DNA from: Candidatus Bathyarchaeota archaeon
Lineage (GTDB): Archaea > Thermoproteota > Bathyarchaeia > Bathyarchaeales > Bathyarchaeaceae
Length of the DNA: 64,000 nt
Direction of reading: 5' to 3'
Assembly (NCBI GenBank): GCA_963806645.1
Contig: CAWDYQ010000002.1
Span: 395,141-459,140, forward strand
In this document: positions 1 through 64,000 of the stretch, piece after piece
Numbering within the stretch: position 1 is the stretch's first letter
How the letters are laid out: each line of letters opens with the position of its first letter
Program-made: the position numbers and the translations under genes
The notes under the pieces: model-generated
Databases searched by the model: none
Seen by the model: only the letters and a program-made list of their open reading frames with translations
What the model was told of the DNA's origin: nothing

Positions 1-1
1 A

Positions 2-1093
2 ATAGTTGCACCCGTCCTTAGATGTTCTCCCTGCTCAAACGTCTTCATTTACGGAAAAACTGGAACAGGAAAAACAGCAGTCACCAAATATGTTTTGAAT
101 AAATTAACCTTTAAGGCAAATCAACTAGGAGCAACTATAGAAGTTTGTTACGTAAACTGTCGTCTGGCCGGTACTGAATATCGAATCCTCTCAAGCTTGT
201 GTGACGCTTTAGATGTGAAGGTTCCTTTCACGGGTTTGGCTGTCGGAGAAGTCTTTGACCGATTCAAAGACGGGTTAGACCAACAAAGAAAAATCTTCAT
301 CGTTGTCCTCGACGAAATAGATGCCCTGATAAAAGCCCGTGGAGACACTCTCCTCTACGAATTAACCAGAATCAACGAGACTCTTCGTCACGGCAGAATA
401 TCCATAATAGGAATCTCAAACGACCTCAGATTCAAAGAATTTTTGGACCCACGCGTTCTAAGTTCCTTAAGCGAAGAAGAAATAGTTTTCAGACCTTACG
501 ACGCAGCTGAACTCCAAGACATCCTCTTGAAACGTGCTCAAATAGCGTTTTTCGAAGGATCTCTGTTAGATAGCGCTGTGGCGTTGTGTGCTGCATTGGC
601 TGCTGCAGAACATGGTGACGCCCGACGCGCTTTAGACTTACTTAGAGTTGCAGGTGAACTTGCAGAACGAGAGGGTGTGAGCTGTGTTAGTGAAAAACAT
701 GTTCGCGAGGCAGAAAAACGTGTGGAACACGATCGAATTTTTGAAGTTTTAGAGAATCTTCCATTGCATTCCAAATTGGTTTTATGCAGTGTTTACTTGT
801 TGGGTAAAACAAAACTCAGCTATACTATTACTGGGGACATCTATGGAATATATTGTGAACTCTGCGATCAGTCAGGTCTATCTCCACTAACTCAAAGGCG
901 TGTAAGTGGTTTGATCAGCGAGTTAGATATGATAGGGTTGTTAAATGCACGTGTTGTTAGCATGGGTCGACATGGGAGATCAAAAAAAATTCGTTTAGGG
1001 ATAGGGCGGAGTCTTATTAGGAATGTATTTAATAATAGTGATCGATTCCGGGAACTGCTATGTTATGTTCCTAATTGTTTTGCTGGTATTTAG
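2..1093 (+). CDS. cdc6: Orc1/Cdc6 replication initiator, 5' end cut by window edge
   Basis: Frame is open from base 2 (the track starts at an internal TTG at 95). Walker A GKTGTGKT at 53-76, Walker B VVLDEID, GDARRALDLL sensor region, winged-helix-like C-terminus. Confidence 0.9.
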   Translation: MVAPVLRCSPCSNVFIYGKTGTGKTAVTKYVLNKLTFKANQLGATIEVCYVNCRLAGTEYRILSSLCDALDVKVPFTGLAVGEVFDRFKDGLDQQRKIFIVVLDEIDALIKARGDTLLYELTRINETLRHGRISIIGISNDLRFKEFLDPRVLSSLSEEEIVFRPYDAAELQDILLKRAQIAFFEGSLLDSAVALCAALAAAEHGDARRALDLLRVAGELAEREGVSCVSEKHVREAEKRVEHDRIFEVLENLPLHSKLVLCSVYLLGKTKLSYTITGDIYGIYCELCDQSGLSPLTQRRVSGLISELDMIGLLNARVVSMGRHGRSKKIRLGIGRSLIRNVFNNSDRFRELLCYVPNCFAGI

Positions 1094-1132
1094 TAAATTT
1101 AAAAAATCATATACACCTTTCTTGTTGTCTGT

Positions 1133-2674
1133 TCACCAAGGTTCCGTAAAATTTAATGTTGAAATCCTGGATGTTTGAAGATTCACTATGGGTACGATTC
1201 CTGGGGTAGGAACTAGACCCATTTTTTGTTGAAAATCTGTTTGATCTTGCCATGCTCCCGAATTCACAATTAGTGTTCCTCTATAATTATCGCATTTTAC
1301 TACATGAACATGGCCGGCGTGGAAAATATCAGGTATTCTATCTATTACCATAAAATCCCTTTTTTCTGGGGCAATTGGTGTTCTCTCTCCGTAAATAGGC
1401 GCAAGGTGCCTTCCTTGTAACATCAGCTTCATAGATTTTTCTGGGGTATCAAAACTAACGCTTGGAGCAACTGCTGCGATGTCATCTAGACTCCTTCCAT
1501 GAAATAGAAGTAATTCTACTCCGTGGAGACTGATTGTGGATGGATTTCCAAGCGAATGTATCTTATGGACTTCATATAGCGGTTCTGCATAATCATTTGG
1601 TATTGCTGGTTGTGGTAAAGCTTTTCTAGAAGAATCGTGATTGCCTGGAATAATTATTATTTCTATGTGATCAGGAACCTGCTCCAAAAGTTTTGCGGCT
1701 TCCCGGTACTGTTCAAAAATATCTGTTATTGTTAATTCTTCAAGTTGCCCCGGATATATTCCTATTCCATCAACAATATCGCCTGCTATTACTAAATATT
1801 TGATATGACCCGCAATGTCCCTGATTTTATCGTTACCTTTTTCTCCTTTTAACCAGCTTAGACATCGGTTAAACTCTTTTTCCATAAATTTTTTGCTCCC
1901 AACATGAAGATCTGACATTAGAGCTGCATAAATTGGAATTGAAGCTTTGTGGGGTGTCTTTTGTGGGATCTCGGGTAAGATGAAATCTTTAGCAATAATT
2001 AGGTCGTTATTTCCTTTTATTGCGTTTACACAAATAACTTGATCTAAGAGCAGAGAACGAGCTTTTTCAATTATTTCTTTGCTTAAATTAGGCGATACGA
2101 GTACGGTAGCGCTTGCTTCTAAGTCTTCGATCTTAACGAAGAGTCTTTCTTTAGATTCTATTTTTTCCGTTACCATCCCTATTATGTTAATCTTTGATTT
2201 GGTTCGTGCCTTTAATGCAACCGATATGGGTATGGCATTTTTTACATCCATCCTTTTTCTAAGAATCGTCTTTAACCTTTCAAACCTGTCTTGAAAATAT
2301 TCCAGATACTCTTTGATGGACCCTGTTGTGCACACTTTTTTTGTCGGATCCATAAGAATTTTCATTCCATCCTCAACATCTTTAGCGTACGGTCTAAAGG
2401 TCTTCCTGGATTCAGAAGTGGATTTTGAATCTACCTGAAAAGGCTTTTCTTTTTCAGCACAAGGTGGTTTTTTCATAGCCTCTAGAAAAACCCGATCAAT
2501 AAATAGAGGTTTTTGAGCCAAACCCCTAATTTTTCTTACAGCTTCTTCCATTAAATAGAGAGGGTCTTCTGTCTTGGCTACACCATTCAAGAATTCGAAT
2601 GCCTCTTTGTCCAGTTGAAATCCTGATGATATAGTGAAGGAAACGGCTCTCTGCAACTTTTCGCCTTCACTCAT
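1133..2674 (-). CDS. dp1: DNA polymerase D small subunit (DP1, exonuclease)
   Basis: 513 aa. Calcineurin-like phosphoesterase motifs DLHVGS, GDIVDG, GNHD and GHVH in the C-terminal half. Adjacent to cdc6, as in many PolD-bearing archaea. Confidence 0.85.
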   Translation of the reverse strand: MSEGEKLQRAVSFTISSGFQLDKEAFEFLNGVAKTEDPLYLMEEAVRKIRGLAQKPLFIDRVFLEAMKKPPCAEKEKPFQVDSKSTSESRKTFRPYAKDVEDGMKILMDPTKKVCTTGSIKEYLEYFQDRFERLKTILRKRMDVKNAIPISVALKARTKSKINIIGMVTEKIESKERLFVKIEDLEASATVLVSPNLSKEIIEKARSLLLDQVICVNAIKGNNDLIIAKDFILPEIPQKTPHKASIPIYAALMSDLHVGSKKFMEKEFNRCLSWLKGEKGNDKIRDIAGHIKYLVIAGDIVDGIGIYPGQLEELTITDIFEQYREAAKLLEQVPDHIEIIIIPGNHDSSRKALPQPAIPNDYAEPLYEVHKIHSLGNPSTISLHGVELLLFHGRSLDDIAAVAPSVSFDTPEKSMKLMLQGRHLAPIYGERTPIAPEKRDFMVIDRIPDIFHAGHVHVVKCDNYRGTLIVNSGAWQDQTDFQQKMGLVPTPGIVPIVNLQTSRISTLNFTEPW

Positions 2675-3097
2675 AACTGGTGCCTCTTTTAATTCCCATT
2701 AATAAAAAGATAGTATGCGTTTCGTATCCTATTAATTCTGTTCTTGTGCGCGCGCTGGTTCAAAAATTGAAGAGTGTTCTTTCAGATATTATTCTTAATC
2801 TTCAGAAGTTAGTCTACGCTTCTAACGAAAATGCTATGACCACTGTGTTTTCTCATGACGTTTCTGTTGCAGAAACAGTGAGTTCTGAAAGAGAAAATAT
2901 TGAGGCTCTATTTCATGAATTGAAACCATTATTCTTGTCCTACCAACGGATGTGTGACCATATCTTCTCGCCGTTACCTCTTCACTGAATCGTATTTACG
3001 AAAACAGCCTAGATCTAGCTGATCTTGAATCCCAAAACTTCCATAATACGTTTAAATTGTAACGGTACTAGAACTTATTGGTAAGTAGTGTAAAAGA

Positions 3098-4006
3098 ATG
3101 GAAGACTCGGACTTAATTGAACGAATAAATGAATTAAAAGAAAAGAAAAATGCTGTTATTCTTGTTCACAATTATCAGCGACCAGAAATATACAAAGTAG
3201 CAGATTATATCGGCGATTCCTACGGTTTAAGTAAAAAAGCTACACAGACAAAGGCTGACATAATCGTTTTCTGCGGAGTTGACTTTATGGCTGAATCTGC
3301 CTATATTTTGAATCCCACAAAAACTGTACTGATTCCAACTAAGATGGCGAAATGTCCGATGGCTGCTATGGTTGATGTTGAAGGTTTAAGAGAATTGAAA
3401 GCAAAGCACTCTAAAGCTGCCGTTGTAAGTTATGTAAATACAACCGCTGAGGTTAAGGCTGAATCAGACATTTGTTGCACTAGCTCTAACGCGGTAAAAG
3501 TGGTAAATTCATTAGAGGAAAATGAGGTCATCTTCGTACCAGATTCCAACTTGGCAAACTATGTGATGCGACATACTAGCAAAAAAATAATTCTCTGGAA
3601 CGGATGGTGTTATGTTCACAAAAAATTTTCTCCAGAAGGTCTTAGACACGCAAAAACTTTACATATAGATGCAAAAGTTCTAGTTCATCCTGAATGCATA
3701 CCGGAAGTTGTGGATTTAGCTGACGAGATTTGCAGTACAACTGGTATGATCAACTTCATAAAGCAAAGCCAAGATAAAAAGTTCATAATCGCCACTGAGA
3801 TTGGAATGCTTGAACGATTAAAGCGCATGTTCCCAGAAAAGGTCTTTTTTCAAGCACCACCTGGAGGAACCTGTATTCAGATGAAAAAAATTACTTTACC
3901 GCTTGTTTTAGAGGCTCTGGAGAAGGAGCAATTTAAAGTAACGGTTCCAGAAGATATTAGGGTCCGGGCTAAAAATGCTTTGGATAGAATGCTGAATGTG
4001 GTTTGA
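3098..4006 (+). CDS. nadA: quinolinate synthase NadA
   Basis: 302 aa with the NadA-like pattern (ILVHNYQ, VSYVNT, VHPEC). Heads a nadA-nadC-nadB run with overlapping stop/start codons. Confidence 0.85.
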   Translation: MEDSDLIERINELKEKKNAVILVHNYQRPEIYKVADYIGDSYGLSKKATQTKADIIVFCGVDFMAESAYILNPTKTVLIPTKMAKCPMAAMVDVEGLRELKAKHSKAAVVSYVNTTAEVKAESDICCTSSNAVKVVNSLEENEVIFVPDSNLANYVMRHTSKKIILWNGWCYVHKKFSPEGLRHAKTLHIDAKVLVHPECIPEVVDLADEICSTTGMINFIKQSQDKKFIIATEIGMLERLKRMFPEKVFFQAPPGGTCIQMKKITLPLVLEALEKEQFKVTVPEDIRVRAKNALDRMLNVV

Positions 4007-4953
4007 CATCTTGGACCGTCAAAAAATTGTTGAAATCGCCTACCAGAAAGGGAAAGAACTTAATCTAAACAATAAAACCTATCTTGAATGGCTGAACTCT
4101 TTTTTTTCGAAAGAATATAGTGACGACGTTGGAGCCGGTGATATAACTAGTAAAGCGATTCTAAAAAAAAATGAGCGCAGAATTGCCTTCTTGAATGTAA
4201 AAACTTCAGGGGTCATCGCTGGAGTCGAGGAAGTAAGCTATTTTCTCAAAAAACATCACCTAAATGTAAAGACTTATCAAAAAGATGGCGAAGAGGCTCT
4301 CAAGGGAAAAACCGTTCTGGAGATAAAAGGAAAACAAAAAGATATTCTGGCAACAGAAAGAATCGCCTCTAAATGTTTTGCAGAGAATGTCAGGAATAGC
4401 CACAGAAACAAAAAACTTAACTGAGTTGCTGAAAGGTCATAACACTCGAGTTACTGCAACCAGAAAAACACTTTTGAGGTATCTAGACAAGAAAGCAGTC
4501 TTCTTGGGTGGAGGTTTGACTCACCGTTTTGGGCTCTGGGATTCCATATTGATAAAAGACAATCACCTTGAAACCCTAAAAAGTGAAGGAATACCCGACT
4601 ACATCGAGAAAGCAATAACTAGGGCTTCAGCTTTTGCAGAAAAGGTGGGGTTCATAGAAATTGAAGTAAACTCACACGAAGAGGCTCTAAGGGCCACAAG
4701 AAAATTCAAAATTTTGAGGTTGAAGACGCCCTGTGTGGTTATGCTTGATAATATGGCACCTACTCAAATAGAACAGACAGTTGAGACTCTTCGTGAGGAA
4801 TCCCTCTATGACCATGTTCTTTTTGAGGCATCGGGCGAAATAACTCCCAAGAACATACTAGATTACGCTAAAAGTGGGATCGATGTTGCATCTTTGGGGT
4901 ATCTAACACATTCTGCCCATGTCTTAGATATGAACTTGGAGATGAAGATTTGA
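3996..4953 (+). pseudogene. nadC: nicotinate-nucleotide pyrophosphorylase NadC, reading frame broken once
   Basis: ORFs 3996-4424 and 4378-4953 together make one NadC. The conserved block TERIA|LNVLQRMSGIATETK is split between frames at about 4365-4370. Confidence 0.8.
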
Positions 4954-6512
4954 AAACGGATTTCCTTGTTATCGGAAGTGGCATAGCCGGATTGAATTTC
5001 GCATTAAAGGTTGCTAAGTACGGACATGTAAAAATCGTAACAAAAAAGGAGATCATGGAGTCAAATACGAACCTCGCTCAAGGTGGAATCGCAGCCGTAA
5101 CCAGAAAAGATGATTCAATTCATTTACACATTGAGGACACGTTAAAAGTTGGTTCGGGATTATCCAAAAAACGAATGGTAAAAATCCTTGCTAAACAGGG
5201 TCCAGAAGCAATTCGAAACCTGCTTTCTTTTGGGGTAACATTCGACAAAGAACACGACCAGCTTCATTTGACTACTGAGGGTGGACATAGTATGGCACGT
5301 GTTCTACACTCAGGGGATTCTACTGGAAAAGAAATTGAACAGGCAATGACTGAAAGTGTTCGAGAAAACAAGAATATTGAAGTTTTCGAGAACTGTTTTG
5401 CTATCGACCTAATAATAAAAAACAAAGAATGCATTGGCGCAAATATACTTGATATCAAAAAACGTGAGATCTACGATATTTTTGCCAGAGTAACCGTATT
5501 GGCTACCGGTGGTGTGGGCTATATTTATCTGAATACCACAAACCCAGAAATTGCTACAGGGGATGGAATTGCCATGGCTTTTAGAGCTGGTGCTAAAATT
5601 GAGGATATGGAATTTGTGCAGTTTCATCCTACCACATTAAACAAGCTTGGCGCACCACACTTTTTGATATCGGAGGCCCTTCGCGGTGAAGGGGCAATTC
5701 TTGTTAATGCTGCGGGGAAACGTTTCATGTTGGATTACGATAGCATGGGAGATCTTGCTCCTCGAGATATTATTTCTAGAACAATATTTAATGAACTGAA
5801 GAGGGAGACCGTCTATTTGGATATTCGTAATAAAGGAAAACGCTTTATTTTGGATCGTTTTCCGATGATTTATCAAGAATGTCTGAAATATGATGTAGAT
5901 CTTACCAAAGACTTGATACCAGTGTCTCCTGCTGCCCATTATATCTGCGGAGGTATCAAAACAAACGAATACGGAGAAACCACGCTCGCTAACCTCTTAG
6001 CTTTTGGCGAATGCACCTGTACTGGAGTTCACGGGGCTAATCGGTTAGCAAGTAATTCTTTGCTAGAATCTGTTGTTTTTTCATCTTTAGGAGCACAACA
6101 AGCAAAAAAATACATTACAAACAAGATTGATTCATTGTCACAACAAAAAAAACCTGTTCTTTCTAACATAGAAACTCAAGAACTCAAATACCTTAAAGTA
6201 GAATTAAGAAAAGCAATGTGGGACTACGTTGGAATAATCCGTAACAAAGAACAAATGGATTTAATGCTTAGAAAACTGGAACATATAGAATCTAGATTAT
6301 GTGCTATTGGCAGAAAAGGTGTAAATACAAGATTTCTTGAAATAAAAAATATGGTAACAATAGCTAACCTGGTAACGACCGCTGCACAGACGAGAAAAGA
6401 AAGTCGAGGAACCCACTATAGAGCCGACTATCCAGCTACCAACGACACAAACTGGTTAAAACACATCTGCCTTCAACAGAAAGAAGAAAAACTTCACGTA
6501 TCCTTTACCTAA
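4950..6512 (+). CDS. nadB: L-aspartate oxidase NadB
   Basis: 520 aa flavoprotein. N-terminal GSGIAGL FAD motif, RGEG, HGANRLASNSL. Overlaps the nadC stop. Confidence 0.9.
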   Translation: MKTDFLVIGSGIAGLNFALKVAKYGHVKIVTKKEIMESNTNLAQGGIAAVTRKDDSIHLHIEDTLKVGSGLSKKRMVKILAKQGPEAIRNLLSFGVTFDKEHDQLHLTTEGGHSMARVLHSGDSTGKEIEQAMTESVRENKNIEVFENCFAIDLIIKNKECIGANILDIKKREIYDIFARVTVLATGGVGYIYLNTTNPEIATGDGIAMAFRAGAKIEDMEFVQFHPTTLNKLGAPHFLISEALRGEGAILVNAAGKRFMLDYDSMGDLAPRDIISRTIFNELKRETVYLDIRNKGKRFILDRFPMIYQECLKYDVDLTKDLIPVSPAAHYICGGIKTNEYGETTLANLLAFGECTCTGVHGANRLASNSLLESVVFSSLGAQQAKKYITNKIDSLSQQKKPVLSNIETQELKYLKVELRKAMWDYVGIIRNKEQMDLMLRKLEHIESRLCAIGRKGVNTRFLEIKNMVTIANLVTTAAQTRKESRGTHYRADYPATNDTNWLKHICLQQKEEKLHVSFT

Positions 6513-6573
6513 AAACATCACCGTTTTTAGGCGAAAGCGCTTTTAAGTGGCAATAAAGTCTACACTTTTGGTT

Positions 6574-6684
6574 GCCGGGGTGACAGAGCGGTAATGTGCC
6601 GGTCTCGAAATGACTCAACTGTACGTCAGAAGACAACCGGTGGTGCTTGGCGCCACATGGGTTCAAATCCCATCCCCGGCGCCA
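6574..6684 (+). tRNA. tRNA-Ser(CGA) with canonical 37/38 intron and encoded CCA
   Basis: Acceptor GCCGGGG/CCCCGGC, discriminator G plus CCA. Anticodon stem CCGGT/ACCGG, loop CUCGAA..A with CGA at 6606-6608. About 25-nt insert at 6610-6634. Long variable arm GTGGTGC/GCGCCAC. T arm ATGGG-TTCAAAT-CCCAT. Confidence 0.85.
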
Positions 6685-6700
6685 TTTTAATGCTAAATGT

Positions 6701-7222
6701 TCATAGACGCATTTTTTTCTTTGGTTTCCGCTTAAGTTCGGTTCCGCAGACTTCGCAAACTTTGGATTTGTAGTCTGAAGGATATTTTCTATAGCAAGCG
6801 GGACAATATAATATCCATTTAAAACGAAATTTTATTCCGAAAGTCATCAAAGAGGTGAATTCTACACCGATTTTATTAGCTACATTCTGTATTGAATAAT
6901 CGTCTGTGACAATCAATGGAGTTAAACCACTATACTTAAGTTCCAAAGCCAAAGCTAGAACTTGCTTGTCTGCTTCTGACAGATAACGCATGTCCCCGAC
7001 TTTTTTGGAGGCTTCTAGAATTTCTTGAAAGAAGGAATCTTTAGGTCTCATAATCGATACCTTTCCATTATCTACCGCTGCGTCGAAACGGATCCACTGC
7101 ATGGACCCTGAGTTAAGTTCATTTTTAACTTCGGGAACAGTATATTGATTCTCTGGAATTGCCATTGGGTCAAACCCTGCAATAAACGCTGAAGTATCCA
7201 AAACTATCGTTTTTCTTTTCAA
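6701..7222 (-). CDS. nob1: Nob1-like endonuclease (PIN domain + C-terminal zinc ribbon)
   Basis: 173 aa. N-terminal VLDTSAFI PIN start, VTDDYSIQN, C-terminal CPACx(16)CEVCG ribbon. Confidence 0.7.
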   Translation of the reverse strand: MKRKTIVLDTSAFIAGFDPMAIPENQYTVPEVKNELNSGSMQWIRFDAAVDNGKVSIMRPKDSFFQEILEASKKVGDMRYLSEADKQVLALALELKYSGLTPLIVTDDYSIQNVANKIGVEFTSLMTFGIKFRFKWILYCPACYRKYPSDYKSKVCEVCGTELKRKPKKKMRL

Positions 7223-7468
7223 ACTTTAACCCTTCTATTCTCCCCAATAGGCTCTTCGTAAATGTCTAAATCTTAATCTTCCCAGAATTTTCGTTATTAA
7301 AAGGTTCTGTTTTCCAAGAAAGTCCCATCTTAGGTATCATCAACTATGAAGCTGTGATACTTGCTATTTTACATTACTAAGCATTCTGATTGATCAAAGA
7401 TATATTATAGGCGATAGATTATTAACCAAGAATTGCGTGAAATTCTTCTAACAGGAGAACTGGAATAC

Positions 7469-7864
7469 ATGAGCAAACCCTCGGATGTGGGCTCCCTTCG
7501 TGTCGGCAGCTACATAATCATCGACGATGCCCCCTGCAAAATAGTGAGCTACAGCAAATCGAAACCCGGAAAACATGGCGCCGCCAAGGCTCGGATTGTA
7601 GCTATAAGCGTTTTTGACGAAACCAAAAAAACAATAGTAAAACCAGTTAGTGCACAGGTTGACGTTCCCCTCATAGAGAAAAAAACCGGCCAAGTTATTG
7701 CTTTACTTCCCTCAGTTGTCCAGTTAATGGACTTGGAAACCTACGAAATGACTGAATCCCCTTATCCCGAGGATGAGGATCTAAAAAATAAATTAGCTTC
7801 TGGCGTTGAAGTTGAATACTGGCAAATTCTGGGTAGAACAAGAATAACCCGAACAAAAGGTTAA
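7469..7864 (+). CDS. eif5a: translation initiation factor aIF5A
   Basis: ATG at 7469 (the track begins at an upstream alternative codon). Hypusine loop SKPGKHGAAKAR. Followed by deoxyhypusine synthase. Confidence 0.9.
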   Translation: MSKPSDVGSLRVGSYIIIDDAPCKIVSYSKSKPGKHGAAKARIVAISVFDETKKTIVKPVSAQVDVPLIEKKTGQVIALLPSVVQLMDLETYEMTESPYPEDEDLKNKLASGVEVEYWQILGRTRITRTKG

Positions 7865-7956
7865 ATTCTTTATTAGATCAGGACTTTTCTACTTTCTGTA
7901 ATTACCTTTTTAAAACGTTAACTGTAATTCTGTAGTTGTAACTGTGGCGGTAAGAA

Positions 7957-8892
7957 TTGAAGCGCGTAAAACATATTCGATTGAATGATTGTTTAACAGT
8001 GGGTAATTTGGTTTCTGAAATGAAGGCTTGTGGCGTGCTTGGCGCGGGAAACATTGGTAGGGCAGCCGAAATTGTAACCGAGATGTTTCGTGAAAAAGAT
8101 TATACCGTATTTCTTACCCTAGCTGGCCCTCTGGTTCCTGGTGGACTGAAGCATATAATTAGAGACCTTATAGAACAAGAATACGTAAACGCAGTTGTGA
8201 CCACAGGTGCTAACATGGTACATGATATGGTCGAAGCTCTTGGGTTCCGTCACTGGATAGGCACTTTCCTTGCTCAAGACGAAGAATTAAAAGACAAAGA
8301 AATTGGACGGATAGGAGACATTTACATTGAACAGAATGCCTTCAAAGGATTAGAAGAATGGATGTACGAAATCTTGGAAAGTATACCTGAATCAAAGAGG
8401 GACCGCATATCCACGACTGAGCTTCTTTTTGAGATAGGTAAAAGAATTTCCGACCCAGAATCCATCCTTGCCACCGCTGCAAAGAAAGGGGTTCCGATCA
8501 TAAGTCCCGGTTTAGTGGATTCCATAGCCGGATTTCACATGTGGCTGTATAGTCAAGACAAAAAATTGAGGATAGATCCTCTCCTCGACACACACACTAT
8601 TGTGGACATTGTTTATGAATCTAAAAAAGTTGGAATGATAATCTTGGGTGGTGGTTGGCCTAAACACTATGCCCTCTTTGCCAACACCTTTAGAGAAGGT
8701 GTAGACCGTGCAATACAGATTACCATGGACCGCCCAGAACCTGGAGGTTTAAGTGGTGCTACATTGAAAGAAGCGGTTAGTTGGGGAAAAGTGAAACCCG
8801 AAGGAAAAGAGGTTACCGTTATCTGCGATGCTACAATCGCCTTCCCCTTGATTGTTGCTTCGGCATTGGAAGCCATCGGAAAGACTCGTTAG
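7957..8892 (+). CDS. dys: deoxyhypusine synthase
   Basis: 311 aa. DHS-like blocks LAGPLVPGGL, VTTGANMVHD, ILGGGWPKHY. Genomic pairing with aIF5A. Confidence 0.85.
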   Translation: MKRVKHIRLNDCLTVGNLVSEMKACGVLGAGNIGRAAEIVTEMFREKDYTVFLTLAGPLVPGGLKHIIRDLIEQEYVNAVVTTGANMVHDMVEALGFRHWIGTFLAQDEELKDKEIGRIGDIYIEQNAFKGLEEWMYEILESIPESKRDRISTTELLFEIGKRISDPESILATAAKKGVPIISPGLVDSIAGFHMWLYSQDKKLRIDPLLDTHTIVDIVYESKKVGMIILGGGWPKHYALFANTFREGVDRAIQITMDRPEPGGLSGATLKEAVSWGKVKPEGKEVTVICDATIAFPLIVASALEAIGKTR

Positions 8893-8971
8893 CAAACAAA
8901 CTTGCCGACTTATTATATAGACGTGGCGTGATTTGGGAAGAGACCAGATCCTTAGCGGAAACTTCAACGGG

Positions 8972-9415
8972 TTATTCAATTTCATGTATGTTTTTTCTTG
9001 GAAATCGTACTTCCAGTATACCTTCTTTGTATGAGATTTTCATTTTTTCCGAATCAATACCTACATGTACACGACCTTGACAATGTAATGAAGAAAATTC
9101 CCCATTTCTATGACAAATACCTAAATCAGAGAAACTCACTTTCTTTTTCATTTTTGCTATAATCTCGATTCGGTTCTCATTTAATACTTCAACCTTCACT
9201 GTTTCAAGTTCGACATTTGGAAGATCAGCTGTTACAATGACTTCTCTTGGTGTTATGAAGACGTTTGAAAGCGCATTGAGACAACAGGTTTCTGTGTTCC
9301 AGCTGGGGCCTTCAGGGAAAGCTGTTGCCATAAGTTCGTTCGCCAAGGCCTCTATTTCTTTCAGATATTCCTCCATCGAGTCAAAAGTTGATAGTTTTTT
9401 TTGTTTTTCGGACAT
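8972..9415 (-). CDS. small heat-shock protein, Hsp20/alpha-crystallin family
   Basis: Start taken at MSEKQ (9415), preceded by a GGGGGAAAG SD-like run. Alpha-crystallin-like C-terminal half (VIVTADLPNV...GILEVRFP). Confidence 0.7.
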   Translation of the reverse strand: MSEKQKKLSTFDSMEEYLKEIEALANELMATAFPEGPSWNTETCCLNALSNVFITPREVIVTADLPNVELETVKVEVLNENRIEIIAKMKKKVSFSDLGICHRNGEFSSLHCQGRVHVGIDSEKMKISYKEGILEVRFPRKNIHEIE

Positions 9416-9428
9416 TGACTCTTTCCCC

Positions 9429-10172
9429 CTAAACGTATAATGGGAGATCATACTCCTGAGACTTCTGCATGCGATTCATTTCCTGTTGGGTGCGTTTCAT
9501 TATATCCCTAGCTTTTAATCGAATTTCTTCCCCTCTCTCAAGAAGTTTAGTGACGTCGACCTTAATATCAGAAATTTTTGAGAGTTCTTTCAAAGCTATA
9601 GCCGCTGCCTGTGGGTCAGGATAATTGTAAAACGATTGAGCTAAGATTGCTATAGCTGAGACATTTTTGCTTACACTGTACCTCATACTAAGCGCTTGGG
9701 CGCCAACTATGTAGCCTTCATTCATGGTTTTTAATCCGCTTTTCTTTAACATATCAAGCAATTTCTGGTTGGAAGCGGCACCAAAAACTTCAGGTTCGTT
9801 GATAGTCTGCCTGTTTTCGAGCGGGATTCCCCCCATAGAAACTATTCTTTTAACTTTCTTTTCTTTACCCCAGTTAACGATTTCCCACATTATTTTATAA
9901 ATCGCCGGCGCAGGAACCGCCAACTCTGAAATTACGGCAATCAAATTTTGGTTTCCATAGATTCGAAGCGGCGCATGGGGTAGTCCATTATGTAAGACTA
10001 CCACTGGAGGAAGTAGATCCGATTCCATGTATGCTATCTCTTCCAGGTTGAGTTCAGATATAATGTACGATGTTGCTATGAGGCCTACGAGTCCCACATC
10101 AGGGAGTCCAATTATCATCGTGGCTTCAGGTGGTACAGTCTTTTTTTCAATGATTTTAATCGATTCTGACAA
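9429..10172 (-). CDS. PAC2-family proteasome assembly chaperone-like protein
   Basis: 247 aa. N-terminal IIGLPDVGLVG pattern typical of the archaeal PAC2/ATP-grasp-like family. Call made from memory of the family pattern. Confidence 0.6.
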   Translation of the reverse strand: MSESIKIIEKKTVPPEATMIIGLPDVGLVGLIATSYIISELNLEEIAYMESDLLPPVVVLHNGLPHAPLRIYGNQNLIAVISELAVPAPAIYKIMWEIVNWGKEKKVKRIVSMGGIPLENRQTINEPEVFGAASNQKLLDMLKKSGLKTMNEGYIVGAQALSMRYSVSKNVSAIAILAQSFYNYPDPQAAAIALKELSKISDIKVDVTKLLERGEEIRLKARDIMKRTQQEMNRMQKSQEYDLPLYV

Positions 10173-10271
10173 GAGTTATTCCCCCATTAATTACAGTTAT
10201 CTAAAAGAAAAGAATTATGCTAAAGCTAAATACCTATAAAAGGGAACTCTATTTTTAAGTGGGAGAACAAA

Positions 10272-11597
10272 ATGGTCTTGGATCGTCTCGGCTCTTCATT
10301 AAATGACGCGTTGCGGAAGGTTTTCAGAGCACCAGTCATGGACGAAAAAACCGTAAAGGAACTTGTCCGCGACATCCAGCGAGCCTTACTTCAAGCGGAT
10401 GTTAATGTTAAGTTAGTTCTTGAAGTTTCTAAAAGAATTGAGGAACGGGCACTAAAAGAAAAGGTTCCTCCTGGAGTTTCTAGGAGAGAACATGTAGTAA
10501 AAGTTGTTTATGAGGAGATAACACGTTTTTTGGGCGAAAAATCGGTTTCAATGAAGATAGAACCCGGCAAAAGAAAAGTTCTAATGCTTTTAGGAATCCA
10601 AGGTTCAGGAAAGACCACTGCATCAGGAAAACTAGCTAAATATTTCCAGAAAAGAGGTTTAAAAACAGCCCTCGTTTGCACCGACACTTATAGACCTGGT
10701 GCCTATGACCAGTTGAAGCAGTTGGCGGATCGAGCAAACATTGCAGTTTATGGAGAACCCAAAGAAAAGAATGCTGTAAAGATCGCTATTCACGGTTTGA
10801 AACAGTTCAAAGATTATGATCTCGTCATTATTGATACCGCTGGGCGTCACAAAGAAGAGGCGGGCTTAATTGCAGAGATGAAGAAACTAGAGAAGACTAT
10901 AAAACCTGACGAATCGATTCTGGTTATCGATGGAACTATTGGTCAGCAAGCAGCCATACAGGCTAAAGCGCTTCATGAAGCTTCGCCAATCGGATCCATT
11001 TTGGTTTCGAAACTTGATGGTTCAGCTAGGGGAGGGGGTGCCCTTTCTGCAGTGGCTGCTATAGGAGCCCCTATCAAATTCATCAGTTCAGGAGAGAAAC
11101 TTGAGGATATTGAGGCTTTTGTGCCCTCCAGGTTTGTGGGGAGGTTGCTGGGAATGGGAGATCTTCAGAGCCTCGTTGAGAAAGTGCGTGATGCAGAGGT
11201 TAAGGTGCCTGAGAAAAAAGCTCGTGCATTTATGAGTGGAAAGTTTACTCTTACCGATATGTTTGAACAATTTGAGTCTATGAAGAAAATGGGTCCCCTT
11301 AAAGGTATTTTAAAGATGATTCCAGGAATGGGTTATAATATCCCAGATGAACAGATGAACTTAGCTGAAGATGCTCTCAAGAAATGGCGTGTGATAATCC
11401 AGTCTATGACCCCTAAAGAGCGGGAGAAACCCAAAATTCTTTCATCATCCAGAATTCGTAGAGTTGCAAGAGGTTCAGGTACCTCAGAAAAAGAAGTGAA
11501 GCAATTGTTAACACAGTATAATCAAATGAGAAAAATGATGAAAACTTTTAGAAGGAAAAAGCTTCCCTTTTTTGGAAAAGGTCTTCCCGGAGCATGA
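10272..11597 (+). CDS. srp54: signal recognition particle protein SRP54
   Basis: 441 aa. GTPase motifs [19 protein letters not shown]. Met-rich M domain at the C-terminus. Confidence 0.95.
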
Positions 11598-11657
11598 GAA
11601 GAAGATATCTTGAAACCTAATAGTTAATTTAGTGAGCAAAAAACGAGGAAAAAATTA

Positions 11658-12987
11658 ATGGAGATACTAAAAAAGGCACAAGAAATGCTTGAAGTGCACT
11701 CTCTTTGTGACCACTGTTTGGGAAGACAATTTGCCCTTCTTGGTTATGGACTCGATGATAAAAAACGAGGTGAAAATCTAAAGCTTCTTTTAACGATGAA
11801 AAATCATCAATTAGCGCTTTCCGGTAAGCAGGTAGGTTTTTCAAATTTAAGATTGTTGAGTTCAAATGGATCTTTCGAAATGGCCTCAGAAATACTTAAA
11901 AAAATGAGGAAGAGAGCTAGAAAAAAGAGTGAATGCTACCTTTGTCAAGACGTGTTTAAAAGCTTGGATATATTGGTTGAAAACGCTTTAGCAGCGCTTG
12001 AAAACTATGAGTATACTACATTCCTTGTTGGAATCGAGTTGCCTACTACCGTTGAGGAGCGGGAAGATGAGTTTAAAGCAAGGTTTGAAGTGGGTTACGG
12101 AGAGAGTATGCGAAACGAGTTCAGTCGCGATATTGGGAAAAAGATCTTTAGGCTTACAAATAAACCAGCTGAATACAAAAAGCCTGATGTTGTTGTTCTT
12201 GTTAAACCCTTTACTGGTCAAGCTATTCTTCAGTCTAATCCTCTCTATATTAAGGGGTTGTACAAAAAGCTAGTTCGTGGTATCCCTCAATCAGAGTGGT
12301 TTTGTAGAAATTGTAGAGGTGAAGGCTGTCAAAGATGCAACGGAACCGGCAAAATGTATTCTGAATCCGTTGAGGAGATAATTGCAGGGCCCCTATTGGA
12401 AATAACCGGAGGAGAAGGTGTATCTTTGCATGCGGCTGGACGAGAAGACGTGGACGTTCGGATGCTTGGTACAGGAAGACCATTCATTATAGAAGTTAAA
12501 AAACCCAGAAAACGATTTATTGATCTTAAAAATCTAACAGAACTCGTTAATAAAAAAGCCCAAGGTAAAGTCGAGGTTTTGGGTCTTGGTTTTGCAAGTA
12601 AAGATGATGTAAAACAATTGAAAAAAGCCGAAGGATCTTCGAAAATTTATCGCGTACCTTATCGAATTTGACAGAGAAGTCTCAGAAGAAGAACTAAAAA
12701 ATCTATCAAAAACCTTGACTAAAGCTAACATTCATCAACAAACACCCTTGCGAGTTTTGCATCGAAGAGCTGACCTAGTTCGAGAAAAGTACATATATGA
12801 GGCGAATATAAAGAGGTTGGCGCCTAACCGCGTAGAGATGAAAATACGTTGCCAAGGAGGGCTTTATATTAAAGAGTTGGTAAGCGGCAATGAAGGACGA
12901 ACCGTCCCTAGTATAGCCTCTATTATCAATGCTGAAGCAAAGCCTCTCGAGTTAGACGTTTTGAACGTTATTATGGAGGAAACTTAA
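11658..12987 (+). pseudogene. pus10: tRNA pseudouridine synthase Pus10, reading frame broken once
   Basis: N-terminal CDHCLGRQF and CxxC zinc motifs. ORF 11658-12671 continues in the next frame as IEFDREVSEEEL...QQTPLRVLHRRADLVR (to 12987). The break lies at about 12655-12660. Confidence 0.8.
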
Positions 12988-12988
12988 G

Positions 12989-13288
12989 TTGGGAAGAAAA
13001 GCTAAAGGTTATCGCAGAAAAACCCGTTACCTCCTAAAGAGGAAACCTAGAGAACGGGGAAAGACAGGACTTAGTAAGTTACTACGCGAGTACGAAGCTG
13101 ATGAAAAGGTTGTTGTAATACTAGACCCAAGTGTTCACAAGGGTATGCCTCATCGAAGATATCATGGTAGAATCGGTGTTATAGCTGAGAAGCGAGGAAA
13201 AAGTTACGTAGTTAACGTCTCCCAAGGCAAAGCTATTAAGGAGATAATTGTTCGCCCTGAACATATTACACCTCATAAGGAGGCATAA
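12989..13288 (+). CDS. rpl21e: 50S ribosomal protein L21e
   Basis: 99 aa, basic. KGYRRKTR N-terminus and YHGRIG block. TTG start. Confidence 0.85.
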   Translation: MGRKAKGYRRKTRYLLKRKPRERGKTGLSKLLREYEADEKVVVILDPSVHKGMPHRRYHGRIGVIAEKRGKSYVVNVSQGKAIKEIIVRPEHITPHKEA

Positions 13289-13290
13289 AA

Positions 13291-13629
13291 TTGGCGCGAA
13301 AAGCACTAAAAGAACGCATTGTTACCGTTCCACAAGTAAAAGAAGCCTTGGAAAGTATAGGTGAGGAACAACTGGATCAGTTACAAAGACGTTCCCTTGA
13401 TTACGCCACAAAATTCACTAAAACTGATTCTGTTGCAATTGATACTGTATTGAAGGAACTCGTCGAAAAATTCGAAATGGAAGAAGAAGAGGCTGTGCAA
13501 ATACTAAACGCTATGCCTGAAAGTATCCAAGAAATCAGGGTGTTTTTAGCTGGTGGCCGCAAGATCATTGAAACATCCAAACTTGAGAAAATACTTGTTT
13601 TTCTGAACAAATATAGGAAAAAGGAATAA
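13291..13629 (+). CDS. rpo4: RNA polymerase subunit Rpo4 (RpoF)
   Basis: 112 aa acidic helical protein directly after L21e in the conserved L21e-rpoF-DUF655-ksgA order. Confidence 0.7.
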   Translation: MARKALKERIVTVPQVKEALESIGEEQLDQLQRRSLDYATKFTKTDSVAIDTVLKELVEKFEMEEEEAVQILNAMPESIQEIRVFLAGGRKIIETSKLEKILVFLNKYRKKE

Positions 13630-13686
13630 GGACATTTCTAAATATATTGTCCAACCTAATTGTTACCATTTCGGGGCGAGGAAAGA

Positions 13687-14250
13687 ATGGAAAGGAGCGA
13701 GAAGAGATACGAAGAATACGCTTACGTTTTGGATTATCTTCCCCATGGCCGGGCAGGGAGTCGACCAGGATACAGGGCCGGAGCCTTGGTTCAGGTTGTT
13801 GGAGAAGAATACTTCACGTTCCTCGAAGCAATAGCTAGAGAAGGAATGGCGCTCAATACTTCTGACAGAGTATATGTTGGAAAAGATTCCCGGAGAACAA
13901 TAACCTACATTATTGGGCGAATAAACTATGAAGATTTAACATCTAATGCAAAGATGGAACTTTCTGGAACAATAGAGAAGATAGTTATTAACCGAGAAAA
14001 ATGGTTCGTAAACTTCTTTAATACCGCCCAAGCCATAACTCCTAGGATGCATGCCCTTGAATTGATTCCAGGTATTGGGAAAAAGTATATGTGGCAAATT
14101 ATTGATGAAAGAGACCGAAAACCCTTTCAAAACCTAGAAGATTTACAGAATCGCGCCAACATGCCCACACCCTCCAAATTGATAACGAGGAGAATATTGG
14201 AGGAACTTGCTGGAGAAAGTAAATATAGACTATTTACGAGAGCACCCTAG
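13687..14250 (+). CDS. DUF655-family helix-hairpin-helix nucleic-acid-binding protein
   Basis: Start taken at MERSEKRYEEYAYVLDYLPHG. HhH-like LIPGIGKK. Conserved position upstream of ksgA. Confidence 0.7.
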   Translation: MERSEKRYEEYAYVLDYLPHGRAGSRPGYRAGALVQVVGEEYFTFLEAIAREGMALNTSDRVYVGKDSRRTITYIIGRINYEDLTSNAKMELSGTIEKIVINREKWFVNFFNTAQAITPRMHALELIPGIGKKYMWQIIDERDRKPFQNLEDLQNRANMPTPSKLITRRILEELAGESKYRLFTRAP

Positions 14251-15082
14251 TGGAAAATATTAATCTTCTTCAAAGGACAAAGCATCTTCTTCGTCTTTAC
14301 GGTTTTTCCCCCAAAAAACGTTTAGGACAAAACTTTACTGTCAACTACGACATACTGCAAGATTTAGTAGAAAATGCATCTTTAACTAAAAATGATGTTG
14401 TCTTAGAAGTTGGGGCTGGATTTGGTTTTTTAACCCGTCTTCTTTCAGACAGATGTAAAAAAGTTATTGCTGTTGAGATTGACCCCCAACTTGCAAATTT
14501 TTTAAGGAAAAACCTTAGTCCCTTAGTAATGTGGATTTGATAGAGGGCGACATTCTCAAGGTTTCTCTTCCTGATTTTAATAAGGTTGTTTCTGCTCCTC
14601 CATACTCCATTTCATCTCCGCTTCTGTTTCGTCTTCTAGAAACAAGATTTGATTTGGCTGTTCTGATTCTTCAGAAAGAATTTGCAGAGAGACTCGGAGC
14701 TCGAGTAGGGACAAAAGATTATGGAAGGCTAACCGTTTCAATATACTATCGGACGGATGTGGCGCTTCTGGATGTTGTCGCCCGAAAGATGTTTTATCCA
14801 CCCCCAGACGTGGATTCAATGATGTTGCAACTGAAACCAAGAGACCCACCTTTCTATGTTGAGGATGAAGCCCTCTTTTTTGAACTTGTTCGAGCACTAT
14901 TTACTCAAAGAAATAAGAAGGTAAGAAACTCTCTGATTCACTTCTTACGGAAACGTGAATTCCCAAGAGACGATGCTGTAAAATTGGCTGATTCTACGGT
15001 TTATAGCTCGAAAAGAGTTCGAGAATTAGCACCAGAAGATTTTGGAATTTTGGCTAACGAGTTAGCTACAAAATTTCGTTAA
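14250..15082 (+). pseudogene. rsmA: 16S rRNA dimethyladenosine transferase KsgA/Dim1, reading frame broken once
   Basis: ORFs 14250-14540 and 14531-15082. SAM motif VLEVGAGFGFLT in the first part. The ...NLS / LSNVDLIEGDILK junction needs a 1-nt shift at 14517-14524 (a ccc run). Confidence 0.8.
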
Positions 15083-15236
15083 TATCTTTTGATGCATTTC
15101 CAGAAACATCTATTAGACTTAAAAGCCGTTAGAAAATCATTCTTTCTTGTTTATTTTCCAAGTTATGTGCCCATTTATAGAATAGTTTTTATTAATCTGC
15201 TCAATTAACTTGGCAGATACAATTGAGGAATAGACA

Positions 15237-15734
15237 TTGAAGGCTCGTAATTATAGGGAGGTTAAAGGGCAATCTTACACTCGGAAAAAGTATATCCGGG
15301 GATCTCCTTCGTCAAAAATAGTGAAATTCACTATGGGTAATACTGCAGGTGACTATGAGTATCAAGCTCGTTTGGTAGCTGAGAGATCAGTTCAGATTAG
15401 ACATAATGCTCTTGAGGCTGCTCGTATAGCAACTAACAGGGTTCTCAACGAAAAATTGGGAACTAGTTATCATCTAAAGGTTTTACCATTCCCTCATGTA
15501 ATCCTTCGGGAAAACAAAATGATCTTTGGAGCCCATGCGGATCGACTTCAGGATGGAATGAGAAACGCTTTCGGTAAAGCTATAGGATTAGCAGCTAGGG
15601 TGAAACCTAACCAATCGCTAATAATGGTTAACATAAACAAAGATGGACTTGAAGTTGCAACGCAGGCGTTAAAAAGAGGAAGCGCCAAGTTACCTACTCC
15701 TTGTCGTGTAGTGATTGAGAAACTTGGGGATTAG
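15237..15734 (+). CDS. rpl10e: 50S ribosomal protein L10e (uL16)
   Basis: 165 aa with the uL16/L10e-like pattern (RNYREVKGQSYTRKKY..., GAHADRLQDGMR). Confidence 0.9.
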   Translation: MKARNYREVKGQSYTRKKYIRGSPSSKIVKFTMGNTAGDYEYQARLVAERSVQIRHNALEAARIATNRVLNEKLGTSYHLKVLPFPHVILRENKMIFGAHADRLQDGMRNAFGKAIGLAARVKPNQSLIMVNINKDGLEVATQALKRGSAKLPTPCRVVIEKLGD

Positions 15735-15839
15735 TCGAGGGTATTGTTTTGTATATGCTTGGTCCTGAGGTCGTGACTTTTAGACGGGAAAGTGCTTAAT
15801 TTATTTATAGTTAATAGTCAATAAGAACGAATATGAGGG

Positions 15840-18452
15840 TTGAACTTGACTTCTGAACCTTTAATCGTTAATATTGAAGAAGATATTGCTGCTGATGGAC
15901 GGTTAACCGGTGGAAAGGGTGCTAATTTAGCTAAGTTGTTCCATATTTTAGGCAAGGATAACGTTCCATATTCAGTAATGGTTACCACAGAATTCGCTAA
16001 GATGCTGCTAAATGATCCTGAAATTGTAAAACTAGTTAAAGAATTGGATGGTGCATTGGATAAAGATGATGAGGAAGAGGCTAAAAAAATTGCCAAGAAC
16101 ATAATATATTTTATCGAAAACATAAAGACACAACCTCACCTCATTGCATTACTAGAGAAAAAAATTAAGATGATGAAAGAGCATGTTGGACGGAATAGGG
16201 TTGCTGTAAGAAGCTCTGGCATAACAGAAGATATGGCTACCGCTGCTTTTGCTGGACAATTTGAAACTTATCTTAATGTACCTTTAGATTCCTCTAATGT
16301 GATCAAATATGTTTTGAAGTGTATTGCTTCGGCTTTCGGTTGGAGAGTTATCGACTACAGGCAAGATTTGCGAAAGAAAAAAATTCTTAACCTGTCAGAG
16401 GCTGACCTCCTTACTCAGGGTCTAATCTCTGTTGTCATAATGACTATGATTGATTCAGAAAAGTCTGGAGTTGCATTTTCGATAGACCCTAACACAGGAA
16501 ACCGTAATGTAGGAGTTATTCAAGGGGTTTATGGTTTGGGCGAAATGATAGTTCAAGGAAAAGAAAGTGCCTCTTGGACTGGTTTTGTTAAAGAACCATC
16601 AATCAAAATTCTTGGAATTATACCGCCTAACGACCCTCAGCAAGAAATGATGGTTTACGACGAGAAAACTAAGTCAAATCGAGATGTTCCCGTTGGTGTA
16701 CGGGATCCTCGGGTTCTAACTTTTGATGAAGCAACTCAGGTTGCAAAATTTGTTACAACTATAGAAAATAGCTACAACAAACCAATGGATGTAGAATATG
16801 CCGTCGAAAAAGGTAAAGTTTTCATTACGCAGGCACGCCCAGAAACTGTTCATGCAACAAGAACTGTTTTGACTCTGTATAAGCTTAAACAGAATCCAAA
16901 AGTTGCTCCGCTTTACATCGGTATCCCTGTTGGGACAAAGATTGCTTCAGGTCTTGTTGCCAAAGCAGCGACGCCTGAGGAAGCTATGAAAGAGGTTATA
17001 GCCTTCAACAAGAAGGGATTAAAGCCAATGCTTGTTACCTCAATGACTACGCCCGATTGGGAAGTTGTTATGAGTTTAGACAAAGTTTCTGCTCTAATAT
17101 GCGAAAGAGGTAACCGTACATCTCATGCTGCTATAGTTTCTAGAGAAAGGGGAATTCCATGTGCTGTTGGAGCGGTTGGGGCACTTAACCTAGACGATGG
17201 GGATAAAATCACTCTTGACTGTTCAGGTGGTCAAGCGAGAATATTCGCAGGTGAATTACCTTTTGAATTACAAGAAATCGAATTGAAAGAAATTCCTGAA
17301 ACCGTTACAAAGATTCTGGTTAACATCGGTAGCCCTGATGAGGCTTTACATGTTAGCCAACTTCCTTCGCAAGGTAGTTCTCTTGTTCGAATCGAATTCG
17401 TTGTATCAAGTGCAGAACTGCATCCTGTTTTTGCTTTAAAGGCTGATCAACTTGGACCCGAACGATGGGCTGAAGACGTAAAGAAAAAATATCCGTTTAT
17501 TTCATCCTTGACAGCTGAATATATCGAAAGACTAAAGACTGGTGTAGCCATTATCGCCGGGGCATTCAAGCCTCGCAAAATTATTGTACGATTTTCAGAT
17601 TTCAAAACAAACGAATACGCGTCTCTTCCAGGAGCAGTATATTACGACATAACATGCAATTGTGGTAAAAGCATATCTCTTAAACCACAGAAAAAGTGTC
17701 CTGTTTGTGATTCAACAGCAATAGAAGTTAACAAAGTCGAACTGGAGTTCCAAGAAAATAATCCCATGATCGGTTTCAGAGGTGCTTCAAGATATATTGA
17801 CCCGTTCTTTTCTGACGCATATTTGCTAGAACTTGAAGCCTTCACAGAAGTACACAAATTAGGGTTGACAAATGCAATTCCAATGATCCCATTCATACGG
17901 ACAACTATTGAAGCAGAAAAAGTAAACGAATTAATCAAAACTGCTTTCCAGAAAAAGGACTTGAAATTGCCTGATATCATATTTATGGCTGAAGTTCCAA
18001 GCGTATGTATCATTCCAAAAACGTTTTCGAAATATTGTAATGGTTTTAGCATAGGAAGCAACGACCTCACCCAGCTGATTCTAGGAATAGACCGTGATAG
18101 CGAAAAAATTGCTTGGGAGTTTGATGAATCTAATCCTGCTGTTACAAAATCTATCGAAATTTTATGTGAAGGAGCGCACTCCATGAATCCGGAACGAACT
18201 GTGGGAATCTGTGGTCAGGCACCAAGTGATTTGGGAAAAGAATTCTTGAAGTTTTTGACAATTCATCTGGATTCTATTGGGGTCAATCCTGACAAAGTTG
18301 TTGAAACTTTACTTTCAGTAAAAGAGATAGAAACTGAGTTGATAGCCACTATTAAGAGAAACAACAAAGACACAACTAAAATTGCAATTGAACTGGGAAT
18401 AACAGAGGGTAACTCAGAGTACTTGGTCAAGAAATTTGCGTCAGCGGTTTGA
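15840..18452 (+). CDS. ppsA: phosphoenolpyruvate synthase (pyruvate, water dikinase) with an inserted Cys4 element
   Basis: 870 aa. ATP-grasp N-domain (GGKGANLA), phosphohistidine domain (GNRTSHAAIVSRERGIPCAVG), PEP-utilising C-domain (NPMIGFRGASRY, IGSNDLTQL). TTG start. Confidence 0.85.
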   Translation: MNLTSEPLIVNIEEDIAADGRLTGGKGANLAKLFHILGKDNVPYSVMVTTEFAKMLLNDPEIVKLVKELDGALDKDDEEEAKKIAKNIIYFIENIKTQPHLIALLEKKIKMMKEHVGRNRVAVRSSGITEDMATAAFAGQFETYLNVPLDSSNVIKYVLKCIASAFGWRVIDYRQDLRKKKILNLSEADLLTQGLISVVIMTMIDSEKSGVAFSIDPNTGNRNVGVIQGVYGLGEMIVQGKESASWTGFVKEPSIKILGIIPPNDPQQEMMVYDEKTKSNRDVPVGVRDPRVLTFDEATQVAKFVTTIENSYNKPMDVEYAVEKGKVFITQARPETVHATRTVLTLYKLKQNPKVAPLYIGIPVGTKIASGLVAKAATPEEAMKEVIAFNKKGLKPMLVTSMTTPDWEVVMSLDKVSALICERGNRTSHAAIVSRERGIPCAVGAVGALNLDDGDKITLDCSGGQARIFAGELPFELQEIELKEIPETVTKILVNIGSPDEALHVSQLPSQGSSLVRIEFVVSSAELHPVFALKADQLGPERWAEDVKKKYPFISSLTAEYIERLKTGVAIIAGAFKPRKIIVRFSDFKTNEYASLPGAVYYDITCNCGKSISLKPQKKCPVCDSTAIEVNKVELEFQENNPMIGFRGASRYIDPFFSDAYLLELEAFTEVHKLGLTNAIPMIPFIRTTIEAEKVNELIKTAFQKKDLKLPDIIFMAEVPSVCIIPKTFSKYCNGFSIGSNDLTQLILGIDRDSEKIAWEFDESNPAVTKSIEILCEGAHSMNPERTVGICGQAPSDLGKEFLKFLTIHLDSIGVNPDKVVETLLSVKEIETELIATIKRNNKDTTKIAIELGITEGNSEYLVKKFASAV

Positions 18453-18540
18453 GAAGTAATTAGCTTACCGTATTTCAATGATTATAGTGGATTCGGACGT
18501 TCTAGTTACCTAGAGTCGTCTCATTCTGGTAAAATTGTAG

Positions 18541-19554
18541 ATGAAAACAATGCCCTTCGATCTAGAAGAGAAAAGACTGAAAGAAGAAATAAAGAAGCGA
18601 AAGCCCAAAATCGTGTTATTGCAGCTTCCTGAAGGATTAAAGCCTGAAGCTCATCGCTTAGTCACAGTTATTGAAGAAGCTGGAGCTCTACCTATTGTTT
18701 CGTCTGATCCATGTTACGGTGCTTGCGACCTCGCTGTTTATGAAGCAAAAATTTTGGGTGCTGATCTCATAATTCACTTTGGACACACATCTATGATTAT
18801 GCATTCAGATGTTGCTACAATTTATGTTGAGGTAAAAGCAGAAATTGACATCAAAGAAACAGTAACCAAAGCCTTGCCTTATCTTGAATCATGGGATAAA
18901 ATCGGTTTAGTTACAACAGTTCAGCATGTACACCGGTTAAAAGAAGCAAAACATCTACTTGAGAATGCAGGAAAAACCGTTTTAATTGGTGATTTTGGAT
19001 ACCTTAAGTATCCTGGGCAAGTACTCGGATGCGATTTCAGAAACGCTAAATCAGTTTCGGAAAACGTTGACGCATATGTTTTTGTTGGTGGTGGTAGATT
19101 CCACGCAATAGGTTTAGCTTTATCAACTGGAAAACCAACAATAATTGCCGATCCCTACGAACAAGTAGCGTATCCTATAGACGATCAAGTTAGACGTATT
19201 CAAATGCAACGTTGGGCTAATATATCTGAAGCAAAAAGAGCAAAGAATCTTGGTGTCTTGATAAGTCTTAAAACTGGGCAGATGAAACTAAAGGATGCAA
19301 TTACTATAAAACAAAAAATTGAAAAACATGGACTTAGAGTTAGCTTACTTGCCCTCAGAGAGGTTACTCCTAGTGCTCTTATGCAGTTTCCCTTTATAGA
19401 TGCTTTTGTAAATACAGCTTGTCCTCGTCTTTCTTTAGATGATTCAGGGAATTTTGATAAACCTCTTTTATCTGTTAACGAAACTCTTGTTATGTTGGGA
19501 GAAATGAAATGGGAAGACCTGCTCAGAAAAGGCTGGTTCGGAAACGCGACCTAG
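18541..19554 (+). CDS. dph2: diphthamide synthase Dph2 (radical SAM-type ACP transferase)
   Basis: 337 aa with archaeal Dph2-like blocks ([24 protein letters not shown]). Confidence 0.8.
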
Positions 19555-20156
19555 AAAGAGTTCTATCAGAGATTAGGCCTCATTCATTTCCCAAAGTTTA
19601 CCTTGAGCAATACACTACTCCATCGAACGTGGCCGCAGACACTCTATACATAGCGGCATATTTCAATGATGACATTATAGACAAAACTGTGATTGACTTG
19701 GGTTGTGGGACTGGGAGACTTTCTATAGGTGCTGCTTTGATTGGTGCAAAAAATGTTGTTGGTGTTGACCTCGATCGTGAAGCAGTAAAGGCAGCACAAA
19801 AAAATGCCGAAACGTTAGGCGTAAAAGAAAAAACACATTGGATTGTAGCTGACATTGATGTTATTGCTGGAACTTTTGACACAACATTACAGAATCCTCC
19901 ATTCGGAGTACAAAGAAGAAGGGCGGACAGAAGGTTCATCACGAAGTCGTTGGAATTAAGTTGCATTGTTTACTCTTTTCATAAAGGTGGAGAAAGTAAC
20001 CGAATTTTTATCAAAAGGTTTATTGAGGAGCACGGAGGAAAAGTAACTACCATATTTCCACTCGAAATGGAAATTCCGAGGATGTTTAAGTTTCACACAA
20101 AGAAAAAACAAAGCATTCAAGTTGATTTATATCGAATAGAAGTGAAAAATTCATGA
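19509..20156 (+). CDS. SAM-dependent methyltransferase, METTL5-like N6-adenine family; start uncertain
   Basis: [16 protein letters not shown] (motif I) and NPPFG (motif IV). The 5' end overlaps dph2, so the true start is probably internal. Confidence 0.6.
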
Positions 20157-20752
20157 AAGAATCTGAAAGAAAGAGTGGACTCTTCGTTGTTCCCGGAGCC
20201 AATCTAGGTGTAATCGAAGAGTTTACCAATGGATCTGGAACTTATGTTGAAGACGGTACTATCCACTCACAAGTAACTGGATGCACTCTTCTAGACATGC
20301 TCAATAGGCAAGTCTCTGTTTATCCCCTTGTTCCAAAAGCAAAAGTTCCAGAAGTTGGAAACATAGTTACTGGATTAGTTTTAGATGTTAGGAGCAAGAA
20401 CGCAATTTTACGGATTTTTAAAATTGGAGATAAAGTTCTTTCCGGTTTTTTCACTGGATTATTGCATATTTCTGGTGTTAGTCATGGTTTTGTAGATAGC
20501 ATGTTTGACGTGTGCAAAGTGGGAGACATCATGACAGCAAAAGTAATTAGCACCAAAAACCGGTCCTTTTTCTTGTCGACTGCAGAAAAAGATTTAGGCG
20601 TAATACAAGCCCTCTGTTCACTGTGTGGATATTTGTTGGAACCAAAAAATCGGGGAATGGGATGTTCCAAATGTGGAAACTTTGAGGGTCGAAAATTATC
20701 TCCCAGTTATGGGAAAGAAACATTTTATGAGGTAGACCAAAATGAAAGTTAA
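20153..20752 (+). CDS. csl4: exosome subunit Csl4
   Basis: 199 aa. N-terminal [12 protein letters not shown], central S1-like region, C-terminal CSLCG...CSKCG zinc ribbon. Confidence 0.8.
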
Positions 20753-21029
20753 CGTTCTAAAAAAAACAGACAATGAACTAAAGATTGAAGTGGAAGGTGC
20801 AGGACATTCCCTTCTAAATATGCTTCAAAAGACGCTTTTGGAAGATGACCAAATAGAGATGGCTGGATATCACGTACCCCATCCGCTAATTGATAGTGGA
20901 ATATTATATGTTCATACAAGAGAGCAACAAAAGCCAAGTGAAGCTATAAACGAGGCAACGAAAAAAGTATTATCTCTAAGTAAGGAATTCCAAAAATCGT
21001 TCAAGACTGCAAATAAAGACTACAAATAA
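20742..21029 (+). CDS. rpo11: RNA polymerase subunit Rpo11 (RpoL)
   Basis: 95 aa. ELKIEVEGAGHSLLNMLQ and HPL blocks typical of Rpb11/RpoL. Overlaps the csl4 stop. Confidence 0.8.
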   Translation: MKVNVLKKTDNELKIEVEGAGHSLLNMLQKTLLEDDQIEMAGYHVPHPLIDSGILYVHTREQQKPSEAINEATKKVLSLSKEFQKSFKTANKDYK

Positions 21030-21059
21030 AACTAGTTAAAACTCTAATCAGTACTTTTT

Positions 21060-21434
21060 TTATAGTTCACTTTTATTTTTCGCAGCAATGAGAAGGAAGC
21101 TGAATGCTTCAACATTATCTTCATTTTGGTCCAAGATTTCAATTCCCTCTTCCATTGTCATTAAACCTTTTATCCAAGCGTATACAATCAAAGCTTCGGC
21201 AGCATCTGCTTGTTTGTGTCGGTCAATTCTTGAAGGTAATAATTTTCTTAGCCCTGCTTTTTTGAATGCGTCTGCGAGTAGGCGGCCTTTAACCTTGGTT
21301 CCCGTGGGTTCTCTATTTTTTTTAGATAACACAAGAGAATAGAGAAAATTTACGTATGCATCTCCCAGTTTGGCAAGTTTCTGGTCCATCAAAACTTCAC
21401 TGAGGTTTTCGTATTTTGGTATGAACGCAAACAT
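21060..21434 (-). CDS. RNase III-domain protein without dsRBD (Mini-III-like)
   Basis: 124 aa carrying both halves of the RNase III catalytic signature: LAKLGDAYVNF and HKQADAAEALIVYAWI. Confidence 0.5.
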   Translation of the reverse strand: MFAFIPKYENLSEVLMDQKLAKLGDAYVNFLYSLVLSKKNREPTGTKVKGRLLADAFKKAGLRKLLPSRIDRHKQADAAEALIVYAWIKGLMTMEEGIEILDQNEDNVEAFSFLLIAAKNKSEL

Positions 21435-21529
21435 TTGGGTCCCTTCTAAAGTTCTGTCTAACCTTTGACTTAGTAAAGGTGTTAATAAAATTTAAAGGCA
21501 AAGTAAACTGAATTTGGAAGCGAATTCTT

Positions 21530-22114
21530 TTGATAATTAAGAAATTTCGTTCCATAAAATCTGAGATTCGAGTGTTAGGTATTGACGATGGCCGCTTTAT
21601 CCCCCAAACTCGGGGAACTGTGGATATTGTGGGTGTCGTCTATAGGGGTGGTTATTGGTTTGAGGGTTTAATGCGATCAAAAGTGTCTATAGATGGATTG
21701 GATGCTATAGAAAAAATCGCTTCTATGATAAAAAATTCTCCCTTCTATGGGGAGATTCGAATTGTATTTTTAGACGGACTCTCTTTTGCGGGTTTTAATA
21801 TAGTAGACATCAATGAGCTTTCTCGTATGTTAGATTTACCTGTTATATCCGTAGTACGAGAAAAACCTGATTTGGAGAAAATAAAAAATGCCCTTCAGAA
21901 TCTTCCGGATTTTTTGGAAAGATGGAAGGCTATAGAGAATGCTGGTAAACTAATCAAGGTTAAAAATAGAAAGAATGATAATCCTATTTTCATTCAAATC
22001 GCAGGTATTTTGTTGGATGATGCCGAAAAAATTATTAAAAAAACATCCACGCACAGTAATATTCCTGAAGCATTAAGAGTAGCACATATAATTGCTTCTG
22101 GATTGACTTGTTAA
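21530..22114 (+). CDS. DUF99/UPF0215 family protein (endonuclease V-like fold)
   Basis: 194 aa. IRVLGIDDG N-terminus typical of the family. Confidence 0.65.
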   Translation: MIIKKFRSIKSEIRVLGIDDGRFIPQTRGTVDIVGVVYRGGYWFEGLMRSKVSIDGLDAIEKIASMIKNSPFYGEIRIVFLDGLSFAGFNIVDINELSRMLDLPVISVVREKPDLEKIKNALQNLPDFLERWKAIENAGKLIKVKNRKNDNPIFIQIAGILLDDAEKIIKKTSTHSNIPEALRVAHIIASGLTC

Positions 22115-22162
22115 TAGAAAAGATTTAAAAGAGTAAATTAGCACGAAGATTGCGCAGAAGTT

Positions 22163-22522
22163 GTGGTGAGAGATGTGGAATTTTGTCCGAATTGTGGAAC
22201 GCGGCTAGTTTCAAGTCGCGATAAGAAGGCAAAAAAACCCGTTTTTAGTCTCTTATGCCCAAAATGTGGGTTTAAGAAACAAACCGGAGATAAGCCACCT
22301 CTTACTCCTAAAGCGATAGAGCGTTCTCCCCAAGAATCAATAGCGATTATTGGAAAAGAGGAACAAAAACTTCGTACTTTACCCACAGTTAGAATTGAAT
22401 GTCCCAAATGTGGAAACAATACCGCTTATGCGTGGCAAGTCCAAACCAGAGGAACCGACGAGTCTTCAACACAATTTTTTAGATGTACAAAATGTAGTTA
22501 TACTTTTCGTGAGTATAGCTAA
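22163..22522 (+). CDS. tfs: transcription factor S (TFS/RpoM)
   Basis: N-terminal CPNCG...CPKCG ribbon. C-terminal TFIIS-type ribbon CPKCGN..QTRGTDES..RCTKC with an acidic hairpin. Confidence 0.85.
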   Translation: MVRDVEFCPNCGTRLVSSRDKKAKKPVFSLLCPKCGFKKQTGDKPPLTPKAIERSPQESIAIIGKEEQKLRTLPTVRIECPKCGNNTAYAWQVQTRGTDESSTQFFRCTKCSYTFREYS

Positions 22523-22640
22523 AAAGTCGTCTTTTTTCCCATATATTGACTATTATATGGTAACATACTTCAATTCAATGAAGAATCAAACAGCTTAAAT
22601 TAGAGGTAGCTTAAACATAAATGCTAACGGAGATTTGACA

Positions 22641-23396
22641 ATGTTCAGGGCTAAAATGGCTGATGCAAAAATGTTGAAGGATATGATGGGTGCAATTTCT
22701 ATCCTTGTCGATGAAGCCACCTTTGACCTCACTGCAGATGGGATTAAACTTCGTGCAATGGATCCCTCGCGGGTTGCCATGGTTGATTTCGAGTGGCCTA
22801 AAACGGTTTTTGATGAATATTCTTGTAGCGATAATGCGAAAATGTGTATCAACATAAGTGAACTGCTGAAATTGCTTAGGAGAACCGGAAAAGATGAATC
22901 CGTTGAGCTCTCATTAGATGAAAAGACTGGAAAACTTAAAATTGCTATCAGAGGAAAATATTCTCGTACCTTCAATATGCCAACTTTGGAGGCTATGGAT
23001 GAAGAGGTTCCCACGCCAAAAGTCAATTTCAATGTAAAAGCTAAGACAACTACACAGGGATTACGCGAGGCCATAGAAGACGCTTCCTTAGTTAGCGATC
23101 ATGTTCGAATAGCGGCTGATAGCAAGAAGATGGTTATGAACGCTTCAGGAGATATTATGGGGGCTACTATTGAATTTAAGGCTGGAGATGACGTGCTTCT
23201 TGAAATATCAGCTAAAGAAGATTCTAAAGCAACTTTCAGTCTAAGTTACTTGTCAGAGATTCTAAAGGCGTCTTTGTCAACATCAGAAATTGTCATTATA
23301 GAGTTTTCAACAGATATGCCGATTAAACTGGATTTCCAGCAAGAAAAAGAAGGAAAATTAAAATTCTATTTGGCTCCTAGAATTGAAGTGGAATAA
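22641..23396 (+). CDS. pcn: DNA polymerase sliding clamp PCNA
   Basis: ATG at 22641. About 250 aa with a two-domain PCNA pattern (GIKLRAMDPSRVAMVDF..., FYLAPRIE C-terminus). Confidence 0.9.
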   Translation: MFRAKMADAKMLKDMMGAISILVDEATFDLTADGIKLRAMDPSRVAMVDFEWPKTVFDEYSCSDNAKMCINISELLKLLRRTGKDESVELSLDEKTGKLKIAIRGKYSRTFNMPTLEAMDEEVPTPKVNFNVKAKTTTQGLREAIEDASLVSDHVRIAADSKKMVMNASGDIMGATIEFKAGDDVLLEISAKEDSKATFSLSYLSEILKASLSTSEIVIIEFSTDMPIKLDFQQEKEGKLKFYLAPRIEVE

Positions 23397-23407
23397 TCAG
23401 CAAATAA

Positions 23408-24454
23408 TTGGAGGTTAAGCAGGTACTAACTGCTTACGACCGTGCAAAATACCCGTTCATTGGAAGAGCACCGCTAGTCATGTCAGAGAAATTGGAATAG
23501 ACTTTGACGAATTAGAAAGTGAAATGACTTTTACTCAGTTCTTCGATCGTGCAGAGGAACGTGTTGAAGAGCTCTACTCGACGAATCTGTTTATCTGAAG
23601 ACTAAACCAATAATTGAAAGAATGAAGGGAGATAAGAAATTGAGGTTTTTTCTTTTCCAATAGCGATTATGTTGGTTGTTGGAACTGAAGATTCTTTCAT
23701 AAAAAGTAGGTACGCATTAGCCGAAGCAAAGCGGGCGTCTGAGTTACTTCAGGAATGAGAAATAAAGAGAAATTATTGGGTATGCGCCAACCTTCGATTG
23801 GGATATAGAACGATTAGTCATGAGTCTGTTTGCTTACCTTACGTCTTTAGCTGTAGCTTTCCATTTTTCTTGAGGAATTGCAAGTTCGGTGTTGTTCATG
23901 ATGTCAGATGGAAACTTGTTAATCAGCGTATGATTAATGGGAAAGTTTACCTTACCGAGCGGAAATTAAGTCGTCTTTAGAAGAGGAAGTGCGGAAATAT
24001 ATTGAAGCAAGACTTGACACGAAGATAAAGTTTCATTCCTCCCGCTATTATGGTTAGAGTAAATAGGTTGAGGCAATTGGCTGCAGAGAAACAAGAACAA
24101 ATTACGGCTTGAAGAGATGCCTGACCGTGTTGTGATGGACGCCTTTCCTTCGTGTATTAAGGGTGTTTATGATAGGGTTGGAGCCGGTCGTCCAGCCTCT
24201 CACTTGGGTCGATTTGCATTGACTTCTTTTATGTTAGTATTGGAATGAGTTCGAATGATGTTTTCAAATTTTTTCGTTCAGTCTCTGACTTCAACGAACG
24301 GATGACTCGTTATCAGGTCGAACACATCGCCGGAAGTAGAGGTTCGGGAACAAAATATACTCCCCCAAACTGCTCTACGTTGCGTACACATGGTGTATGC
24401 ATCTCAATAGAACCAGAATGTAAAGGAGCAGTGAATCCGCTTAGTTTGTTATAA
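23408..24454 (+). pseudogene. priL: DNA primase large subunit PriL, multiply frameshifted with in-frame stops
   Basis: PriL blocks appear in the correct order but in changing frames: AKYPFI, VREIGIDFDEL, FSFPIAIMLV..RYALAEAKRA then TGA 23756-23758, WKLVNQ..GKVYLTERKLSRL then TAG, FPSCIKG..HLGRFALTSF, DFNERMTRYQVEHIAG..YTPPNCSTLRTHGVC..NPL. Confidence 0.85.
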
Positions 24455-24577
24455 AGAAAATTAAAAAATTTTCCTGAAGAGAAATCAACTAACGAGTAAA
24501 TGTTTTTTTGCTCTGTTTCTAGTCTTATTCTTCTACTGATCTATTCTTTAATATGCACGTTTTAAAACTTTGGCAAA

Positions 24578-24817
24578 TTAGTCATCTTCATATTCGCTTT
24601 TCGCAAGTTCACCAGAGAATGTGTCTTCATGTTCTTTTCTTTCCAACCCAAGATTCTTTTTCTTTGAGACTTTTTCTCTTCCCAGCATGAAACTGTATTC
24701 GGATTCTGTTATCTCGTCGTTCTCTAGCATCTTTTCCAACTGCTCTTCGTCGTAAATGTCCATTGTTTCAGTTTCTTTCTCTTCTTCGCGAAGAATTTTC
24801 TTTTTTTCTTTGCACAT
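24578..24817 (-). CDS. hypothetical small acidic protein
   Basis: 79-aa intact ORF, very E/D/K rich, antisense to the primase direction. No recognisable domain. Confidence 0.35.
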   Translation of the reverse strand: MCKEKKKILREEEKETETMDIYDEEQLEKMLENDEITESEYSFMLGREKVSKKKNLGLERKEHEDTFSGELAKSEYEDD

Positions 24818-25000
24818 CTTTGTTCAAAAAATACTGACTTTCATGTTTCATATAAATGCATCTAATGATTCATCAAATCTTGTTTTATGCGTCAAAAACA
24901 AAAAAATTTTCATAAAAGAACAGACCTAAAAAAGTTTGTTTATTTGGTCCAAGCCGTATTAATCCGTTTAAATATCATTTTTAATCTAATATTAAAGTCA

Positions 25001-26261
25001 ATGTTGGCGGAAAAATTAACTGTCTTCTTTATCGCAAAATTTCATTCAAGATAAATTCGCAGATTACTATAAACAGAATTTCGCTTCTATTATGGCTCCC
25101 TCCTCTCTCGAACGGCGAGAATTTGGTTTTATTCTACTTGAAAAAAAAGTTATGCTTAGACACCAGGGTTTTAGAGATGTAAACAATCTTAGGTCGACGT
25201 TAGCTACTATAGTACCCTCAGACGTCTATTATTCAAGCGCCTACTACGAACGTCCCGAGGAAGAGATGAAAGAAAAAGGATGGTTAGGTGCAGATCTAGT
25301 TTTTGATATTGACGCAGACCACATTCCGACTCCATGTTCCATAGTTCACGACATCTGGGTCTGCACTGGCTGTGGGGCTTCTGGAAGAGGCAAGCATCCA
25401 CAAATATGTCCCACTTGTGGAAATGGAAAATTCAAGGAAAAGACTTGGCCTTGCGAAGTTTGTTTAGAAGCCTCCAAGGCTGAGGCAATTAAACTGTTAG
25501 ACATCTTGACAGAGGATTTCGGATTTTCTTCAGACGTTTTAACAGTTGCATTTTCTGGGCATAGAGGATATCATGTTCATGTTGAGAGTGAATCGGTTCG
25601 TGGATTTGATTCGTTGGCTCGTAAAGAGATTGTTGATTACCTTATGGGAATCGGTTTAGAGGCGAAGTTTCATGGTTTGGGGAAGAGCTACAACCTGGGA
25701 GAAGGGTTTCTGGTCCAGACCTAAATGATCAGGGATGGAGAGGACGAGTGGCTAAGGGAACCTATGACTTCCTCCTAACTGCTTCAAAAGAAGATTTGCT
25801 TAACACTCGGTCTAAAGCCTGTGCATGTAAAATTCGTTGCTCACTCATAGAGATGCACTTCTGGAGAGCTGGAAAGAAAAGGGTCCTTGGGGTGTCATTC
25901 ATGGGTATAAGTTCAGATACTTGGAAAAAGATAGCTGAATATAGTGTCGAGATGCAGTCTGTGAAAATTGATACTGTTGTTACCCCGGACGTCAATCGGC
26001 TTGATAAGGCTCCCTAATTCATTACATGGGAAAACTGGTTTAAAAAAAGTTGAATTCTCTATTCGGGATATTGAAGATTTTGATCCTCTTAAAAGCGCAG
26101 TAGCTTTTAATGATGGGCTTGTAAAGGTTGATGTTTCAGAGGCTCCTCAATTTCGGGTGAAAGACGAAATTTGGGGTCCTTTTAAGAAACAAAAAGTTGA
26201 ACTACCCACTGCAGCAGCATTGATGCTTCTGTGTAAGGGAATGGCAAAGGTTGTGCAGTAA
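25001..26261 (+). pseudogene. priS: DNA primase catalytic subunit PriS, multiply frameshifted
   Basis: Catalytic motifs are present (DLVFDIDADH, Zn knuckle CTGC..CPTC, SGHRGYHVHV). The gene is spread over at least 6 frame segments: 25001, 25020-25724, 25700-25800, about 25800-25900, 25905-25995 and 25968-26261 (IRLPNSLHGKTGL). Confidence 0.85.
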
Positions 26262-26811
26262 ACTGTATAATGAACTCTATGAACTTTGGAGAAAAGAAAA
26301 AGAATCTTTACATATTCAGAGGCTCCCGAAGAATTTCTATGCTAAAATTGCCTCCTTTATACAAAAAAGTAAGGAGGAAAATCGAATGTTAGACAAAAAA
26401 ACAGCTAAAGCAAAATTGCTGAATTGCGAGGTTAAAAATGTCAAGTTTATGGTTGGGGAACTTTTTGAGCTCCGTTTAAAGAAACTTCAAGAAAACGGTA
26501 TATCTCGTGGAACGGTAGCTAGAGACGCTTTAACTGAAGAAGAGGAAAAGTTGTTTCTAGAAGTTTTTTCTCTAGCGGAAGCATATCATTCTTTTTCAAG
26601 AAATGTTCTCTGTGGGCAATTGTCAAAAATTGATATGGATACAAAATCTGACGTGGAAGTTTTGCGGTTCGTTCAGGAGATTCCTGAATTGGTTGGATCT
26701 GATATGAAGACATATGGTCCTTTTGGTCCAGAGGATATAGCGACTCTGCCGTCAGAGAATGCTCGAGTGCTAATTAAACAAGGAGTTGCCATAAAAGTAG
26801 AATTAAAATAA
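26251..26811 (+). CDS. GINS subunit (Gins15/51-type)
   Basis: 186 aa. N-terminal LYNELYELWRKE..LQRLPKNFY and C-terminal GPFGPEDIATLPSENARVLIKQGVA. Directly downstream of priS, as in other archaea. TTG start. Confidence 0.65.
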   Translation: MCSKLYNELYELWRKEKESLHIQRLPKNFYAKIASFIQKSKEENRMLDKKTAKAKLLNCEVKNVKFMVGELFELRLKKLQENGISRGTVARDALTEEEEKLFLEVFSLAEAYHSFSRNVLCGQLSKIDMDTKSDVEVLRFVQEIPELVGSDMKTYGPFGPEDIATLPSENARVLIKQGVAIKVELK

Positions 26812-26948
26812 ATACCTAATATGTTTATTTCAAGGGTATAATAATTGGTAAAAATTAATGAATTTATTGTTGGAAGATCACTATTTTTGAGTAAAGTTTG
26901 TTTATAATGCATCAAACTTTTAAATCACTTGCAATAATAATATTTATT

Positions 26949-27446
26949 ATGAAACAGCAAAAGTTTCTTAGACTAGTCAGTGAAATGTTGAAAAATTCTA
27001 AGAAAAGCGACAGAGAATTGGCCGGAATTTTAAGGGTTTCACAACCCACTGTTTCCAGAACTCGGGCAAGAATTGAAAAGGAGTATATAAAAACTTACAC
27101 AATAATTCCCGACTTCAAAAAACTTGGATACCAAATAATGGCATTTACCACAGCTAAAACAAAAACTTATCCTGAAACTTTAACGTTAGAAAAGGTAATC
27201 GAGAAATCCAAGAATTGGGTAGCTAAACATCCTAACGTGATCTTTGCTGCAGACGGTGAGGGTTTTGGTAAAGACTTGATTATTATTTCTTTGCACAAAG
27301 ACTATTCCGCTTACACAGCATTCATGCGTTCGTTCGCTATGGATTTGGGAAATTCAATTGACAACTTCGAGTCTTTTCTTGTTAGTATAGGATCTAGATA
27401 CACATTAAGAGATTTTGACCTAAAATATTTAGCAGAAGATATCTGA
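26949..27446 (+). CDS. HTH transcriptional regulator, Lrp/AsnC-like N-terminus
   Basis: ATG at 26949. HTH SDRELAGILRVSQPTVSRTRARIE followed by an alpha/beta effector-like domain. Confidence 0.55.
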   Translation: MKQQKFLRLVSEMLKNSKKSDRELAGILRVSQPTVSRTRARIEKEYIKTYTIIPDFKKLGYQIMAFTTAKTKTYPETLTLEKVIEKSKNWVAKHPNVIFAADGEGFGKDLIIISLHKDYSAYTAFMRSFAMDLGNSIDNFESFLVSIGSRYTLRDFDLKYLAEDI

Positions 27447-27801
27447 AACTTTAGGGACTGCTAGTCGATATATGGCTACAAGTTCGATTCGATTATTATT
27501 AGCAGAGCATCTATGCCTTCTTTAACACAGAGAAAATGGCCTCAGTATTTTTTCTATAACCAAATCTAATCTCCAAGTCTCATGAAACTCTTTCTATTAT
27601 GGATAAAACAGTTATAATTTCAGATTAAAATTTCTAGAGGATATCCCATTTATTATGCTATTAAAAGTCTCCTTACATTTTTTCGTCTTCCAAGAAGATC
27701 CCTTTTTTCTTCTTAGAAAATGATGGTTTGAAGGTTCTCTCCAGAAACAGATAAATAGTAATTAAGGGGCCTGTTTTATACTTAATTAGTCTGTGATCAG
27801 G

Positions 27802-28080
27802 ATGAATACGCCAAAAGAAGTCAATACGTACTGCCCTAAGTGTCAGTCTCATAAGATTCACTCTGTGTCATTGTATAAGGCGGGTAAAAGAAGAGCCTTA
27901 GCAAAGGGTGAAAGAGCTCACGAGTTGAGAGAAAAAAAGGGCTATGGTGGACAAAAGTTCCCTAGGCAACGAAAGTTTGCTAAAGTAACTAAAAAGCAAA
28001 CACTTCGGCTCAAATGTAAGAGTTGTGGATTTATGCGCCATAAGAAAGGCCTTCGTCTTAAAAAGTTAATAATAGTCTAA
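27802..28080 (+). CDS. rpl44e: 50S ribosomal protein L44e
   Basis: ATG at 27802. YCPKCQSH...CKSCG zinc ribbon and a basic sequence. Confidence 0.85.
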   Translation: MNTPKEVNTYCPKCQSHKIHSVSLYKAGKRRALAKGERAHELREKKGYGGQKFPRQRKFAKVTKKQTLRLKCKSCGFMRHKKGLRLKKLIIV

Positions 28081-28097
28081 AGTGGGGTGAAAAAAAG

Positions 28098-28295
28098 TTG
28101 AGAGAATGGGATAAAGTTATACCGAAACCTAAAAGCACGTTCTTGAGAATAAAATGTCCTGACTGTGGAAACGAGCAGTTTGTCTTTAGTCACGCTACAA
28201 CCTCTGTAAATTGTAATGTATGTGCAGCTGTCTTAGCCGAGCCCTCTGGTGGAAAAGCAACAGTCAAGGGCGAAATTACTGACGTAATTGAATAA
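28098..28295 (+). CDS. rps27e: 30S ribosomal protein S27e
   Basis: 65 aa. CPDCGNEQ..CNVC zinc ribbon. L44e-S27e-aIF2alpha order. Confidence 0.85.
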   Translation: MREWDKVIPKPKSTFLRIKCPDCGNEQFVFSHATTSVNCNVCAAVLAEPSGGKATVKGEITDVIE

Positions 28296-28318
28296 ATACT
28301 AACAGGAATTTGAAGAAA

Positions 28319-29110
28319 ATGGGATTAAGGAGACCTGAGTGGCCTGAAGTAGGCGATCTTGTAATTGCTACTATTGAACGAATAACAGATTATGGAGCCT
28401 ACGTTAGGTTGGATGAATACGATAAGGAGGGTCTCCTACATGTTTCTGAGGTTGCTTCTCGCTGGGTACGAAATATCCGTGATTATATTCGTGAAGGACA
28501 GAAGGTTGTTCTTAAAGTTCTGAGGGTTCAAGCAGATAAAGGACAAGTTGACTTGTCGCGTAGAAGAGTTACGAAGCGAGAAAAAAAGGACAAAATTCTG
28601 TTATGGAAAAAAGATCGGAAAGCAGAAAGTCTTTTGCGTACTGCCGCTGAGAAGTTGAACATTTCTTTTGAAGAAATGTACGAGAAGGCAGGGGCGTTAA
28701 TAGAAAATGCCTTTGGAGATCTGCATGAGGGTCTTGAGAAAACTGCAAAAGACGGTGTAGATGTTTTGCTTGATTTGGGTATCGAAAAGGAACTTGCAGT
28801 TACCTTAGATGAGATTTCAAAAGAAAAGATCCAGATATCCTCTGTTAATGTCAGAGGGATTTTGGACCTTCAAAACCCGAAACCTAAAGGTGTATTTCTA
28901 ATTAAAGACGCATTAAAAAAAGCTAAAGAAGTCGGGGAAGCTGAGGGAACTGACGTTAGTGTGTATCTAGTTTCACCTCCAAAATATCGTATTGTTGTTT
29001 CAGCTGACGATTACAAAAGTGCAGAAAGTGTTTTAGAGAAAGCGACAAGCGCTGCGTTAGACAATATCTCAAAGAGTGGCGGAACCGGGTCCTTTAAACG
29101 AGAGAAATAA
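28319..29110 (+). CDS. eif2a: translation initiation factor aIF2 alpha subunit
   Basis: S1 domain (PEVGDLVIATIERITDYGAYVRLDEY..GLLHVSE). ATG at 28319, or TTG at 28310. Confidence 0.85.
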   Translation: MGLRRPEWPEVGDLVIATIERITDYGAYVRLDEYDKEGLLHVSEVASRWVRNIRDYIREGQKVVLKVLRVQADKGQVDLSRRRVTKREKKDKILLWKKDRKAESLLRTAAEKLNISFEEMYEKAGALIENAFGDLHEGLEKTAKDGVDVLLDLGIEKELAVTLDEISKEKIQISSVNVRGILDLQNPKPKGVFLIKDALKKAKEVGEAEGTDVSVYLVSPPKYRIVVSADDYKSAESVLEKATSAALDNISKSGGTGSFKREK

Positions 29111-29196
29111 ATTTCCTTCAAGACTTTTTTCTCTACATTAAGCAAAGATAATCATAATTTTTTCAATGCAATTATTCAGATTTTCGATTTTATACT

Positions 29197-29216
29197 TTAA
29201 TTTTTTAAACTAGACT
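29197..29216. promoter_or_regulatory. candidate operator TTAATTTT(TTAA)ACTAGACT next to a TTTTATACT TATA-like box (29188-29196)
   Basis: Same TTAATTTT..ACTAGACT and TTTTATACT elements recur upstream of nrdH at 31630-31665. Confidence 0.35.
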
Positions 29217-29246
29217 GCTGTAATAGCTCATAATGGTGAGTTAGGT

Positions 29247-31472
29247 ATGCCAAAACGGCGACAAAAATCGGGTTTAAAAGTTCTCAAAGCTGCATCATCC
29301 TCCCTTCGTATGCAACTGCTGATAACTCTTGTAGACAATGGACCACAATCTTACACTGACTTAATGAAGGTGCTTAAACTCAATCCAAGTAGAGATGCGG
29401 GAAGATTCGCTTACCACTTGAAATATCTTTTAAACGCGGATCTAATCGAACCTGACGTAGACAACAAAGAATACCGGCTCACTGATCTCGGTAAAACGAT
29501 GATTAGTTTCACCGAGGATATCCAGCAACAGTTTTTCCAGCGAAAAAAGATTCTCGTTAGAACTTCTCGTCTTGCCATGGAAGAGTTCGACCGAAATAAG
29601 ATTGTTGAAGCTCTAGTTAAGGAGGCAAGCGTTCCTGTAATTCAAGCTCAAAAAATTGCTAGAGAAACCGAAAAACGTCTTCTAGAATTCAAAACAAAAT
29701 ATCTAACTGCTCCTCTAATACGTGAAATGGTAAATGCAATCCTTGTCGAAAAAGGACTAGAAGAATATCGGCACAAACTTACCAGGTTGGGATTACCCGT
29801 TTTCGATGTTAATCAGTTGATAGAATCAACGGGCACCAAATCCCAGAGCGTAGATGCAATTCACAAGGCTGCTGCAGATGCAGTTATGGAAGAATATACC
29901 CTCCTTAATGTTCTACCTAGAGATGTTGCTGACGCGCATCTATCTGGGGGTCTCCACCTCAAGAATCTTGGCACTTGGATTCTTAAGCCAGACCAGTTCA
30001 TGCATGATCTTCGTTTCTTTTTTAAGCACGGGCTAAATCGCGGAGGAATGAAAATTCAAGAACCTTGTTATCTTCCGCCAAAAAGTCTTGAAGCGGCGCT
30101 ACTTACAGCTGCTAATGTCCTGAAAATTGCTGCCACCGAAACCTCTGGAGAACAAACTCTTGACTTCTTTAACATCTTTTTAGCCCCATTTACTAAAGGA
30201 CATTCAGAGGAAAGAATAAAGGAAAACTTATGCTTATTTATATCCAACCTTAATCAACCACTTTCAAACGGAAGTTCTGTGGGCGCTTCCTTAGGAATAG
30301 AATTTGGTGTTCCTAATTTTCTGAAAGAAAAAGAAGCTTTTGGTCCTGAAGGAAAATCTGTTGGTTTCTACGGAGATTTTATTGAGGAAAGCCGACGTCT
30401 CGTTACTTTGTTACTTGAAGTCATGTTTCAGGATGACATGCATAAACCAGTTTTTAATCCTAAGTTGATAATGAAAATACGTCCTGAGGTTCTTAAAGAT
30501 CCTGAATGTTCAAATCTTCTTTTCGAGTCGCATAAACTTGCAGCTGAAACAGGTCTTCCATATTTCGCTAACCTATGTTTGCCGGGACAGAAAGGTGCGA
30601 CTTATGCGTCTACAGGATTCCGATTAGCAGCTGATTGGAAAGAAGATTGGGAACTTGATACGCTTCAGACAGGAAGCATAGATACCGTGATAATAAATCT
30701 GCCAAGAGTCATGTACGAGGCAGGAGGCAAAGAGTCCAGTTTTTTCCGTCTTTTAGATGATCAGTTGGAAATGGGTTTACGGGCTTTGGAGATAAAGTGC
30801 CGCACAATAAAACAACGGGAAAGAGAGCATCTGCTTCCCTTTTTAATGCAGAAAAGTGATGGTGATCCATATTTTAGAATCAAAAACGCGGTTCGACTAG
30901 TTAGCTTCGTTGGTTTAAACGAAACTATCCACGCTTTTTTTGACAAGCCGTTAAAACTTGAGGGAGAGACTCTTGATTTTGCCGAAAAAGTGGTAGCCTA
31001 TCTCTCCGGTGATATTAAAAAATATTCAAAGAGGCCTGAGAACAGAGCGGCTTTAGCTATGGTGCCTGCTGTTGGTGCTGCAAAAAGATTGGCAGAACTT
31101 GATGCTGAAAAGTATGGGTGGTCAACTGTTCGCGCTCAAGGTAGTAAAGAGATGCCCTTTTACACTGACTTGGTTGCATTGCCAATAAGTGCAGATGTTT
31201 CTTGGAAAGAACGGTTAAGAGTTGAGGAAAAATTTCATCGATTGACGTCTGGAGGTCACTTGGCTATTGTACCTCTTTTTGATGAGCCTCAAAACAGTAG
31301 TGATTTGTTATCCATAACTAAGGATATTGCTGGAAATTATGGGATTGGACTATATGCTTTCAATCGGAATCTTGTATATTGTGGGAGTTGCCAAGAGATT
31401 TTCTATGGAAAACAAGTTAGGTGTCCTTCATGTGGGTCCGTTAATATGCTTCAATCGTTCACTCGTGTTTGA
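29247..31472 (+). CDS. wHTH + ATP-cone + NrdD-core protein lacking catalytic elements (putative nucleotide-sensing regulator)
   Basis: 741 aa intact. ArsR-like wHTH at aa 1-90 and an ATP-cone at about aa 100-185. The core aligns with the NrdD at 32045 (DVADAHLSGGLH, FLAPF, GLPYFANL, C-terminal CGSC..CPSCG). It ends ...SFTRV-stop, so it has no RVxGY glycine, and it lacks the Cys sites. Confidence 0.75.
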   Translation: MPKRRQKSGLKVLKAASSSLRMQLLITLVDNGPQSYTDLMKVLKLNPSRDAGRFAYHLKYLLNADLIEPDVDNKEYRLTDLGKTMISFTEDIQQQFFQRKKILVRTSRLAMEEFDRNKIVEALVKEASVPVIQAQKIARETEKRLLEFKTKYLTAPLIREMVNAILVEKGLEEYRHKLTRLGLPVFDVNQLIESTGTKSQSVDAIHKAAADAVMEEYTLLNVLPRDVADAHLSGGLHLKNLGTWILKPDQFMHDLRFFFKHGLNRGGMKIQEPCYLPPKSLEAALLTAANVLKIAATETSGEQTLDFFNIFLAPFTKGHSEERIKENLCLFISNLNQPLSNGSSVGASLGIEFGVPNFLKEKEAFGPEGKSVGFYGDFIEESRRLVTLLLEVMFQDDMHKPVFNPKLIMKIRPEVLKDPECSNLLFESHKLAAETGLPYFANLCLPGQKGATYASTGFRLAADWKEDWELDTLQTGSIDTVIINLPRVMYEAGGKESSFFRLLDDQLEMGLRALEIKCRTIKQREREHLLPFLMQKSDGDPYFRIKNAVRLVSFVGLNETIHAFFDKPLKLEGETLDFAEKVVAYLSGDIKKYSKRPENRAALAMVPAVGAAKRLAELDAEKYGWSTVRAQGSKEMPFYTDLVALPISADVSWKERLRVEEKFHRLTSGGHLAIVPLFDEPQNSSDLLSITKDIAGNYGIGLYAFNRNLVYCGSCQEIFYGKQVRCPSCGSVNMLQSFTRV

Positions 31473-31629
31473 CTAAAAAACCAGATTTTGCTCTTCTAGT
31501 TTGGCAGTTCCTTTTAGTATTTTCTGAGTATTCTGGATGTTTGACCCCTATATATAATAAAAATCACTTCTTGGTCAACACATCTACACTATTTCGCCTT
31601 ATGATTTCGCTTAATCCTATAGCTAAATG

Positions 31630-31645
31630 TTAATTTTACTAGACT
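31630..31645. promoter_or_regulatory. second copy of TTAATTTTACTAGACT motif, with TTTTATACT at 31657-31665
   Basis: Direct comparison with 29188-29216. Confidence 0.35.
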
Positions 31646-31737
31646 CTTATACAGAATTTTATACTATTAGACCTAAAAAATTAAATATACCTATTTTACC
31701 CTAACCCTTTTATCTCGCAAGTAAAGAGGTAATTTTC

Positions 31738-32043
31738 ATGGGCTTTTCAAAAGATTTCGGCAGCACTCCTGCGCATCCACGCACTAACGGTGTTGTGGTT
31801 TACACAACCAGCGGATGCACTAGATGTGACATGCTGAAAAAATGGTTAAAGAATAAAAATGCGAATTTTGAAGAAAAAAATCTGGAAGATTCAAACGTAA
31901 TGACTGATTTGGTGATGAGAAACTTTGTTGTTATGTCAGCACCAGCCATTGAAGTTGATGGAGAAGTCTTTACGGATAACCAGATATTCGAGAGCAATGG
32001 TTTGATCAAACCAGATTTTTCTAAAATTTTTGAGGCAATGTAA
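31738..32043 (+). CDS. NrdH/glutaredoxin-like redoxin
   Basis: 101 aa. CTRC (CxxC) after a beta-strand (VVVYTTSGCTRC). Stop is 1 nt before the nrdD ATG. Confidence 0.7.
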   Translation: MGFSKDFGSTPAHPRTNGVVVYTTSGCTRCDMLKKWLKNKNANFEEKNLEDSNVMTDLVMRNFVVMSAPAIEVDGEVFTDNQIFESNGLIKPDFSKIFEAM

Positions 32044-32044
32044 A

Positions 32045-34246
32045 ATGACTGAAATGATTCATAAGATTCGACCAATGGTTAGAGGAACTGACGGTTTCAT
32101 TGATCAGTGGAGTCGAGAGAAAATTGTGGAGCAGCTTATTACTGAAACAAAACTGGCTGAAGAATTCTATGAGACTAGAGCAATTAGCAGACAGGAAGCT
32201 GAGGAGATAGCATATGAGGTAGAATTGAAAGTTTTTGATCTCAATCTTAAGTTTATCAGCGGACCGCTTATCCGAGAATTGGTAAACAACGTGCTTCTAT
32301 CCAAGGCTTCACAGAAACCTGAGTTTGCTCTTTATAGAAATATTTTGACTCGAGTAGGTGCACCAGTTTATGATGCCTATAAGATAGACTTGGGTGAAGG
32401 CTACAAAGCAAAAGAAAACGCAAATCTTCAACCTAATCCTGAAACAGCTCACAAAAGAAAAGCTGATTGGGTTTCAGGAGAAGAATATCTGTTGCTGATG
32501 CCTCCGGATATTGCTGACGCTCACCTATCTGGAGACCTTCATATACATGACCTAGAATATTTTGGAACCAGACCATTCTGTCAAGATTGGGATCTCCGTT
32601 ACTTCTTCTATTACGGGTTGATGCCAGATGGACTTGGTACTAGAACAAGCATTGCGGGTCCAGCTAAGCATCCGGAAGTGGCGATTCTTCACACAGCAAA
32701 GATACTTGCTTCTGCGCAGACAAACTTTGCAGGAGGAGAAGGGTTCTATAATTTCCTTATTTTCCTTGCCCCATACTTTAGAGGTTTGAGTTATGAACGT
32801 GTAAGACAGCTTATGCAGATGATGTTTTTCGAGTACACTCAAGCGTATGTGGCTAGGGGAGGTCAATTGGTTTTCAGTAACATTCAGGTTCAGCCTGGAG
32901 TTCCTGAGCTGTGGAGAAACGTTCCCATTGTAATGAATGGACGTATTGGACCTGATGTTTACGGAAACTACGAAGATGAAGTTCGTACAATGTTCCGCGC
33001 CCTCTATGATGTAGCAGGTAAAGGTGATTATTGGGGAAAGCCATTCAACTTTCCGAAACTTGAAAACTCTTTGAGTCCTGAGTTCTTTAAACCTGAATAC
33101 GATGATGTGTGGCTTGACGTTCACAAGGTTGTAGCTAAATTTGGGTTACCTTACTTTGATAACTTGATGCCCGAATACAGGGGTTACGGTAAAGGTGTTT
33201 CATGTTACCAATGCTGTGCTTACTGTTTTGTTGAAACTCCTGAAGATAGTGCAGACTTCTATGATAAGCTGTACTTTAACGATGGTAAGCATTTCACTAT
33301 GGGAAGCTGGCAGGTTACTAGTCTGAATCTTCCACGACTTGCTTACAAAGCCAACGGAAACGATGAGCTGTTGTTTGAGGAAAGCCGTAAGCTGATGGAT
33401 TCGGCTCTTGAAGTGTTTAAAGCCAAGAAGAAGTGGATGAACCTAGCCTTGAAGCATGATCGAATTCCTTTTGCTACTCAACGTCCTTTGGATCCGCGAA
33501 CCAGAGAGAAGGGAACAACTGCTGTAGACTTTGATGCTTTAACGTTTACGATTGGGCTTGTAGGCGGAAATGAGATGGCTCAGTATCATAGTGGTTATCA
33601 ACTGCATGAAAATCCAGAAGCAATCAAGGTATTGATACGGCTGATTTTGGAGATGCAGAAATACAAAAAGGAGTTAGAATCGAGAAGTGGCTACAAGATA
33701 GCTTTAGCGCGTACTCCAGCTGAGTCCACTGCGCAAAGATTTGCGATAGCTGATTTAATAACAGATCGTTATCGAGGGAATGCTGAGAAGCTTGTTAAGG
33801 GAGATGTGGGACAGGCTAAATTTTTGCTTGCTAACCGGAAGAAAGATGTGCCCGTCTATTACAGCAATGGAACTCATGTTGATGTGGGTGCTAAGATGGG
33901 ATTGTTTGATCGGATGAACATTGAGCAGAAATTCTTCCCGCTCTTGAATGGTGGAAATATGTTGCATATCTGGTTGGGTGATGCTAATCCTGATCCTGAA
34001 GCACTTTACAAGTTAACAAAAAAGATCACTACACAAAGCAACATAGGTTACTATGCTTACACCAAAGATTTGACCGTCTGCAGTAACTGTGGAAAAGTGA
34101 CTTCGCCAATGCGTGAACAGTGTCCCAATTGCAACTCAGATTCTATTGAATGGTGGTCAAGAGTAACAGGTTACTATCAGGCAGTTAGCGGATGGAATAA
34201 AGGCAAAAGACAGGAACTTGTCAACAGATACAGAACTGGTATGTAA
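32045..34246 (+). CDS. nrdD: anaerobic ribonucleoside-triphosphate reductase NrdD (class III)
   Basis: ATP-cone N-terminus, PFCQDWDL, Cys-rich GVSCYQCCAYCF, C-terminal CSNCG..CPNC zinc site and the glycyl-radical motif SRVTGYY. Confidence 0.9.
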   Translation: MTEMIHKIRPMVRGTDGFIDQWSREKIVEQLITETKLAEEFYETRAISRQEAEEIAYEVELKVFDLNLKFISGPLIRELVNNVLLSKASQKPEFALYRNILTRVGAPVYDAYKIDLGEGYKAKENANLQPNPETAHKRKADWVSGEEYLLLMPPDIADAHLSGDLHIHDLEYFGTRPFCQDWDLRYFFYYGLMPDGLGTRTSIAGPAKHPEVAILHTAKILASAQTNFAGGEGFYNFLIFLAPYFRGLSYERVRQLMQMMFFEYTQAYVARGGQLVFSNIQVQPGVPELWRNVPIVMNGRIGPDVYGNYEDEVRTMFRALYDVAGKGDYWGKPFNFPKLENSLSPEFFKPEYDDVWLDVHKVVAKFGLPYFDNLMPEYRGYGKGVSCYQCCAYCFVETPEDSADFYDKLYFNDGKHFTMGSWQVTSLNLPRLAYKANGNDELLFEESRKLMDSALEVFKAKKKWMNLALKHDRIPFATQRPLDPRTREKGTTAVDFDALTFTIGLVGGNEMAQYHSGYQLHENPEAIKVLIRLILEMQKYKKELESRSGYKIALARTPAESTAQRFAIADLITDRYRGNAEKLVKGDVGQAKFLLANRKKDVPVYYSNGTHVDVGAKMGLFDRMNIEQKFFPLLNGGNMLHIWLGDANPDPEALYKLTKKITTQSNIGYYAYTKDLTVCSNCGKVTSPMREQCPNCNSDSIEWWSRVTGYYQAVSGWNKGKRQELVNRYRTGM

Positions 34247-34467
34247 CTTAAGCTAATGACTTATCAATTGCTTTAGGCGCCAGTCTGCTTACAAACACAG
34301 ATCTCTGGTTTCCACATATCTTCCTTTTTTTTTAAAACATCCTTTTCCTATGTTGATGAGTTTTGAGTGGAGACAAAAAAATAGCATTAGTCTCGGTAAA
34401 GATTCGATAATATGTAATAAATAAATGTTACAACTTAACTTACAACATCAGCCGGGGCTATATCAGA

Positions 34468-35559
34468 ATGAGTACACGGGAATTAAAGCTTGGTCAAAAT
34501 GAAATTTCCCATTTTCTATCATTCCTTAAAGATCAGCCTCGAGATCTGATTGGCATTTTAACGAAGCCAAAAGCTATATTAAATTTTTTTCTGGTGGAAT
34601 TTCAGCACAGGATCCTTAAATCATCTTACGTTGCTGGGTTCCCATACCAATTGACCATCGAAACCGGAAATATTTGCCCTTTACGATGTTCCCTCTGCCC
34701 AACAGGTCAAGAAAAAGAAGATTTACCCAAAGGTTTCCTTGTTTTTAAGGATTTTAAAAAAATCATTGATGAATTAGGCAATTACCTGTTAATGGTTGAA
34801 TTGTATAATTGGGGTGAACCATTTTTAAATAAAGACTTTTTCCGGATGGTAAAATACCTTAGAGAAAAGAACATCATAGTAACAACAAGCTCAAACTTGA
34901 ATGCCTTTGATGATAATATTTGTAGCGAACTGGTGAATTCGGGTTTAAACTTATTGATGGTTTCTTTAGATGGGGCAAGCCAGGAAACTGTTGAAACATA
35001 TCAACGAGGAAACAACTTTGCGAAGGTTTTCAGCAACATAAAAGAGATCGTGAAAAAAAAGCGATCTTTGAATATTAGGAAACCTTTGATCCAATGGAAA
35101 TTTTTTGTGACAAGATTCACTGAGAAAGAGGTACCTAAAGCAAAGAAGCTGGCTAAAGAAGTGGGAGTTGATCATATAGAGTTTGCAAAACTTCTCTGTG
35201 ATATGAGTCAGAGATTCTTTTTAGATTCCAAGTCCCAATTCGAAAATGTGAAACACTGGTTGCCCAGTAATGATTATTATTCCGCATATTCTAAAAATTT
35301 GAAGAAAAGAAAAAAAGTGCTTAACCGTGATTGCTCGTCGTTGTGGACAAGATCTGTAATGAACTGGGATGGAATGATCTTTCCTTGCTGTAATGTTTAC
35401 GGCTCAGAATGGGCTTTTGGAAATGCTCTTGAAGAAGGTTTTTCTGGAATATGGAATAATTATGCTTACCGGTCTTCAAGAAAAATGGTTGCTAGTGGAA
35501 AACTTGTTCACAAAAAAGGAATTTGTTATATTTGTGTAAAAAATGGAGCCATGCAGTAG
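34468..35559 (+). CDS. radical SAM protein with SPASM/twitch-like C-terminal Cys cluster
   Basis: CPLRCSLC (CxxxCxxC) at about aa 69-76. C-terminal CSS..PCCN..CYIC cysteines. Confidence 0.7.
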   Translation: MSTRELKLGQNEISHFLSFLKDQPRDLIGILTKPKAILNFFLVEFQHRILKSSYVAGFPYQLTIETGNICPLRCSLCPTGQEKEDLPKGFLVFKDFKKIIDELGNYLLMVELYNWGEPFLNKDFFRMVKYLREKNIIVTTSSNLNAFDDNICSELVNSGLNLLMVSLDGASQETVETYQRGNNFAKVFSNIKEIVKKKRSLNIRKPLIQWKFFVTRFTEKEVPKAKKLAKEVGVDHIEFAKLLCDMSQRFFLDSKSQFENVKHWLPSNDYYSAYSKNLKKRKKVLNRDCSSLWTRSVMNWDGMIFPCCNVYGSEWAFGNALEEGFSGIWNNYAYRSSRKMVASGKLVHKKGICYICVKNGAMQ

Positions 35560-35565
35560 GGAGCC

Positions 35566-36627
35566 ATGAATTCTTTGGTTAATATTAATCCGCTTAAATT
35601 GAATGTGCCTATGTTACGGACTTTGAGGCTTTATTCGAAAATAAAGTTGAAGGTTCCATCTCCATTGTTTGTGGCGTGGGATATAACGTACGAGTGCAAC
35701 CTTGACTGTTTCTTCTGTGATCGGCAAACATTTTACCATGATAAACTAAACAAGGATCTAACTTTTGCTCAAGCAAAAACTATTGTTGACAACTTAGTTG
35801 CCGCCGATGTTATGAGTATAGGTATCACTGGAGGAGAGGCTTTACTTAGAAATGATCTCGAAGATATTGTGCAATACGCTGTGGATTCTGGATTAGTTGT
35901 CACTTTAAGTACGAATGGTACATTAATGACAAAATCTAGAGCAAAAAAATTAGCAAATTTGGTCCAATCTATATCAATATCATTGGATGGTTTAGCTGAT
36001 ACCCATGATAAAGTTCGGGGTAATAATGGGGCATATAAAAGAGCGATTCGTGGGCTTAAGATTTTGGCTGAAACAAATCCTCGTTCATGTGCCATAGGTG
36101 TAAATTTTGTTCTAAACAAACACAATTTCCAAGAGTTACGTGAAGTCTTTGAGACTGTAAGAAATATTGGAGCAGATTACTTTTTTATCCAACCTGTTAT
36201 TGGCTCTGACTCTTGGGCGATCCCTCATGCTGCAGTTGACGATTCAGTAAAACAAATTTTAGAGATGAAATCACAACATAGCAACTATCTATCTCAGTCT
36301 TACTATTTCCTAAATCACATATCAGACTACATTAATGGAAAAGTTCCAAAGCTTTGTGACGCGGGCACATTATATTTAGCAATAAACAATGAAGGAAAAC
36401 TGTTTTTGTGTCCCGGTCTTCTTCGAACAGAGGAGAACTACGTCGGTTCTCTGCTTGAAAATTCTATGGTTGCACTGTTGAAAAGCAAGAGGATGAAAAG
36501 GCTTAAAGAAACTGTGGTTCCGAAATGTAATCCTTGTTTGATGAACTGCACAACAGAATATTCTTTGCTTGCTAAGGCACCATTAAAAACGATCTTGAGT
36601 AAATATAGCAGTTTTAGGTTGCAATAG
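35566..36627 (+). CDS. radical SAM protein with SPASM/twitch-like C-terminal Cys cluster
   Basis: CNLDCFFC near the N-terminus, GGEALL. C-terminal CDAG..LCPG..KCNPCLMNC. Confidence 0.7.
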   Translation: MNSLVNINPLKLNVPMLRTLRLYSKIKLKVPSPLFVAWDITYECNLDCFFCDRQTFYHDKLNKDLTFAQAKTIVDNLVAADVMSIGITGGEALLRNDLEDIVQYAVDSGLVVTLSTNGTLMTKSRAKKLANLVQSISISLDGLADTHDKVRGNNGAYKRAIRGLKILAETNPRSCAIGVNFVLNKHNFQELREVFETVRNIGADYFFIQPVIGSDSWAIPHAAVDDSVKQILEMKSQHSNYLSQSYYFLNHISDYINGKVPKLCDAGTLYLAINNEGKLFLCPGLLRTEENYVGSLLENSMVALLKSKRMKRLKETVVPKCNPCLMNCTTEYSLLAKAPLKTILSKYSSFRLQ

Positions 36628-36679
36628 AAGAAAGCAGATACACAGGGTTATATTAAAGCGTCACTAAAAAAAAGATGTC

Positions 36680-37762
36680 GTGAGCATAGTGGTTGAAACT
36701 GATACTTCAATAAACAGTGATTGGTTCCCGGACAGGAAAAATTCACTAAAAAGATCAGTTCCACTTTTGCTTATTGGATTGCTGATTTTCGTTGCCTATC
36801 TGTATTTCTTCGTTGACATACCTGAAATGCTCATAATTATTCAGCAAATTGATGTTTTCTATTATTTACTGGCGACTGTAGTTGTATTGTTGAATATGTT
36901 GGCTTATTCACTGACTTGGCAATTTCTTTTGCGACCTCTTTCGATTAAGGTTTCATTTATAAAAACTATGCTAATCACGTGGGTTGGAGCCTTTGTTGAG
37001 TTCTTTGTTCCTTCTGAGTCAATCGGTGAAGATGTTTCCAAAAGTTATTTTATGATAAAAGAGTCAGGTGAAAACGCGGGTAAGGTTGTTGCTTCGGTTC
37101 TAGGACAACGAATCATGTCTATGCTGGTGACTTTGATTATTCTGATTGTTTGCACTTTTTCATTGTTTACTTTTCAAATCGAAATTCCAGCAGCTGTTTC
37201 ATTTTTGATAGCTTTAATATCAGTTGGCACTGCTATTCCGTTGATTTTTATTCTTCTTTTATGTAAGAAAGAGCAGTTGAGCCATAGATTAATCGATTTG
37301 TTGATACGTTTTGGTGTTTTCATTTCTAGGGGTCGTTTAAATCTTGAAAGCCTAAGATCTAAGGCGAAAAATTCTTTGGAGAGTTTTCATCAATCAGTAA
37401 ATATCTTAGGTGAGAATCCGAGAAGTTTGGTTCTGCCAATGTTTTTTGCTTTGTTAAGTTATTTCCTCAGCGTGCTTGTATCTTACTTTGTTTTTGTTTC
37501 TCTTGGTTATTATGTGAGCTTTGTTATGTTAACAATTGTATATTCTCTTAGTCGCAGTCTTCAAAGCGTTCCTACCATGCTTCCTGGCGAAGTTGGATTT
37601 ATCGAGATTGTAATGACCAGCCTTTACATTGCGTTATTAGGGCCACAAGCTGCCGTAGTTAGTGCTGCGGCAACCGTTCTGACACGGGTTTTATGGGTTT
37701 GGTTTAGACTTCCGTTAGGTTTTATTGCACTCCAGTGGATTCTACGTAGAGGTTTATTGTAA
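36680..37762 (+). CDS. polytopic membrane protein, UPF0104/LPG-synthase-TM (flippase-like) type
   Basis: 360 aa with about 8 hydrophobic segments. Family assignment rests on general resemblance only. Confidence 0.45.
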   Translation: MSIVVETDTSINSDWFPDRKNSLKRSVPLLLIGLLIFVAYLYFFVDIPEMLIIIQQIDVFYYLLATVVVLLNMLAYSLTWQFLLRPLSIKVSFIKTMLITWVGAFVEFFVPSESIGEDVSKSYFMIKESGENAGKVVASVLGQRIMSMLVTLIILIVCTFSLFTFQIEIPAAVSFLIALISVGTAIPLIFILLLCKKEQLSHRLIDLLIRFGVFISRGRLNLESLRSKAKNSLESFHQSVNILGENPRSLVLPMFFALLSYFLSVLVSYFVFVSLGYYVSFVMLTIVYSLSRSLQSVPTMLPGEVGFIEIVMTSLYIALLGPQAAVVSAAATVLTRVLWVWFRLPLGFIALQWILRRGLL

Positions 37763-37884
37763 AATTTTTCAAATCTCTTAATGTAATTTAGAATAATTAC
37801 TAAATGTGGCTTTTTTCAGTTCTTGAATAGTAAATTTAAAATAATGGTTGCAGGAATCAATGCGAAGAGTTCTCTGAATTCTGT

Positions 37885-38970
37885 TTGGAGTGTCAAAAAA
37901 AGAAAATGGCGAAACCTCGAAGCAATGGAGCCTGTAAGCCAACTCCTGGTTTGTCTGATATACGACCCGACGGTTGGAGTGAGAATCGTGAACGTCAACT
38001 GAAACTTAAAAGGCAGTCATGGCAGGTTATGGTTGGCAATACAATATTCCTTGAAGCAAGGAACTTAGCACCTATTCTTGGGTGCGAAAGGGTTTATCTA
38101 AAGTTTGAGGGTAGTAATCCTACTGGAACCCAGAAAGATCGTATCGCTATGGTGCTTGCCGATCAGGCGGTTACTTCAGGATTGGAAGGAATTTCAACTG
38201 CAACGTGTGGAAACTTTGGAGTGGCGATTGCATACGCTGCTCGGCATTATGATTTAGGTGCTAATATCTATATTCCCAAAAAGTATGAGGTTCCAAAAGA
38301 TCGGTTAAAACGTATGGAGAATTTTGGAGCAAAGGTGCATTTTGTGGATGGTTATTATGAGGATGCAGTAGCCTATTCTAGTCAGCAGGCAATAGATTGC
38401 AACTGGTATGATGCTAATCCTGGAGTAAATGAAGTTCCTGAATTGTCTCTAGCTGCATATGGAGAAATCGCGTTTGAGATTTATCGCGACTTAAGGCGGG
38501 TTCCTAACTATATTTTTTGTCCTGTTGGAAATGGGACATCTCTAGCGGGTATCTATGCAGGTTTTAAAAAACTCTACCTTTCAGGAAAGACTATGACTGT
38601 TCCGAAGATGGTTGCTACCAGCACACGCCGAGGCAATCCTGTTATTAAAGCCTTTAAAGAAAACAAGCGAACAATAGTGGATCTAGCTCCAGAAGAAATC
38701 AAAGAAAGCAAAGTCAATGAGCCTTTAACCAATTGGCATTCATTTGATGGACAAATTGCCTTAGACGCAATTTATGAATCAGGAGGTTTCGGAGAATATG
38801 CCTCAGACACAAAAATGATGGAATTCTCGAAACTGGTTCGTTCAGAAGAGGGTTTAAGTGTTCTTCCAGCAGCCGCAAGTACACTAGCTGTAATGCAAAC
38901 GCTTGGCAGAGAAGGTTTCATAGTTAAAGGGACATTTGTGGCGATACTAACGGGCAGAGACTTCGATTAA
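37885..38970 (+). CDS. PLP-dependent fold-type II enzyme (threonine synthase/cysteine synthase-like); start uncertain
   Basis: KFEGSNPTGTQKDRIA (PLP-lysine motif) and GNGTSLAG glycine loop. The start may be at MVGNT (about 38029). Confidence 0.65.
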   Translation: MECQKKKMAKPRSNGACKPTPGLSDIRPDGWSENRERQLKLKRQSWQVMVGNTIFLEARNLAPILGCERVYLKFEGSNPTGTQKDRIAMVLADQAVTSGLEGISTATCGNFGVAIAYAARHYDLGANIYIPKKYEVPKDRLKRMENFGAKVHFVDGYYEDAVAYSSQQAIDCNWYDANPGVNEVPELSLAAYGEIAFEIYRDLRRVPNYIFCPVGNGTSLAGIYAGFKKLYLSGKTMTVPKMVATSTRRGNPVIKAFKENKRTIVDLAPEEIKESKVNEPLTNWHSFDGQIALDAIYESGGFGEYASDTKMMEFSKLVRSEEGLSVLPAAASTLAVMQTLGREGFIVKGTFVAILTGRDFD

Positions 38971-38998
38971 ATTTCCCTAAAGCGCCCTGAATTCTGTT

Positions 38999-39535
38999 CT
39001 ATAGTATGCGTTTCATTACGATGTCTCCTTTTCCAGCAGCAGATATTGTCTTAAATCCGTGTTGTGCATAGAACTGTTGTAGTGGAATTCCTTTTTCGTT
39101 CTTTAATTCAGTGTCTAAAACTATTGAGTAGTATTTTTTTGTTTGTGCCCAGCGAATAAGAAAGTTGATGACAATATTTCCTATACCTTTTCCTTTGGGT
39201 TTGACTGCGAATGTGTCGAGATAGAATGATTTTTTCGATTCATCTGGAATTGAGTAGCCGAAAACTATGATTTGGGGTTTGCCATCCATTGTGAGAAACC
39301 ATAAAACAAGTTCTGATTTTATAAGTGCTTTTTTTAATTCTTCAAACGTGTACTGTAATTCGCGCCTGAAACCTGTGTCTTCTATTTTGTGAAACCAGGA
39401 AAAGTAATGTTTGTTAAGTTCGTTTGGAAAAACTAGTTCCAATTTCCCCTCATAATTATTAGCCAGTTCATCTATAAGCAGCTGCCAAAACGGATTACCT
39501 TTCTCTAGTTGTAATATCGGTATTGTTTCTTTCAC
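38999..39535 (-). CDS. GNAT-family N-acetyltransferase
   Basis: 178 aa. Motif A VKPKGKGIGNIVINFLI and C-terminal FYAQHGF. Confidence 0.7.
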   Translation of the reverse strand: MKETIPILQLEKGNPFWQLLIDELANNYEGKLELVFPNELNKHYFSWFHKIEDTGFRRELQYTFEELKKALIKSELVLWFLTMDGKPQIIVFGYSIPDESKKSFYLDTFAVKPKGKGIGNIVINFLIRWAQTKKYYSIVLDTELKNEKGIPLQQFYAQHGFKTISAAGKGDIVMKRIL

Positions 39536-39584
39536 AGTTTCTATATTCCACCGATATTGTCATATTTGGTTTCTGTTTTTGGGT

Positions 39585-40577
39585 CTATAGTTTTAAACCA
39601 TAACGGTTACATGCAGATTCAAGAAGTCTGCCTACCAGCATGTCATAGGTGTATCCTGATTTCATTGCCATGTAAGGATAAAATGACAGATCGTTTTCTT
39701 TGGTATCGAAGTCCATTCCAGGCAGTGGATTAATTTCCAAGAAAAATAGTTCTTCTTGGCTGTTCATGCGAAAGTCGATTCTAGCAAAATCTTTGACATC
39801 CAACGCATACCAAATGTTACGTGATAACTCTTCAAGTGTTTTTTTTAGTTTTTCTGGTATTTGTGCAGGGCAAATATAGTGTTCCAACGAGTCTAGGACA
39901 GTTTTTGCTCGTTGCCCAAACACATCTCCTACCTCAGGAAACTTGGAAAAATCTATTTCCAGAATTGCAAGAATCTCTGGATCTTTGTTTGGTTGTCCAA
40001 GTAGTCCGGTGCTGAATTCTCTGCCTTCAATAAATTGTTCAACTAGTATTGGTTGCTTGTATTCTGTTATCATTTGTTTTAGTTTTGTGTGTAGTTGTGG
40101 TTTGTTATATACCAAATTTTCTTCGGTGATTCCGATTGAAGAGCCTTCTTCGTTTGGTTTCAGCAGATAAGGAAAGCCTTTGTTTATTCTTTCTGCTTCT
40201 TGAAGGTTTTCACATACGTAAAATTTTGGGGTAGATATTTTGTGATAAAGTAGAGTCTTTTTTGTCCATGCTTTGTTTAGGCAAATTGCAGTCGTTAGCA
40301 CGTTAGAGCCGATGTAAGGGATATTAAGCATTTCAAGTATGGCGGGTACGTGCGATTCGCGGCTGTTACCCCTTAGTCCCTCTGCTCTGTTGAAAACGAG
40401 ATCTGGTTTTGCTTTTTTGATGTTTTCGGCAAAGTTTTCGTCAGCTTCAACGAATATGTATTCATGTTTGGTGTTTTCGATTCCGTGTTTTATAAGCTCA
40501 ATTGTGTGTGGGGGGTCATATTCTACTTCGAATTCGGTTTCAGTTTGGCGTGTATTCAGAACTAATGCTATCCGCAT
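39585..40577 (-). CDS. ATP-grasp ligase, D-alanine--D-alanine ligase-like
   Basis: 330 aa. Ddl-like layout (MRIALV.., GSNVLTTAICLNKAWTK, LKPNEEGSSIGI, EINPLPG). Confidence 0.7.
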   Translation of the reverse strand: MRIALVLNTRQTETEFEVEYDPPHTIELIKHGIENTKHEYIFVEADENFAENIKKAKPDLVFNRAEGLRGNSRESHVPAILEMLNIPYIGSNVLTTAICLNKAWTKKTLLYHKISTPKFYVCENLQEAERINKGFPYLLKPNEEGSSIGITEENLVYNKPQLHTKLKQMITEYKQPILVEQFIEGREFSTGLLGQPNKDPEILAILEIDFSKFPEVGDVFGQRAKTVLDSLEHYICPAQIPEKLKKTLEELSRNIWYALDVKDFARIDFRMNSQEELFFLEINPLPGMDFDTKENDLSFYPYMAMKSGYTYDMLVGRLLESACNRYGLKL

Positions 40578-40630
40578 TTTGGTTTTCCCACCATTAGAAT
40601 TATTCTTGTGTAATTAAAATTAGCTCTTTG

Positions 40631-42007
40631 TTAAAAATTGAATGATGTCAATTCTTCTTTATAGATTGAGTTTATTGCGTTTCTCAACTCTTTAGGGACC
40701 GATATTGAACTATGTAAAGTGCAGAATGTTTTATACAGTTCATCTTCTCTTTCTTTTGCTTCCTGATACAGTGGGCTTGTCTTAAATTCTTCAATAAGGC
40801 TTCCATTATTCTCTCTTTTAGATGCTAGATAGAATGCGAAAAGTTGCTCGTCCCTGCCTACCTTAGTGTGTGCATATGTCATTGTAATCGATTTGCCTCC
40901 AAACAATGTAAAAAATCTTTTACATTCTGGCTCTAGCATGTTTTTTTGTATTCCAATCTTTTGAGGGTCGATTCCGCTTCCAACGCACATTAAATACATT
41001 TTAGCGCAGATTGAGCAATCATGACACCAATGATAGTTTTGTCCTGCCTCAGTTTCTGTAAAGCAGCTCATCTGATACTTTGCAATCTCTGGATATCTAT
41101 GTGCTAAAATGTATTGGATCATCATATCCATAAGAGGCTCAATAAGACTGCCCGTGTTAACCGAACGTCCTGAGAAGGTTTGCGTAATTTGGTCAATATG
41201 TACAGTCCAGCGGTGAGATTGGTCATAGCACGGATGAACTGTCCATCTGCCATCAGAGTCCATGTAGCTTGAGGCAGCGGTTTGTTCGTTGCCAAATAGC
41301 AGATATTTCGATTTGAGTGAATATGCGAATGGGATTAATTCCAGTGCATACTCGGTTGTTTGCAGTCCCCAACCCAATTCTGTGAATGGTACTCCGAGAT
41401 GTGGGTAGTCACGAAACTTTCCAGTTTCGTGTTTCAAGGTGTTCAACTCTTTACCGAACTCGTTTTTGAAGCGTTTTGCTAGTTCGGTTTTGTGTTTTTG
41501 TTCGTATGTCATGCTCTGTTCTATAACGTAGACCATTTCTGGTTCTAGACCGATTTCTTCTGCCACTGCGTAAGTGAGGAGGCTGTCCTTTCCGAAGCTT
41601 GTTCCAACAAGGGCTCTGGATGGTGAATCTACAGGTTGATTGGAGGGATATACAATGTTTGAATCTAGGAATTGATATTCTGTATTGAAGAACTTTCGAA
41701 CAGTTTCATCTGTACATGTTCCATCAACTTCTGTGCATGAAGGTATGTCTTTGAGGAAGTTTTGTATGAAGTATGGTTCTAGTAATGGGAGTCCTGAATG
41801 GTAAATTATTTTTAATGAATCGAATATTAGTGGCAAATGCATTGTGGTAGCAAGTGCAAGGTTGTCTTTGAGTGCTTTTTGTGTGTCTTTAGGTGTTGCT
41901 TCCCAAACATGGGTTGGGTAATTTATTGGATACGGTATGTCTCGAAAACTGATTTCCACTCCAGTATTAGTAACCTTTGAATATATTTGCAGTGGATTCA
42001 TACCCAA
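40631..42007 (-). CDS. hypothetical enzyme with degenerate PP-loop (SFGKDS) and CxxCxxC motif
   Basis: 458 aa. GTSFGKDSLL at aa 135-144 resembles the SGGKDS ATP-pyrophosphatase loop. HWCHDCSICAKMY lies later in the sequence. Confidence 0.4.
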   Translation of the reverse strand: MGMNPLQIYSKVTNTGVEISFRDIPYPINYPTHVWEATPKDTQKALKDNLALATTMHLPLIFDSLKIIYHSGLPLLEPYFIQNFLKDIPSCTEVDGTCTDETVRKFFNTEYQFLDSNIVYPSNQPVDSPSRALVGTSFGKDSLLTYAVAEEIGLEPEMVYVIEQSMTYEQKHKTELAKRFKNEFGKELNTLKHETGKFRDYPHLGVPFTELGWGLQTTEYALELIPFAYSLKSKYLLFGNEQTAASSYMDSDGRWTVHPCYDQSHRWTVHIDQITQTFSGRSVNTGSLIEPLMDMMIQYILAHRYPEIAKYQMSCFTETEAGQNYHWCHDCSICAKMYLMCVGSGIDPQKIGIQKNMLEPECKRFFTLFGGKSITMTYAHTKVGRDEQLFAFYLASKRENNGSLIEEFKTSPLYQEAKEREDELYKTFCTLHSSISVPKELRNAINSIYKEELTSFNF

Positions 42008-42050
42008 AGAATCTGCAAGACTCCATTTAATAACAGTGCATATTGCCTGA

Positions 42051-42173
42051 TTATTCTTCTTCTACTAACTGCATTGGTTGGCCGCAGCAAACAAGAATTC
42101 CATTCCCGGATGCAACAACTTCCACCACGTTTCCGCAGATTTTACAGGCATACATTTCTCCTTCTTGTGTCAT
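42051..42173 (-). CDS. desulforedoxin-like small Fe(Cys)4 protein (not in ORF track, 40 aa)
   Basis: Translation MTQEGEMYACKICGNVVEVVASGNGILVCCGQPMQLVEEE. Has the CxxC...CC desulforedoxin/Dfx-N signature, with a GGAGGTGAAGGG SD just upstream of the ATG. Confidence 0.75.
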   Translation of the reverse strand: MTQEGEMYACKICGNVVEVVASGNGILVCCGQPMQLVEEE

Positions 42174-42209
42174 CCCTTCACCTCCTAAGACTTTGCACGC
42201 TTTGTAATA

Positions 42210-43424
42210 CTAGAGTTCTGTATTTGGAAACTCTATTCTTCGTAAATACTTCTTAGCATACTCGGGTTCATGCGCAAGTTCCTGGCTTCTTAACAATTGC
42301 CTCTCAAGTCGACCCAATGCTGTTTGAAACGTTGCCTCAACGCCATAGCCTTCGCCGGAGCTGAAAAATGAGCCTCTTCTTGTCCTAAACTGTAGTCGAC
42401 AATGAATCAACTGTTCTCCCTTGTAGTTTGTTCCATGTGTTTTCATATACACGAAAAGTGTTCCCGATTCGAGTATCTTTTGGTATTTTTTTGAGAAAAC
42501 TTCGAAATCGCCCATTATGTAGCTACGTTGAATGTTGTCTATTTCTACGCCTTTAACTGAAAACTCAACTTTTATTTGCTGTTTTGGTGTTTCCATTTCG
42601 GCTAGTGGTTCAAGAAGGTCTCTTTTTGTCAGAATTCCTGTGGGTCTTCCTTTAGTGACAATAACCAAAGAAGAAATGCTGTATTTTTGCATGTTTTTTA
42701 CAGCATCTTTTAACGTGTTTTCTGGCAAAACGGTGATGACTGGTTTTGTCATTATTCCTTTTGCTGAAATGCTTAGAACTGGAACTTTCTCTCCTGCAAT
42801 ATCTCCTACCTTTTGGCGATGTCTTGGTTGAAAAATACCTGTGATTATGTCTTTTATGCTTACAATACCTACTAGAGTGCCGTCTTTAACTATTGGCACA
42901 TGAGAAATGTTGTGTTCCCTGAAGAGGCTTAGGACAGCTCCTACTGACTCGTTTTCTTCAATAAGGAACGGTTTCTTTGTCATCATTTCCTCAACTTTGT
43001 TGTTGCCCCATTTCCCAACAACTGCGCCCTGAATAAGGGCATCATCCGTAACGATTCCCACTAATTTCTCTCCGTTGAAAACTGGGAGCTGGCTAATTCC
43101 GCTGGTTATCATTAGTCTCGCTACTTCACCAAGAGATTCCTCAAGGGATACAGTGGGCGCTGAACGCATTAAACTCTCCACTTTAGTTGTAGCTGGATTA
43201 TACCTTGACCTGACTATCCATCTGTGGGCAATTACTCCCGCGTATTTTCCTTTACTGTCTAAGACAACCAACACTGGCGTTGATTCTTCGTTAAGAATAG
43301 AGAGACATGCAGAAAGCAGGTCGTCTTTGCTGATGCTCCTAAATTTGGTTGATAAAACGTCTTTTACGATACTTGAAACCATACTCACTTCTCCAAATAA
43401 CTCATTTCTATAAAAGCAATTCAA
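42210..43424 (-). CDS. 4xCBS (two Bateman modules) protein with HPF/RaiA-like C-terminal domain
   Basis: Four CBS repeats at aa 15-280. The C-terminal part IKVEFSVKGVEID..YI..F..L...SGEGYGVEATFQTALGRLERQLLR follows the HPF/YfiA pattern. The start may be MVSS (43382). Confidence 0.6.
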   Translation of the reverse strand: MNCFYRNELFGEVSMVSSIVKDVLSTKFRSISKDDLLSACLSILNEESTPVLVVLDSKGKYAGVIAHRWIVRSRYNPATTKVESLMRSAPTVSLEESLGEVARLMITSGISQLPVFNGEKLVGIVTDDALIQGAVVGKWGNNKVEEMMTKKPFLIEENESVGAVLSLFREHNISHVPIVKDGTLVGIVSIKDIITGIFQPRHRQKVGDIAGEKVPVLSISAKGIMTKPVITVLPENTLKDAVKNMQKYSISSLVIVTKGRPTGILTKRDLLEPLAEMETPKQQIKVEFSVKGVEIDNIQRSYIMGDFEVFSKKYQKILESGTLFVYMKTHGTNYKGEQLIHCRLQFRTRRGSFFSSGEGYGVEATFQTALGRLERQLLRSQELAHEPEYAKKYLRRIEFPNTEL

Positions 43425-43495
43425 ACATACAATATTAATTCTTGCGAAGTCTTTAACGTTTTGCTAGTTTGGTAAAAAGCGTTCCTTAAATTTCG

Positions 43496-44419
<924 letters not shown>

Positions 44420-44462
44420 TTACACCAGACACACTTTAGCAACTCGCAAATAAATGCTTAAT

Positions 44463-45494
44463 CTATTCCATCACTGATTCAACCGTCATGTTTAGAACAA
44501 TCTCAGCTATGTCCATCGAGTATTCGGCTATCCTTCTAACGCTTTCAATAACTAGTCGAAGGTTAGCTGCTTCTTCAATATCGGTCTCTTTTGACGAAAG
44601 CAGGACTTTATGTTCTAACTCGATTATGCTGTTGGCTTTTGAGATGACACTATCTGCTAATAAGTAATCGCGTCTAAACAAAGACTCTATCGAAGTTTCG
44701 AAAGAAGAAATTGCAACTTCATTCATTTCTTGAATTGCAATTAGAAACTCGTCATTCAACTGTCTTTTTAGTAACTGAACATATTTTGCTATGTTTGTTG
44801 CGTGGTCAGCTGTTCTTTCTACCATTTTAGTTATGAGTCTATAGCCGAGACAATCTTTTGGCTTTTCTAATCCTATCTCAGTTACTATTCTTGGATTTTG
44901 AATCGCTATTTTCAGTTGACGTATTATATAAAGATGAAATCTGTTTACTTCATAGTCTGTGGCTCTAACATCACTTGCTACCTGGTAATCCATGTTCTTG
45001 AGGGCAGTCATTGCGTCTTTATGCATAGATGCTGTTATTATCGTCATTCGCCGCAAAGCGCTTGGAACAGACAATTCGGGGTAACTTAACAAAACTTGCA
45101 AAGTCAACTCTGTGGAAGTGTCATTGACAATTTCTGTGCCAACAAGCATGTTTCGAGCAAAAGTTTTGACTGCGTTTCTTTGAGTTGACAAAATCGCTTT
45201 CTGGTCTTTTGCTCTTATGTGAATTATATTATAACCCTGTAAATACACGGCAACTGTTTTTCTTATTAATGAATCAGAACTGTCTTCTGGAGAAACTTTG
45301 ATTTGTCCTTCTTCTGTTTTTTCGGATTTTCCTAATCCTGGAGGCAAAACCGTTAGGGACCCATTTTCTTCTTGTTGAATAAGCAATGAGCTACCTTTTT
45401 CAAGTCCATTTTGGATGATCCATCTTTTCGGCAACGAAATTACATACGTGGATCCTCCTGTGACTTGAAGCTTTCTTGTTTCTCCCTCGTTCAA
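44463..45494 (-). CDS. AbrB/SpoVT-domain + tandem PhoU-domain regulator
   Basis: N-terminal KLQVTGGSTYVISLPKRW (AbrB-like swapped hairpin) followed by two PhoU-like helical repeats. Confidence 0.65.
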   Translation of the reverse strand: MNEGETRKLQVTGGSTYVISLPKRWIIQNGLEKGSSLLIQQEENGSLTVLPPGLGKSEKTEEGQIKVSPEDSSDSLIRKTVAVYLQGYNIIHIRAKDQKAILSTQRNAVKTFARNMLVGTEIVNDTSTELTLQVLLSYPELSVPSALRRMTIITASMHKDAMTALKNMDYQVASDVRATDYEVNRFHLYIIRQLKIAIQNPRIVTEIGLEKPKDCLGYRLITKMVERTADHATNIAKYVQLLKRQLNDEFLIAIQEMNEVAISSFETSIESLFRRDYLLADSVISKANSIIELEHKVLLSSKETDIEEAANLRLVIESVRRIAEYSMDIAEIVLNMTVESVME

Positions 45495-45872
45495 CGTATC
45501 ATCTCCTTATTTCTTTATTAAATCTATATAGACTATTTTTACATATATATAATAATTTGATAACCTATTAATTATTTCAACCACTTCTTCCTCCTGATAA
45601 CGGTAAAGAAAAATTAAAAAGGTGAATTATTTTCCCAACCTCAGAATTTCAAATCATCACCCCGTATTTAAAAGGCCAAAATCAAGCTAAAACATCGGCG
45701 AAGAAAATGAAACTTCAAAAATGTTATGATAATATTTGCACGAACATTTTAACTCAACTTTCACTGTCATTTCTTTAAAACTTTTCCTGTAAACAAAGTT
45801 TTATTGAAACCACTTTTTTGTAAGTATACTTTTTATAGAGTTCTTTTGAATACTATTGCGAGTCTGATCAGG

Positions 45873-47033
45873 ATGGATCGAAGAAACAAACGACGCCTGA
45901 GATTGTTTCCGAAGCAAGGTTACATACTCCTTCTTATCGGAATCCTGCTAGGCTTCATGGTTTTTCTCGCAGTCTCCGCAATAACATCCACAGGAAAAGG
46001 AAGTGGGGGTTCCGGACAGGAAGGTTTACCCTCAAACATCAGTTTCACATTCCTTTACACAAGCGAGAAAGATGGATGGATAAAAGCCGTCACACCTACT
46101 TTTGAACAATGGTTTTTCGATCGTTTCAACATTACAGTCAATGTAGAATTGATAGTAACCGGAAGCCATGACAGTGTAAACTTAATCCTTCAGGAAAGTT
46201 CACGACCAACAGCTTGGAGTCCAGCATCCAGTGTTTGGATACCCTACCTAAACCAGAAATGGGTAAGTTTAGATAAAGGACAAGAAATAGCTCAAGACTC
46301 TACGCCTCTCGTTTTGTCTCCTGTCGTAATAGCGGGGTGGGCTTCCTTCTTTGAAGACAACAATGTTACGAGCTTCAACGATCTGTATCGGTTAGCTCAA
46401 GAAGGGATTGAATACAAGTACGGCCATCCAGATCCATTATTAAGCAATGGCGGCGTCATGGCTGAAGTGTTAGAATTCGCTGAGGCCTTGGGAAAGAAGC
46501 CTGAAGAGTTCAATTTTGCTGACTTCACAAACTCAGATGCTTTGGAGTTTGTTAGAACAATAGAATCAAAAACTGTAAACTACGGAAAAAGCACAGGATT
46601 CTTTGGAAAATGGGCGTCTGAGAATGGTCCCACCGCAATCGATTGTTTCACAGTCTACGAAAGTGTAGTTATTAGTAATGCGGAAAAAGCCACCCGGAAA
46701 TGGGGTGATACTTTGGTGGCTGTTTATCCGGAAGATGGAACCTTACTTTCAGATCATCCGTATGTTATCCTGAATGTGCCTTGGGTCAGTGAGTACCAAA
46801 AATTTGCTGCCTCTCAGTATTTGTATTATCTACTTCAGGAAAGTAACCAAGACAAAGCCCAAGAATACGGCTTTAGACCCGCTAATCCTAGTGTTCCCCT
46901 TGATGTTGATGTCTTTAATGAGAAAAATGGTGTTGCTTTTGAAATAAAAGTTCCCACTTATCGACCTTTGTCTGGAGAATCGATGGAGAATCTTTTCACG
47001 GTTTGGCCTTCTGTTAAAAATCCTGGGGTGTGA
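45873..47033 (+). CDS. ABC transporter substrate-binding protein, ligand unknown
   Basis: ATG at 45873 gives a basic N-terminus plus one TM/signal anchor (ILLLIGILLGFMVFLAV), followed by a periplasmic-binding-protein-like domain. Confidence 0.6.
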   Translation: MDRRNKRRLRLFPKQGYILLLIGILLGFMVFLAVSAITSTGKGSGGSGQEGLPSNISFTFLYTSEKDGWIKAVTPTFEQWFFDRFNITVNVELIVTGSHDSVNLILQESSRPTAWSPASSVWIPYLNQKWVSLDKGQEIAQDSTPLVLSPVVIAGWASFFEDNNVTSFNDLYRLAQEGIEYKYGHPDPLLSNGGVMAEVLEFAEALGKKPEEFNFADFTNSDALEFVRTIESKTVNYGKSTGFFGKWASENGPTAIDCFTVYESVVISNAEKATRKWGDTLVAVYPEDGTLLSDHPYVILNVPWVSEYQKFAASQYLYYLLQESNQDKAQEYGFRPANPSVPLDVDVFNEKNGVAFEIKVPTYRPLSGESMENLFTVWPSVKNPGV

Positions 47034-48733
47034 CAAACTTTAGTCAAGCGAAGGGGAAAAAAACGTTGCTCTCCAGAATTGGCGTTTCTGCAACTGTAAT
47101 TAGTTTAATTCTTTTTGTTTTTTTACCAAGTTTTTTTTTGATATCTTTTACATTTACCCGTTGGCCTGAAGTTTACACAGAAGTTTTTGCAAATCCTCTA
47201 ATTGGAGATACAAATTGGATAGAAATCCAAAAATATCTTGGTTTGTCTCTTCGTCTTGCCCTTTCTGCTATTGTAATCGACTTGATCTTTGGGATTCCTC
47301 TTGCGTACATACTTGCTCGAAAGAAGTTCTGGGGAAAAGGGTTTCTTGAAGACCTTATTTCTTTCACGTTAGTAATTCCTACCTCCGGTTTTGGTTTTGC
47401 TACACTGATCACATGGACTTCAGCGGATGGACTTGGCGCTCTATTAACTGGAGGAAATGTGCAGATCGATTCGGTTATTCCTTTTCTTAATGTTCCTTTC
47501 TTGATGTTGATTATACATGTTGCTTTGACATTTCCATATATTGTAAAAACCCTCAAGGCTAAACTGGAAGACATGTCAACGCTTTTTGAGCAGGCTTCCG
47601 GAACCCTGGGAGCTGCGCCTTTGACAACATTTAGAAAGATTCTGGTTCCATTAACTTTACCTGCGATTTTTTCAGGAACAGTTCTAGCTTTTGCTAGGTC
47701 TCTGGGAGAAACCGGAGCCACATTGATTGTGTCAGGAATATTTACTACTGCCCCAATCGCGGTTATTAGTTGGGTATCCCAGTTTAAGTTCGGCTCCGCC
47801 GCATTCTTAGGCAGCTTATTGATAATTGTGGCATCTGCAATAATTCTCCCCGTAGAATTTTTCTTGAAAAAAAAGGGAATCACATCTTTCTCATTTTTCT
47901 CGACTCTTCATATTCAAAAAAGGCTCCAAAAGTTTGAGGATTTTGCTTCTCGAAAACTATCACGGGTCAGAGATATAGTTGTCGTACTTTTCCTCATTAT
48001 AGTGGTTATAGCACCAATAGTTTATATCATATATAATGTTTCAGCATATTGGAACATGGATCCAGACACTGGCAAAGTTACCGAAAGCGTTGTTTATCAA
48101 TTGTTTGGCCCATCAAACTATTTCTCTGCTTTGATGGATGCAACTTTGGTTTCTTTTGCATCTGCTGCAATTGCAACTTATGTAGCAGCGTGTATTGCAA
48201 TTCCAACAGTGTTCTTGATAATGCGTTCTAGATTTGGCAGTATCCTCAGAGCCTTTCTTAGAGTTCCATTAATTGTTCCCACGTCTGCACTTGGTTTATC
48301 AATACTACTTTTATGGGGTCCTGGAGGAATGAAGCTCGCAGACCCAGGGATATGGCTAATAATTTTAACCCATATAGTGTTCTCTGTTCCTGTAATAGTC
48401 GAACCTACACTTGCCACATTTGAAGGATCTGATATTCCCCTATACGAGGACGCATCGATTACCCTAGGCGCCAATTCCTATAACAAGGTAGAATCAATTT
48501 CTCTTCCTTTGTTGAAAAGAGGAATCTTAACTGGAGTTATCCTTTCCTTTACACGTTCCTTGGGTGAAACAGGTGCGACTTTTCTTGTGATGGGTAGTGA
48601 TGTAACAATTCCTCCATTAGTCGTAAACATGGTTGAATCTTATGCGATTCCTGCAGCCCTTTTTGCCTCAACCTACCTAATCGCTCTAGCGTTTATTCTT
48701 CTTATGATCTTCCGAAAGGTGACTACAAGATGA
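47030..48733 (+). CDS. ABC transporter permease, fused double domain
   Basis: 567 aa with two EAA-type loops, FARSLGETGATLIV and FTRSLGETGATFLV (CysTW/ModB/FbpB-like). Confidence 0.75.
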   Translation: MTNFSQAKGKKTLLSRIGVSATVISLILFVFLPSFFLISFTFTRWPEVYTEVFANPLIGDTNWIEIQKYLGLSLRLALSAIVIDLIFGIPLAYILARKKFWGKGFLEDLISFTLVIPTSGFGFATLITWTSADGLGALLTGGNVQIDSVIPFLNVPFLMLIIHVALTFPYIVKTLKAKLEDMSTLFEQASGTLGAAPLTTFRKILVPLTLPAIFSGTVLAFARSLGETGATLIVSGIFTTAPIAVISWVSQFKFGSAAFLGSLLIIVASAIILPVEFFLKKKGITSFSFFSTLHIQKRLQKFEDFASRKLSRVRDIVVVLFLIIVVIAPIVYIIYNVSAYWNMDPDTGKVTESVVYQLFGPSNYFSALMDATLVSFASAAIATYVAACIAIPTVFLIMRSRFGSILRAFLRVPLIVPTSALGLSILLLWGPGGMKLADPGIWLIILTHIVFSVPVIVEPTLATFEGSDIPLYEDASITLGANSYNKVESISLPLLKRGILTGVILSFTRSLGETGATFLVMGSDVTIPPLVVNMVESYAIPAALFASTYLIALAFILLMIFRKVTTR

Positions 48734-48778
48734 TACAAAATAAAAAATTTAACAAAATTATGGATAGGGTGAGCTGAA

Positions 48779-49888
48779 ATGCCTGAAGTAAAACTAAAAA
48801 ATGTAGTTAAAACCTTTGATAAAGGACGAATAACTGCTGTTGATCATGTTAATTTAACTGTAAAAGACAAGGAATATCTGACACTTCTTGGTCCAAGTGG
48901 ATGTGGAAAAACTACCACCTTGCGTATGATAGCTGGCCTGCAGTTGCCTGATGAAGGTGAAATATCCATCGGTGAACGTCTTGTATCGAATCTTCCACCC
49001 GAATATAGGGACATTGGATACGTCTTTCAGGAGTATGCGCTTTTTCCTCATATGGACGTTTGGAATAATGTAACCTATGGACCACGTGTAAAAGGGTGGG
49101 ACGAAAAGAAGAGCAACAAGATTGGTCGTGAAATGTTAGAGCTTGTTAGACTCTTTGAGCGCACTGATGCATTTCCAGCTGAGTTGAGTGGAGGAATGAG
49201 ACAAAGGGTTGCTTTAGCTCGGGCGTTAGCTTCTGGTTCTAAGCTCTTATTGTTGGATGAACCTTTAGGTGCTTTAGACGCTAGAATTAGAACAGATTTG
49301 AGGTACGAAATTAGAAAACTTGTAAAAGACCTCGCGTTAACTGCTATTCATGTTACTCATGACCAAGCAGAAGCAATGGCGATCTCAGACAGAATTGCTG
49401 TAATGAGAAAGGGAAAGATTTTGCAAGTTGGGACTCCTCAGGAACTATATTTGACGCCTCAGCATATATTTGTGGCTAATTTTGTTGGAGAATCAAATTT
49501 TCTAGAAGGTTATGTTACCGAAAATGTTGAACATAAACTTACAGTCGAGCTTCGTAGAGGTATTTCTGTTAAATCAATGAACAAAGAGCACAAGAAAGGA
49601 GAAAAAGTTGTGGTTGGGGTAAGACCAGAAGTTTTGTCCATCGTGAAGGGAGAAAAAAGCGGATTGAATTCGATAGTTGGAAACATTGAAGGTTTCAGGT
49701 TTGAAGGAAATAATGTTCGATATGAAATTAGGCTCCATAATGATGATTTGGTAGTTGTTGTGCGTCCTGCACTAATGGGCGAATGGTATAAAGTGGGTGA
49801 GAAAATAACTGTCGATTTTCCTGTTGAGAAAAGCTTTGTTTTTTCATATCCTGAAAAGGGTTTAAGAACGGAATTAGCTTTGGAGTGA
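48779..49888 (+). CDS. ABC transporter ATPase with C-terminal TOBE-like domain
   Basis: GPSGCGKTT, LSGGMRQRVALARAL, LLLDEP, H-loop HVTHD. About 120 aa of C-terminal beta-rich extension. Confidence 0.85.
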   Translation: MPEVKLKNVVKTFDKGRITAVDHVNLTVKDKEYLTLLGPSGCGKTTTLRMIAGLQLPDEGEISIGERLVSNLPPEYRDIGYVFQEYALFPHMDVWNNVTYGPRVKGWDEKKSNKIGREMLELVRLFERTDAFPAELSGGMRQRVALARALASGSKLLLLDEPLGALDARIRTDLRYEIRKLVKDLALTAIHVTHDQAEAMAISDRIAVMRKGKILQVGTPQELYLTPQHIFVANFVGESNFLEGYVTENVEHKLTVELRRGISVKSMNKEHKKGEKVVVGVRPEVLSIVKGEKSGLNSIVGNIEGFRFEGNNVRYEIRLHNDDLVVVVRPALMGEWYKVGEKITVDFPVEKSFVFSYPEKGLRTELALE

Positions 49889-49964
49889 TAAGACGGAAAA
49901 GACTTAAGCATCTTTTTGTAATTTATTATAAGATATAGTGTGTCTTAATGTTTACGGGTGAAAA

Positions 49965-50630
49965 GTGATGGAAAGATGGTTTGCGAATAGAAGAAAATCT
50001 AAGCTATTTGAAATGGCTGATCGCCAGATGACATTGGCTATTGACACAGTAATAGAGTTGCAGAAATCTATTAACGCAGCATTAAAAGGTAATAAGGAAA
50101 GTGCAATATCGTCTTTCGAAAAACTTTCAACTATAGAACATGAAATAGATGAACTTAGAAGAATGATTTTTGAAGAGCTTACCCGTGGTAGCCTCCGGTC
50201 AAAAGATCGCGAAGACATCATGCATCTCGTAAAGAGGTTGGACCAGATGGCGGATCATGTTAAAGATGCGTCAAGAGCTGTTGTTTTGCTTGTAGATGTA
50301 ATAGTGCCAAAAGATATGTGGAAACAATTTTCCGAAACCGCTAAAGAGTTGGTTGTTTGCGCAACCACTTTACGTAAAGCGATAGAGCAGTTAGGAGTAA
50401 ATCCGGAGAAGGCGATGGATTTAGCAAAACAAATTGACCAAATCGAGGGTAAAGTAGACGAACATTACTTAAAATCCAAAGCAATGCTCCTTCAGTATTC
50501 TAAGGAAACTGATGCCGCGACAATACTTATACTAAAGGACCTCATCGAAGAGATGGAGCATGTAGCCGACGCTTGCGATGATACAGCCGATTACGTCAGG
50601 ATCTTAACTGTTTCTAGGGAATCTCCTTAA
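49965..50630 (+). CDS. DUF47/PhoU-like helical protein
   Basis: 221 aa helical protein with paired E..D-rich motifs (HEIDELRR, ADHVKDA, EGKVDEHY, VADACDD). Confidence 0.6.
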   Translation: MMERWFANRRKSKLFEMADRQMTLAIDTVIELQKSINAALKGNKESAISSFEKLSTIEHEIDELRRMIFEELTRGSLRSKDREDIMHLVKRLDQMADHVKDASRAVVLLVDVIVPKDMWKQFSETAKELVVCATTLRKAIEQLGVNPEKAMDLAKQIDQIEGKVDEHYLKSKAMLLQYSKETDAATILILKDLIEEMEHVADACDDTADYVRILTVSRESP

Positions 50631-50799
50631 AACCTCTTTTTTGACTTAAACCCTTAGACTACTGATCATATAATAGCATTCAGTTGTATATTGTGCGATC
50701 ATAGTTGAAACCATAATTAATTTGGGTTTAGGGTTAAAATATTACAGTACTTGGTTTGTATATTATTGAATATGTTATCGAATTTAGAGGAGAAATTAA

Positions 50800-51579
50800 A
50801 TGTCGTATGTTTTTAACATTCCATTTAGGGAGAACAATAAGTTAGAACAAATAATGGCAATTATCCAGCAAGACTCTATGCTGAATAGTTTTTGGAAATG
50901 TTCTAATATTATGGCCATTGATCGAATGGGATACACTGATCATGGTCCTACACATGTGAAAATAGTTGCCAATTTGGCTTTAAAATTATTAAGAATCCTA
51001 GTTAAGAATGGAGTTGAACCAAGTATTGTCAAGAATTATAAGATGAAAAACAGTGACAGTGAAGTTGTCGTGGTTTTAGGTTCGATTTTTCATGATTTAG
51101 GAATGATTGTTCAGAGAAATGATCACGAAAAATATGGCGTAATGGTGGCATTGAAATTTCTTGAAAAATTTTTAAATAAAGTTTATTCTTTGGAGGAGCA
51201 AGCGATCGTTACATCTGAGGTTTTGCATTGTATTGTCTCTCATGAGCGACCAAACGACCCACTTACAGTAGAAGCAGGTATCGTGAGTATTGCTGATGCT
51301 TTAGATATGGAATCTGGAAGAGCTAGAATTCCTTTTGAAGCTGGAAAAATCGACATACATTCAGTTTCTGCATTATCTATACAGAATGTAGAGATAATAG
51401 AAGGTGGAGAAAAACCAATAACCGTAAAAGTGAGAATGTCAGATTCAGCTGGAATTTTCCAAATAGATCAGTTGTTAAAACCAAGAATCGAAAATTCAGG
51501 TCTCCAGAATCTTATTCACGTTATAGCAGAAGTAACCGGAGCCAAAGAAAAATGCATAATCGACAGATTCGAAGTTTAG
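50800..51579 (+). CDS. HD-domain phosphohydrolase family protein
   Basis: H..HV..V, FHDLG, SHE, IADALD metal-binding pattern. Confidence 0.65.
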   Translation: MSYVFNIPFRENNKLEQIMAIIQQDSMLNSFWKCSNIMAIDRMGYTDHGPTHVKIVANLALKLLRILVKNGVEPSIVKNYKMKNSDSEVVVVLGSIFHDLGMIVQRNDHEKYGVMVALKFLEKFLNKVYSLEEQAIVTSEVLHCIVSHERPNDPLTVEAGIVSIADALDMESGRARIPFEAGKIDIHSVSALSIQNVEIIEGGEKPITVKVRMSDSAGIFQIDQLLKPRIENSGLQNLIHVIAEVTGAKEKCIIDRFEV

Positions 51580-51705
51580 AGTTAAAAATTTGAGTTTTAA
51601 GATAAAATTAAACCAATAAAAAAATTGGAAAAATCGAAAACGGAATCATATCTTTCTTGAAACTCAAGTAAATAAGTATGGATTGATGTATAATGTTGGT
51701 ATAAC

Positions 51706-52359
51706 ATGAAGTTTGAACGAGCAGTCATCATTTCTCATGGAAGAGTAATCAGAAAAGAATTTTTTATAAAACTGATTAAGGAATCAGATTATATTATTGC
51801 TGCAAATGGAGGTTCTAAGCATGCTAGGAATTTTGGCCTAATTCCTGATGTTATTATTGGAGACTTGGATTCAATAAGTAAGAAAGATTATTTGTTTTTT
51901 CTTAACAATGGAAGCGTTTTTAAAAAATATGACCCAATGAAGGATAAAACGGATATTCAATTGGCTATAGAATATGCAATGGAATCTGAGTTTAAAGAGA
52001 TTCTTTTACTGTGTGTTTTTGGCAACAGACTTGACCATATGCTTGCTAACATTTTTCTTTTAATGAAAATTGTTGAAGCGGGGATAAGCGTAAAAATTGT
52101 TGATGAATTTCAGGAAATTATCTTGATATCCAAATCAGGGAGAATAGAGGGCAATATTGGGGATGTTGTTTCATTAATTCCTTTGACACCGACAGTTTCT
52201 GGATTAAAATTATCGGGTTTAAAGTTTGTACCAAAAAATGGAAGATTAAAGATGACCGAGACTCTTGGTATCAGTAATGTTCTTACAAAAAAATCGGCGG
52301 TAATTACGATTAATAATGGAAAATTGCTAATAATAAAACCCAACTCTTCCTGTTTATAA
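51706..52359 (+). CDS. thiamine pyrophosphokinase
   Basis: 217 aa. IIGDLDS and DKTDIQLAIEYA motifs, with a C-terminal thiamine-binding beta domain. Confidence 0.65.
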   Translation: MKFERAVIISHGRVIRKEFFIKLIKESDYIIAANGGSKHARNFGLIPDVIIGDLDSISKKDYLFFLNNGSVFKKYDPMKDKTDIQLAIEYAMESEFKEILLLCVFGNRLDHMLANIFLLMKIVEAGISVKIVDEFQEIILISKSGRIEGNIGDVVSLIPLTPTVSGLKLSGLKFVPKNGRLKMTETLGISNVLTKKSAVITINNGKLLIIKPNSSCL

Positions 52360-52454
52360 CTTCTTATCCGTTCTGTCTATTAATTTCGAGTTATTATATT
52401 AAAACAATAGCTAAAACTCTTTATTCATTAATATTCAATATATGTCATTCTGAG

Positions 52455-52940
52455 GTGCGGGTTAACTTGTCTGAAACGACCTTGCGTGTATCAAAAATTA
52501 AAGATGGTACAGTAATTGACCATATCACGGCTGGGCATGCTTTAGATGTGTTAAAGATTCTTGGGATTACTGGTCACGTAAACGGTGTTGTAACCGTTGG
52601 GATAAATGTACCCAGCAAAACTTTGGGATTTAAGGACATGGTAAAGATTGAGGGGAGAGAACTCAAATCCGAAGAAGTGGACAAGATTGCTTTATTAGCT
52701 CCACATGCAAGCATAAACATCATCAGAAATTACAAAGTTGTAGAGAAACAGTTAGTCAAATTACCTAATGTGATTCGAGAGACTGTCAAATGTGCAAACC
52801 CCTCATGTGTTTCAAACAGTAAAGAGCCAGTTAAATCTAAATTCTACGTAGAAGTCGATGAACCCTTACGGCTAAGATGCCATTACTGTGGATATGTACT
52901 GGAAAAACAGGACATCCCGAAACAGTTCCAGCATTCTTGA
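52455..52940 (+). CDS. pyrI: aspartate carbamoyltransferase regulatory subunit
   Basis: [16 protein letters not shown]-domain and C-terminal Zn site CANPSC...CHYCG. Confidence 0.85.
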
Positions 52941-53188
52941 CGCCAGCAAAACCGCTATTTTTTAGCTTTTTTGTGAATTTGTGCTTCACAACTGTTATCA
53001 TCTGGAATATGTCGAGTCATTTGTGATCTAGTTGACAATCTCATCCAAAGAGGAACGTATTCAATAACCTATTTTATTATTTCTTTACGTTTGTGTGTAT
53101 CTTTTTCCATATTTTTTATTACCTCTTAATAATGTTTATATTGGAAGACTTAACATTATTACTTTACGGTAATAACAGGTGAGGTTTC

Positions 53189-53608
53189 ATGAGCCTAAAA
53201 CTCCATCTAGTGCGTAACGGAAAAATAATCCTAGAAATACCACTAAATCCGACCGATTGGCCAAAAGACCAACTTGAAACAGAATTCGAAGCCTTCGAAG
53301 AAGACTTCCAAAGAATCTCAAATATGTTCGATGCACTATCCAATCACACCCGTCTAAAAATGATGAGAAGACTAGTAGAAGAAGAAGACAGTACTATGAC
53401 CTTCGCAAACTTCATGAAAGACCTAGACTTGAACCCAAAAACAGTTTGGGAAAACTCAAGAAAACTTAGCGACGGCGGATTTCTAACAAAAACAAGCAGA
53501 GGAACATACCATTGCTCAGAATTTGGACAATCAGCCTTCTTAACAATGAGCCTCGTCTTACGCCGCCTACTAGAGCATTTTGAAGAAATAGAAAATAATA
53601 GGAGGTGA
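53189..53608 (+). CDS. ArsR-like wHTH protein
   Basis: MFDALSNHTRLKMMRRLVEE...LDLNPKTVWENSRKLSDGGFL. Confidence 0.6.
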   Translation: MSLKLHLVRNGKIILEIPLNPTDWPKDQLETEFEAFEEDFQRISNMFDALSNHTRLKMMRRLVEEEDSTMTFANFMKDLDLNPKTVWENSRKLSDGGFLTKTSRGTYHCSEFGQSAFLTMSLVLRRLLEHFEEIENNRR

Positions 53609-53707
53609 AAGACACTGTCAGAAGATTCATGGTCCAGATGGTTTAAGAGACGACCATTCTCAGATGGAAACCTAAACATAAATGACACATTCAAAGAAAT
53701 TGAAGAA

Positions 53708-54205
53708 ATGATAACAAAAGAGTTCGAACAGCTATCAAAAATAGCATCTGAAAATCCAATTAGAGAAGAGACATTACCCAATGGAACCAAAATAAAAAGT
53801 TGGGGACCTTACGTCTATGGCTATAGTGTGACTATTGGACCCGATGGTAAATCAAAAATAAGCAAATTCGGAAACTTTCAAGCAGAAAATCTACTTGAAA
53901 AACCGAAACTAGAAACCAAGCAAGAAAGAGAACCTTTAACAGACATTATTGAAACCGAAGAAAAAATTAGGGTAATTGTAGAGCTACCCGGTGTCGAGAA
54001 AGAACAAATAAAACTCTCCGGAACTGAAGACAAATTAACAATTTCTGTTGACGGACCTGATCGCAAATACTTCAAAGAAGTTGAACTGCCCGCCAAAGGA
54101 GATACTGAAAAGGCAACATCAGAATACAAGAACGGCGTCTTAGATATCACTGTGCCGAAAATGAAAGAAAAGAAAGCTAAAAGCAAGGCATTAAAAATAG
54201 AGTAA
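53708..54205 (+). CDS. small heat-shock protein Hsp20 family; true start possibly upstream
   Basis: Alpha-crystallin core IRVIVELPGVEKEQIKL..GVLDITVPK. The frame stays open back to 53609. Confidence 0.7.
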   Translation: MITKEFEQLSKIASENPIREETLPNGTKIKSWGPYVYGYSVTIGPDGKSKISKFGNFQAENLLEKPKLETKQEREPLTDIIETEEKIRVIVELPGVEKEQIKLSGTEDKLTISVDGPDRKYFKEVELPAKGDTEKATSEYKNGVLDITVPKMKEKKAKSKALKIE

Positions 54206-54426
54206 CCGAAAATCAAAATTTCGCCTCTATTTTTTCTTTTTTTATTTTTTTGTTAAACTGAAAAGAATCAACATATTTTTTTGTTCAACGTCTAGACGAC
54301 CAGAAGAACCCTAACTTCGTAAACTAAAAAAGATAATAGAAACAATGAAACATAAAGCAGATACCTTTAAATCGTCAAATTTAGACCTATAACCGATAAC
54401 AAGCGGAAGTTTACGAGAGGATTCAT

Positions 54427-54654
54427 ATGAGCGAAATGGCCACCAAAATCCTAGAAGAGAGCCTTGGAAAAATAGTTCTTGTTAGATTAAGAGGAGGAAA
54501 GAAGCTACGAGGAAAACTCAAAGGCTTCGATCAACACCTCAACTTGGTTTTAGAGGAAACAGATGATACGACAGATGTAGAAAATGTGAAAAACCTGGGC
54601 GCCATAATAGTCCGTGGTGACAACGTAGTAATAATTTCTCCTCCCCCTAGGTGA
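54427..54654 (+). CDS. Sm-like archaeal protein (SmAP/LSm)
   Basis: 75 aa. Sm1 (VLVRLRGGKKLRGKLKGFDQHLNLVL) and Sm2 (IIVRGDNVVII) motifs. Confidence 0.85.
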   Translation: MSEMATKILEESLGKIVLVRLRGGKKLRGKLKGFDQHLNLVLEETDDTTDVENVKNLGAIIVRGDNVVIISPPPR

Positions 54655-54660
54655 TATTTT

Positions 54661-54858
54661 TTGGGAAAAATCAGTAAAGGAACATCATCGTTTGGAAAAC
54701 ATGCACACAAAACTCTTCACATCCGATGTAGAAGATGTGGCAGAAGAGCATATCATGTGAATGAAAAACGATGCTCTGCGTGCGGTTACGGAAACTCCAC
54801 AAAAATAAGAAAATATTCTTGGCAAACCAAAACTCTAAATGGGGCTAGACTTCTCTAG
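54661..54858 (+). CDS. rpl37e: 50S ribosomal protein L37e
   Basis: GKGTSSFGK..H..CRRCG..CSACG zinc ribbon. Conserved SmAP-L37e pair. Confidence 0.85.
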   Translation: MGKISKGTSSFGKHAHKTLHIRCRRCGRRAYHVNEKRCSACGYGNSTKIRKYSWQTKTLNGARLL

Positions 54859-54908
54859 TCTCCCTATTTTGTTCTATTTTTTTTAAAAAAAAGAAGATGG
54901 AAGAAGGT

Positions 54909-56837
54909 TTACTTCTTCGCAATTCTTTGGAATTCTTCGAAAGCTCTTTTTGCTTCATCTACTGAAGCTTGATCTTCTAATGTAGATATGTCGCCTATAG
55001 ATTGTCCAGCAACCAGCGCTTTTAGTACTCTTCGCATGATTTTGCCGCTTCTTGTCTTCGGAAGTTTTGATACAAAGTATATGTTTTCAGGAGTTGCGAG
55101 TGGACCAACAGCTTTTCTCATGTGATTTCGTAATTCTTTTTCAAGTTCTTCGCTTGGGGCAATCCCTTCCTTCAGGACAGCAAATACTACAATGCTTTCT
55201 CCTTTGATTTCATGAGGTTTGCTGGCTACTGCTGCCTCTGCTACTGATGGATGCGATATCATTGCACTTTCAAGTTCTACAGTTCCTAATCTGTGACCCG
55301 CTACTTTTAGCACTTCATCTGCTCTGCCTAACAGCCATAGGTATCCGTCTTCGTCCTTCATACAGTAGTCTCCAGCAAAGTATGCGCCTGGGAATCTGGT
55401 CCAGTAAGTTTCCTTGAAGCGTTGTGGGTCCTTATAGACTGTTATTGCCATTCCAGGCCACGGCTTTTTGATTATTATATAACCTCGTACTCCTGCAGGT
55501 ACAGGTTTTCCGTGTTCATCTACTACTTCCACATCGATGCCTGGCAGTGGAAATGTTGCTGAACCTGGTTTTAAGGGAACTAATCCTATTCCTGGTGCTG
55601 GTGAAATCATTATTCCTCCGGTTTCTGTTTGCCACCATGTGTCTACAATTGGGCATCTTTCTCCACCTATGTTTTTGAAGTACCACATCCAAGCTTCGGG
55701 ATTTATTGGCTCTCCAACGCTTCCGAGAATTGAAAGACTGCTTAGGTCATGCTTTTTGACCCACTCTTCCCCGAGTCGCATGAACATCCGTATAGCTGTT
55801 GGAGATGTGTAGAGGGTAGTAATTTTGTATTCTTCGATTATTTGCCACCATCGGTCTGGGGATGGATAGTCTGGTGCGCCTTCATACATGACTATTGATG
55901 CGCCATTTAGGAGAGGTGCATATACAATGAAGCTATGTCCGGTGACCCATCCTATGTCTGCGTTGCACCAGTATACGCTGTCTTCCTGAATGTCGAAAAC
56001 CGATTTGTAAACCGAGTTAATGTAAACCAAGTATCCGCCTGTGCTATGAACTATGCCTTTTGGTTTTCCTGTGGTTCCCGAAGTGTAAAGAATGAAAAGG
56101 GGATGAGTACTCTCAACAGGTAGTGGAGGCACGTGTTGTGTTTTTTCTTTCACCGCATCGTGATACCATATGTCTCTGTCCTCTTTCATGTTGACTTCGT
56201 GGCATGTTCTTTTTACTACTAATACATGTTTCACTGATGGTGTGTTTTCTACTGCGTCGTCAACTATTTTCTTTAGCTCGATGATTTTTCCTCTTCTGAA
56301 GCCGCCGTCTGATGTAATCACAACATTAGCTTCAGTGTGGTTTATTCGATCTGCAAGAGCCTGTGAACTGAATCCAGAAAATACTACGGTGTGGATTGCG
56401 CCTATTCGAGCACATGCCAACATGGCTATAGGTAATTCAACTATCATTGGCAAATAAAATGCAACTCGGTCACCGTCTTTTACGCCCAGTTTTTGTAGGG
56501 CAGCTGCTAACTTGTTTACTTCTTTGTGAAGTTGAAGGTAGCTTAGAGTTTTTTCTTCGCCGTTTTCGCCCACCCAATATATTGCTACTTTGTTTCGTCT
56601 CCAATTCTTCAGATGCTTGTCAACACAAAGGTAAGATGCATTTAGCATACCGCCTGGAAACCATTTTGCGAAGGGTAAATCCCAATCTAGCACTCGGTCC
56701 CATGTGCTGAACCAATCAAGTTTTCTTGCTTCCATATCCCAATATTCTTCTATATCATCCAAAGATTTTCTATATGTATCCATGTAACGTTTTATTGGCC
56801 AATATTTTAATTCAACCGGAAGGGAATCCGTTTTCAT
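54909..56837 (-). CDS. acs: acetyl-CoA synthetase (AMP-forming)
   Basis: 642 aa. [19 protein letters not shown], and C-terminal SGKIMRR with the acetylatable lysine. Confidence 0.9.
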
Positions 56838-56978
56838 ATCATCACCTAATATATTTCATATGCGAGCGAAGACAAAATATTCCGTCCATATATCTCTTAT
56901 GGATTCCAACGCAAATAAAATTAGAAAAATATTCAATTTTTTGATAAAGAAAAATCTAAAACTGAATGTTTGTATAAG

Positions 56979-57081
56979 TGGCGGACCCGCAGGGATTTGA
57001 ACCCTGGGTCTTCGGCTCCGAAGGCTTGCGCGCTCCCATTTCAGGCAGCTCGACGCCTTATCCAAACTAGGCTACGGGCCC
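56979..57081 (-). tRNA. tRNA-Arg(UCG) with 25-nt intron in the anticodon stem (about position 29/30) and encoded CCA
   Basis: Acceptor GGGCCCG/CGGGTCC, D arm GCCT/AGGC, T arm CAGGG-TTCAAAT-CCCTG. Removing 57026-57050 gives stem TCGGC/GCCGA with loop CUUCGGA. No canonical 37/38 solution exists. Confidence 0.75.
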
Positions 57082-57311
57082 ACTTGAGAATAAAATGCAG
57101 AATTGCGATTAAAAGATAGCGGCAATTTAATCTTAAATTTATGAATGTTTTTGTTTAACACCTAATATTCAATCTGATTAGAAGGGACGGGAGAAAATCA
57201 TTTAACGCTTAAGGTGGAGAAGTCAGAATTTTCCCGTAGACTCCCCCTTTTTTAAAGAATTAAGGATTAATTTTTAACCCAAACCCGTATTTATTCACAT
57301 TTTTTATCTTC

Positions 57312-57590
57312 TTATTTACCCTCACGTAGAAAATCCGCGCGTACATTTCTGTTTATTACCCACTCATTTGCCTCAAATTTCACTTCATTAACGATTTTTT
57401 TATGGTTCCTTATGGTTTCTGGGTCCTCGTCAAAGCCTTTATTGTCAATTCGGTCAAGTTCCTCCTCCAAAAGGCTAGAAATTGCCAAGGACACAAAATC
57501 GTCTTTGTTAACGCCCAAATTTTTACAAACTACTTTAAGTGGAACACTTAATCTATCATCAAAGCCTACAATAATTTTTTCATCTGCCAA
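57312..57590 (-). CDS. hypothetical protein
   Basis: 92-aa ORF between two tRNA genes. No recognisable domain. Confidence 0.3.
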   Translation of the reverse strand: MADEKIIVGFDDRLSVPLKVVCKNLGVNKDDFVSLAISSLLEEELDRIDNKGFDEDPETIRNHKKIVNEVKFEANEWVINRNVRADFLREGK

Positions 57591-57898
57591 ATATCGTCAA
57601 ATCCAACAAATGGGTGAGTTCAAACTAAACTTGAAGAAAAGTTTGGGATAACATTTTTTAACAATTGATAAAATATTTTGTGGCAATAGTAACGTCAATT
57701 GTGACTTAATTTATATAAAAAAAGGGTAAAATTATATTTTTTCCTAAAGTCACGAAAAAAGTTACTTATGCCTATAAATAATCACCCTTAATATAGAAAA
57801 TAATCAAAAGCCAAAATAAAGAACCAATATAAAGTTAAAAGTAAGTTTTCATCTAAGAAAATCCTTTAATAAATGGAGTATTTTATGGTTTGTTTATT

Positions 57899-57973
57899 GG
57901 GCTTGTAGCTCAGTTTGGCTGGAGCGTTCGGCTGATAACCGAAAGGTCGAGAGTTCAAATCTCTCCAGGCCCA
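57899..57973 (+). tRNA. tRNA-Ile(GAU), no intron, no encoded CCA
   Basis: Acceptor GGGCTTG/CAGGCCC, D arm GCTC/GAGC, anticodon arm TTCGG-CTGATAA-CCGAA, T arm GAGAG-TTCAAAT-CTCTC, discriminator A followed by CTTT. Confidence 0.9.
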
Positions 57974-58015
57974 CTTTTCAATTCACCTGGTCCACTTTAA
58001 AATATTTTTTAGTGG

Positions 58016-59203
58016 TTACTTGCGTTTTCGAAAAAGCATAATTTCTTCGGGTGTGGTGCAGATGTATTCGAATCCGTTTTCTATTAGTTGGCGTGCTTCC
58101 TCGCTGTTTTTGGTTGCTTTTGAGGTGTAGTCGTCTCCTTTGAAGTCGACGAGCTGAGTGTACTTGAGGGTGTTCATGATGTTTTTGTGTCCGAGTACAT
58201 TCATGACGTGTAAGATGTCTTTGGTTTTGTGGTATTCCATGGTGGCTTTCCAGTGACGGAAAGTGTGGAAGTGTATTTGAAGTAATCTTGGGTTCTGAAG
58301 TTTTCGGCTTAAGTTTGCTCTTTGTTTTTGGAATAGTCGTCTTTGGGTTCTAACGTGTTTGCAGAAGATTTTGTTTGAGGTTTTCTTTAATGCCATTAGT
58401 CGGCTTAGTAGTTTGTTTGAGAGTTTGAAGATTCTTGGTTTGCTTCCTTTTTCTGGAGTTATTCTTACTGTTCCTGCTTCTAGGTCTAGATCCGTCCATT
58501 TGAGGTCGTTTGCTTCTCCGCATCTTGCTCCGGTTTCTTTTAGGAGTTGAAGAAAAGTTGAGGTCTTTTTTCCGCATCCAGCTATTAGCTCATCTAGTTC
58601 TTTTTCTGTTGGTATGAACGGTAGTTTGAAAGTGACTTTGTATCTTGGGGGGTCCCATTTTTTGTTTTGCATTCTTAGGTAGGCGGTGTAGGCGTCTGCT
58701 GCGTTCATTTTTCTTTTGTTGCACCATTCTTGTTTGGCGATGGCTTCCTTGATGCTGTCCTGATCGTCTAGGTTTGCGCCGCGTTTTGTTAGAGTTTTTA
58801 GGAGTCTTTCTCTGGTAGAGATTGTAGAGGGTGCGTAGCCTTCTTTTTTCATCCACCATGCGAAATTGAATAGGAGAGATTTTGTTTCTAGGTCTGTTTC
58901 TGTGGCTCCCGCAAGCCTTTTTTCTGTTCGGGTTTCCACTTTGACCAAATTTTTCGCCGCCTTTGTCTTGCTGACGCAGATTTGGCAATTAGAAAGTAAG
59001 CTATAAGGTGTATTTAATGGCAATCTATAGTTAGTTTGAACAGGTTTAGGCTTATTTGAAGAGATTAAGTTTGTTTCGCTGAACCGGTAACCACAATCAC
59101 GACAGAAATGCCGTTGAATTTTTCCATGCTCTGTGTGTCTAGTCCCATCCTTCCATGTTTTAGTCGAGTTGCATTCTGGGCAGGTTGGAACCTGTTCTGT
59201 CAT
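58016..59203 (-). CDS. tyrosine recombinase/integrase with N-terminal zinc ribbon
   Basis: CPECNS..CRDCGY N-terminus. Catalytic region has R (ETGARCGE), HTFRHW, LGH and the tyrosine in NTLKYTQ. Confidence 0.8.
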   Translation of the reverse strand: MTEQVPTCPECNSTKTWKDGTRHTEHGKIQRHFCRDCGYRFSETNLISSNKPKPVQTNYRLPLNTPYSLLSNCQICVSKTKAAKNLVKVETRTEKRLAGATETDLETKSLLFNFAWWMKKEGYAPSTISTRERLLKTLTKRGANLDDQDSIKEAIAKQEWCNKRKMNAADAYTAYLRMQNKKWDPPRYKVTFKLPFIPTEKELDELIAGCGKKTSTFLQLLKETGARCGEANDLKWTDLDLEAGTVRITPEKGSKPRIFKLSNKLLSRLMALKKTSNKIFCKHVRTQRRLFQKQRANLSRKLQNPRLLQIHFHTFRHWKATMEYHKTKDILHVMNVLGHKNIMNTLKYTQLVDFKGDDYTSKATKNSEEARQLIENGFEYICTTPEEIMLFRKRK

Positions 59204-59214
59204 TTTTCTAAGCC

Positions 59215-59481
59215 TCAGGTATGAAGAAACAGACGCATTAATTGACCTGGTTTAGCTTCGAGTTTCCATCTTATTTCCCAAGGAACCGTTATTCGCCCAT
59301 CTATTGACAGTTTGGCGAAGAATTCTTCTTTATATGCGCTCCAATGGCTGGCTTGTTGTATTTTTATTCTTAAGAAACGGCCAGATTCCAGTTTGAATTG
59401 TTGTCTAATTTCTGTAGGTATTTGGATGCGATTTTCAGATTGTATCCGTGCTAGGAATTGTATTGTGTCATCTTTTGTCAA
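59215..59481 (-). CDS. tandem AbrB/SpoVT-domain protein
   Basis: 88 aa with two repeats of the looped-hinge motif (NRIQIPTEIRQQF and GRITVPWEIRWKL). TTG start after a GAGGTGA SD. Confidence 0.55.
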   Translation of the reverse strand: MTKDDTIQFLARIQSENRIQIPTEIRQQFKLESGRFLRIKIQQASHWSAYKEEFFAKLSIDGRITVPWEIRWKLEAKPGQLMRLFLHT

Positions 59482-59517
59482 CTTTTGTCATCTCACCTCA
59501 TCTTTTTTCAACTTTGT
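59468..59517. repeat. two about 20-bp direct repeats TCATCTTTT(G/T)TCAACTTT(T)GT
   Basis: Copies at 59468-59488 and 59498-59517, at or upstream of the AbrB-like gene start. Confidence 0.6.
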
Positions 59518-59670
59518 ACAACGTTGGACATCTTTCCTCAACGGGTGATATTGTTGCGTTAAGCCCTGTTTTTGAAAAGCAAGCAGGAAACAGCTTTGTT
59601 TTGATTCTTTGGTATTTTTTTCTGGCTGTCCTTCTTCTTCCACTAATAATTTACTTGTAAATTTTCAGGG

Positions 59671-61458
59671 TCATTGGGTCCATCTCCAGTAGCCTTCCGT
59701 ATCCATAGCCAGATCTCCGTTTTCAACCAGTTTTTCGAAGAGTTGTTCTGTTTCAAGTTGGGTTAATTTGGGATCAATTTGTTTGACTGTGTTTTCGAAG
59801 TTCTGTTGGGTACATTTTTCGAAGTTCTCTTTTAGCATCGTTTTTAAGTTGAATGTTCCTAGAATTTGTAGGTTTTCTTCGATAAGACAATTTTTAGGCT
59901 TATTTGCTGTTTTAGTGTCTGTTTTAGGCTCTAATGGGTCTAGAAAATATTCCTCTTTGAAAAGCTTCTCTAGGAAATGTTTTGTTAGATCGCATTTTGA
60001 GTTTAAACGATGTTTGTCTTTGTCTACTAAATTGTTGACTATGTAGATGTTTTTTTGGGAGGAATATTTTTTTAGGTTTTCTAGCCAGTTTTTGAGGTCT
60101 TTTTCGTGAAAGAAGGGCGTAGATTGTCGGAGCGAGTAATATAGACGACTTTCAGCCTTCTTTAAAGGATAAACCAGTCGTCTTCTTTTGTCTTCAGGGT
60201 CCTGTATGGTGTCAACCCAGCCGATGTCCCGTAATAATTCTATGTATTTGTAGACGCTTTTTTTGCTGACTTTTTCTGACATTGTGTTGTTGTGTTTCTC
60301 TACCAAGTCCTCGTAGTTTGCTGGATTTTCAAAAGGAACGATAATTTTGTGGTAAAAGGATACGATGTTTCCGGGTATTCCTGTTCTGGTTGTTTCTTCG
60401 AAGCTTTTTAGGAGTTCCAGTGCTGTCAAAAAGTCGTGGATGTTTGCCATCCAATAATAATTTTTGTTTAGCACTACGTATGCTCTGTTGAAGATGTTAA
60501 GCAGGCAGTTTAGTTCTATTAAGGCTATGAAGTGTAGGTAATCTCTCATGTCTCTGGACAGTGTTGAATGGTAAATGCTGCTTAGTTCTTTAGAATATGG
60601 GATTACTACATTATTTACTATGCAGAGTCTGCCGGTTAGTATGTCCAAGTATTCTTGGAGTTTGTTGAATTCTTGGTCTGTTTTTTGGTCAAATTTCCAC
60701 GGATAAGCTTTCTTTTCACCAATTAGGTTTATGGCTTCTTTGATTTTTTGTTGATCTAAATCTGGTGTAACAGTGAATCCTCTGGTCGCTAAATCTTCGA
60801 TGTATTTGGTGTCTGTAGTGCAGAAGATGCATGCTGGCCAGCCTTTGAGGACAACGTGCATGGTTCGTAGGGCTCCTCCTCCGGGTTTGTCTGTGAATTT
60901 GTAGCTGATCTGAGGAGCATCATGGCTAAGTACTGGTCTTAGTCGCATCAAAGTTTCTATATGAGGTGATTCCAGAAAAACTAGTATTTTTCCTTCCAAA
61001 TCTACAAGGTAGTATGCTCTTCTTAGTTTTGCTCTCCAGTTTTTTTGGGCTAAGTCGTAGGCTTTTTTGTCAAATTTTCCTTTGTCGTTGCTGTAGTCTT
61101 CTTTTTTTGGTCTGTCTTCTATTGGGTCGATCTCTTTTTTGGTTTCAGAGTCAATAAGAGTTCCAAAGTCGTGTACTAATGCTGTTGGGGATAGGCCTCC
61201 GAGCATCCAGATAAAATGTTGAGGAAAATAGCGGAGGGCTTGGATTACGTTGTATGTTTTTCCTATAGATGAAGGGCCTTTCAAAAACAGGTTTTGTGGG
61301 TTTTGAGAATAAGCGCTTAAAGCTGTTAAGAAGACCATTCTTTTGGTGGCCTGGTCTTTTTTTACTGTCTTGTCTAGATGGTTCATGTAGACGTTGAGAA
61401 GGTTTCTTGTTTTCTTTAATTGTAAAAAAGTTTCTTCTTGTGGGGTTTCGTTGATCAT
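59671..61458 (-). CDS. P-loop NTPase (SF3-helicase/replication-protein-like) with C-terminal wHTH
   Basis: 595 aa. Walker A GPSSIGKT, Walker B-like KILVFLES, CIFCTTD. wHTH-like KKSVYKYIELLRDIGWV. Confidence 0.5.
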   Translation of the reverse strand: MINETPQEETFLQLKKTRNLLNVYMNHLDKTVKKDQATKRMVFLTALSAYSQNPQNLFLKGPSSIGKTYNVIQALRYFPQHFIWMLGGLSPTALVHDFGTLIDSETKKEIDPIEDRPKKEDYSNDKGKFDKKAYDLAQKNWRAKLRRAYYLVDLEGKILVFLESPHIETLMRLRPVLSHDAPQISYKFTDKPGGGALRTMHVVLKGWPACIFCTTDTKYIEDLATRGFTVTPDLDQQKIKEAINLIGEKKAYPWKFDQKTDQEFNKLQEYLDILTGRLCIVNNVVIPYSKELSSIYHSTLSRDMRDYLHFIALIELNCLLNIFNRAYVVLNKNYYWMANIHDFLTALELLKSFEETTRTGIPGNIVSFYHKIIVPFENPANYEDLVEKHNNTMSEKVSKKSVYKYIELLRDIGWVDTIQDPEDKRRRLVYPLKKAESRLYYSLRQSTPFFHEKDLKNWLENLKKYSSQKNIYIVNNLVDKDKHRLNSKCDLTKHFLEKLFKEEYFLDPLEPKTDTKTANKPKNCLIEENLQILGTFNLKTMLKENFEKCTQQNFENTVKQIDPKLTQLETEQLFEKLVENGDLAMDTEGYWRWTQ

Positions 61459-61831
61459 TACCGGTTATCCTCGTTTTTGAGTTTTTGTCTGTAAATTCGG
61501 TCATGGTTTTTGTTGTAGAGCCAATAGCTATAGTTGTAGTCTTCACCGTGATATCGGGTGCTTATTGTGGCGTTGTTTTGTTTTAGAATGTGTAGGGCTC
61601 GGGTCCATTTTTCTTTCTGGTTGTCTTTTTGTTCTGTGACTTCAAAAGTTCCCAGTTTTTGGTATTGCGTTCCGTGTAGTTTAGGTTAAAGTTGGTTTCA
61701 GAAGCAGCTGGAATCTTTTGACTAACTATTCCGTGTTTTTGGGCGATTTGTTGTTTAAACTCATAACATGCGCTTTCTATTGCTGTTACAAACTCTAGAA
61801 AATTGGCTTCTAGTTTTTCTTCCAGGATCTT
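61458..61831 (-). pseudogene. ORF remnant: continues in frame past the TGA of the 61832-62050 gene, then needs one frameshift
   Basis: ...QQKMVKR-TGA-KILEEKLEANFLEFVTAIES...NTKNW in one frame. GTFEVTEQKDNQKEKWTRALHILKQNNATISTRYHGEDYNYSYWLYNKNHDRIYRQ in another. Ends with TAATG overlap onto the 595-aa gene. Confidence 0.5.
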
Positions 61832-62050
61832 TCACCTCTTAACCATTTTTTGTTGTGGTTGGTTGATCCAGAAAATCCAGCCTTTTGAAGTCTTTTGGCC
61901 GTTAATTTCTTCTTGAAGAAGCAGTTCTAGGCAATGTTTTAGTGCTGTGTTCCAGTTTCCGATTTTGCATTCTACTCTAATTGTTTCTATGCCCAAAGGA
62001 AGTTGGTTTGTTTTTAGGCAGTTTATTATTCTGTTTTTCGTTTCGTCCAT
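61832..62050 (-). CDS. small wHTH-like protein of the element
   Basis: 72 aa. May be the N-terminal part of a longer gene interrupted by TGA at 61832-61834. Confidence 0.4.
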   Translation of the reverse strand: MDETKNRIINCLKTNQLPLGIETIRVECKIGNWNTALKHCLELLLQEEINGQKTSKGWIFWINQPQQKMVKR

Positions 62051-62144
62051 CTCTCTGTTCGCCTTTTGTTCTAATGGACAAAATGGTTAACTTAACCACT
62101 CTCTGAAAGATGGCAGATCAAAGTTATATTCAGTTGAGGGACAT

Positions 62145-63210
62145 TTGGTGGTCACAAAAGCGTCAGTTGGTGACGGTTCCAAGGGGGATGAAGTTTCTTA
62201 TGATGTGCCTGAGGTGATAGTCAGGGAGCTTTCTAGTGGACCAAAAACTCCAAAGGAATTGAAAAATGCTGTTGTGGAATTTACTGGGGCTTGTGTTCGG
62301 GTTTATTATCGGCATCTGCATAAGCTTCAGGTTAGGCGTATTATTGAAGAAAAGGCTGAGATAAGCAGTATTGGTAAAGTAATTAGAAAATATGCTTTAA
62401 AAAAGCTTGATCTTCCAATGGATGTTGATCCGGTTACCTTACAGAGATTTCGTAAGCATGTATCTAATTTTTCTAAGGAGTATTGGGAGTTGAACACTTG
62501 GGTTGATTATAGTCCAAAAGGGTGGTCGTTTGCTGATGAAAATGATGAATTTATGGTTTATTTGATTCACTCATTTAATTGTGGTGACGCAGCTGTCTTG
62601 ATTTTCCAGGGATTGTAGAATACAACTTAGATCCTGATCGATATGTTTTTGATTGGCCTAATATTTTCAGGGAAGCCTTAAAGATTGTTTGTCCTATTCC
62701 CAGGTTTTTTAATCTTAAGAGAGTTTATCAAGCTAAATGTGTTCGAGACGTTAACAATTCTGAATCAAAGAAGTTTCCATTGTTTCTTGGGGTTAAAGGG
62801 TTTGTGAGTGTGGTGGTGTTAGACGGGCGGTCGCTGTTGTTGTCTGTAAAAGATCCAGTGGATCCTTCAGGTTTGTCGCGTAGAGTTTTTTCCATATTTT
62901 TCGGAGAAGTTGATTGATGAGTTAAATAGTGAATATAATTGTAGTGGGGTTCAAATTTTTAGTCCCGATGATGTTGGGTTGATGAGAAGGGCTGTGTTTT
63001 ATTTGGATGATGTTCTTGAGAAAAGGAGACTGCGTATTCCAACTAGGTATTCTTTGTTATTGGAGTGATCTTGGTTTGTTTAATTTTAGGTTTACTCCAC
63101 CAAGACCACGTAGTCTAGAGGAAGCATTGATGTTACGTGAATATATGGAAACTGGCGGCAATTTTGTTCATGCTTTAGCTGCAGCTGTTTCATTCTGGCA
63201 GATAGAGTAA
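62145..63210 (+). pseudogene. element gene (N-terminal wHTH-like), broken by at least 3 frameshifts
   Basis: 62145-62618 continues as GIVEYNLDPDRYVFDWPNIF...FFGEVD (next frame), then ELNSEYNCSGVQIFSPDDVGLMRRAVFYLDDVLEKRRLRIP, then the frame of 63007-63210. Confidence 0.5.
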
Positions 63211-63315
63211 ATCTTGATGAAAATAAACCTGTTAATCTAAAAAAACTAAAGTTTTAGTAAATATTGATTTTGTTGGGTTAAGTAATGTTTATGTCCGAAT
63301 TCAGACACATCTATT

Positions 63316-63575
63316 TGTATGGCTATTCATAAGCAGCGAATGCCAACCGACTCCACAAAGGTCTGCGGGAGTCTGCCAATCCTTAAAGATGCGTTGTGTG
63401 GTGAAGGCAAGCTAGTACGAGTATGCCAAAGAGCATCTCGACCTATATGTGCACCCAGACTTTTAGCAAACTAACCCACGAAGTATATCATGCGCTGCAC
63501 CAAACTTCTGGTGCAGCAGAAACAAATGCTGGACACACATTGCTTCAGACGCAGCTGTGTGCGGCCTATGGCCAA
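63316..63575 (+). ncRNA. rnpB: candidate RNase P RNA (compact)
   Basis: ORF-free, more GC-rich stretch. CR-I-like AAAGGUCUGCGGG (63356-63368) pairs with CR-V-like GCGGCCU (63560-63566), leaving a bulged U as in P4. A terminal helix (63316-63325 with 63567-63575) immediately flanks it. GGUGAAGG (63399-63406) and AAAGAGC (63427-63433) resemble CR-II/III. Perfect 9-bp hairpin at 63493-63516. Confidence 0.5.
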
Positions 63576-64000
63576 CTTAGAGATTAGTCGAATTGGAATA
63601 GAAAAAAGAGCATAAATATATTTTCGTATTTCGAAAAGGTTAATCTTAATGCACTATCCAGTTAATAACCAGTGCCAACAATAATTGAAAAGTCGTTTAG
63701 AGATTCAATGTAACGAAATTTAACCTTCCAATAATTCTGAAATCAGTTTATTGATTTCTTTCATTGATGGAATGGCAAACTTTAATTTCTTACGAGACAT
63801 CTGGTAATTCTACTACTTCTTCTGAAGCTTTTTCTTCCTTGATAACTAATTTTATTATGGAGCTCGTTTCCATTATCAAATTTTGGAATATTAAATTCGA
63901 ACGGTAATCGAGTAATGTCTCTTGGTCCAAATTTTCCTCTTGGTTGATGAGGTTTTATCATTTTATCAAGTGTTCAGAATTCAATATCGCTACTAATAAT

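Follow-up and report, generated by a model that had tools for sequence, protein, structure and literature searches.

The sequence between 23.4 and 26.3 kb of the 64-kb window (the whole stretch of DNA analysed, 64,000 nucleotides) raises the question of whether this archaeon still has a functional replicative primase. Both subunits of the enzyme, PriL and PriS, are encoded there, and neither can be read as one continuous frame. Taken at face value, the locus describes an archaeon without the universal replicative primase, a major claim on archaeal replication. A first-pass annotation listed three options without choosing among them: a decaying redundant copy, priming of replication by another enzyme, or a locally very poor assembly. 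Its description of the region holds up, as the ORF map is fragmented and all the peptide blocks that it quoted are present.

The primase locus and its gene neighborhood

The primase genes are embedded in a gene order, pcn - priL - small ORF - priS - gins51, that is common to all Bathyarchaeum-like relatives compared (Table 1). In syntenic relatives, the interval between pcn and gins encodes an unbroken PriL of 341-366 aa and an unbroken PriS of 411-415 aa. Our set of relatives with intact primase includes the loci L001, L017 (the complete genome of Ca. Bathyarchaeum tardum) and L081-L088, and more than 200 database proteins. On the left flank, pcn aligns with its relatives in one gap-free HSP at 85-89% amino acid identity, with a dS of about 0.29-0.30 to the L085/L086 lineages. 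The small acidic ORF between the two primase genes aligns without gaps to the nucleotide sequences of L081-L083 and L086, matches its L017 homolog at 72.5% (tblastn) and has a dN/dS of 0.08-0.20; a Pfam search with it returned no family. Repeat- or secondary-structure-driven mis-assembly was considered and set aside, as no meaningful repeats that could cause it were found within 22.5-27.5 kb.

Table 1 Coordinates of the primase locus, its flanks and the other damaged genes of the window.
Feature	Position	Strand	Remarks
nadC	3996..4950	+	Split by one frameshift at ~4366; Pfam QRPTase_N/QRPTase_C on adjacent overlapping ORFs
pus10	11658..12984	+	Split by one frameshift at ~12660; Pus10_C positions 1-128 and 148-231 on two ORFs
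ksgA/RrnaAD	14250..15079	+	Split by one frameshift at ~14531; RrnaAD positions 3-76 and 80-256 on two ORFs
pcn (PCNA), left flank	22635..23396	+	Intact; Pfam PCNA_N/PCNA_C full length
priL, primase large subunit, orthologous copy	23408..24499	+	TTG start and TAA stop kept; frame broken
Indel tract 1	23462..24457	.	13 events in ~1 kb, ~1 per 77 bp
79-aa acidic ORF separating priL and priS	24578..24817	-	Intact; clade-conserved
priS, primase small/catalytic subunit, orthologous copy	25020..26261	+	CTG at the ATG start; 5 indels
Indel tract 2	25692..25998	.	Deletion at 25692; insertions at 25807, 25829, 25898 and 25998 (all 1-nt)
gins51, right flank	26251..26811	+	Intact; Pfam Gins51_C; 0 indels vs L087
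Unrelated conserved hypothetical gene	62154..63254	+	~365 aa in relatives; 5 single-nt indels

Lesions in priL and priS

Lesions were called by frameshift-aware alignment against the closest intact orthologs, which for priL is the 363-aa protein P0121. The alignment places 13 frame-disrupting events in priL: one 2-nt insertion (23462-3), five 1-nt insertions (near 23750, 23760, 24031, 24098 and 24440) and seven 1-nt deletions (near 23570, 23635, 23780, 23821, 23976, 24235 and 24457). Once the indels are skipped, P0121 is matched over its full length at 80.8% identity with zero in-frame stops. As deposited, PriL lacks the one continuous ORF of its relatives; the 13 edits produce a 363-aa ORF that begins and ends where its orthologs do and has no stop within it. 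The corrected protein matches the Pfam family DNA_primase_lrg (PF04104, E = 6.6e-30; PriL families are PF04104 and PF26466), and its Fe-S cysteines C232, C305, C314 and C321 all lie in invariant columns.

The choice of reference affects these calls. Alignment against the genus-level PriL of L001 undercounts the priL lesions, and the two in-frame stops that it produces are resolved by closer references into paired ±1 indels. An internal ATG as the PriL N-terminus, which needs two insertions, was likewise rejected when closer references pointed to the TTG at 23408. Counts from a low-gap-penalty nucleotide alignment, which calls too many indels in the central, naturally variable part of priL, were excluded.

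In priS, the first ~670 bp, encoding the catalytic core, and the last ~260 bp are clean, and the five indels lie between them. They recur in comparisons with seven genus-level relatives, with L081-L083 and with L087. A CTG occupies 25020-22, where relatives carry the ATG start. Owing to the five frameshifts and the CTG, the deposited sequence holds no continuous ~412-aa ORF with a start codon; six single-base edits yield a 412-aa ORF, the modal length of the family. The match to Pfam DNA_primase_S (PF01896), at E = 1.9e-10 on a 210-aa ORF, improves to E = 1.5e-16 for the corrected protein, covering profile positions 17-161 of 163. Corrected PriS is 92% identical to the intact protein P0001. 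The motifs VFDIDADH (catalytic DxD) and SGHRGYHVHV and the Zn-binding cysteines CTGC...CPTC are in frame, and the DxD, SGxRGxH and Zn-cysteine columns are invariant across 14 sequences, that of the window included.

The first-pass counts of at least 7 disruptions in priL and about 6 in priS thus prove conservative for the former, with 13 events found by alignment, and right for the latter (five indels plus the CTG). Each of the two stop codons that it singled out, TGA (23756-58) and TAG (23978-80), does exist in its own frame; both are by-products of the frameshifts and not nonsense substitutions, none of which is left in priL or priS once the indels are removed.

Spectrum and clustering of the lesions

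The lesions are short and of both signs. Insertions and deletions number 10 and 8 in the primase tracts, all of 1-2 nt and mostly outside homopolymers, and the inserted bases are a mixture of T, A, C and G. No event larger than 2 nt was found in either gene. In real prokaryotic pseudogenes, lesions show a deletion bias, variable sizes and slippage associated with runs; the deletional bias is reportedly the subject of work by Mira, Ochman and Moran from 2001.

The events are also strongly clustered. At a background rate of 3 single lesions per ~61 kb, finding at least 18 lesions within 2854 bp has a probability of about 6e-32. This rate omits five indels at 62.6-63.2 kb and is thus too low for the DNA outside the flagged region. 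The two tracts are separated by a gap of ~1.2 kb without lesions, within which 910 bp of coding sequence is clean (p ~3e-6 at tract density). The five priS indels are confined to 307 of 1240 bp (p ~0.015), and lesion boundaries do not follow gene boundaries. The closest comparison contig, L087, is 93% identical at the nucleotide level and is not of the same species; against it, 3189 bp of flanking coding sequence contain 0 indels. Exact look-ups with four proteins of the window had no match, a 38-mer spanning the end of pcn and the start of priL matched no metagenome contig, and another 38-mer reached only relatives at 93% and 83%.

Further lesions are present in unrelated genes of the window. 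Single frameshifts upstream, reported earlier in nadC (~4.37 kb), pus10 (~12.66 kb) and ksgA (~14.53 kb), are real and were confirmed by three-frame reading. That census missed a second cluster, at 62154-63254, where a conserved hypothetical gene carries deletions at 62587, 62811, 62864 and 63194 and an insertion at 63066. Homologs of this gene are 330-370 aa long, and the 157-aa ORF of the window matches just their N-termini. Alignment with P0242 gives 89.8% identity over 62418-63017, including three of the deletions, and P0243 aligns over the whole gene at 53.5% identity with all five events; neither alignment contains an in-frame stop after the indels are skipped. With this cluster added, insertions and deletions number 11 and 12. 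Nearby on the minus strand, a pair of ORFs at 61586-62086 with one in-frame TGA between them resembles two small genes and not a lesion.

Selection on the corrected genes

Once corrected, the two proteins are as conserved as those of intact relatives. Of the 160 PriL sites at which 9 intact relatives are invariant, one has changed, as has one of the 259 PriS sites at which 13 are invariant; in the same scoring, the intact relatives themselves have changed at 0-4%. Their amino acid identity to relatives falls on the regression obtained for intact genes, with residuals of +2.0 for PriS and -2.5 for PriL (sd 2.3-3.4). The dN/dS check on the reconstructed ORFs that the first-pass annotation proposed gives 0.10 for priS against L082 and 0.15 for the part within the indel tract; the corresponding values for intact pairs are 0.09 and 0.16. 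For priL it gives 0.19 over the gene and 0.11 for its C-terminal domain, compared with 0.10 for one intact pair; the excess in the overall value comes partly from unresolved compensating indel pairs and the naturally variable region. Substitution density in priS is 9.7% in the tract and 10.0% in the clean 5′ part. The coding information of the primase has stayed under purifying selection to this day.

These values bear directly on the idea that both native primase subunits have recently become true pseudogenes and have since collected ~19 neutral indels, with priming taken over by a second PriSL, a PrimPol or DnaG. In favour of this idea, the sequence as deposited does contain the frameshifts, and both subunits of a single complex are affected. 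Other housekeeping genes of the window are frameshifted too, which could mark a degrading genome, and the two priS loci (L066/L072) in the Bathyarchaeia assembly CP070679.1 indicate that duplication exists in the class. However, 19 neutral indels predict several-fold more neutral substitutions, and none can be detected: 2 of 419 invariant sites have changed, dN/dS is 0.10-0.19 (even the higher value is far below 1), and substitution density is equal inside and outside the tract. Neither gene shows relaxed selection, and the mixed lesion spectrum of an evolutionary pseudogene is also lacking, as there are no nonsense substitutions, no deletion bias, no event above 2 nt and no preference for homopolymers. 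The lesions sit in sub-gene tracts that spare the priS catalytic core, and ksgA, pus10 and nadC would be implausible as further pseudogenes in a free-living archaeon. We consider such a decay very unlikely.

Two of the options listed at the outset are unsupported. A decaying redundant copy is contradicted because the affected copy is the single syntenic ortholog rather than a spare and shows no relaxed selection, nonsense substitutions or larger deletions. Priming by another enzyme is unsupported because the primase coding information is under purifying selection to the present; in addition, tblastn found no second primase of the priSL, PrimPol or DnaG type within the 64-kb window. A literature search on primase loss or primase pseudogenes in Bathyarchaeia returned nothing relevant.

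High conservation of the corrected frames is also what a recoded gene would show, with the frameshifts decoded by programmed ribosomal frameshifting, transcriptional slippage or RNA editing. Set against this, the ~19 sites are of both signs and have no common slippery motif, stimulatory structure or inserted base. Relatives have no conserved slippery or editing site in common with the window, and 0 of more than 200 carry any of these shifts. Insertion/deletion RNA editing is not known from archaea. Recoding has next to no probability here.

Mosaic divergence of the priL-priS segment

The primase genes differ from their surroundings in divergence. Relative to the L086/L087 lineage, dS is 0.15-0.33 for pcn, the priS 3′ end, gins, HTH, L44e, S27e and aIF2a, and 0.5-0.9 for priL, the small ORF and priS codons 1-328. 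Omega is low throughout the discordant segment and its flanks. Against L087, the change point falls at 25992 and the last indel at 25998, and this right boundary is suggestive. Against L086, the change points at ~23644 on the left and 25479 on the right are not sharp, and the left one matches the position of the first indel only loosely.

The diverged segment of ~2.6 kb that holds both tracts suggests that sequence from a second population or a gap-fill was stitched in. Such a chimeric or strain-switch origin is suggested rather than delineated by boundaries that are mostly not sharp, and the discordance with the flanks could also have arisen by natural homologous recombination that has nothing to do with the lesions.

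The lesions themselves might instead stem from a real event: homologous recombination or gene conversion would have brought in a diverged priL-priS segment, with ±1 indels left behind by error-prone repair synthesis. The lesion region roughly matches the segment with 2-3x the synonymous divergence of the flanks from the sister lineage, and the change point at ~25992 adjoins the last indel. The event would, however, inactivate an essential complex, and its left boundary is fuzzy. An unrelated gene at a distance of 36 kb holds an equivalent cluster, and there are single lesions elsewhere; assembly quality explains this more simply, and a chimeric assembly accounts for the same discordance. We know of no described repair process that gives ~1.4% ±1 indels without substitutions, and we regard this origin as scarcely credible. 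An inactivation of both PriSL subunits that has only just happened, perhaps after import of the diverged segment, with another primase replicating the genome, has a very small chance of being correct; if true, it would be the first known case of an archaeon living without PriSL.

A probable assembly artefact

We infer that the damage to priL and priS is a poorly polished or chimeric patch of the assembly, with a probability of roughly 0.85. The reading is drawn from the sequence: the lesions are indels only, their removal restores full-length, normally conserved orthologs, and the same type of lesion affects the unrelated genes nadC, pus10 and ksgA and the 62-kb cluster. Among the initial options, these observations support the third, a locally very poor assembly. 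priL and priS would then be normal, functional, syntenic primase genes whose apparent destruction reflects a poor local consensus. The two tracts (~1.0 kb and ~0.3 kb) may carry random ±1-nt errors as in under-polished or low-coverage long-read sequence. A segment of ~2.6 kb may have been stitched in by the assembler from a second related, probably low-coverage population, or as a gap-fill, and never polished.

The cause of the indels is thus presumably technological. As the tracts are not contiguous, a patchy model is needed and not a simple single gap-fill. The non-homopolymer context is atypical of residual error in polished nanopore, HiFi, 454 or Ion sequence and fits better with raw or low-coverage single-molecule noise.

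The probable chimeric or unpolished patch at ~23.4-26.0 kb has practical consequences. Annotation, pangenome analysis or metabolic inference based on this assembly would miscall priL, priS, nadC, pus10 and ksgA as pseudogenes or absent, and at least one more gene with them. The tests that separate artefact from decay here (indel-only spectrum, invariant-site violations, frameshift-corrected dN/dS and flank comparison) are read-free and can be reused for other "essential-gene pseudogene" flags.

Comparison with known systems

A conserved archaeal replication gene cluster pcn-priS-gins is said to have been described by Berthon et al. in Genome Biology in 2008. The gene order of this cluster and the PriS/PriL heterodimer are found here as well, whereas the two ORFs are discontinuous as deposited, and a clade-specific acidic ORF lies on the opposite strand between priL and priS.

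Multiple frameshifts and apparent premature stops are features that the locus has in common with pseudogene decay, for example in Mycobacterium leprae and reductive genomes. Unlike prokaryotic pseudogene decay, the locus shows no excess of substitutions, no nonsense, no deletion bias and no multi-base deletions; its dN/dS stays at 0.1-0.2, and its lesions are restricted to sub-gene tracts.

The closer likeness is to errors of long-read and hybrid assemblies. Gene-fragmenting indel errors in long-read assemblies were reportedly pointed out by Watson and Warr in 2019. The Kastor report (PMC12007338) documents frameshift errors "pseudogenizing" genes in long-read assemblies. Errors of this class have in common with the window that 1-base indels split conserved genes and are healed by few edits, that unrelated genes are hit, and that the damage is patchy, arising where coverage or polishing is inadequate. 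In contrast to such errors, those in the window are mostly outside homopolymers and clustered in two tracts (~1 per 75 bp) on a contig that is otherwise mostly clean. Unlike uniform residual error, the affected tract coincides with a phylogenetically discordant segment, which hints at a strain-switch or gap-fill chimera.

Frameshifts in the primase genes

The genes for the primase large (priL) and small (priS) subunits, located between pcn and gins51, are broken up in the ORF list over 23.4-26.3 kb, and all of the peptide blocks quoted in the first-pass annotation were found in three-frame translation. We used a frameshift-aware protein-to-DNA alignment of the window, with references chosen progressively closer. 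The priL gene aligns over its full length, from TTG 23408 to the stop at 24497-99, with P0121 (an intact PriL of 363 aa) at 80.8% identity, with 13 frame-disrupting events and no in-frame stops. In priS, the same five events recur in the alignments to every set of references: seven genus-level relatives, the three closer contigs L081-L083, and the 93%-identical contig L087; deleting or adding those bases gives a 412-aa ORF, the modal family length. With 13 and five events mapped, the earlier description of both genes as shattered is correct. Two stops had also been listed, TGA at 23756 and TAG at 23978. The triplets are real, but they are read solely owing to upstream frameshifts, and no nonsense substitution occurs anywhere in priL or priS.

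Frame-disrupted genes of the window and the events mapped in them
Feature	Position	Strand	Description
priL	23408-24499	+	primase large subunit
priL 2-nt insertion	23462-3		alignment to P0121
priL 1-nt insertions (n=5)	~23750, 23760, 24031, 24098, 24440		alignment to P0121
priL 1-nt deletions (n=7)	~23570, 23635, 23780, 23821, 23976, 24235, 24457		alignment to P0121
priS	25020-26261	+	primase small subunit
priS deletion	25692		nucleotide alignments
priS insertions	25807, 25829, 25898, 25998		nucleotide alignments
nadC	3996-4950		single frameshift; QRPTase_N and QRPTase_C on overlapping ORFs
pus10	11658-12984		single frameshift; Pus10_C profile positions 1-128 and 148-231 on two ORFs
ksgA (RrnaAD)	14250-15079		single frameshift; RrnaAD positions 3-76 and 80-256 on two ORFs
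Conserved hypothetical gene	62154-63254	+	winged-helix-like N-terminus; split into three or more ORFs
Single-nt indels in this gene (n=5)	62587, 62811, 62864, 63066, 63194		homolog alignments
ORF fragments of this gene	62145-62615, 62588-62914, 62986-63207		

At 25020-22 priS has CTG where all relatives have an ATG start. The gins gene likewise has no ATG at its orthologous start (26251-26265), which bears on whether the priS CTG counts as a lesion; the codon facing the Met of L083 is CTG (Leu) in the window, and Leu is also found there in L081 and the related contig L086. The true gins start may be an upstream TTG (26251) that overlaps the priS stop.

Relatives and gene order

The source organism is a Bathyarchaeia archaeon, related to Candidatus Bathyarchaeum at the genus level. 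When the longest priS ORF served as query in a translated search, 80 loci were retrieved, all of them in Bathyarchaeia-type MAGs, with a top match of 84% amino-acid identity. Over 15.8-29.1 kb the window is collinear with the related locus L001 and the complete Ca. Bathyarchaeum tardum genome, in the order TFS - pcn - priL - small ORF (opposite strand) - priS - gins51 - HTH - L44e - S27e - aIF2alpha. PriL (341-366 aa) and PriS (411-415 aa) are unbroken in all relatives examined. So many and such diverse sites, none of them present in any relative, rule out programmed recoding.

The small acidic ORF between the two genes (24578-24817, minus strand, 79 aa, MDIYDEEQLEKMLENDEITE...) is conserved in position and sequence in the Bathyarchaeum-like clade (B. 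tardum, L081-L083 and L086), with dN/dS of 0.08-0.20. It matched no Pfam family and may represent a replication-module partner that has yet to be characterised. Separately, two priS loci, equal in identity to the query and some 700 kb from each other, are present in the related Bathyarchaeota bin695 chromosome assembly (CP070679.1), through either a genuine duplication or one made by assembly.

Selection on the corrected genes

We treated as decisive the question of whether substitutions had built up alongside the indels. Corrected PriS is 75-81% and corrected PriL 66-74% identical to ten relatives. When PriS and PriL identity was regressed on that of eight control genes, with intact relative pairs as the fit, the residuals of the window were +2.0 (sd 2.3) for PriS and -2.5 (sd 3.4) for PriL, with -3.8 for the undamaged gins; by this measure the corrected proteins are indistinguishable from intact orthologs. 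Only one of 259 sites invariant in 13 intact PriS proteins is changed (S to T), and one of 160 invariant in nine intact PriL, where the relatives themselves score 0-4%. Neutral time enough for about 19 indels in 2.3 kb should bring several-fold more substitutions, of which about one third would be expected in the 419 invariant codons; the two changes found there do not exceed the rate of intact relatives.

Corrected priS, compared with L082 as its closest relative, has a Nei-Gojobori dN/dS of 0.10 over the whole gene and 0.15 in the indel tract; two intact relatives give 0.09 and 0.16 in the same comparison. The priL value is 0.19 for the whole gene and 0.11 for the C-terminal domain, compared with 0.10 in one intact pair; this modest excess lies mainly in a stretch that is naturally variable and near compensating indel pairs left unresolved. 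Measured against L082, the density of nucleotide substitutions is 9.7% within the priS tract, as against 10.0% for the clean 5' portion. These ratios, together with the status of this copy of priL and priS as the single syntenic ortholog and not a spare, speak against the earlier suggestion of a decaying redundant primase.

Spectrum and distribution of the lesions

The lesions are 1-2 nt throughout, with insertions and deletions about equal (10 and 8 in the primase tracts, 11 and 12 with the cluster at 62.6-63.2 kb added). Inserted bases are mixed (T, A, C and G), and most sites lie outside homopolymer runs. Prokaryotic pseudogenes show a deletional bias, with deletions of varied size, and spontaneous ±1 frameshifts prefer mononucleotide runs. 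Noise of ±1 nt in random context is the residue of single-molecule reads where the consensus is low-depth or unpolished. A genuine recent pseudogenisation, with an alternative primase taking over, is very unlikely: it conflicts with a lesion pattern that is substitution-free, insertion-rich, sub-genic and non-specific, and the affected copy is not a spare.

Clustering is highly non-random. At a base rate of three single lesions per ~61 kb, which excludes the five-indel cluster at 62.6-63.2 kb, the probability of at least 18 lesions in 2854 bp is about 6e-32. Gene boundaries are disregarded: the lesions fall into two tracts, 23462-24457 and 25692-25998, with roughly one event per 72 bp, and between them the 240-bp small ORF and the initial 670 bp of priS are clean (p ~3e-6 at tract density). 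All five priS indels fall within 307 of 1240 bp (p ~0.015), and the last 260 bp are free of them. The alignment to L087 shows 3189 bp of coding flank without an indel (gins, HTH, L44e, S27e, aIF2alpha and the 5' part of the following gene); the indels in these flanks are confined to intergenic DNA, as real divergence would give.

Lesions in other genes

The three single lesions noted previously are real frameshifts in the conserved housekeeping genes nadC, pus10 and ksgA; those in nadC and pus10, at least, resemble insertions of one nucleotide outside homopolymers. A second error-like cluster, absent from the earlier list, breaks one conserved gene of ~365 aa (homologs 330-370 aa) near the 3' end of the window. 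Alignment to a close intact relative, 89.8% identical over 62418-63017, shows three of its five indels, and alignment to a full-length homolog with 53.5% identity shows all five; once they are skipped, no stop is left in either alignment. Patchy indel errors in an assembly are a far more plausible explanation than a free-living archaeon frameshifted in priL, priS, ksgA, pus10 and nadC together.

Further features were observed in the window. Two short same-frame ORFs at 61586-62086 (minus strand) are separated by one TGA; the first resembles a whole winged-helix-like protein of 72 aa, and the second is either a separate gene or a read-through or lesion. An Rfam tRNA match at 6574-6681 (plus strand, 108 nt, 48 bits), not reported by ARAGORN, is probably an intron-containing archaeal tRNA. 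An Orc1/Cdc6 gene (2-1090, plus strand) with AAA+, Cdc6 lid and winged-helix domains runs past the 5' end, and there may be a replication origin close by; cumulative GC skew climbs near-monotonically over the window.

Ancestry of the primase segment

Three independent contigs (L086, L087 and L088) represent a lineage from which the flanks (pcn 3' end, last 84 codons of priS, gins, HTH, L44e, S27e, aIF2alpha and the next gene) show a synonymous divergence of 0.15-0.33. For the segment made up of priL, the small ORF and codons 1-328 of priS (~23400-26000) it is 0.5-0.9, or 2-3 times higher, and omega is steady at 0.08-0.19. The flanks place the window as sister to L086, with L083 outside the pair; priS and the small ORF put all three at equal distance from one another. 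With L087 as reference, the best change point falls at 25992, adjoining the last indel at 25998, and the left edge has no sharp boundary. The lesion-bearing region thus roughly overlaps a segment of different ancestry, which is either a recombination or an assembly chimera. The assembly may have switched to, or been gap-filled from, a second related population at low coverage, which would explain the poor polishing of the segment. This discordance is supportive rather than decisive, since natural homologous recombination would yield it too. We consider an indel shower accompanying such recombination extremely unlikely; we know of no mechanism for it, and it leaves the distant 62-kb cluster unexplained.

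We attribute the primase lesions, with a probability of roughly 0.85, to a locally very poor, possibly chimeric, assembly stretch. This agrees with one of the options first proposed: the lesions are indels only, substitutions are not in excess, and unrelated genes are hit as well. On this reading the broken primase is not a real biological feature, and its practical value lies in warning of the quality of this contig. For long-read assemblies, it is documented that error-induced frameshifts and premature stops pseudogenize genes (PMC12007338).

Follow-up and report, generated by a model that had tools for sequence, protein, structure and literature searches.

The interval studied here, part of a 64,000-nucleotide stretch of a Candidatus Bathyarchaeota genome (the window), contains two independent, uncharacterised gene modules lying side by side, and not one operon. 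We hold this with great confidence, which applies jointly to the gene content, the domain families, the synteny and the division into two modules; the substrates, the chemistry and the transcript boundaries are what we infer. Module A (34468-37762) is a predicted three-gene operon encoding two radical-SAM proteins (rSAM-1 and rSAM-2) and a PF03706 membrane protein. Module B (37885-42007), judging by sequence, is a PLP enzyme gene (PALP) convergent on genes for a GNAT protein, a Ddl-like ATP-grasp enzyme and a MurL-like PP-loop protein (Table 1).

Table 1. Genes of the two modules and their putative transcription signals, in window coordinates.
Feature	Position	Strand	Remark
Putative promoter of the trio, with an AT-rich TATA/BRE-like box of archaeal type, and its short 5' leader	34397..34457	+	
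rSAM-1 (module A)	34468..35559	+	363 aa
rSAM-2 (module A)	35566..36627	+	353 aa
PF03706 polytopic membrane protein (module A)	36680..37762	+	360 aa
T6 run (37811-37816), then TATA-like AAATTTAAAATAAT (37832-37845)	37811..37845	+	direct sequence reading
PLP enzyme (PALP), threonine-synthase-like, PRK06381 family (module B)	37885..38970	+	361 aa
GNAT acetyltransferase (module B)	38999..39535	-	PF00583 27.8 bits
Ddl-like ATP-grasp ligase (module B)	39585..40577	-	PF07478 118 bits
458-aa QueC-fold PP-loop protein, remote MurL relative (module B)	40631..42007	-	

The genes themselves are arranged as the original prediction described. All four plus-strand reading frames are present where they had been placed, with gaps of 6, 52 and 122 nt (the last had been put at about 120 nt), and PALP is separated from the convergent gene by the expected 28 nt, stop to stop. 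The gap before PALP is 143 nt if the gene begins at the in-frame ATG 37906; this is the probable start, and gene callers picked its equivalent in the relative L007. Both rSAM proteins match PF04055 and carry the predicted N-terminal CxxxCxxC motif (C70/74/77 in rSAM-1, C44/48/51 in rSAM-2). The additional C-terminal cysteines, described earlier as SPASM/twitch-like, were also found, five family-invariant ones in each protein (C289/307/308/353/356 and C264/282/321/324/328). Since a canonical SPASM domain has seven cysteines, the auxiliary domains are twitch-like or a partial SPASM. For the third protein, described earlier as having eight transmembrane segments, a crude hydropathy scan is in keeping with about eight. 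The fourth, said to be threonine-synthase-like, matches PF00291 with 185 bits and has NPTGTQKDR at residue 78.

To assess neighbourhood conservation, we compared about 25 related loci (L numbers), a biased sample since they were fetched through rSAM queries. The trio is contiguous at every locus where rSAM-2 is at least 68% identical and both sides are visible (window, L007, L008, L010, L012, L014, L015, L096-L104, L106 and L108). The membrane gene lies immediately 3' of rSAM-2 in all trio loci, and the gene order is constant across different flanks. Colinearity in about 20 independent contigs is beyond chance. A diverged copy of the trio occurs between unrelated flanks in L116, with identities of 55, 33 and 50% for rSAM-1, rSAM-2 and the membrane protein. 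Thus, of the four-gene operon proposed originally, the conserved, co-directional and tightly spaced trio stood, and the PLP gene had to be removed from it. PALP directly follows the membrane gene in three of about 20 loci (window, L007, L012), lies upstream of rSAM-1 in L014, L096, L098, L099 and L101, and is missing at the locus, with the trio kept, in L010, L015, L097, L102-L106 and L110.

It turned out that PALP travels with the convergent genes. Wherever it was seen, it stands stop-to-stop with the GNAT, ATP-grasp and 458-aa genes, and it is co-inherited with them in Bathyarchaeia and Asgard archaea. The cassette, in which the 458-aa, ATP-grasp and GNAT genes follow one another and PALP faces them, is preserved whole in L092 (Thorarchaeota) and L093 (Promethearchaeota); no radical-SAM genes were found near it in these two Asgard loci, and their PALPs are of the PRK06381 family too. 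The position of the GNAT gene is identical in L007, L012, L014, L096, L098, L092 and L093. The second enzyme operon that had been drawn at 38999-43424 is a composite, in which the GNAT, ATP-grasp and 458-aa genes go with PALP and the CBS gene goes with the backbone. By gene order, the modules occupy a variable slot of this conserved housekeeping backbone, which runs NrdD-a, glutaredoxin, NrdD-b ... CBS protein, desulforedoxin, pyrB. An unannotated 40-aa desulforedoxin-like gene belongs, with the CBS gene, to the NrdD...pyrB backbone.

In the light of these loci, it is improbable that the four genes, perhaps with the convergent ones, form one cluster with one product, as was suggested originally. 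Such a cluster might, for example, join an amino-acid-derived moiety to an rSAM-modified, PF03706-flipped lipid or glycan, by analogy with MprF and Lys-PG. The modules are indeed neighbours both in the three loci with the PALP block downstream of the trio and in the five with the block upstream, and in MprF, an aminoacyl-lipid system, PF03706 forms the flippase domain. However, the trio has no cassette at its locus in at least nine contigs and has a different genomic location in L008 and L116, two Asgard genomes carry the cassette with no rSAM nearby, and neither the order nor the orientation of the modules is fixed. Terminator-like and promoter-like signals also separate the membrane gene from PALP. 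In archaea, oligo-T runs act as terminators and TATA boxes as promoters; on this basis, 37811..37845 is likely the end of the trio transcript and the beginning of the PALP promoter. For the trio, we infer a promoter and leader at 34397..34457. The element 'AAACGATTATTA...ACCTACAAA.TGAAC' is common to L007, L008, L010, L014 and L015, where it stands some 45 nt before the start of rSAM-1, and is kept in L008 despite a different upstream gene. The window copy can still be recognised, though it has diverged more than those of the relatives.

BtrN is the only PDB sequence match of rSAM-1 (E = 3e-5 with the single sequence and 1.3e-15 with the family profile), and the profile match extends from the radical SAM core into the twitch domain. 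BtrN (PDB 4M7T/4M7S) is the 2-deoxy-scyllo-inosamine dehydrogenase of the butirosin pathway and the prototype twitch-domain radical SAM dehydrogenase. Residues C289, C307, C353 and C356 of rSAM-1 align to C169, C187, C232 and C235 of BtrN, with spacings of 18, 46 and 3 residues against 18, 45 and 3. From this alignment, the auxiliary-cluster domain of rSAM-1 is of the BtrN twitch type with one extra invariant cysteine; the SPASM model PF13186 gives 37.6 bits (cut-off 21.5). BtrN contains two [4Fe-4S] clusters and acts at a carbinol C-H of a cyclitol (PMC10337720). The two proteins differ in that they share about 15% identity in the structural alignment, and rSAM-1 is about 110 aa longer, has the additional C308 and a 50-residue N-terminal helical extension (three helices in the AF2 model, pLDDT 91), and lies outside any aminoglycoside pathway context. 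Ca. Bathyarchaeum tardum keeps rSAM-1 alone (71% identical), so the protein can work without its partners, which weighs against the function proposed below for the trio.

Among 111 co-directional neighbours of distant rSAM-1 homologs, we counted 16 GT2 and 9 GT1/GT4 glycosyltransferases, 8 NDP-sugar epimerases/dehydratases, 8 B12-rSAM proteins and 5 methyltransferases. The wider rSAM-1 family thus appears to sit in glycan-biosynthesis islands. A homolog in a marine archaeon lies within a large glycan island that also carries a PF03706 gene, and in L115 (rSAM-1 52% identical) rSAM-1 is followed by a GT4 glycosyltransferase gene and a convergent PF03706 gene. Of 73 distant homologs, 5 have PF03706-type genes no more than 10 kb away. 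As for rSAM-2, it gives 73.9 bits with PF04055 and 21.4 bits with PF13186, just under the cut-off of 21.5. Only 71 of 1.84 billion representatives are its homologs at E <= 1e-30, and four clusters exceed 220 bits; by these counts, it is a very small, lineage-restricted family.

The membrane protein matches PF03706 (LPG_synthase_TM) end to end (103 bits, residues 31-347 of 360) and passes the 'flippase-like' model TIGR00374 (110 bits, cut-off 43). In MprF, the Lys-phosphatidylglycerol synthase/flippase, the PF03706 domain is a lipid flippase; we know of no stand-alone PF03706 protein with a demonstrated function. The family (IPR022791) takes in Lys-PG synthase and S-layer glycosylation proteins (10.1101/2025.07.29.667474). 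The trio protein resembles MprF and AglD in that PF03706 covers all of it, but it has neither the C-terminal aminoacyl-PG synthase domain nor a GT2 domain. Because PF03706 is the sole domain found, the protein is neither MprF nor AglD and corresponds just to the membrane domain standing alone.

Our tentative reading, to which we give slightly less than an even chance, is that the trio uses radical chemistry to tailor a sugar or polyol head group linked to a lipid, and that this tailoring is coupled to the flippase-like protein. The envelope or lipid head-group role put forward originally thus remains the best guess. rSAM-1 and rSAM-2 would act in turn, each using a 5'-deoxyadenosyl radical to abstract hydrogen from a C-H bond of the head group. 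Their substrate would be anchored in the membrane and may be an archaeal lipid of the glycosyl or inositol type or a sugar linked to dolichyl phosphate. A BtrN-like dehydrogenation of a carbinol carbon might come first, the second step may be a redox reaction, a rearrangement or a decarboxylation, and the PF03706 protein would hold the lipid-linked product or translocate it across the membrane. One precedent for radical-SAM tailoring of lipid head groups is HpnJ, from the hopanoid genes hpnH/hpnJ with hpnL. Another is the calditol synthase Cds of Sulfolobus, and the logic is that proposed for the trio, an rSAM enzyme remodelling a sugar-derived lipid head group (PMC13459092). As in the trio, hopanoid loci encode a PF03706-family protein, HpnL, beside the rSAM genes. 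The model scores are nevertheless weak: 54 bits for the membrane protein with HpnL (TIGR03476) and 86 bits for rSAM-2 with HpnH, far below the cut-offs of 196 and 225. The trio also has no squalene-hopene cyclase or calditol context, and the role of HpnL itself is explicitly stated in the literature to be unknown.

The second-best solved relative of rSAM-2, the sugar-nucleoside decarboxylase BlsE (3e-15), supports a sugar substrate. Its top sequence matches, the peptide/cofactor maturases SkfB (1e-17) and MftC, speak against it; MoaA is also among the best PDB matches. Foldseek scores BlsE, SuiB, BtrN, viperin, SkfB and anSME similarly and does not separate sugar-acting from peptide-acting enzymes. 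Near the trio in this lineage, we found housekeeping genes and no glycosyltransferase or sugar-nucleotide genes. Because of this, the link of module A to glycans and lipids rests on homologs just 35-55% identical.

The lack of nearby glycan genes would also suit a module for the synthesis or maturation of a soluble small molecule or enzyme cofactor, with the membrane protein as an exporter or unrelated. The top NCBIfam models point the same way: TIGR04317, for a maturase of a tungsten-cofactor oxidoreductase, for rSAM-1 (115 bits), and TIGR03962 MftC (132 bits) with AhbD/NirJ (about 124 bits) for rSAM-2. Oxidoreductase genes adjoin the homologs in B. tardum and L008. We nevertheless consider a cofactor role unlikely, as these scores are two- to five-fold under the curated cut-offs, no mftA/B, heme/siroheme genes or tungsten enzyme are present as partners, the partner conserved with them is a membrane protein of a lipid family, and the wider rSAM-1 family is found in a glycan-biosynthesis context. 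Both rSAMs miss the NCBIfam equivalog cut-offs widely, and the tetraether synthase Tes model gives 23.5 bits against a cut-off of 450. Apart from the putative 'threonine synthase' model, none of the proteins reached a characterised NCBIfam equivalog. The Pfam and NCBIfam searches assigned none of the proteins to a characterised pathway, so the statement that no known pathway could be assigned was borne out.

SPASM/twitch rSAMs are typical RiPP maturases, and SkfB, SuiB and CteB are among the structural or sequence relatives. That the two enzymes cross-link a ribosomal peptide exported by the membrane protein is still very unlikely. None of the small ORFs near the trio proved conserved across the loci that carry it, small-ORF matches being the NrdD C-terminus or confined to near-identical genomes, and in L008 there are just 129 nt upstream of rSAM-1. 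Neither rSAM has a PqqD/RRE domain (Pfam, E <= 0.01), and the N-terminal extension of rSAM-1 is purely helical. PF03706 is no known peptide exporter, and protease and ABC exporter genes are absent within and next to the trio. The chance that one rSAM is the NrdG-equivalent activase of the class III ribonucleotide reductase encoded upstream is slighter still. NrdD-b with its glycyl-radical motif does lie directly upstream in many loci, the 64-kb window has no other CxxxCxxC protein, and rSAM-2 matches Fer4_12 (PF13353, 27 bits). However, both rSAMs are about 350 aa long with auxiliary-cluster domains, which NrdG and PflA do not have, and neither the PDB sequence matches nor the top 25 NCBIfam matches include a glycyl-radical activase. 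In L008 and L116, moreover, the trio has no NrdD with it, and in L014, L096 and L098 the PALP cassette lies between the two.

In module B, PALP shares the fold of ThrC and its PLP-lysine motif NPTGTQK, and its closest PDB entry is the Aquifex threonine synthase 2ZSJ (E = 2e-34). It passes NF004996, a putative 'threonine synthase' model (378 bits, cut-off 266), but fails the canonical thrC model TIGR00260 (87 bits, cut-off 167). In the loci seen, it is never beside thr genes and always converges on the GNAT, ATP-grasp and MurL-like genes, across two archaeal phyla. The ATP-grasp enzyme scores 178 bits with its best Ddl model, NF002378 (cut-off 243), and is 64-66% identical in the Asgard loci. 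The 458-aa protein matches no Pfam family and is 60-70% identical between Bathyarchaeia and Thor-, Prometh-, Odin-, Hermod- and Hodarchaeota, with invariant S137-x-G-K-D-S142 and C315/C328/C331/C334. The top Foldseek matches of its AF2 model (pLDDT 86.7) are QueC 3BL5, Cap9 and TtuA. The MurL model NF041275 matched 23 of 34 family members (best E = 2e-6, residues 122-341); at 16 bits against a cut-off of 700, this is remote homology only.

MurL, an epimerase that requires ATP, has a ligase as its partner (PMC8788868). The MurD2/MurL pair, a ligase with an ATP-dependent C-terminal epimerase, belongs to an alternative peptidoglycan route of Xanthomonas. Module B likewise pairs an amide-forming ATP-dependent ligase with a protein of the MurL length class, whose QueC-type PP-loop fold fits the carboxylate adenylation proposed for MurL. 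It differs in having a Ddl-type and not a Mur-type ligase, in its GNAT and PLP partners, and in its archaeal hosts, where no murein genes are in view. From these likenesses, module B looks like a MurD2/MurL-style combination of a ligase and an adenylating enzyme, whose product would be a modified amino acid or dipeptide. The threonine-synthase-like enzyme would make or supply the amino acid by beta/gamma-replacement chemistry and the ATP-grasp enzyme would ligate it. The QueC-fold enzyme would then adenylate a carboxylate for epimerisation, as suggested for MurL, or for amidation, and the GNAT would N-acetylate the product.

Two modules with the roles proposed for A and B are the best overall explanation, with roughly even odds of being right. 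All eight Bathyarchaeia loci that show both modules have them side by side, in one order or the other, so the two may be functionally linked.

The four ORFs of the original prediction were found at the same coordinates, all on the plus strand. The gaps between them measure 6, 52 and 122 nt, in agreement with the predicted 6, 52 and about 120 nt, and the predicted 28-nt stop-to-stop distance between the gene of the PLP enzyme (PALP) and the convergent gene was reproduced. The third gap becomes 143 nt if PALP starts at ATG 37906, the start picked by gene callers in L007 (L-numbers denote related loci collected from other genomes and metagenomes). The GC content of the window is about 39%. Homologues carry the names Candidatus Bathyarchaeota or Bathyarchaeia, with archaeon SG8-32-1 among the close relatives. 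The locus is flanked by housekeeping genes: primase, GINS, eIF2-alpha and two NrdD paralogs with a glutaredoxin on the first side, and a CBS-domain protein, aspartate carbamoyltransferase, PhoU and an ABC transporter on the other.

Features of the locus and of its flanks (window positions)
Feature	Position	Strand	Remarks
First NrdD paralog	29247-31472	+	N-terminal winged-helix domain (DUF7347) and ATP-cone
rSAM-1	34468-35559	+	Radical_SAM and SPASM (Pfam)
rSAM-2	35566-36627	+	Radical_SAM (Pfam)
Membrane protein	36680-37762	+	PF03706 (LPG_synthase_TM), end-to-end coverage
T6 run	37811-37816		between membrane gene and PALP
AT-rich TATA-like box	37832-37845		between membrane gene and PALP
PLP enzyme (PALP)	37885-38970	+	PF00291
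Desulforedoxin-like ORF, 40 aa	42054-42173	-	unannotated; directly downstream of the CBS gene

To compare gene order, related loci were gathered by exact-protein look-ups, by a genome scan with an rSAM-1 alignment and by a metagenome scan with rSAM-2, and twelve window proteins were mapped onto all loci by tblastn. The order of rSAM-1, rSAM-2 and the PF03706 membrane gene is unbroken wherever an rSAM-2 at least 68% identical has both sides visible (the window, L007, L008, L010, L012, L014, L015, L096-L104, L106 and L108). The flanks of this trio in L008 are wholly different from those of the window, and a diverged trio, 55%, 33% and 50% identical, is present in L116. Only the window, L012 and L007 have PALP 3' of the membrane gene. 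It turned out that in L014, L096, L098, L099 and L101 it stands upstream of rSAM-1, between the second NrdD gene (NrdD-b) and the trio. It is missing from L010, L015, L097, L102-L106 and L110, where the housekeeping backbone directly follows the membrane gene. At every locus where PALP was seen, it converges on the genes of a GNAT, a Ddl-like ATP-grasp enzyme and a 458-aa protein. A Thorarchaeota genome (L092) and a Promethearchaeota genome (L093) also have this four-gene cassette, likewise in convergent layout, with tblastn identities of 57-59% for PALP, 64-66% for the ATP-grasp enzyme and 64-66% for the 458-aa protein, and there are no radical SAM genes near the cassette in these two loci. 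Thus, the locus consists of two modules: module A is the trio, and module B is PALP with its three convergent genes.

Trio and cassette both recur in related loci, so the neighbourhood whose conservation had been left to be checked is indeed conserved. The single four-gene operon originally predicted holds for the trio, but not for PALP, which is variable in position or absent. The second predicted operon (38999-43424) stands in that the GNAT, ATP-grasp and 458-aa genes are kept together, and with PALP, but its CBS gene belongs to the backbone. This corrected operon structure, with two well-delimited experimental targets, is the main concrete result of the analysis. In each of the eight Bathyarchaeia loci that show both modules, the two are direct neighbours, whichever comes first (in a sampling biased to rSAM-containing loci); a functionally linked super-cluster is therefore conceivable, if rather improbable.

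The T6 run and the TATA-like box lie between the two modules, and a promoter-like box precedes rSAM-1 in five relatives including L008. These signals favour separate transcripts, but they are suggestive only. Downstream of the promoter-like box and ahead of the rSAM-1 start codon, L007, L008, L010, L014 and L015 have in common a 5' leader (about 25 nt, ACCTACAAA.TGAAC.GG), which has no Rfam match. No riboswitch or other ncRNA was detected when 34000-39200 was compared with Rfam (E <= 0.1). The closest relative of the window is L012 (CAVQRL010000018.1, 729 kb), with 91-98% protein identity over trio and cassette. The sequence record calls this relative an 'uncultured Actinomycetota bacterium' MAG, although its genes are plainly those of Bathyarchaeia; probably, the bin was given a wrong label or is contaminated.

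The 40-aa desulforedoxin-like ORF has the signature M..GE.Y.C..CGNVVEV...G.G.LVCCG.PM and is 60-92% identical in about 20 related loci. Together with the CBS gene, it belongs to the CBS/pyrB backbone, outside both modules. On the other side, the first NrdD paralog is 79-85% identical in L010, L014, L015, L102 and L106. It ends with '...SFTRV' and a stop where NrdD-b runs on into the glycyl-radical motif 'SRVTGYY', and it does not have the NrdD-b Cys cluster CYQCCAYC. Judged by these residues, it looks catalytically dead and may be a transcription regulator of class III RNR origin that senses nucleotides. As canonical NrdG was not found in the window, an rSAM protein of the trio could be supposed to serve as the NrdD activase (NrdG/PflA type). 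We disfavour this explanation: the protein architecture is unlike that of the small single-cluster activases, there is no activase among the PDB matches or the top NCBIfam matches, and L008 and L116 have the trio without NrdD.

We then assessed the cysteines of the two radical SAM proteins. The SPASM score (PF13186) of rSAM-1 is 37.6 bits, above the gathering cut-off of 21.5, and that of rSAM-2 is marginally below it (21.4 bits). Canonical SPASM domains have a seven-Cys motif, CX9-15GX4C...CX2CX5CX3C...C, ligating two auxiliary clusters. The eight invariant Cys of rSAM-1 in 27 sequences are the CxxxCxxC triad and C289, C307, C308, C353 and C356. Each protein thus has five invariant C-terminal Cys, as expected from the predicted extra clusters of SPASM/twitch kind, but fewer than the seven of canonical SPASM. 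The front half of the motif (C-x12-G-x4-C) and a CxxC are present; the CX5CX3C part is missing. This pattern fits a twitch or partial SPASM domain with one auxiliary cluster. The only sequence match of rSAM-1 to solved structures is BtrN (E = 3e-5 with the single sequence and 1.3e-15 with the family profile). C289, C307, C353 and C356 align with C169, C187, C232 and C235 of BtrN, which we take to be the ligands of its auxiliary [4Fe-4S] cluster, and all four are invariant in the 27 family members. The four twitch-domain Cys of BtrN, a two-cluster radical SAM dehydrogenase (PMC10337720), are therefore conserved and alignable in rSAM-1.

The AlphaFold model of rSAM-1 is confident (pLDDT 91), and its N-terminus is modelled as three helices without beta strands. 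Foldseek ranked BlsE, SuiB, BtrN, viperin, SkfB, anSME and DesII nearly equal. These near-ties assign the fold to the SPASM/twitch clade and do not discriminate the substrate class; assignment by fold was dropped. The best solved relatives of rSAM-2 are SkfB, BlsE and MoaA. Its family is tiny: 71 of 1.84 billion representative proteins at E <= 1e-30, with more than 220 bits in only four clusters. Relatives of the 36-42% identity tier are solitary in their own genomes. We also considered that module A is a RiPP system. In the search for a precursor gene, small ORFs near the trio were compared between seven loci; beyond the NrdD C-terminus, nothing was conserved. There is no RRE/PqqD-like domain (PF05402-type) at Pfam E <= 0.01, the N-terminus of rSAM-1 being all helical, and the upstream space in L008 is too small. 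A RiPP system is therefore disfavoured.

Pfam and NCBIfam scans of all eight genes agree with the earlier view that the locus cannot be assigned to a known pathway, both rSAM proteins being far from every equivalog cut-off. The known archaeal lipid radical SAM enzymes were rejected as identities: for Tes (NF045702) the score was 23.5 bits against a cut-off of 450, and the B12-binding domain PF02310 of the B12-type enzymes Grs, Gmm and Ted was found by Pfam in neither protein. Ted, a Bathyarchaeal lipid radical SAM enzyme, is of the B12 type (10.1101/2025.10.20.683597). It is unrelated to rSAM-1 and rSAM-2. The membrane protein is a stand-alone PF03706 protein that ends 13 residues past the domain. 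It was rejected as MprF, the C-terminal aminoacyl-PG synthase domain being missing, and as HpnL (TIGR03476; 54.4 bits against 195.65), and it has no glycosyltransferase domain. Butanetriol tetraethers (BDGTs) are attributed to Bathyarchaeota. A link to them was rejected as unsupported: the architecture of the rSAM proteins is not of the methylase type (B12 or HemN-like), and the rSAM-2 family, tiny as it is, has no Methanomassiliicoccales among its few named relatives. The preprint on Ted names no BDGT enzyme (10.1101/2025.10.20.683597).

The rSAM-1 family is broad, with relatives of 35-47% identity in Planctomycetota (including anammox bacteria), Thermodesulfobacteriota, Omnitrophota and CPR bacteria as well as in DPANN and further archaea. 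Anammox genomes (Scalindua and others) have several copies of the family (L019, L020, L049, L053, L066, L077, L079, L081, L083, L084, L088, L090), many of them followed by genes of about 700, 460 and 1150 aa. Among the pooled neighbour domains of all distant loci, tallied without assignment to individual ORFs, histidine kinases account for 10 of 111 and sigma-54 response regulators for 8 of 111. A ladderane link had been considered, as rSAM-1 homologues are frequent in anammox bacteria. It was set aside: the anammox neighbours appear to be histidine kinases, sigma-54 regulators and glycosyltransferases, with no fatty-acid synthesis genes, and the present ladderane candidates are B12-rSAMs. This recurring anammox context differs from the glycan islands found elsewhere.

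The 111 co-directional near neighbours of distant rSAM-1 homologues include GT2 (16) and GT1/GT4 (9) glycosyltransferases, NDP-sugar epimerases/dehydratases (8), B12-radical SAM enzymes (8) and methyltransferases (5). A marine archaeon has its homologue in a glycan island of about 20 kb, which also includes genes for a PF03706 protein, for a Wzx-like flippase and for PMT-type transferases. In L115 (52% identical), rSAM-1 is followed by a GT4 glycosyltransferase, a small ORF and a convergent PF03706 gene, and 5 of 73 distant homologues have a PF03706-type gene at a distance of 10 kb or less. Glycan contexts of this kind are also the evidence for a putative BtrN-type reaction of rSAM-1, the dehydrogenation of a secondary alcohol in an aminocyclitol or sugar. 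In hopanoid loci, the PF03706-family protein HpnL lies beside radical SAM head-group enzymes, and HpnJ is, besides calditol synthase, a precedent for radical SAM head-group remodelling. Calditol synthase remodels a lipid head-group sugar (PMC13459092). The PF03706/IPR022791 family has Lys-PG synthase/flippase and S-layer glycosylation proteins among its members (10.1101/2025.07.29.667474). By analogy with these neighbours, PF03706 links and precedents, we tentatively favour, with somewhat less than half of our confidence, the reading that rSAM-1 and rSAM-2 would act in succession on a lipid-anchored sugar or polyol, each by a radical C-H activation, and that the PF03706 protein would handle the lipid-linked product. 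Against this lipid-sugar reading, the trio has no glycan genes in its vicinity in the window lineage, rSAM-1 is solitary in Ca. Bathyarchaeum tardum, and we know of no stand-alone PF03706 protein with a demonstrated function. The resemblance of rSAM-2 to peptide and cofactor maturases also speaks against it. A soluble metabolite or cofactor role of module A seems to us conceivable, if rather improbable.

In module B, the PLP enzyme passes the 'threonine synthase' model NF004996/PRK06381 (378 vs 266) and is below TIGR00260 thrC (87 vs 167) and four other ThrC models. The Asgard PALPs behave identically, and PRK06381 therefore appears to be the family of the cassette enzyme. As far as we can tell, 'threonine synthase' is a putative label for this family, and it hides a cassette common to Bathyarchaeia and Asgard archaea. 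For the ATP-grasp enzyme, D-Ala-D-Ala ligase was rejected: its best score is 177.8 bits (NF002378) against 243, and all other Ddl/Van models are further below. The 458-aa protein matched no Pfam family. It has an invariant S-x-G-K-D-S PP-loop motif and a C315/C328/C331/C334 cluster, and its model (pLDDT 86.7) has a central QueC-like PP-loop domain, with QueC 3BL5, Cap9 and TtuA as top Foldseek matches. The only consistent NCBIfam match is MurL (NF041275), matched by 23 of 34 family members (best E = 2e-6); the window protein scores 16 bits against a cut-off of 700. By these scores, it is only a remote MurL homologue. MurL is an ATP-dependent C-terminal epimerase, proposed to act by carboxylate adenylation, and is paired with the ligase MurD2 in the murein pathway (PMC8788868), whereas the cassette loci L092 and L093 have no Mur ligase genes. 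Conservation of the 458-aa protein is unusually high: the Bathyarchaeia versions share 60-70% identity with those of Thor-, Prometh-, Odin-, Hermod- and Hodarchaeota, and thus of five Asgard lineages or more. This suggests either that constraint is strong or that the cassette has been transferred laterally as a whole. We propose a pathway in which the PLP enzyme would form an amino acid, the ATP-grasp enzyme would ligate it, and carboxylate adenylation (for epimerisation or amidation) and N-acetylation would complete the set of reactions.

The domain families of both modules are all known; the three-gene and four-gene architectures are without a characterised equivalent, and full-text searches of the literature found no prior description of either module. 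Their value is that of a well-delimited target, not of a discovery. Archaeal expression hosts are already in use for Bathyarchaeal lipid genes (10.1101/2025.10.20.683597). The compact conserved rSAM pair with its flippase-like protein is a candidate for a lineage-specific modification of lipid or glycan head groups. Bathyarchaeia rank among the most abundant archaea of anoxic sediments; what is said of their lipids and envelopes is for the most part inferred. The MurL-like and Ddl-like members of the cassette, which is common to Bathyarchaeia and many Asgard lineages at 57-70% identity, hint at D-amino-acid or dipeptide chemistry, murein genes not being visible in the loci examined. The cassette might even be an archaeal ligase-epimerase pathway for an N-acetylated, possibly D-residue amino-acid conjugate, with the Bathyarchaeia trio processing and exporting the lipid- or glycan-bound acceptor; we regard this as a long shot. 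If true, both of these major uncultured groups of archaea would have an envelope lipid or glycan decorated with peptide that had so far gone unnoticed.

Follow-up and report, generated by a model that had tools for sequence, protein, structure and literature searches.

The archaeal ribosome hibernation factor HibA (Hib) has been described from Pyrococcus abyssi (PAB0961) and Thermococcus barophilus (TERMP_00697) (Madru et al., Nat Commun 2026, PMC13324472). Its C-terminal HPF domain carries two archaeal-specific insertions, and the loop joining its third and fourth CBS repeats (CBS3 and CBS4) enters the peptidyl-transferase centre (PTC) (PMC13324472). The CBS module is found at three positions on the 50S subunit, namely the PTC, uL5, and the L1 stalk, and in vitro translation is inhibited only when the C-terminal domain is present (PMC13324472). 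Deletion of hibA in T. barophilus results in ~60% fewer 70S ribosomes in stationary phase, a doubled lag phase, and delayed regrowth (PMC13324472). The CBS module of HibA binds AMP (Kd 12 µM) better than ADP and ADP better than ATP, and ribosome binding in reconstitutions is left unchanged by AMP or ATP (PMC13324472). HibA has been reported in 47% of 4,026 archaeal genomes, a set that includes Bathyarchaeia (PMC13324472). An independent preprint describes AHA (H. volcanii HVO_2384), a protein of the same architecture that carries two AMP molecules and whose knockout displays a phenotype; the preprint counts 3,160 homologs in 2,723 archaeal species belonging to 17 phyla (PMC12934967).

Other ribosome factors related to HibA, i.e. 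Dri, SriA-D, and ARC-P/ARC-A, consist of CBS modules only, and ATP-triggered release has been shown for ARC alone. Dri, from Pyrobaculum calidifontis (PDB 9E6Q/9E7F), is a CBS-built archaeal hibernation factor that possesses a PTC loop and bridges both subunits. It comprises two CBS modules (~650 residues), is devoid of any HPF domain, and its CBS module is rotated by ~180 degrees on the 50S subunit relative to that of AHA. According to its description, Dri occurs largely within Thermoproteota, to which Bathyarchaeia also belong. SriA-D from Methanosarcina acetivorans (PDB 9ZNF/9ZNG/9ZNI) and ARC-P/ARC-A from Methanolobus are stand-alone CBS tetrads that reside on idle ribosomes, ARC sensing both AMP and ATP; these are separate or paired proteins that lack an HPF domain and make use of a different occlusion element. 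AMPK gamma and MJ1225 likewise adopt the fold of a CBS tetrad and have adenylate sites 3 and 4 in common with it; they serve as kinase regulatory subunits and have no ribosome-binding domain. Lastly, the bacterial and plastid HPF/RaiA (YfiA)/pY proteins bind to the 30S subunit at the same site as the homologous domains of HibA and AHA.

The Bathyarchaeia gene analyzed here lies within a 64-kb window (the whole stretch of DNA under study). With a probability of roughly 0.9, it is the Bathyarchaeia ortholog of HibA (Hib/AHA), whose product would bridge the ribosomal subunits and block translation, as judged from its sequence, its predicted structure, and analogy with the characterized proteins. 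The CBS tetrad, the predicted HPF-type fold, the collinear homology, the PTC loop, the larger archaeal-specific insertion, and the CBS3/CBS4 nucleotide motifs that characterize HibA/AHA are all found in this protein. An initial annotation, made from the DNA letters, had recognized an HPF/RaiA-like domain placed after four CBS repeats, and this arrangement is confirmed (Pfam, four CBS repeats, E = 1.3e-47; Foldseek, E = 3e-6; HibA, E = 4e-62). Its proposal of a ribosome hibernation factor in an archaeon is likewise supported, by sequence, profile, predicted fold, and full-length homology to the characterized HibA. In contrast, its view of the HPF family as bacterial and plastid is out of date, HibA/Hib (PMC13324472), AHA (PMC12934967), and Sri/ARC having been published in 2025-2026. 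The novelty that it attached to the CBS and HPF architecture fails for the same reason, because the HibA/AHA family was described in those years together with its ribosome structure, phenotype, AMP binding, and archaeal distribution. The Bathyarchaeia gene is therefore an ordinary ortholog of an already known family and does not represent a new kind of system. A reading of the sequence alone nevertheless recovered the combination of an energy sensor with an HPF domain silencing the ribosome that cryo-EM established in 2025-2026.

The gene and its start codon

The hibA-family gene covers positions 42210..43382 of the minus strand and encodes 390 residues followed by a stop codon, as deduced from the list of open reading frames, the length of homologs, and the end-to-end match with HibA. 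The segment first assigned to the HPF/RaiA-like domain (42255-42578, minus strand) shares the reading frame of the ORF 42210-43424, and its translation is exactly the peptide that had been quoted, QIKVEFSVKGVEIDNIQRSY...LERQLLRSQELAHEPEYA. It corresponds to residues 283-390 of the mechanical 404-residue ORF and to residues 269-376 of the 390-residue protein. The HPF-type domain extends beyond the end of this segment with a conserved C-terminal helix and a tail, reaching position 42213. The ATG at 43382 is assigned as the true start because close homologs (more than 100) are nearly all exactly 390 residues long, a GGAGAA motif located 7-12 nt upstream of it is invariant in related genomes, and these genomes do not share the TTG at 43424. 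This TTG was considered as a start and ruled out on the same grounds.

Alignment of 8 Bathyarchaeum loci delineates a hibA upstream region (43389..43463, minus strand) that comprises a conserved, BRE/TATA-like CAAAACGTTAAAG block (43451-43463, minus strand), starting 81 nt and ending ~69 nt upstream of the ATG, and the invariant, Shine-Dalgarno-like GGAGAA (43389-43394, minus strand). Both elements are contained in the 113-nt spacer that separates hibA from the preceding pyrB gene, and their conservation suggests that hibA possesses its own promoter and a start led by a Shine-Dalgarno sequence.

The orthologs bear a variety of public names, among them "CBS domain-containing protein", "hypothetical protein", "predicted transcriptional regulator", and "IMP dehydrogenase". 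In JGI, automated naming has labelled some of the close homologs [quoted passage not shown]. The practical value of the present assignment at this locus is a correct annotation, and hibA would mark a capacity for ribosome hibernation in Bathyarchaeia. These are abundant, uncultured archaea of the subsurface, for which dormancy is ecologically central.

Relationship to HibA and the HPF-type domain

A PDB sequence search with the whole protein reports a match with chain 9sr9_H (392 residues) at E = 4.1e-62, query residues 16-398 being aligned with chain residues 2-389, alongside matches with the entries 9SRA-9SRF and 9T7H. The entries 9SR9-9SRF and 9T7H are P. abyssi 70S-HibA complexes (Madru et al., Nat Commun 2026, PMC13324472), and the chain numbering derived from the alignment reproduces the published segments 283-SAL-285 and 324-KFRGVHL-330 (PMC13324472). 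The two proteins are collinear, with a global identity of 31% and 13 gap positions only; identity amounts to 33% in the CBS module and to 25% in the HPF domain. When submitted alone, the C-terminal piece matches HibA with E = 9e-12, a value that reaches 1e-29 when it is used as a profile. A second full-length relative of known structure is a 406-residue "CBS domain-containing protein" (PDB 9l96, E = 1e-41); a literature search on the entries 9l96, 9l98, 9l9c, and 9l9v returned nothing relevant. The Bathyarchaeia protein differs from HibA by its phylum (Thermoproteota, as compared with the phylum of the Thermococcales) and by its host, which is probably mesophilic.

[quoted passage not shown] At its site, between β14 and β15 within the HPF-type domain, NYKGEQL (42408-42428, minus strand) aligns without a gap with KFRGVHL of P. 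abyssi HibA (residues 324-330). At the β13-α11 site (P. abyssi residues 283-285), VEI is collinear with SAL, and the hhalign comparison described below exhibits no RaiA gap there; this site comprises only three residues.

The HPF-type domain itself (42288..42575, minus strand) is delineated by AlphaFold, Foldseek, and hhalign, while Pfam returns PF02482 as its top match at a sub-threshold score. With the last 126-136 residues alone, the top matches are Ribosomal_S30AE (PF02482) and yfiA (TIGR00741), both nearly full length, and 22 of 30 family members individually match PF02482 (E <= 1, best E = 9.3e-5). However, the curated thresholds are missed by the single sequence (14.3-14.7 bits against 23.7 for PF02482, 13.5 against 40.9 for TIGR00741, E ~0.07). 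A HMMER profile of the C-terminal family, run against PDB sequences, finds HibA and 9l96 and no bacterial HPF chain, so that the link to bacterial HPF had to be drawn from hhalign and from fold comparison. For the former, the E. coli RaiA (b2597) and HPF sequences were taken from NC_000913; the RaiA sequence quoted in the initial annotation is indeed that of b2597. The hhalign comparison of the family alignment with E. coli RaiA/HPF reports E = 5.8e-5 (65% probability) over 89 columns, from β1 to α2. The stretch SGEGYGVEATFQTALGRLERQL falls in register with its RaiA counterpart, LERQL included, which bears out the SG...A...LERQL landmark noticed at the outset, and a gap of 6 residues opens in RaiA opposite the NYKGEQL insertion.

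AlphaFold2 models the full-length protein with a mean pLDDT of 78, and the C-terminal domain alone with a mean pLDDT of 85. The predicted HPF-type fold consists of a β-strand (residues 270-277), an α-helix (283-304), three β-strands (307-318, 324-334, and 338-346), and a second α-helix (348-365), followed by an extra helix (373-382); in the numbering of the domain-only model these elements read E6-13, H19-40, E43-54, E60-70, E74-82, and H84-101. Foldseek analysis of the full-length model against the PDB returned CBS-tetrad proteins alone. Because the CBS module dominates this search, and the PDB set used (entries to 2026-04-08) seemingly lacks the HibA entries, the C-terminal domain was modelled separately. 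With the domain model, ranks 1-37 are exclusively HPF/RaiA/pY proteins (E from 3e-6 to 4e-3, target-normalised TM <=0.82), including pY from spinach and Chlamydomonas, HPF from Listeria, Vibrio, E. coli, S. aureus, and Mycobacterium, and YfiA from E. coli and Thermus. The structure prediction and HPF comparison thus agree with the domain assignment made from the sequence.

These results bear on whether the resemblance to HPF might have arisen by chance or convergence, the C-terminal domain being in truth an ACT, a dsRBD-like, or a dimerization fold, as the initial annotation had itself considered. The sub-threshold Pfam and NCBIfam scores of the single sequence, and the failure of the family HMMER profile to reach bacterial HPF chains in the PDB, would go along with such a view. 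Nevertheless, folds other than HPF, PelC and dsRBD being the first, enter the Foldseek list only at E ~4e-3 or worse, the hhalign match spans the whole domain, PF02482 is matched by the majority of the relatives, and cryo-EM of HibA shows its homologous domain occupying the HPF site on the 30S subunit. We therefore regard a chance resemblance as next to negligible. Formally, the bacterial HPF profile families do not include the Bathyarchaeia protein; the predicted fold is common to both, and so is the sequence pattern (...G....S.E......A...L.RQL). As compared with bacterial HPF, the Bathyarchaeia domain displays an additional β2-β3 insertion of 6-7 residues and a longer C-terminal helix. Moreover, it is located at the C-terminus behind a CBS tetrad, and is neither a stand-alone protein nor associated with the dimerization domain of long HPF, so that 100S dimers are not expected.

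The fold is followed by a C-terminal extension (residues 366-390; 42213..42287, minus strand), defined from the model and the alignment, that comprises the extra helix and a conserved tail ...YAKKYLRRIEFPNTEL, and, at variance with HibA, ends in a conserved FPxTEL. This extension aligns with the part of HibA that, at the mRNA exit channel, touches h23/h24, uS7, uS11, and eS28. Its residues Y375, A376, and K377, which vary little or not at all in the family, match the HibA contacts Y380, A381, and K382.

Overall, the positions that contact the ribosome are not preferentially conserved. Of the 53 C-terminal-domain positions listed as ribosome contacts for the HibA-PTC structure (Supplementary Data 1, PMC13324472), 11 are identical and 24 similar between the two proteins, as compared with 18 and 31 of the 64 non-contact positions. 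Since their conservation does not exceed that of the remaining domain, the contact residues add no support for ribosome binding. Substitutions affect many HibA contact side chains, among them four arginines in contact with h44 (R292Y, R299V, R347S, and R362G) and the A2834-stacking tyrosine (Tyr195 of P. abyssi HibA, a valine in the Bathyarchaeia protein). Y312, K321, R361, K377, and K378 are kept, while new basic residues appear at the contact positions R333, R335, R365, and R381, with Lys or Arg present at 11 contact positions. The 30S interface would thereby remain basic in a reshuffled form, which is compatible with the view that HibA binding relies on many redundant contacts (PMC13324472), and constitutes no positive evidence for binding.

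The poor conservation of the P. abyssi contact residues may also be taken as a hint that this HibA-like protein has a main role other than hibernation, either as a CBS-type transcriptional or metabolic regulator or as an adenylate-regulated partner of replication or recombination. Close homologs are named "predicted transcriptional regulator" or "Inosine-5'-monophosphate dehydrogenase" in JGI and NCBI, pull-downs in Thermococcales associate HibA with replication and recombination proteins, and HhpR, a CM-3 CBS tetrad, is a transcription factor. However, Pfam analysis reports neither a catalytic nor a DNA-binding domain in the Bathyarchaeia protein, which scores 60.6 bits with the HhpR model NF053603 for a cut-off of 520; besides, HhpR is a stand-alone CBS tetrad, whereas an HPF domain is added here. 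This domain, essential for translation inhibition, is present and strongly conserved, with HCRLQ, GE.YG, and YAK as family-invariant motifs, and the best full-length relative is HibA itself. Such a different main role is hence improbable, and the assignment as a HibA ortholog is retained.

The CBS module and its putative adenylate sites

The N-terminal CBS module (residues 1-265; 42588..43382, minus strand) is made up of two Bateman pairs according to Pfam, AlphaFold, and Foldseek. Its four repeats occupy the N-terminal two-thirds of the protein, with approximate limits, all on the minus strand, of 43209-43370 for CBS1, 43020-43184 for CBS2, 42834-43001 for CBS3, and 42594-42770 for CBS4. The AlphaFold model of the module displays four β-α-β-β-α units. 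Foldseek retrieves the CBS tetrads AMPK-gamma, MJ1225, Dri, and SriA, the last of which resembles the module most closely (E = 4e-21); Dri is also structurally close (E = 5e-18), although the sequence match with Dri (9e6q_3, E = 2.6e-7) is confined to residues 88-198, a single Bateman pair. The Bathyarchaeia protein thus associates one CBS module with an HPF domain where Dri has two CBS modules and none. Its likeness to AHA is drawn from the published description of that protein.

The long loop between CBS3 and CBS4 (residues 186-204, PRHRQKVGDIAGEKVPVLS; 42771..42827, minus strand) is the counterpart of the HibA PTC loop (residues 190-207 of the P. abyssi protein), with which it aligns without gaps (8 of 18 residues identical). 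The residues P186, R187, R189, D194, E198, and K199 are kept in the family and define a core P-R-x-R...D-x-A-G-E-K. In the AlphaFold full-length model, this loop is the sole internal segment with a pLDDT below 50.

By homology with the characterized proteins, the HPF-type domain would sit in the mRNA/tRNA channel of the 30S subunit, covering the decoding center and the A and P sites, while the CBS tetrad would dock on the 50S subunit, where the CBS3-CBS4 loop could enter the PTC. Because one domain would be on the 30S and the other on the 50S subunit, a single polypeptide would span both of them and block translation, and under starvation or stress idle 70S ribosomes might be kept from dissociating and from being degraded. 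We infer ribosome binding, translation inhibition, and adenylate binding from the characterized homologs.

The ribose-binding motifs (G-h-h-S/T-x-x-D/N) are canonical in CBS3 (GIVSIKD; 42849..42869, minus strand) and in CBS4 (GILTKRD; 42618..42638, minus strand). In the CBS3 motif, the Ser is found in 32 of 32 family members and Asp or Asn in 32 of 32, while in the CBS4 motif the G, I, T, R, and D residues are invariant among 33 members. The corresponding motifs of CBS1 (GVIAHRW) and CBS2 (GIVTDDA) are degenerate, as they are in P. abyssi HibA. The restriction of canonical motifs to CBS3 and CBS4 agrees with the adenylate site at the CBS3/CBS4 junction of HibA and of H. volcanii AHA, and this junction probably binds AMP, or ADP/ATP, in the Bathyarchaeia protein, as judged from these motifs.

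Whether such binding would gate hibernation by the energy charge, as proposed in the initial annotation, is a separate matter: adenylate binding has been observed in the family, the HibA CBS module preferring AMP and AHA carrying two AMP molecules, but AMP and ATP have no visible effect on HibA binding to ribosomes in vitro. A true energy-charge switch, as an extension of the HibA identity, would require that AMP at CBS3/CBS4 promotes ribosome binding and that ATP drives release. The canonical motifs of CBS3 and CBS4, that of CBS4 being invariant, are in line with it, as are the order of affinities of the HibA CBS module (Kd 12 µM for AMP, followed by ADP and ATP), the two AMP molecules bound to AHA on the ribosome, and the release of ARC proteins from ribosomes by ATP. 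Nevertheless, saturating AMP or ATP leaves unchanged both the binding of HibA and its distribution of conformations on reconstituted 70S ribosomes, and we hold such a switch to be possible but doubtful. Slightly more doubtful still is its specific form in Bathyarchaeia HibA, in which AMP/ATP occupancy of the CBS4/CBS3 sites would steer loading onto and release from the ribosome. If this were true, the position of hibA right after pyrB, where pyrI would be expected, might reflect a coupling of hibernation with nucleotide supply, and the redistributed basic contact residues would mean a partly different 30S footprint. Bathyarchaeia are slow-growing, energy-starved sediment archaea.

Genomic context

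On the minus strand, the genes are ordered as phoU-like, pyrB, hibA, an unannotated 458-residue ORF, a Ddl-like ATP-grasp ligase, and a GNAT. The adjacency of pyrB and hibA is kept in 9 of 11 loci, and the downstream cassette is variable. No other CBS-module gene of the Dri, Sri, or CM-type clusters was found within the 64-kb window. The source organism belongs to Ca. Bathyarchaeum. Orthologs with 72-94% identity are detected by tblastn in Ca. Bathyarchaeum and other Bathyarchaeia, including the complete chromosome of Ca. Bathyarchaeum tardum (CP122380), and conservation of the gene among Ca. Bathyarchaeum genomes amounts to 72-95% identity. Bathyarchaeia HibA is encountered in the Thermoproteota, the phylum for which Dri has been described as a lineage-specific factor.

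Surroundings of hibA

The hibA gene (42210-43382, minus strand) lies in the window directly after pyrB (43496-44416, minus strand), which encodes the aspartate carbamoyltransferase catalytic chain, in the position where a pyrI regulatory-chain gene would be expected. The two genes are neighbours in nine of the 11 Ca. Bathyarchaeum loci compared, a conservation that may stem from co-regulation or from synteny alone. The region upstream of hibA (43389-43463, minus strand) contains several conserved blocks. The first, CAAAACGTTAAAG, begins 81 nt upstream of the hibA ATG, is conserved and is BRE/TATA-like, while the second, TTTTTRYARAAA, is semi-conserved and lies within what is presumably the 5' leader, where it may have a regulatory role. 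A GGAGAA motif in the same region is invariant.

The next gene downstream of hibA is a 458-aa ORF (40631-42007, minus strand), followed by genes for a Ddl-like ATP-grasp ligase (39585-40577, minus strand) and a GNAT acetyltransferase (38999-39535, minus strand). Neither Pfam nor PDB sequence searches return a match for the 458-aa ORF, and its sole signal is a faint NCBIfam match (E = 0.0028) to MurL, the UDP-MurNAc-L-Ala-L-Glu epimerase. Inspection by eye identifies SFGKDS and CHDCSIC motifs within it. Among the 11 Bathyarchaeum loci, six contain the ORF and the Ddl-like ligase and five contain the GNAT; in three others (L005, L010 and L011), the ORF and the ligase are not found beside hibA. 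Together, the three proteins may make up a short pathway that ligates amino acids or peptides.

Relatives of the window protein

The closest HibA ortholog of the window protein is encoded in L001 (CAVQRL010000018.1, a 729-kb contig), in which 11 genes are collinear with the window at 85-100% amino-acid identity. The L001 record is entitled 'uncultured Actinomycetota bacterium MFD09779.bin.3.436'. Since L001 is clearly a Bathyarchaeia genome, its public taxonomic label (Actinomycetota) looks wrong.

Among solved structures, the 406-aa 'CBS domain-containing protein' that forms chain a of PDB entries 9l96, 9l98, 9l9c and 9l9v is related to the window protein over its full length (E = 1e-41) and shares its CBS-HPF architecture. 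The searchable literature yielded no mention of these four codes, and this structure, another member of the HibA/AHA family, is therefore apparently unpublished or unindexed.

Other features of the window

Beyond pyrB, a gene on the minus strand (44463-45494) encodes a protein that carries a PhoU domain and, at its N-terminus, a DNA-binding domain of the AbrB/MazE type (SpoVT-AbrB). Divergent from this gene runs an ABC transporter operon comprising the solute-binding protein (45804-47033), the permease (47018-48733) and the ATPase (48773-49888), an arrangement that looks like a regulator plus its transport system.

Rfam reports a 108-nt tRNA at 6574-6681 on the plus strand (48 bits), whereas ARAGORN does not call it. 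Its 13-nt variable arm makes it a class II tRNA, of the Ser or Leu type, and its anticodon loop carries an insertion of 28 nt, presumably an intron.

Lastly, the AT skew is strongly negative across positions 58001-62000, at -0.32 to -0.36 in 2-kb windows, far exceeding that of the rest of the window, and this stretch coincides with long minus-strand ORFs (58016-59251 and 59671-61464).
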